A stretch of 63,808 bases of DNA, counting the filler, from Collodictyon triciliatum (lineage: Eukaryota): the NCBI GenBank assembly GCA_043381765.1. It is 29 parts of 29 records of this genome, joined end to end, with 100 filler letters (N's around TTAATTAATTAA, not from the genome) between each part and the next. Parts side by side here need not be neighbours in the genome. Positions count along the whole stretch, not along the records: positions 2,209 to 4,316 come from JBHJMP010009495.1; 28 more parts are not named here. One strand, given 5' to 3'. The notes beneath the pieces were generated by a model. The model did not search any database. It had not been told where the DNA came from and saw only the letters and a program-made list of their open reading frames with translations. The translations under genes were made by a program, and so were the position numbers. Positions 1 to 63,808 of this stretch are shown in pieces; positions within the stretch are counted from its first letter, which is position 1; every line of letters starts with the position of its first letter.

Positions 1-20
1 ATGAAAAAAATACTACTTAC

Positions 21-1211
21 CTTGTTGCAGCTGATGCTCAGGTATGTGATATTTGTCATGCGCGTGATGTTGGGTGGAAGCGCAGAGATGTTCATTCCGT
101 AAAAATTCAGCGATTCAAAGTGGATTTGGGTTGCGTTCGGTGTCCAGTCTGGCTTCAGCATATCTGCATCCTATTTGTTATTTTTAGTATTCTTCGTTTT
201 TTTTTAAAAAAAAAACTTTTTATTTTATTATTGTATTACTATGACTTACTGGTACTTCGTATAGCTGCAACTTTCGGATGTGTTTTTTGTCTGCGCTTTT
301 GTTCCAGCACGGCAGGTTCGTGATTCCACGCGGTGCACGTTTGATGTTTATTTTGCCTCCATACTCGATGTAGAGATACTTCAGATTTCTGAGTGCCGTG
401 ATTTGCGGTGGAAGCTCCTCGATCTGCACACATCGTTGTTAGTCACTTTTCTTTCATAAAAAATAAAAAACAACAAAACACTTACAGGGTTGCTGTGAAC
501 AATAAGCACTTCGAGTCCCGTCAACCGCGATATTTCTGGCGGCAGCGACGAAAGCTGGTTGTTTTGAACATTAAGGTACATGAGTCCCGTCAACCGCGAT
601 ATTTCCGGCGGCAGCGACGAAAGCTGGTTGTTACCAACACCAAGCACTTCGAGTCCCGTCAACTGCGATATTTCCGGCGGCAGCGACGAAAGCTGGTTGC
701 TACTAACACTAAGCAACGTGAGTCCCGTCAACCGCCATATTTCCGGCGGCAGCGACGAAAGCTTGTTTCCATAGACATTAAGGTGCTTGAGTCCCGTCAA
801 CCGCCATATTTCCGGCGGCAGCAACGAAAGCTGGTTGCCACCAACATGAAGCCACGTGAGTCCCGTCAACTGCGATATTTCTGGCGGCAGCGACGAAAGC
901 TGGTTGTTTTGAACATCAAGGTACATGAGTCCCGTCAACTGCGATATTTCCGGTGGCAGCAACGAAAGCTGATTGACAAAAACATCAAGAGACTCGAGTC
1001 CCGTCAACTGCGATATTTCCGGCGGCAGCGACGAAAGCTGGTTTCCACCGAGCGACAACTTCACCAAGCCTGGCAGATCCCAGACACCAGGCGGCACAGA
1101 AGTCAGATTTTTAATATGGAGACTCAGCGCTGTGTGCTTTTCGAGCTCCGCTACGCTGCTGCCACCGACGATTTCTCGCAGCTTCTCGGGACGGGCGGCG
1201 CGATCAGCCAT
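21..1211 (-). CDS. Leucine-rich repeat protein, 5' part (3 exons, runs off contig)
   Basis: ATG at 1211 (MADRAARPEKLREIVGG). Exons 1211-486, 423-250 and 170-21 have GT-AG boundaries and keep frame. Eight 23-aa LRRs of the form LSSLPPEISQLTGLxxLxVxxNQ, plus degenerate LRRs (IEELPPQITALRNLKYLYI; ISALPPNITRMTNITYLSISCNK). Confidence 0.9.
486..1037 (-). repeat. Coding tandem array, 8 x 69 bp (LRR units)
   Basis: A near-invariant 42-mer GAGTCCCGTCAACTGCGATATTTCCGGCGGCAGCGACGAAAG starts at 513, 582, 651, 720, 789, 858, 927 and 996 (exact 69-bp period). The copies are separated by variable 27-mers. Confidence 0.97.
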
Positions 1212-2108
1212 GGCGGCGGAGGGGGACGGAAAGTGGTTGTGACGCTCTCTGAGGAAACCGGAGACGAATGAGTCGAGTTTTGTGTGAGCAGGTTGCGCAG
1301 TGTTTATTTGTTTGGTGTCGTATTGCTTGGGAATGGGTGAAGGTGACAGGTTGCAGATAACTGGTTGCGGTAGAAAGAAAAGCAGGAAAGTGAAGAGGGA
1401 CGAATCAACTGCGAAATAAATAGCAGAGATTCGGAGGTGCAATGGGGTTTCGAGCGTCGATAGTAAGGATAGCGGAGATAGCGGCGAAAACTGGTTGTGG
1501 CAGAAAGAAAAAAAGGTTGATTTTGAAGACTTTTAATGAAAATAACATGAAATACACAATAACTGGAAAATAAAAAAGTTTTGGCAAATTTCGACAAAAT
1601 CAAACAAAAAACATAAGATAAGACAAATTATGATTCAATAACATAAGACTTACAATATGCATCGCGCGTGGGCGGCAGAATGAAGCGGAAATTTTTGCCA
1701 AAATTCTGAAGAAAAATGGCAAAGTGGGATAATGACTCGTGAGAAAGCTTCGTGCGTGTCTGATTTGTAACGAAATAAAAGAGAAAATTCTGAAGACAGA
1801 AAACAAAAAAAAAACATATTGAAGTGGCAAAGTGAAGAGAAGACTTACTTGAGAGGCTTCGTGCGTGTCATAGTAAAGACACTGCATTATTCAGCCGAAT
1901 GCAAGTTGAAGGTTGTTAGAGTCTCGTGTGTGCTCGCACATGTGTGAGTGAAGCTTAAAAGACGACTTGAGGAAGGCAGTCGAGACAAAAAAACACTGCT
2001 GCTTGCTTGGTTGGTTGCTGGCTGCTGCTTCAAGCTGCTTCGCGCATCACGCGCGCGAAAAAAGGGGTGCCAACCTTTCTCTAGCTTTTGGATCATTGAA
2101 CGTGGAGC

Positions 2109-2208
2109 NNNNNNNNNNNNNNNNNNNNNNNNNNNNNNNNNNNNNNNNNNNNTTAATTAATTAANNNNNNNNNNNNNNNNNNNNNNNNNNNNNNNNNNNN
2201 NNNNNNNN
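2109..2208. other. Artificial contig-joining linker (N44-TTAATTAATTAA-N44), first of 28
   Basis: An identical 100-nt block recurs about every 2.2 kb, starting at 2109, 4317, 6525, 8732, 10940, 13146, 15356, 17562, 19768, 21973, 24219, 26422, 28625, 30828, 33031, 35234, 37436, 39638, 41839, 44034, 46234, 48434, 50631, 52829, 55027, 57224, 59419 and 61614. TTAATTAATTAA gives stops in all six frames. Adjacency across linkers has no biological meaning. Confidence 0.99.
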
Positions 2209-2350
2209 TTAGTTAGTTTCTTATTTAGTTTCTTATTTAGTTTCTTATTTAGTTTCTTATTTAGTTTCTTATTTAGTTTCTTATTTAGTTTCTTATTTAG
2301 TTTCTTATTTTATTTAATATACGTGTGAACCATACTTGTAACTATTAATC

Positions 2351-4123
2351 ATGATAGTGCTAGGGAAGAGAAGGTCTATAGTTCAAAAGAATTATGATAT
2401 CTACAAAACATCAGGTCTACCTCCAATCTTGCGGGATTATAAAATATTTGAAGATGCTGCATTTGAGGTAAATGAAGGCTCAAAGTTCATTTTGAAAGTA
2501 ATTGAATGTTAACGCAGGATAAGAAAAATGGCATTACATAGCTATATCTTTATTCCCCCAAATCAAAGTCCAAACAATATTTTAAACCCGTAACCTCCGA
2601 CCCAACACAATAATTATCTTTTCTTCTTTTTCCTTTATTCAACACAATGATATTCTAAATAAATCAAATATCAAAATATTTTCATATTTATGAATTTGAA
2701 GGTTCCTCAAAACCAGTTGTTTTGATTGTAGAATTTGGGCTGCCTTGCGTGGACTCTTTCAAGATTGGATTTACTTCACTCCGGTATAATTCAAGATACA
2801 GAATATAAAATTCCCTTGGAATTTTGGGAAGACATAGAATGCTTTGAATCCGTGATATTTGCCACTGGTCATATTGGTAATTTTCTGCTTGAAATGAGTA
2901 TTCGTTAATACTCCAATTGGAAGAGGACTATGTGCAGATTATGATACCACGAACGTTTTCTTTCAATAAATACGCAACATATCAAACATATATGTATTAC
3001 ACAGTTAATTCCAATTTGCGAGAATATTATGGGTAAAGCTAAATATACAAGGCTCTTTCGAGTTGCTGCCGACGCTGATGAGTAGAATGGGACAACCCCT
3101 GGTGGCCGCATACCAACCCTTGTCTAACAAGTTAGTAGACCATCATCTTAAAAAGATTAGATCTGCTCACGCAATACTTGTAGAGGTATCTCCTTCCTAT
3201 GAAAAAAATGTATCTGGCATCAATACGAAATTAATAAAACACTAAATCACTTAAAATATCAAAATTTTTGCACTGTTTTCTGTTCCTGCTTCTTTTATTT
3301 TGCTTTTAGATTTTCTTCGCCACTATTTGAGAATTTAGAAACGTTTTGCTTTGTATGAACAACTTATGAGTGTGTATATTTCTACACATAAACTAACTAC
3401 GTAACCTGCATCGCCCAGACTGGTGATTGTTTCCAGCAACTCTTAAACTACTCCGAATCGGGTGTCCATATTGGATTGGTCACTGACCAGAGGGCACACC
3501 GCAATCCAATAAACGTATCCTATCTACGGTTGCTTCGTACTGGACTATTTTATTAAGTAACCTCATGACGCTTTTCTAGATATCCTTCCTTGGTGTAGAG
3601 ACCTCGACACACTCTGGCTTTGCAAATTTACAAATCATCACAGGTGTTTGTTTTGACAGTAATATCAATACCCGTGCAGACAAATTATACTTCACATTCC
3701 AATAACAAATTAAGACAAAAAAATGAGTCTTCGAATTTAGGTGTGCCTTTTTTTTTCTTTTTTCTTGAAACAATTTTTGATAAACTTAACATACCACGAA
3801 CTTCAACTCATATTTTCAAGGAAAACCAATTTGGTTCGTTGCACTCCTTCGTAATAGAGCAAACTTGTCAGAAAAGCCATTCCGGCTTTTCATGTGTCGA
3901 ATACGTGTAAGCTTGTTTTTTTTAGTGCACTTTTATGATGAATATTTTAAAAAAAAAAATTGGGAAACTATTATTAATCTCCTCAACGCTGGGCTAAACC
4001 GACGATTATATATTTCATTCCCAGACGCATCCAAAGATATGTGACCCTGCCAAAAGGGCCCTAGCCATCACACAGGAATACTACACAATTCTTGAACGCC
4101 TGCTGTGTCAGCACCCTGAACAG
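2351..4123 (+). CDS. Lipid A late acyltransferase family protein (LpxL/HtrB/LpxM-like, Lip_A_acyltrans), 7 exons, partial
   Basis: Exons ~2351/2358-2467, 2732-2876, 3052-3185, 3419-3514, 3580-3643, 3821-3906 and 4025-4123 are all GT-AG and frame-consistent. Spliced motifs appear in family order: KRRSIVQKNY, FENLG, VIFATGHIGSFELL (H-x4-E dyad), AAYQPLSNKLVDHHLKKIR, IGLVTDQ, ISFLGVETSTHSGFANLQIITGKPIWFV, ITQEYYTILERLLCQHPEQ. The final exon (expected W-x-H-R-R-W) lies beyond the contig end. Confidence 0.85.
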
Positions 4124-4622
4124 GTGAATATATTTCTCAGAACTGTAATGGCATGTGGCATATAGTAACATTTGCTGAGGTTGCCAATGACCTGTTAGCT
4201 TTCCTTTTTTTTTTCTATTTTTCTTTTTTTCTTTTTTCTTTTTTCTTTTTTCTTTTTTCTTTTTTCTTTTTTTCTTTTTTCTTTTTTCTTTTTTCTTTTT
4301 TCTTTTTTCTTTTTTCNNNNNNNNNNNNNNNNNNNNNNNNNNNNNNNNNNNNNNNNNNNNTTAATTAATTAANNNNNNNNNNNNNNNNNNNNNNNNNNNN
4401 NNNNNNNNNNNNNNNNAAGAATAAAAAGAATAAAAAGAATAAAAAGAATAAAAAGAATAAAAAGAATAAAAAGAATAAAAAGAATAAAAAGAATAAAAAG
4501 AATAAAAAGAATAAAAAGAATAAGTTCAAAAGCAACCAGGAATAATCACATTTGATTTTCCTCTGACAATCCCCTTCTTATGCAATAGAAGATTTTTCAT
4601 AACTGTGTAAATCATGAGATAG

Positions 4623-5351
4623 GGGTACTGCTCTGCTAGGGGGAATTACCTCTTTACAAAAGGCAGCTGGTACTACGAAATAAATATCGTCGATTTTACT
4701 TCAAGAGGATGTGCAAGGTTTTCATTTTGAATTTATTTTCCTATATGTTTAACATTGAATCATACGAACACTCATATTTATTGAACTCTTTATATACGCG
4801 TGTGTTGATCAAGGAAAACTCGATTGTCATACTCAAGATTCAATTTCTATAAATTTCTGTGGAATTAAATACGTGTAAAGAACTGAAAAGTTAAAAAAAA
4901 AGCTGATGGGGTTAAGCCATCTTGCTAGGGATTTTCTAATATATTAATTTTTACATATTGATTAACTTGATGCCCATGGTTTTTAAAGGGTAGGATGGGC
5001 CACTAACTACAGTGATTTACAAGCAAATGTGGGATTCGATATATTTGGGTAAGAGTTTCCTCCTTTGCTGGAAATCGAGCACTTAAGGCATTCCGTGTGC
5101 CAACAGAAAATCGACAAAAGAAGAATCTTTTAAAGAAGCTTTTTATTTTTTATTTTTTATTCTTTGCCATTATGCTCTGTCGTCAGCCTCTGGTGATAAA
5201 GAAGTTGGCATGAATTGAAAACACTTACATTAGGCTGAAATCATCTCCATTAGGTACGCATACAGGAGCTCACCACCCAGTAAGGTTCATGATGCCTTTG
5301 TATATCCCTACGGGAAGCCTTATGGTCAGCCTGATTTTCCACCCTCAACCT

Positions 5352-5382
<31 letters not shown>

Positions 5383-5436
5383 GCCCTCTCTCCCTCTCGT
5401 ACTCTCACTCTCACTCTCACTCTCACTCNNNNNNNN

Positions 5437-5504
<68 letters not shown>

Positions 5505-6275
5505 CATCATTATATAACACATGTTGAAAATTAGTTATTTTAAATGAATAAAAAGCAAATTTGGGCAAATAGTAGTAATGTATTATTACTCTTAATGATA
5601 ACACTGCCTTCTTTTTTATATAAAAACCAAAAGTATGCGCACCCTATGAAAGGTTTTAATTCAATTGTTTTAAATTGCTGTTATAGGTCCAGGAGATACG
5701 GTAGGATTCTACATTTATCTACCAGAGATAGATTTTGAGGCACCAAAGCTGTCGGCTGATAGCCACGTTCCTTTCAATTTCAATGTAAGACAAAAGGACC
5801 CAAATCCTCCAGTGAAAGGAAGGTAAATTTCACGATAAATACTTTTTTTTGTACTGGATGACAATTCATTTACTCCTCTCAGAAAAAAATAGTATTAAAA
5901 TAAACTTTCAGTTTCATCGAATTCTATGTTAACGGAGAATGTCAAGGAAGAGCCTTCGAAGATATTTCCTATGGTATGGAAAAAATACCAAAAAAGTCTT
6001 CAAAATATATAACTGAATAATCCGACCCCCTCGGTCCTGCACGAAGTTGAAAGGAAGAATAAAAAAATAATAATAATAGCTGAATCACCCGAATCTGGTG
6101 TCCTAGACACGTGTTAATTAAATTCCTGTCTCTTCTTTCCTTTTCAGTCTTTGATAATGTTAATAATGTGTTTTATTTCTTACTTTTAATAGGGCATTAC
6201 ACTGCTGCGGTGTCTCTTTTTGGGGGAGCCAAAGTATCTTGCAATTTCGGACCAAACTTCAAACACCCTCCTCCG
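4623..6275 (+). CDS. ASH2: ASH2L/Bre2-like SPRY domain protein (COMPASS subunit), partial
   Basis: Spliced exons give GYCSARGNYLFTKGSWYYEI, RVGWATNYSDLQANVGFDIFG, YAYRSSPPSKVH, GPGDTVGFYIYLP, IEFYVNGECQGRAFEDI and YTAAVSLFGGAKVSCNFGPNFKHPP. These are colinear with the ASH2 SPRY domain. Confidence 0.8.
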
Positions 6276-6631
6276 GTAAGAATATTTGCAGTGGCACATA
6301 TTGGTCCACTCATATATTGGTTGATTCAACAAATATCAGTCACATGTTTAAATTCAAGTACAGTAGCAGATTAAAACATAATTATTTTTTTTTTACTGGA
6401 GTTCATGATATATAAAAAGTAAATTGCTACTAAGAAACAAAACAAAACAAAACAAAACAAAACAAAACAAAACAAAACAAAAAACAAAACAAAAAACAAA
6501 ACAAAAAACAAAACAAAAAACAAANNNNNNNNNNNNNNNNNNNNNNNNNNNNNNNNNNNNNNNNNNNNTTAATTAATTAANNNNNNNNNNNNNNNNNNNN
6601 NNNNNNNNNNNNNNNNNNNNNNNNATATAAT

Positions 6632-6737
6632 GCAACTCTGGCAGTAATTCGCTCAATTGAAATTGTGACTGTGGGCTGTAATGTCAATCCTCATATCTGG
6701 AAACGTTTCGCATTATAAATATATGTGGATATTATAA
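6632..6737 (+). repeat. 106-bp direct repeat, copy 1 (copy 2 at 8626-8731)
   Basis: GCAACTCTGGCAGTAATTCGCTCAATTG...GTGGATATTATAA is identical at the two ends of the same contig. Confidence 0.95.
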
Positions 6738-7144
6738 ATAAATACTTATTTTATACTATTATTAGATATTAATATTTACATGGTATAAAACAATATCATA
6801 ATATGTACAGATATGCAAAGATAATTAGTGTACTCACACATTTTTGAATTTTGAATACCGCATTTTATTTTTCCACATAAGTGCCTCAATAACGCACAAA
6901 GCGAATAAAGTTGGCGCATTCACCCAACAAATCCAAGGCACAAAAAAAAGGCAGAGAGGGCTAACGCATCTGAAGCGCACGCCAACGCCCTAAAAAAGGC
7001 GTGAATAGAAGTAACGTATCTGAAGCAGAGTTGGGCGAGACAAAGCAGAAGCAGAAGCAGAAGCAGAGTCACACATACGCCAAAGCCGTGAAGCATTTCC
7101 ATTCATATAGCATACCTCACCAATCACCCAAACAGATACCCACA

Positions 7145-7517
7145 ATGCACCTTCTTAACGCCATACGCCTGGCGAGTGCTATCCCGCGGGCTTCCGGTGC
7201 AGCCATCAGATGTATTCAGACAAATCCCTCAAACAGGTTCCCATTCCTATTCATTCTTTTCATTCTTGTTTCTCATTTCCCGTTCTCATTTTTCAGGTAT
7301 CGCTTTTCAACATCTGTAATCGCTTTTCTTTCATATTTTTTTGTCGAGCGAGTATACAAAAAAACTACCTCGAGATCACCCAAGCTTAGTCGATCGCAGT
7401 CATAGCCATGAAATTTACTTTTCTTATAAAGCTATAATACTTTCTTGACGGATAATCTGTTTTCAAAACCAAGGCAGAGATCAGCAAACGTGCGCAGTCT
7501 GGCGTGCTAACATAACA

Positions 7518-7584
<67 letters not shown>

Positions 7585-8251
7585 GCACGTTCCTCGTTAT
7601 GTATGCTGTAGTAAACGTTTTCCTTGGATTCAAGCTGCTTTGTCCACGGTTGCTTTGGGCACTGCAGTCACCTTGTATGGTGTCGGTTCTGCTGTTGCAG
7701 AGGGCGAAGTGAATAAAATTTTATCATTTAGTTTTGTGCTCTTTATACTTTAATAAGAATTAAGAGAGAATCAAATATGAGGCCAACTGTTATATTTTCT
7801 CTTCGCGCCAAACATTTTCTTGTGACGAGATTAAATTATTTTTTTAAATTAATATCTTCGCAGTGCAAAACTGAAGAGAGGAAAAAACATGCCGATTTTC
7901 GTAGCCGTATCCACGCGAACTACAACGACCGTATCAGAAAGTACAGCAGCCCCGAAAAGGTAAAATAAGGATGTCTACTTTGTCCGACGTGAATACACTC
8001 TTTATTTTTTTGTATGTTCATAGCCATCTGTAATAAATCGTCTTTTCAATATCACCAAAATATGGTTGTTGTAAAATGCAAGGTCGTTGACCCAGCACGA
8101 AGCGTTGATACCTACTTTTTCTTCTTTTTCTGTACGTAATCCCCAGGTGTTCAGAACATTCGCCTCCAAGAACCACGATGATGAGCCGGTGATGACACCT
8201 CTCGATTTTTTGCAGAGTCTCTACCCTTCGATTGACAAAAAATCAGACAAA
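7145..8251 (+). CDS. MICU1: MICU1-like mitochondrial calcium uptake protein, 5' part
   Basis: The Arg/Ala-rich N-terminus resembles a mitochondrial presequence (MHLLNAIRLASAIPRASGAAIRCI). A hydrophobic segment follows, then FRSRIHANYNDRIRKYSSPEK|VFRTFAS...VMTPLDFLQSL, matching the MICU1 YENRIRAYSTPDKIFRYFA...MTPEDF motif. EF-hand exons are not present. Confidence 0.8.
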
Positions 8252-8326
8252 GTATGAATTTTAGACGGAATTATGCGTAGAATCCAAAACGGGCCTTTGC
8301 TATTTTATTATATCGATATTCATCCG

Positions 8327-8375
<49 letters not shown>

Positions 8376-8625
8376 CTTTTTTTTCTTTTTTTTCTTTTTT
8401 TTCTTTTTTTCTTTTTTTCTTTTTTCTTTTTTATGGTAGTGTTTATACTCGTTTTCTGATAAAATTCTTTTTCAAGACACTGGGTCAAGTGTGTTTCCTT
8501 TGGTGACTGCTTGGCTTTGCACATCGCTTGCGAGTGAGTTCGTTGCTGTTTTCCTGGTCACGAGGAGTTGAAAACGAGCGTTGGTGGGAAGATTGACGTT
8601 TCCATGCTAGACGAGGGTACATAAG

Positions 8626-8731
8626 GCAACTCTGGCAGTAATTCGCTCAATTGAAATTGTGACTGTGGGCTGTAATGTCAATCCTCATATCTGGAAACGT
8701 TTCGCATTATAAATATATGTGGATATTATAA
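8626..8731 (+). repeat. 106-bp direct repeat, copy 2
   Basis: Identical to 6632-6737 and terminates the contig. Confidence 0.95.
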
Positions 8732-9918
8732 NNNNNNNNNNNNNNNNNNNNNNNNNNNNNNNNNNNNNNNNNNNNTTAATTAATTAANNNNNNNNNNNNN
8801 NNNNNNNNNNNNNNNNNNNNNNNNNNNNNNNGAAAAAAGAAAAAAGAAAAAAGAAAAAAGAAAAAAGAAAAAAGAAAAAAGAAAAAAGAAAAAAGAAAAA
8901 AGAAAAAAGAAAAAGAAAAAAGAAAAAAGAAGAAAAAAAGAGAGAAAAACAACATTACAATATTAAACATTCCTAATCAAATGAGAAATATTATAGTTCA
9001 TCAATAACCAATGAAATCGATATTCATATTTAACAATTACTTCAAATAAAATTAGATAACAATAAAAAATGATTCCGATTTACAAGAGGCATTTTCTTAT
9101 CACCAGCGCTCTGGTGCCAACAACTTTAAGTTATCATTATCTCAAAATATTCGGGTGGGTATATAGATTGAACCAATCACATGTTATCGACATACGTAAC
9201 CAACCTCTTTATTTTTTTACATTTAATTATGTAAATTAGAATTTGACTGTCCCCTATTTGACTTTTAACTATTTTCCCTTTAACATCCTGAAATGGTGAC
9301 ACAGCCTCACTCCCGAACCCTTGACGCCTTCGATTCCATTACAAGTAATCTACATTGTTAATTTCCATAATTCTAATTCATTCAGTATAGCCGCTTTCCC
9401 GTTACTTGTGAATATATTCTTCTGGATAAACTATGAATCAAAGAGATGAATTTTTTTCTTATGGATAAAGTTAATTACTGTCCCATCAACCAAATATAGT
9501 TAAAATAGCCATAAAAACAGCAAACGATAAAAATATAAGGCAGAAAATTCAGTACATATCTACTTTATTATTGTATTGTTGTTTTAAGCAACCGCATTAA
9601 AGAAATATCATAACACTGAAGATTCAGGAAAAGGGTCTGGAAGGGGCTCAGATGTATCCACCTCACCCTCTAGCAGCCACCTCTCTGATATCCATAGAGC
9701 CCAGCTCCTTGCTGGTATAACATATTATAACATCCTCATTCAACACAAACCCCCTCAATGAATTGAAACAAAGATGAACCGGGCTCTGTTCTTATTACAC
9801 GCTCGCTATGTTCTCTAGATATCCTAATCCAAATATTGATTTCGTATTAAAAACCATGGCGAATGCTCGATTATGATGTTTCTGAAGTTGAGTTCGCTTT
9901 CATGCCAGATAATCCAAA

Positions 9919-10764
9919 CGGTTGGATAGAAATAGTGCCGGAGGACCTCGACGTAGAGGATAGAATTGGATCAGGTTCTTTCTGCATTGTGCGGAAGGCA
10001 ACTTGGCGTGGAGTAAGATGAACTTATTCTTAACTATTTTTTTTCCCTAGAAAGAAATTTACAATATCTGATTAAAACACTCTATTTCCATCCACTAACA
10101 CACGACCACATGATTTTGACGCAGAAAAAAGTGGCACTCAAGATATTCAGGGATGAAATCGTCGATGCAGAGTTACTTGAAATTTTTCGTTCAGAGCTTA
10201 CGGTGATGTGGTAATTATCTCTTTCCATCAGTAAAGTCCCTGACTCCATCTACTCATTCGGATTGGTGATAAAATCCTTATGTCATCTCCGTTAGATGAA
10301 AAACTATAATTTTTTTTAAAAGCTTTTCGTTTCTTTTTCGTTTCTTTTTTCTTATATATCTTACATTCCGAGTCTGGTTGGCACTAATGTTTGTGCGATA
10401 CACACACTGCAGCAAACTGTCTCATCCGAATATTATTCCTCTTCTTGGTGCCATAACATCATCTTCACAACTGTGTATTGTCACAGAGTTTATGGGATAC
10501 GGAAGCCTTTTTGATATCTTACATAAGAACTTCGAAATAGATGAACCAAAAAGGTCTCTCTTTTTCATAGTATTTTAATTAGTTTCTTTTCTAAAGTTAA
10601 CACATGCGGATAATAAAATAAGCAGCAAACCTACCCCGCCCATTATTCACATCTTCTTTACACCTAGGATACACTTATCATTAAGCATAGCCCGTGGCTT
10701 GGAGCACTTACATAGCCGTGAGCCAATTATCGTGCACAGAGATTTGAAGAGTGCAAATATTTTG
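9919..10764 (+). CDS. TKL-group protein kinase, N-lobe to catalytic loop (partial; further upstream exons likely)
   Basis: Exons encode IGSGSFCIVRKATWRG, VALKIF, LSHPNIIPLLGA..LCIVTEFMGYGSLFDILH and IARGLEHLHSREPIIVHRDLKSANIL. Confidence 0.93.
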
Positions 10765-10889
10765 GTAGGAAAAACCAAGAAACAAAATCCAAGAAACAAA
10801 AACCAAGAGACAAAAACCAAGAAACAAAAACCAAGAAACAAAATCCAAGAAAAAAAACTAAGAAAAAAAAAAAAGAAAAAAAAAAAAAG

Positions 10890-10939
<50 letters not shown>

Positions 10940-11070
10940 NNNNNNNNNNNNNNNNNNNNNNNNNNNNNNNNNNNNNNNNNNNNTTAATTAATTAANNNNN
11001 NNNNNNNNNNNNNNNNNNNNNNNNNNNNNNNNNNNNNNNATAAAGGAAAAGTTTAGGATTTATCATTTAC

Positions 11071-11925
11071 CTTTTTAACTTCTAGTTTTCCTTGCACAAT
11101 CGAAATCCACATATGAAGCGTCATTGAAAACCACCACATGATAATAGAATTCAGGAAGAATTCTACGATGAATGCTGACTCCAACCATTTAAAACAATAT
11201 TTTAGACTAAAACCGATGATTTAATAACAAAAATAAAAATATCAACCATAGTGATGAGAGAAATTAATATGATACCCGTAAGAATTAATAATATATCGAT
11301 TGAAATGAGTTGGCTTTTTAATTTCCTAACCCTGAGCAATGCACCAGTTTTCTCCATCTAAGAAATTTTCTCTCCCCGCAAACTCAACAAGCAACAAACT
11401 CAGGTTGAAACCACCAGAAGCAATCCCAAAGTAGACTGAAAGACTTGATATTCCTCTTTTCCTATAAGAATAAAAAATGCATATTATAATTTTATTGGAT
11501 TTCAAGAACCATATAATATACCAAAACAATAACACAGAATTCAATAAAGCCAATGTTTTAAGTGTTGAATGTTTAGTTCAATCGAAAACATTTCAGAAAA
11601 ATATGCGTATGATTAAATAATACATAGATAGTCTATCTAAATGAAAAACATAAAGTGAAATAAGGGAAAAAGACCAAAGCTACTTTTACCTTGACTCCTG
11701 GTTTAGATAGTAGGTTAACGTAGCAAAGAAACTGAGAATGACTGATGCAAGGTTCATTCCAAACATGACCTGGTAAAGCTTATCCACTTCCGAAGTCTTC
11801 AACCCCAGGAGGAGTGGGTTCAGCAGGTAATACTCTGACATATCCAACAAAAGATTCAAGGTAACGAGCTGGGGACACAGAGATTCCTTGGTGACTTGCG
11901 CGAATGAATAAGCAGATGTCAGATC
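11071..11925 (-). CDS. 7TM GPCR-like receptor (Frizzled/Smoothened-like or cAMP-receptor-like), TM1-TM3, partial
   Basis: Exons give TM1 (VMFGMNLASVILSFFATLTYYLNQESR), TM2/ECL1 (SSLSVYFGIASGGFNLSLLLVEFAGRENFLDGENWCIAQG) and TM3 (FIVEFFLNSIIMWWFSMTLHMWISIV). The C-x-x-Q-G...WW pattern is typical of protist Fsl/cAR-type receptors. The upstream exon structure is unresolved. Confidence 0.6.

Positions 11926-63808: not shown

What the first reader, a model, noticed from the sequence alone, without database searches (positions are those of the whole stretch)
486..1037. LRR exon with constant-42/variable-27 cassette architecture, suggesting a diversifying receptor
Seen: 8 exact 69-bp units. The 42-nt part (LSSLPPEISQLTGL) differs by only a few bases among units, even at synonymous sites. 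The 27-nt part encodes ESLDVFVNQ, MYLDVQNNQ, TWLHVGGNQ, KHLNVYGNK, TLLSVSSNQ, EVLGVGNNQ, MYLNVQNNQ and EVLIVHSNP. Non-adjacent units 2 and 7 have nearly the same cassette, and units 6 and 8 share its 5' part. The array is much more GC-rich than its flanks. Established: the xxLxLxxN strand forms the concave ligand-binding face, and shuffled LRR modules underlie lamprey VLRs and brown-algal ROCO LRRs. Inference: the invariant blocks act as recombination anchors that swap variable cassettes within or between paralogues, giving a possible protist immune/recognition repertoire.
Basis: partly seen in the sequence, partly recalled or inferred. Interest (0 to 1): 0.7.

Follow-up and report, generated by a model that had tools for sequence, protein, structure and literature searches.

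The report
Hypervariable LRR array in protist gene
A spliced gene, likely from a Diphylleia-like freshwater flagellate, carries eight near-identical leucine-rich repeats that differ almost only at five predicted binding-face codons, likely because ordinary recombination keeps the scaffold uniform while selection diversifies the face, as in known fungal and algal candidate recognition proteins.

Summary
The eight 69-bp units are real (486-1037, minus strand, all in one exon of a spliced gene cut off by the end of a 2.1-kb contig). The variable part is not a 27-nt block: four of its nine codons are scaffold, nearly invariant even at silent sites; only five exposed beta-strand codons vary (pN 0.61 against pS 0.085 elsewhere; crude omega 13-57). 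One 68-nt tract was copied between units 2-3 and 7-8. Public contigs show related copies, spliced in RNA runs, with six other cassettes, none identical to the window's. Exon 2 ties the gene to a Diphylleia rotans LRR family with kinase, Roc-COR, RING or other tails; this gene's tail is missing. Best reading: an intracellular recognition domain under concerted evolution plus diversifying selection, the mode known from fungal HNWD/NLR repeats; a cyanobacterial plasmid LRR gene shows the same DNA signature. No evidence for programmed or somatic cassette swapping, but source reads were unavailable. The scan noted similar hypervariable LRR families before on other DNA of this genome.

The parts
486..1037 (-). 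Eight tandem 69-nt LRR units (23 aa) inside exon 1; scaffold nearly invariant, five exposed codons per unit hypervariable
1038..1211 (-). Start of the reading frame (ATG at 1211 in a GCCGCC-ATG-G context), N-terminal cap and one divergent LRR; no signal-peptide-like stretch
   Evidence: an ATG in like context is seen in a loose end of run X4 at 1223
872..939 (-). 68-nt tract (end of constant block 2, cassette 2, start of constant block 3) that matches 527-594 at 67 of 68 positions
527..594 (-). Partner tract (end of constant block 7, cassette 7, start of constant block 8); shares the private CCA codon of units 3 and 8
424..485 (-). Intron 1 (GT..AG, 62 nt, phase 0) directly after the last unit
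   Evidence: 4 contigs of runs X1 and X3 join position 423 to a terminal unit
250..423 (-). Exon 2 (58 aa): irregular LRR with the family motif AP-x-GI-T-x-LPCW shared with Diphylleia rotans LRR proteins
171..249 (-). Intron 2 (GT..AG, 79 nt)
   Evidence: skipped in 2 contigs of run X3
21..170 (-). Exon 3 (50 aa), a further divergent LRR
   Evidence: LRR_4 E 0.019, below the curated cut-off
1..20 (-). Start of intron 3; the gene runs off the contig, so the C-terminal domains are missing
1212..1490 (-). Probable 5' leader exon part; it is also open for 93 codons in frame with the LRR (unresolved whether coding)
1491..1653 (-). Inferred leader intron (GT..AG, AT-rich)
   Evidence: a contig of run X1 skips about this stretch with 14 other letters at the joint
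1760..1848 (-). Second inferred leader intron (GT..AG, AT-rich)
   Evidence: weak support from a joint 1710-1872 in run X3

Best explanation
This is exon 1 of a spliced gene from a multi-copy LRR family, likely of a collodictyonid flagellate, whose eight repeats share a near-identical scaffold and differ at five codons predicted to line the binding face, likely because ordinary homologous recombination (unequal crossing-over or gene conversion) homogenises the repeats while diversifying selection fixes new residues on the face of a likely intracellular recognition protein. Shown: the repeat anatomy, the excess of amino-acid change at the five codons, the splice junctions in related RNA contigs, other cassettes in related copies, kinship with D. 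rotans LRR proteins. Inferred: exchange between repeats (one clear 68-nt tract, mosaic sharing elsewhere); the 42-nt block works as the homology that recombination needs, simply because it is the longest identical stretch, not as a dedicated signal; selection rather than a targeted mutator; a cytosolic location; a C-terminal kinase, Roc-COR or similar output domain as in relatives; ligands from prey, endosymbionts, parasites or viruses.
For: Exposed codons pN 0.61, pS 0.42; all other codons pN 0.053, pS 0.085; exposed codons differ at positions 1, 2, 3 in 64, 69, 39% of pairs. Two-class codon model on a star tree: omega 37-57 at the five a-priori exposed codons, 0.6-0.8 elsewhere, p<=1e-12 in three subsets; using only the nine cassette codons omega 13-20, p<=4e-6. 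The four closest pairs examined differ in exposed codons by 13 residue changes and 0 purely silent codon changes. 68-nt tract shared by units 2-3 and 7-8; 12 of 21 informative site pairs are four-gamete incompatible. 103 contigs from 4 of 4 runs lie on the contig at 80-100% identity, over leader, exons and introns; six other cassettes readable, with the L, V, N scaffold kept. Exon 2 finds 62 proteins; of 20 looked up, 11 are D. rotans, 8 unnamed short NCBI records, 1 JGI; of 21 scanned with Pfam, 5 have Roc, 4 a kinase, 1 RING, 1 weak NYN. No hydrophobic N-terminus in the window protein or 13 relatives. The same combination is described for Podospora HNWD repeats (PMC1805685, passages) and fungal ANK/TPR NLR repeats (PMC4986451, passages).
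Against: Only 8 units: the omega values come from a star tree on recombining sequences and are crude; a simple count against all third positions inside the cassette is not significant (p 0.065). pS at exposed codons (0.42) is itself raised. All 5 variable sites of the constant block lie in CpG context, so parallel mutation could mimic recombination in the four-gamete test, although CpG is not depleted here (o/e 0.7-1.3). Cassette distance does not track the next constant block significantly (r 0.28, p 0.14). No run holds the source (best share of words 0.09), so unit order could be an assembly chimera of paralogues, and the copies may be alleles or other strains rather than paralogues. The tail of the gene and any ligand are unknown. 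93 in-frame codons upstream include a hydrophobic stretch (1.81), and 5 of 8 listed variants there are silent, so an N-terminal extension is not excluded.
Confidence: 0.72

Rival explanations
1. Programmed or somatic cassette exchange: cells shuffle 27-nt cassettes, or parts of them, from a pool of paralogues or silent donors into expressed genes through the constant blocks, giving a clone-level repertoire.
For: Long near-identical anchors; one cassette copied five units away; five different terminal cassettes before the same intron or exon 2 in related copies, two of them aligning best to the window's internal unit 3 at their 5' end; conserved leader and introns among copies.
Against: 0 of 6 readable cassettes equals a window cassette (tables were cut); no donor array, pseudogene or recombination signal on the contig; cassette halves do not co-vary; prokaryote arrays reuse cassettes too (64 of 200 arrays), so reuse needs no special machinery.
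Confidence: 0.07
2. Recent tandem expansion with relaxed constraint: the repeats are young copies, the exposed positions are merely free to drift, and no positive selection or recognition role is involved.
For: D. rotans relatives have 1-6 less uniform repeats here (scaffold identity 0.51 in P0126), so the expansion is lineage-specific; the test against third positions inside the cassette gives p 0.065.
Against: Free drift predicts pN about equal to pS; exposed pN is about 7 times pS elsewhere, neighbouring silent sites in L17, V19, N22 show 2 changes in 3 columns against 20 in 10 first and second positions, and omega=1 is rejected in all five fits.
Confidence: 0.08
3. Targeted mutagenesis or micro-conversion: a mutator or short templated patches rewrite the exposed codons (multi-base changes in one step), which inflates dN/dS without strong selection.
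For: Many exposed codons differ at 2-3 bases while adjacent codons are unchanged; position 18 is NNT in 8 of 8 and position 21 NNC in 7 of 8, superficially like diversity-generating retroelement targets.
Against: Four of five columns vary at all three positions and need an AAA template, and 8 adenines in the scaffold are invariant, against adenine-specific mutagenesis; variation follows codon role in the fold, which selection explains; no template repeat or reverse transcriptase on the contig.
Confidence: 0.08
4. Assembly artefact: the array is a path through collapsed 42-nt repeats that strings together cassettes of several paralogues, so the number and order of units (and the 2/7 tract) are not real.
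For: The window is a fragmented assembly of 2.1-kb contigs; the family is multi-copy; source reads were not available.
Against: Contigs of other runs span two or more tandem units (for example 167 nt in X3, 145 nt in X2); the frame is intact; an artefact would not alter the codon-level pattern, only the order.
Confidence: 0.05

Closest known systems
Fungal HNWD/NWD WD40 repeats (Podospora het-d, het-e) and ANK/TPR repeats of fungal NLRs with high internal conservation (PMC1805685, PMC4986451; passages read)
   Same: Near-identical tandem repeats in a candidate sensor domain, a few binding-face codons per repeat under positive selection flanking conserved scaffold codons, repeats exchanged within and probably between genes.
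   Different: LRR rather than WD40/ANK/TPR (that survey found no LRR in fungal NLRs); sensor is N-terminal; mean unit identity about 72% protein, 83% DNA, below the 85% cut-off used there; exchange between loci and any function are not shown here.
Uncharacterised LRR proteins of Diphylleia rotans (EukProt EP00002; P0122, P0126, P0129, P0131, P0136, P0139, P0140, P0155, P0156, P0158, P0160)
   Same: Same order of parts: short cap, regular LRRs, an NP-ending repeat, then the irregular repeat with the AP-x-GI-T-x-LPCW motif.
   Different: 39-59% identity over exon 2; their first LRR block has 1-6 less uniform repeats; they carry kinase, Roc-COR, RING or NYN tails, unknown for this gene.
Brown-algal ROCO type I LRR exons (PMC3341825, passages read) and Tetrahymena 90-bp LRR exon arrays (PMC6564038, passages read)
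   Same: Reshuffled LRR units; in Ectocarpus positive selection on concave-face residues; relatives of this gene include LRR-Roc-COR proteins.
   Different: There the repeats are encoded exon by exon and move with introns; here all eight lie in one exon with no introns, so exchange must rely on coding-sequence identity.
Prokaryote 23-residue LRR arrays (cyanobacterial LRR-Roc-COR and LRR-only genes, e.g. Acaryochloris marina S15 plasmid WP_212667173.1; Neochlamydia F-box-LRR families, PMC4209131 passages read)
   Same: Same repeat class; the Acaryochloris array has pS 0.08 in the scaffold and pN 0.44 at exposed codons, with reused cassettes.
   Different: Unrelated loci without introns; 18 of 19 distinct prokaryote arrays tested have much older scaffolds (pS 0.36-0.86); the Neochlamydia study reported no positive selection at whole-gene level.
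Lamprey and hagfish variable lymphocyte receptors (recalled; also mentioned in PMC3341825 passages)
   Same: Diversity on the concave face of LRR modules; short homologies between modules.
   Different: VLRs are surface or secreted, assembled somatically from donor cassettes into an incomplete germline gene; this gene is complete in its array, has no signal peptide at Met1, and no donors or somatic assembly were seen.

Membership tests
LRR superfamily, 23-residue SHOC2/Leptospira-like repeats | LxxLxLxxNxL motif at regular spacing, beta-strand plus helix solenoid | tested here: met
   Pfam LRR_8 E 7.6e-31; model pLDDT 76.6 with strand-helix repeat every 23 residues; best solved relatives Leptospira LIC12759, LRRD1, SHOC2
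Collodictyonid AP-x-GI-T-x-LPCW LRR family (defined here from D. rotans hits) | Irregular repeat with the motif after an NP-ending LRR | tested here: met
   Exon 2 carries it; 21 of 62 hits match the motif pattern, 0 of the 120 generic hits
Concerted-evolution/positive-selection repeat sensors (fungal HiC type) | Positive selection on a few binding-face codons per repeat | tested here: met
   (small sample, crude model; one conservative count p 0.065)
Concerted-evolution/positive-selection repeat sensors (fungal HiC type) | Over 85% identity between repeats over 100 residues (cut-off in PMC4986451) | tested here: not met
   About 72% protein and 83% DNA identity, worked out from the columns; the scaffold alone is about 90%
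Concerted-evolution/positive-selection repeat sensors (fungal HiC type) | Repeats exchanged within and between loci | tested here: inconclusive
   One 68-nt tract and incompatible sites within the gene; between loci only partial letters from other runs
NLR / STAND receptor | NACHT or NB-ARC domain in the same protein | not testable with these tools
   Gene runs off the contig; no genome held. Two Roc-COR relatives have AAA_16 hits below or at the cut-off
ROCO proteins | Roc-COR tandem | not testable with these tools
   C-terminus missing; 5 of 21 scanned hits have Roc
Brown-algal type I LRR exon shuffling | One LRR per exon, with inactive intronic copies | tested here: not met
   All eight units are in one uninterrupted exon
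Variable lymphocyte receptors | Signal peptide and surface or secreted form (recalled) | tested here: not met
   Maximum 19-residue hydropathy 0.35 in the first 40 residues; upstream in-frame extension unresolved
Variable lymphocyte receptors | Somatic assembly from donor cassettes (recalled) | not testable with these tools
   No source reads or clonal long reads
Diversity-generating retroelement target | Adenine-specific variation from a template repeat (recalled) | tested here: not met
   four of five columns vary at all three positions; 8 scaffold adenines invariant

The most novel reading that the evidence does not exclude
Collodictyonid flagellates run an anticipatory recognition repertoire: a large family of intracellular LRR sensors with shared leaders and intronless repeat arrays exchanges binding-face patches through the constant blocks fast enough that cells of one clone carry different receptors, coupled to kinase or Roc-COR outputs.
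Probability: 0.07. Interest if true: 0.85.

Novelty: new member of a known kind. Interest (0 to 1): 0.4.

Why it matters
It extends the 'uniform scaffold, selected binding face' mode of repeat evolution, known from fungal allorecognition and NLR genes and brown-algal ROCO genes, to an intronless LRR array in a deep-branching predatory flagellate lineage (CRuMs) for which my searches found no LRR report. It points to a strong arms race in a single-celled eukaryote and gives a compact, PCR-friendly locus for testing whether protists diversify recognition proteins within clones. The mechanism itself needs nothing new, and the same DNA signature turns up in a cyanobacterial plasmid gene.

Tried and rejected
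The 24-nt constant motif has 0 exact matches in JGI metagenome contigs and 0 in viral contigs. Exon 2 against metagenome contigs: 1 of 581 candidate stretches passed, an unrelated bacterial LRR. P0001 against GTDB contigs: 1 of 161, a generic Bacteroidetes LRR. Word-based search with exon 2 for longer proteins: 0 of 8 candidates. Searches with P0001 returned generic, mostly prokaryote LRR and Roc-COR proteins (each capped at 8000 candidates). No second LRR piece elsewhere in the window by tblastn. Rejected: special GC enrichment; adenine-specific (retroelement-type) mutagenesis; cassette-as-intact-module; one-repeat-per-exon shuffling; reading neighbouring contigs as genomic context. Sequence look-ups in earlier scan findings returned nothing. 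No complex prediction was run, as no ligand is known.

Full report
Context. The window is 29 contigs of about 2.1 kb joined by N-linker spacers; the finding lies in the first, 1-2108, and no genome is held. On the minus strand an ATG at 1211 opens a 242-codon exon ending at 486, followed by GT..AG introns at 485-424 and 249-171, exons 423-250 and 170-21, and a third intron that runs off the contig. The C-terminal domains are therefore missing.

Observation. The eight 69-nt units and their translations are as reported, and a 24-nt constant motif matches 8 times against 0 in 100 shuffles. Pairwise differences are 0-4 nt in the 42-nt part and 1-14 nt in the 27-nt part. But the 27-nt part holds four scaffold codons that hardly vary even silently (CTT 8 of 8, GTT 7 of 8, AAC 7 of 8, CAG 6 of 8). 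Variation is confined to codons 15, 16, 18, 20 and 21, the x positions of xxLxLxx. In the single-sequence model (pLDDT 76.6) these lie in or beside the strand of each repeat; that such residues face the concave binding surface is established knowledge and is stated for Ectocarpus LRRs in PMC3341825 (passages). GC content is that of a normal exon here.

Selection. Exposed codons: pN 0.61, pS 0.42; other codons: pN 0.053, pS 0.085. A two-class codon model on a star tree gives omega 51 (all 8 units), 37 (without unit 7) and 57 (without units 5, 7, 8), with omega=1 rejected at p 4e-19, 4e-16 and 1e-12; restricted to the nine cassette codons omega is 20 and 13, p 1e-7 and 4e-6. Minimal change counts are 20 in 10 first and second positions against 5 in 18 third positions elsewhere (p 8e-6), but against the 8 third positions inside the cassette p is 0.065. 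The estimates are crude: eight short, recombining units. An adenine-specific mutator does not fit.

Exchange. Units 2-3 and 7-8 share a 68-nt tract with one mismatch that contains the whole cassette and a codon private to units 3 and 8; it starts and ends in constant blocks. Twelve of 21 informative site pairs are four-gamete incompatible, with the caveat that all five variable sites of the constant block are in CpG context. The 5' and 3' halves of the cassettes do not co-vary (r 0.05, p 0.37) and cassette distance does not significantly follow the next constant block (r 0.28, p 0.14), so apart from the 2/7 pair the cassettes look like codon-level mosaics, not stable modules; power is low.

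Other copies. No run holds the source; 21 runs share 5-9% of words. I laid 4 of the 21 at 80% likeness: 34, 15, 37 and 17 contigs lay over leader, exons and introns. Intron 2 is skipped in 2 contigs of X3, and 4 contigs of X1 and X3 join exon 2 directly to a terminal unit. Translating by hand the letters printed at joints and loose ends gives six cassettes: AALSVFQNP (all read directly)..EQNP.YLNVFQNY and ...YVSLNP (first residues taken from the best-aligned window unit 3, beginning TWL or T), NELD.. before a VHSNP-like end in a DNA contig, and .YLNVRRNR. All keep L, V and N where read; none equals a window cassette. The tables were cut (266 variants, 42 loose ends and 85 pieces not shown), and contigs from mixed samples cannot separate paralogues from alleles or strains; run X3 alone holds at least two close versions of exon 2.

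Family and organism. Exon 2 found 62 proteins among 1.84 billion representatives; 21 carry the motif [AG]P-x-[GDE][IVML]-x-x-L-x-C[WYFG], absent from the 120 generic hits. Of 20 looked up, 11 are Diphylleia rotans transcript products, 8 are unnamed short NCBI records (52-64% identical in the best cases) and 1 is an unrelated JGI LRR. D. rotans is a collodictyonid (CRuMs), so the window likely comes from that group. Of 21 hits scanned with Pfam, 5 have Roc (4 with COR-A hits), 4 kinase, 1 RING, 1 weak NYN, 8 LRR only, and 2 were unrelated. Neither the window protein nor 13 relatives has a hydrophobic N-terminus. The closest layout, P0126, has six repeats at scaffold identity 0.51, so the uniform array is a lineage-specific expansion.

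How unusual. At DNA level 21 of 30 loci had six or more units (19 distinct arrays after two duplicates; 9 loci dropped as too short); 1 of 19, an Acaryochloris plasmid gene, matches the window's signature (ratio of exposed pN to scaffold pS 5.8 against 5.2), while 18 have ratios 0.6-1.3 with silent sites partly or fully saturated, which says little about selection. So the pattern is at the extreme end but recurs independently.

Literature. PMC1805685 (abstract and passages) describes concerted evolution plus positive selection at four codons per WD40 repeat in Podospora; PMC4986451 (passages) extends this to ANK and TPR repeats and found no LRR in fungal NLRs; PMC3341825 (passages) and PMC6564038 (passages) describe exon-based LRR shuffling in Ectocarpus and Tetrahymena; PMC4209131 (passages) found birth-and-death evolution without positive selection in chlamydial LRR families. 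PMC11378527 and the Diphyllatea papers were seen only as search listings. Searches for LRR or ROCO together with Collodictyon, Diphylleia, Diphyllatea or CRuMs listed 20 of 22 and 12 of 15 papers, none with LRR occurrences; searches found no description of such intronless arrays in a protist. The library is partial and supplements were not read. VLR and retroelement features are recalled.

Earlier scan notes on other pieces of this genome report similar hypervariable intracellular LRR families (e1-9808026, e1-7303456). I read them after forming the same view; I could not check whether they are the same subfamily (sequence look-ups empty).

Verdict. A real, strongly diversifying LRR array in a spliced, multi-copy collodictyonid-type gene family, best explained by ordinary repeat homogenisation plus diversifying selection on a likely intracellular recognition surface. 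New member of a known kind; a clone-level programmed repertoire is not excluded but has no direct support.

Noticed in passing
window 2109-2208 and 27 further spacers: The window is a size-sorted concatenation of 29 contigs joined by 100-base N spacers holding a stop-in-all-frames linker; most contigs end in simple repeats.
   Followed up: yes
window 25114-25600 and 38932-39637: Two separate contigs carry the same GC-rich 54-bp tandem repeat family (83-88% identical) with 4-5 nt insertions that shift frame; several frames are open; coding status unknown.
   Followed up: partly
window 1212-1490: 93 codons are open in frame upstream of the presumed start, with a hydrophobic stretch and a possible ATG at 1662 across the leader intron; 5 of 8 listed variants are silent in that frame, but a related RNA contig lacks that ATG junction.
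   Followed up: partly
window 1212-2108: The 5' leader and its introns are conserved at about 85-99% in contigs of all four runs laid, with the highest summed depth at 1847-2108 in X3; it contains internal duplications (two similar acceptor sites at 1361 and 1491).
   Followed up: partly
window 13663-14874 (-): Uninterrupted 404-codon frame for an NHL-repeat beta-propeller (Pfam NHL E 2.7e-15).
   Followed up: no
window 22656-23048 (-): Exon joining the end of a kinase domain to the start of an adenylate/guanylate cyclase domain (weak Pfam hits).
   Followed up: no
window 61991-62485 (+): TatD-family DNase exon (Pfam E 6.4e-12).
   Followed up: no
L028 2333-3643 (Acaryochloris marina S15 plasmid): LRR gene between transposase genes whose 14 repeats have near-invariant silent scaffold sites, variable exposed codons and reused cassettes, the same signature as the window.
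   Followed up: partly
proteins P0122, P0136, P0171, P0175: Relatives combine LRR, Roc-COR and, in some, DUF4062 and an AAA_16/NPHP3-like NTPase region: a ROCO-STAND-like architecture in a collodictyonid (P0122 and P0136 named as D. rotans).
   Followed up: no

Follow-up and report, generated by a model that had tools for sequence, protein, structure and literature searches.

Introduction

To our knowledge, the late acyltransferases of lipid A biosynthesis are regarded as bacterial enzymes, and they are also, as far as we know, the steps missing from the plant pathway. E. coli LpxL, LpxP and LpxM are the lauroyl, palmitoleoyl and myristoyl transferases, respectively, acting on Kdo2-lipid IVA, and the three K-12 proteins score 418, 406 and 383 bits to PF03279, the Pfam model of the LpxL/HtrB (LABLAT) family. 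LpxL and LpxM are membrane-anchored. PatA acylates phosphatidylinositol mannosides. That bacterial genes of the lipid A pathway can reside in eukaryotic nuclei has a precedent in plants: PMC3087551 describes six or more out of nine lpx genes as present in the nuclear genomes of Arabidopsis, rice and others, and gives the product of this eukaryotic lipid A pathway as still unclear. Unlike these lpx-bearing plants, the host studied here, Collodictyon triciliatum, is not known as a plant or alga.

The DNA described below very likely belongs to a genuine nuclear gene that is transcribed in an AT-rich eukaryote and encodes a very divergent PF03279/LABLAT member. A late-acyltransferase family member that is spliced and expressed in a eukaryote provides a concrete gene for asking whether eukaryotes acylate a lipid A-like molecule or have recruited the fold for another lipid.

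A seven-exon gene model confined to one contig

The window, i.e. the whole stretch of 63,808 nt that was analyzed, consists of 29 mutually unrelated small contigs of about 2.1 kb each with N/stop linkers between them, and the gene neighbourhood is therefore absent from it. The acyltransferase gene is confined to one 2.1-kb contig (2209–4316). In the first-pass annotation, seven GT-AG exons had been read in frame into a protein of about 250 residues. The exon join (+ strand, 2351–4123) indeed gave a stop-free frame of 247 codons (741 nt), and each of the six modelled introns is bounded by GT and AG (264, 175, 233, 65, 177 and 118 nt). GC content was 0.428 in the exons versus 0.29–0.39 in the introns. 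The product of about 250 residues represents a partial model: the N-terminal 45–60 family residues and the C-terminal W-x-W-x-H-x-R-W tail are both missing, because the contig ends in repeats.

At the 5′ contig end, a tandem 12-nt repeat, (TTAGTTTCTTAT)n, was read directly at 2209–2310. The assembly breaks at this repeat, so that any upstream exon would lie off the contig; such an exon may be missing, because the model begins at about family position 45–60. Exon 1 (2351–2467), the least certain exon, comprises 39 codons from an ATG, encodes KRRSIVQKN (residues 6–14), and is flanked by an in-frame TAA at 2339 and a GTAAAT donor at 2468. Alternatively, it could be an internal exon entered via a nearby AG. 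It is followed by intron 1 (2468–2731; 264 nt, GT..AG), which is predicted only. Exon 2 (2732–2876) carries His86 of the catalytic pair and ends with ...FATGHI plus the first base of a Gly codon. Intron 2 (2877–3051; 175 nt) interrupts the H-x4-E motif within the Gly88 codon, so that GHIGSFE (residues 85–91) is completed by exon 3, as had been noticed in the first-pass annotation.

Exon 3 (3052–3185) is the most conserved exon and contributes SFE with Glu91, followed by YQPLSN and KIR (YQPLSN...KIR, residues 108–124). Downstream of the predicted intron 3 (3186–3418; 233 nt, GT..AG), exon 4 (3419–3514) carries GLVTDQ, with VTDQ at residues 153–156; after intron 4 (3515–3579; 65 nt), exon 5 (3580–3643) carries SFLGVETST, in which FLG..T occupies residues 167–173. 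Exon 6 (3821–3906) corresponds to a region that is variable within the family and lies between intron 5 (3644–3820; 177 nt) and intron 6 (3907–4024; 118 nt). Exon 7 (4025–4123) ends with LERLLCQHPEQ, the last residue of which is residue 247. All motifs listed in the first-pass annotation were found in the order given there. A GTGAAT donor and the start of a seventh intron follow exon 7 (4124–4316, + strand), and this intron runs into (CTTTTTT)n repeats where the contig ends. In-frame read-through past 4123 leads to a stop at 4163 and the family tail is not met; judged by the family pattern, a last exon with the W-x-W-x-H-x-R-W tail would lie beyond the contig.

Splicing in RNA contigs and recurrence of the gene in environmental DNA

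The evidence for splicing consists of assembled RNA contigs. At four of the six introns, contigs from two metatranscriptome studies, one of them polyA-selected, bridge the exons exactly and with 0 mismatches (junctions 2876|3052, 3514|3580, 3643|3821 and 3906|4025). The RNA contig X4 contains positions 2771–2875/6 of exon 2 and skips intron 2 (175 nt, GT..AG), the shorter side of the junction being 67 nt with 0 mismatches. The other three confirmed introns (4, 5 and 6) were all observed in the polyA library X5, the contig of which skips intron 4 (65 nt, GT..AG), intron 5 (177 nt, GT..AG if the cut is read two places rightward) and intron 6 (118 nt, GT..AG), and covers 3482–3514 of exon 4, exon 5, the whole of exon 6 and 4025–4061 of exon 7. 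Exon 1, introns 1 and 3 and both gene ends are left uncovered by the RNA contigs. Hence, of the six junctions that the first-pass annotation had singled out for confirmation by RNA, those of introns 2, 4, 5 and 6 were verified exactly, and those of introns 1 and 3 stay at the level of prediction.

The unspliced form was observed in environmental DNA. DNA contigs of run X1 span 3132–3415 without a gap, showing that intron 3 is kept, and DNA contig X2 spans 3999–4149, including the flank of exon 7. Two environmental runs beyond those of the RNA studies contain the intron-bearing form with 100% identity, and identical gene pieces were found in freshwater and subsurface metagenome runs. Runs X7–X10 contain hardly any of the sampled words.

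This is a spliced, transcribed eukaryotic gene. Bacterial contamination had been discounted in the first-pass annotation on the basis of the introns, and this argument is borne out by the precise GT..AG excision of four introns seen in the RNA contigs of the two metatranscriptome studies. A short contig of 2.1 kb with simple repeats on both sides, in a fragmented assembly, is the kind of setting in which contamination or an assembly artefact might mimic a split gene; however, the intron-containing DNA recovered at full identity in two further environmental runs and a base composition matching that of the bulk of the assembly make this explanation vanishingly improbable, as far as assembled contigs can show. 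The coding GC of the gene is 0.428 and its GC3 0.417, compared with 0.39–0.49 for other coding pieces in the window, and the 3-mer profile of its contig correlates at 0.91 or above with those of 23 of the 28 other contigs; the origin of all window contigs from a single organism is judged from composition only.

Assignment to the PF03279/LABLAT family

The exons were joined in silico and compared with surrogate profiles built from proteins that had been picked out by the PF03279 model itself. The 76-sequence profile was made of ORFs matched by this model in 119 of the 121 Pseudomonadota genomes searched; the full family sample consisted of Pseudomonadota sequences and the 150 best representatives, without PatA-type, Bacteroidota or chlamydial members. 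With the 76-sequence profile, the score of the joined protein was 76.9 bits (E 1.9e-21, Z = 24,736); with a profile of 220 sequences, it was 83.4 bits (E 2.1e-23). Among 1000 shuffles and the reversed sequence, the top score was 12.6 bits against the 76.9 of the joined protein.

When the seven exons were searched singly against Pfam and NCBIfam, no family match was obtained for any of them, and exon 2 gave a chance PAT1 match only (E 0.31). By hhalign, five of the seven exons aligned singly and in order along the family columns: exon 2 with columns 95–143 (E 6.5e-5), exon 3 with columns 145–185 (probability 94.8%, E 5.1e-8), exon 4 with columns 195–216 (E 0.021), exon 5 with columns 223–239 (E 0.026) and exon 7 with columns 271–300 (E 3.2e-5). 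Exons 1 and 6 alone had no hhalign match to the family. Dropping one exon at a time from the joined protein lowered its score by 19.6, 50.7, 23.0, 26.8, 12.5 and 10.6 bits for exons 2 to 7, respectively, and exon 3 was the sole six-frame piece of the window that was significant by itself (25.9 bits). Exon 1 contributes only 1.9 bits, and L-INS-i places it on the RR..I...N region of the family; family-level homology begins near residue 37 and continues through residue 247.

The surrogate-profile scores and the per-exon hhalign alignments together lead to the assignment: as far as sequence comparison can tell, the protein is a very divergent member of the LpxL/HtrB (PF03279, LABLAT) family, in agreement with the identity given in the first-pass annotation. 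By transitivity, it would share a superfamily with proteins of known structure, since the family profile A6 scored 139 bits with 5KN7/5KNK ("Lipid A biosynthesis lauroyl acyltransferase") and 60 bits with 5F2T/5OCE/7OJT ("Phosphatidylinositol mannoside acyltransferase", PatA).

Proteins of the PlsC/AGPAT type (PF01553) are likewise H-x4-D/E lipid acyltransferases, yet no similarity to them was detectable with four E. coli representatives. The joined protein gave negative bits against these four proteins, which themselves reached at most 5.0 bits against the LABLAT surrogate profile, and PF01553 was not matched in the Pfam scan of the seven exons. An ordinary LPAAT-type acyltransferase, a best structural match to which the first-pass annotation had regarded as fatal to its proposal, was rejected at the sequence level by comparison with these four E. 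coli proteins.

Retained and altered residues relative to bacterial LpxL-type proteins

The nearest bacterial counterparts are LpxL-type proteins of about 290 residues (PF03279; L115, L120 and P0134 among them), with which the Collodictyon protein is collinear from RR..I...N to PEQ, sharing H-x4-E, Y-x-P..N, R, DQ, F-x-G..T and PEQ. These relatives are its best pairwise matches at 35–50 bits (best single-domain phmmer score, 49.6 bits), and the best single matches (P0134, P0159, P0157, L115 and L120) carry PF03279 as their only Pfam domain, at 176–201 bits. The bacterial proteins are 33–48% identical among themselves, whereas the joined protein is 22–25% identical to them over 227–241 columns, and its gene, in contrast to theirs, is interrupted by six spliceosomal introns. 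Neither the N-terminal hydrophobic region of the bacterial proteins nor their C-terminal tail is encoded on the contig. Pairwise similarity to E. coli LpxL, LpxP and LpxM was almost nil (9.1, 5.6 and 2.3 bits), and the catalytic His and Glu of these three enzymes line up with the pair in the joined protein.

The protein retains the catalytic pair H-x4-E at the family position: in alignment A6, His86 falls on the invariant column H117 and Glu91 on the nearly invariant column E122. Among the columns covered by the model, seven of the nine invariant ones (H, N, R, D, E, P and Q) and six of the nine nearly invariant ones are retained. The downstream motifs Y-R-P..N, R, D-Q, F-F-G..T and P-E-Q follow in order with two substitutions, in which Gln stands in place of the Arg of Y-R-P, and Leu in place of the second Phe of F-F-G. 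Two further conserved residues are changed, E83 to T and G100 to P. These changed positions could reflect relaxed constraint.

No transmembrane-like stretch is present in the 247 residues, with a maximum 19-residue Kyte–Doolittle average of 1.23. A transmembrane helix may lie off the contig, because the N-terminus is probably incomplete.

Relatives, divergence and possible functions

A contig scan with the alignment of E. coli paralogues yielded 80 loci, all of them close LpxL relatives (67–100% identity) and nearly all with enterobacterial genera in their titles, which made them of no use for family diversity. MAFFT scattered the exon pieces both when they were aligned with the E. coli paralogues (A1) and when two scaffolds were used instead (A4); the usable alignment, A5, combined five scaffolds with exons 2, 3, 4, 5 and 7. 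The best 150 hits of a representative search with A5 were scaffold-like bacterial proteins only, a result that says nothing on closer or eukaryotic relatives. Exon 3 yielded one candidate but no scoring match among the longer proteins of a 5.8-billion-protein collection, and no match among PDB sequences at E up to 10. In the JGI metagenome contigs, exon 2 peptides gave 590 pattern matches with no relative among them, an exact 30-nt exon 3 pattern gave no match, and no longer contig turned up. A eukaryotic gene of the LpxL family was not reported in the literature searched, which lay mostly outside subscription journals; database entries may exist.

In a FastTree phylogeny of 221 tips and 203 columns, sampled without other phyla or PatA, the terminal branch of the joined protein was 2.35, compared with a median of 0.60, and its attachment, basal to a clade of 174 members, had a support of 0.0. 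Its tree distance was 3.6–3.9 to the LpxL-like group of about 290 residues versus 4.8–5.3 to E. coli LpxL, LpxP and LpxM. The introns, the GC content, the low identity and the long branch all fit the earlier proposal of an old gene but do not date it; it is plausible, on these sequence features, that the gene has long been resident in the nucleus. Its origin would then be bacterial, and old enough for six spliceosomal introns and the base composition of the host to have been acquired.

The protein is probably an active acyltransferase. In such an enzyme, a hydroxyl on a membrane glycolipid or lysolipid would be activated by the His and Glu residues and would then attack the thioester of acyl-ACP or acyl-CoA, as in LpxL, LpxM and PatA. 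With about even chances, it has been recruited for another glycolipid, lysophospholipid or sugar-lipid in a PatA-like manner, and may be peripheral rather than anchored by a transmembrane segment. The preserved catalytic pair alongside changed conserved residues on the substrate side points in this direction, as does a long branch of the kind expected from a functional shift, and PatA exemplifies the same fold serving other acceptors. The lack of a transmembrane segment would also fit, but it weighs less given the probably incomplete N-terminus and a helix possibly off the contig.

A lipid A-type late acyltransferase, which in an organellar Raetz-like pathway would transfer a secondary acyl chain onto a Kdo2-lipid IVA-like molecule, appears unlikely. 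The best-known family members perform exactly this reaction, the tree places the protein nearer to the LpxL-like group than to the E. coli enzymes, and one relative in that group is named "KDO2-lipid IV(A) lauroyltransferase" at its source. Against this, the placement is without support, enzymes not acting on lipid A, such as PatA, are also found in the family, and the extreme divergence and altered conserved residues suggest a changed role.

The same divergence could mark a decaying relic, i.e. a gene transferred long ago whose transcription and splicing continue although its enzyme has ceased to work: the terminal branch is long (2.35 against a median of 0.60), two of the nine invariant and three of the nine nearly invariant covered columns are altered, and exon 3 is without a relative among the longer proteins of the large collection. 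This is quite improbable, however, as 247 codons over seven exons contain neither stop nor frameshift, the polyA RNA is correctly spliced, none of His, Glu, Asp-Gln, Arg and Pro-Glu-Gln has been lost, and exons 2–7 each still add to the family score.

Implications for eukaryotic lipid A pathways

It is rather doubtful that this protist expresses a late lipid A-type acyltransferase, for which the plant pathway has no recognised counterpart. If it does, and if the early Raetz enzymes are also present, a fully acylated lipid A-like glycolipid might be expected in an organelle membrane, and a eukaryote would then carry to its end a pathway whose completion has been ascribed to Gram-negative bacteria alone.

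Other observations in the window

No match was obtained in an Rfam scan of the window. On two other stretches of the window, a TatD exon 1 had a single match, to a nematode protein (33% identity), and an ORF with NHL repeats on another contig had its best match in a transcript of Diphylleia rotans (38% identity).

Gene structure and transcript evidence

The exon borders were located and the exons were then joined by their coordinates in a script. On the plus strand, exons 1 to 7 (2351-2467, 2732-2876, 3052-3185, 3419-3514, 3580-3643, 3821-3906 and 4025-4123) joined in frame into 741 nt, giving 247 codons with zero stops, as the first-pass annotation had proposed. Introns 1 to 6 measured 264, 175, 233, 65, 177 and 118 nt, all six with GT..AG borders, and the GC content was 0.428 in the exons and 0.29-0.39 in the introns. 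An in-frame TAA at 2339 lies shortly upstream of the exon 1 ATG; downstream of exon 7 comes a GTGAAT donor, beyond which in-frame read-through stops at 4163 without the usual family tail. The family motifs listed in the annotation were all found in the joined protein in the order given there, and the H-x4-E motif is indeed split by an intron, with intron 2 cutting between GHIG and SFE.

Sampled words of the stretch occurred in small shares in six runs with a metagenome label, of which two were RNA, and contigs of four of the six were compared. A contig of a freshwater metatranscriptome (X4) joined 2876 to 3052, and a contig of a polyA library from a separate study (X5) joined 3514 to 3580, 3643 to 3821 and 3906 to 4025, all four joins lying at predicted GT..AG borders with 0 mismatches. 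The unspliced form was present in DNA contigs of two further studies (3132-3415, most of intron 3, and 3999-4149). Of the six predicted junctions, those of introns 2, 4, 5 and 6 (4/6) were confirmed exactly by RNA; exon 1, introns 1 and 3 and both gene ends lay outside the RNA cover of the X4 and X5 contigs. The RNA evidence, being made up of contigs, demonstrates a spliced form but gives no measure of its abundance. Identical stretches of the gene turned up in runs whose labels read freshwater, subsurface or simply 'metagenome'.

Because introns are removed in polyadenylated RNA, the gene is eukaryotic, and the earlier exclusion of simple bacterial contamination therefore holds. The 3-mer profile of the contig carrying the gene (2209-4316) correlated with those of 23 of the 28 other contigs at r of at least 0.91, the coding GC was similar to the values for the window's other coding pieces, and the introns resembled in size those of a multi-exon TatD gene (61991-63565), one of the pieces compared for GC. 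That the gene is a contaminant or an artefact is exceedingly improbable.

Family membership

Single exons gave no Pfam or NCBIfam match. E. coli K-12 lpxL, lpxP and lpxM were retrieved. The PF03279 model was run over 121 Pseudomonadota genomes and matched in 119, and 70 matching regions were taken, yielding 76 family ORFs. An alignment of five scaffold proteins with exons 2, 3, 4, 5 and 7 was searched against 1.84 billion representatives and retrieved 26,530 family members at E <= 0.001; 144 of the best 150 of these, namely those shorter than 400 aa, were combined with the 76 ORFs into a 220-sequence profile. The proposed LpxL/HtrB (PF03279) membership was borne out by 76.9 bits (E 1.9e-21, Z = size of Pfam) against the 76-ORF profile and 83.4 bits (E 2.1e-23) against the 220-sequence profile, both built from proteins picked with PF03279 and not the curated Pfam model itself. 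The best score of 1000 shuffles and the reversed sequence against the 76-ORF profile was 12.6 bits. A PlsC-type (PF01553) identity was rejected: the joined protein scored negative bits against E. coli PF01553 proteins, and these reached at most 5.0 bits against the 220-sequence profile. The five bacterial proteins that were its best single matches (P0134, P0159, P0157, L115 and L120) had PF03279 as their sole match in the Pfam library (176-201 bits). Among the best 150 of the 26,530, two bacterial representatives of 585-600 aa (P0152 and P0178) carry two tandem LABLAT domains, and others of 622-1147 aa carry the domain in fusions.

As a check independent of the scripts, each exon was aligned by hhalign to a 14-sequence family alignment, in which exons 2 (columns 95-143, E 6.5e-5), 3 (145-185, E 5.1e-8), 4 (195-216, E 0.021), 5 (223-239, E 0.026) and 7 (271-300, E 3.2e-5) fell on successive columns; exons 1 and 6 gave no match singly. 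Removal of exons 1 to 7 in turn cost 1.9, 19.6, 50.7, 23.0, 26.8, 12.5 and 10.6 bits of the family score, so each of exons 2-7 is supported. The predicted exon 1 is based mainly on its open frame, donor site and motif-level alignment. Among six-frame pieces of the window, that of exon 3 alone was significant singly against the family profile (25.9 bits), and no second copy of the gene was found among them.

Divergence and predicted function

Among the matches listed, the joined protein shared 21.7-24.7% identity with its nearest relatives (227-241 columns aligned), compared with 33-48% among those relatives, and its best single-domain phmmer score was 49.6 bits; E. coli LpxP reached only 9.1 bits. 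In a FastTree analysis of 221 sequences, its terminal branch measured 2.35 substitutions per site, the median being 0.60. Judged by sequence comparison, it is an outlier of the family. Its attachment point was the base of a clade of 174 members, at support 0.0, and the tree therefore singles out no donor lineage; the sample consisted of Pseudomonadota ORFs and the best representatives, with no PatA-type, Bacteroidota or chlamydial sequences among them. No close relative of exon 3 was found among the longer proteins of a 5.8-billion-protein collection, and exon 2 peptides and an exact 30-nt exon 3 pattern found no relatives in JGI metagenome contigs. The host appears to be a eukaryote from a sparsely sampled lineage.

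The model begins at approximately family position 45-60 and ends at PEQ, and thus contains neither the family's N-terminal hydrophobic region nor its W-x-W-x-H-x-R-W tail; no TM-like stretch occurs in the 247 residues so delimited. Within this span, the protein retains 7/9 invariant family columns, among them those of the catalytic His86 and the VTDQ Asp, and 6/9 nearly invariant columns, one of them holding Glu91, the partner of His86 in the H-x4-E pair. Among the conserved residues that differ, the Arg of Y-R-P is replaced by Gln and the second Phe of F-F-G by Leu. These changes and the long branch stand beside a spliced, expressed LABLAT-family gene whose catalytic pair is shown to be intact, and a decaying relic is an improbable reading of it.

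In LpxL, LpxM and PatA, a His and a Glu form a charge relay that activates the acceptor hydroxyl for attack on an acyl-ACP or acyl-CoA thioester. By analogy, His86 and Glu91 may serve as the charge relay that activates a hydroxyl group of the acceptor, which would then attack the thioester of acyl-ACP or acyl-CoA. Solved relatives matched by the family profile include both lipid A acyltransferases (5KN7/5KNK) and PatA (5F2T/5OCE/7OJT). That the enzyme now serves a different glycolipid or lysolipid has roughly even chances; action on a lipid A-like molecule is rather unlikely. Should the full genome show the remaining pathway, the interest of the finding would rise sharply. A full-text literature search, with most subscription journals outside it, found no description of a eukaryotic LpxL-family gene, and database entries may exist. 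The gene adds a new member to a known family, one that is unusually divergent, rich in introns and found in an unexpected host.

Other elements of the window

The 63,808 bases comprise 29 contigs (2095-2146 bases, their size falling roughly along the window) and not one stretch of chromosome, with joints of 44 N, TTAATTAATTAA and 44 N. Adjacency is therefore uninformative on synteny, and flanking genes have no value as context. The contig of the acyltransferase gene has a (TTAGTTTCTTAT)n repeat at its start and a (CTTTTTT)n repeat at its end; microsatellites lie at the ends of many window contigs. No Rfam match was found within the window.

The TatD-type DNase gene (plus strand) has approximately five exons and introns of ~100-150 nt; its exon 1 matched PF01026 (E 6.4e-12) and, among longer proteins, solely a nematode TATDN3 (33% identity). 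A single-exon NHL-repeat/six-bladed propeller ORF at 13663-14874 (minus strand; PF01436, E 2.7e-15) had its best relative in a Diphylleia rotans transcriptome protein (38% identity, 91% query coverage). The open frame at 22653-23048 (minus strand) runs from the last part of a protein kinase domain into the first part of an adenylate/guanylate cyclase domain. The two Pfam matches are weak, falling under the curated cut-offs. A contig that opens with a simple repeat carries a fragment of an RNase H domain at 19217-19570 (plus strand; PF00075, E 3.7e-7). A 383-aa open frame at 381-1532 (minus strand) contains leucine-rich repeats of ~23 residues (LRR_8, E 4.2e-27); its contig, with a GC content of 0.456, differs in 3-mer profile from the window bulk (r 0.70). 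Two GC-richer contigs (24319-26421 and 37536-39637; 0.46 and 0.50), whose composition is farthest from that of the acyltransferase contig (r 0.68 and 0.27), carry long open frames, in several phases of each strand, that are built of a repeated peptide-like unit (...MPNVDEVCFTQDPQR...); they may represent a satellite or repeat family.
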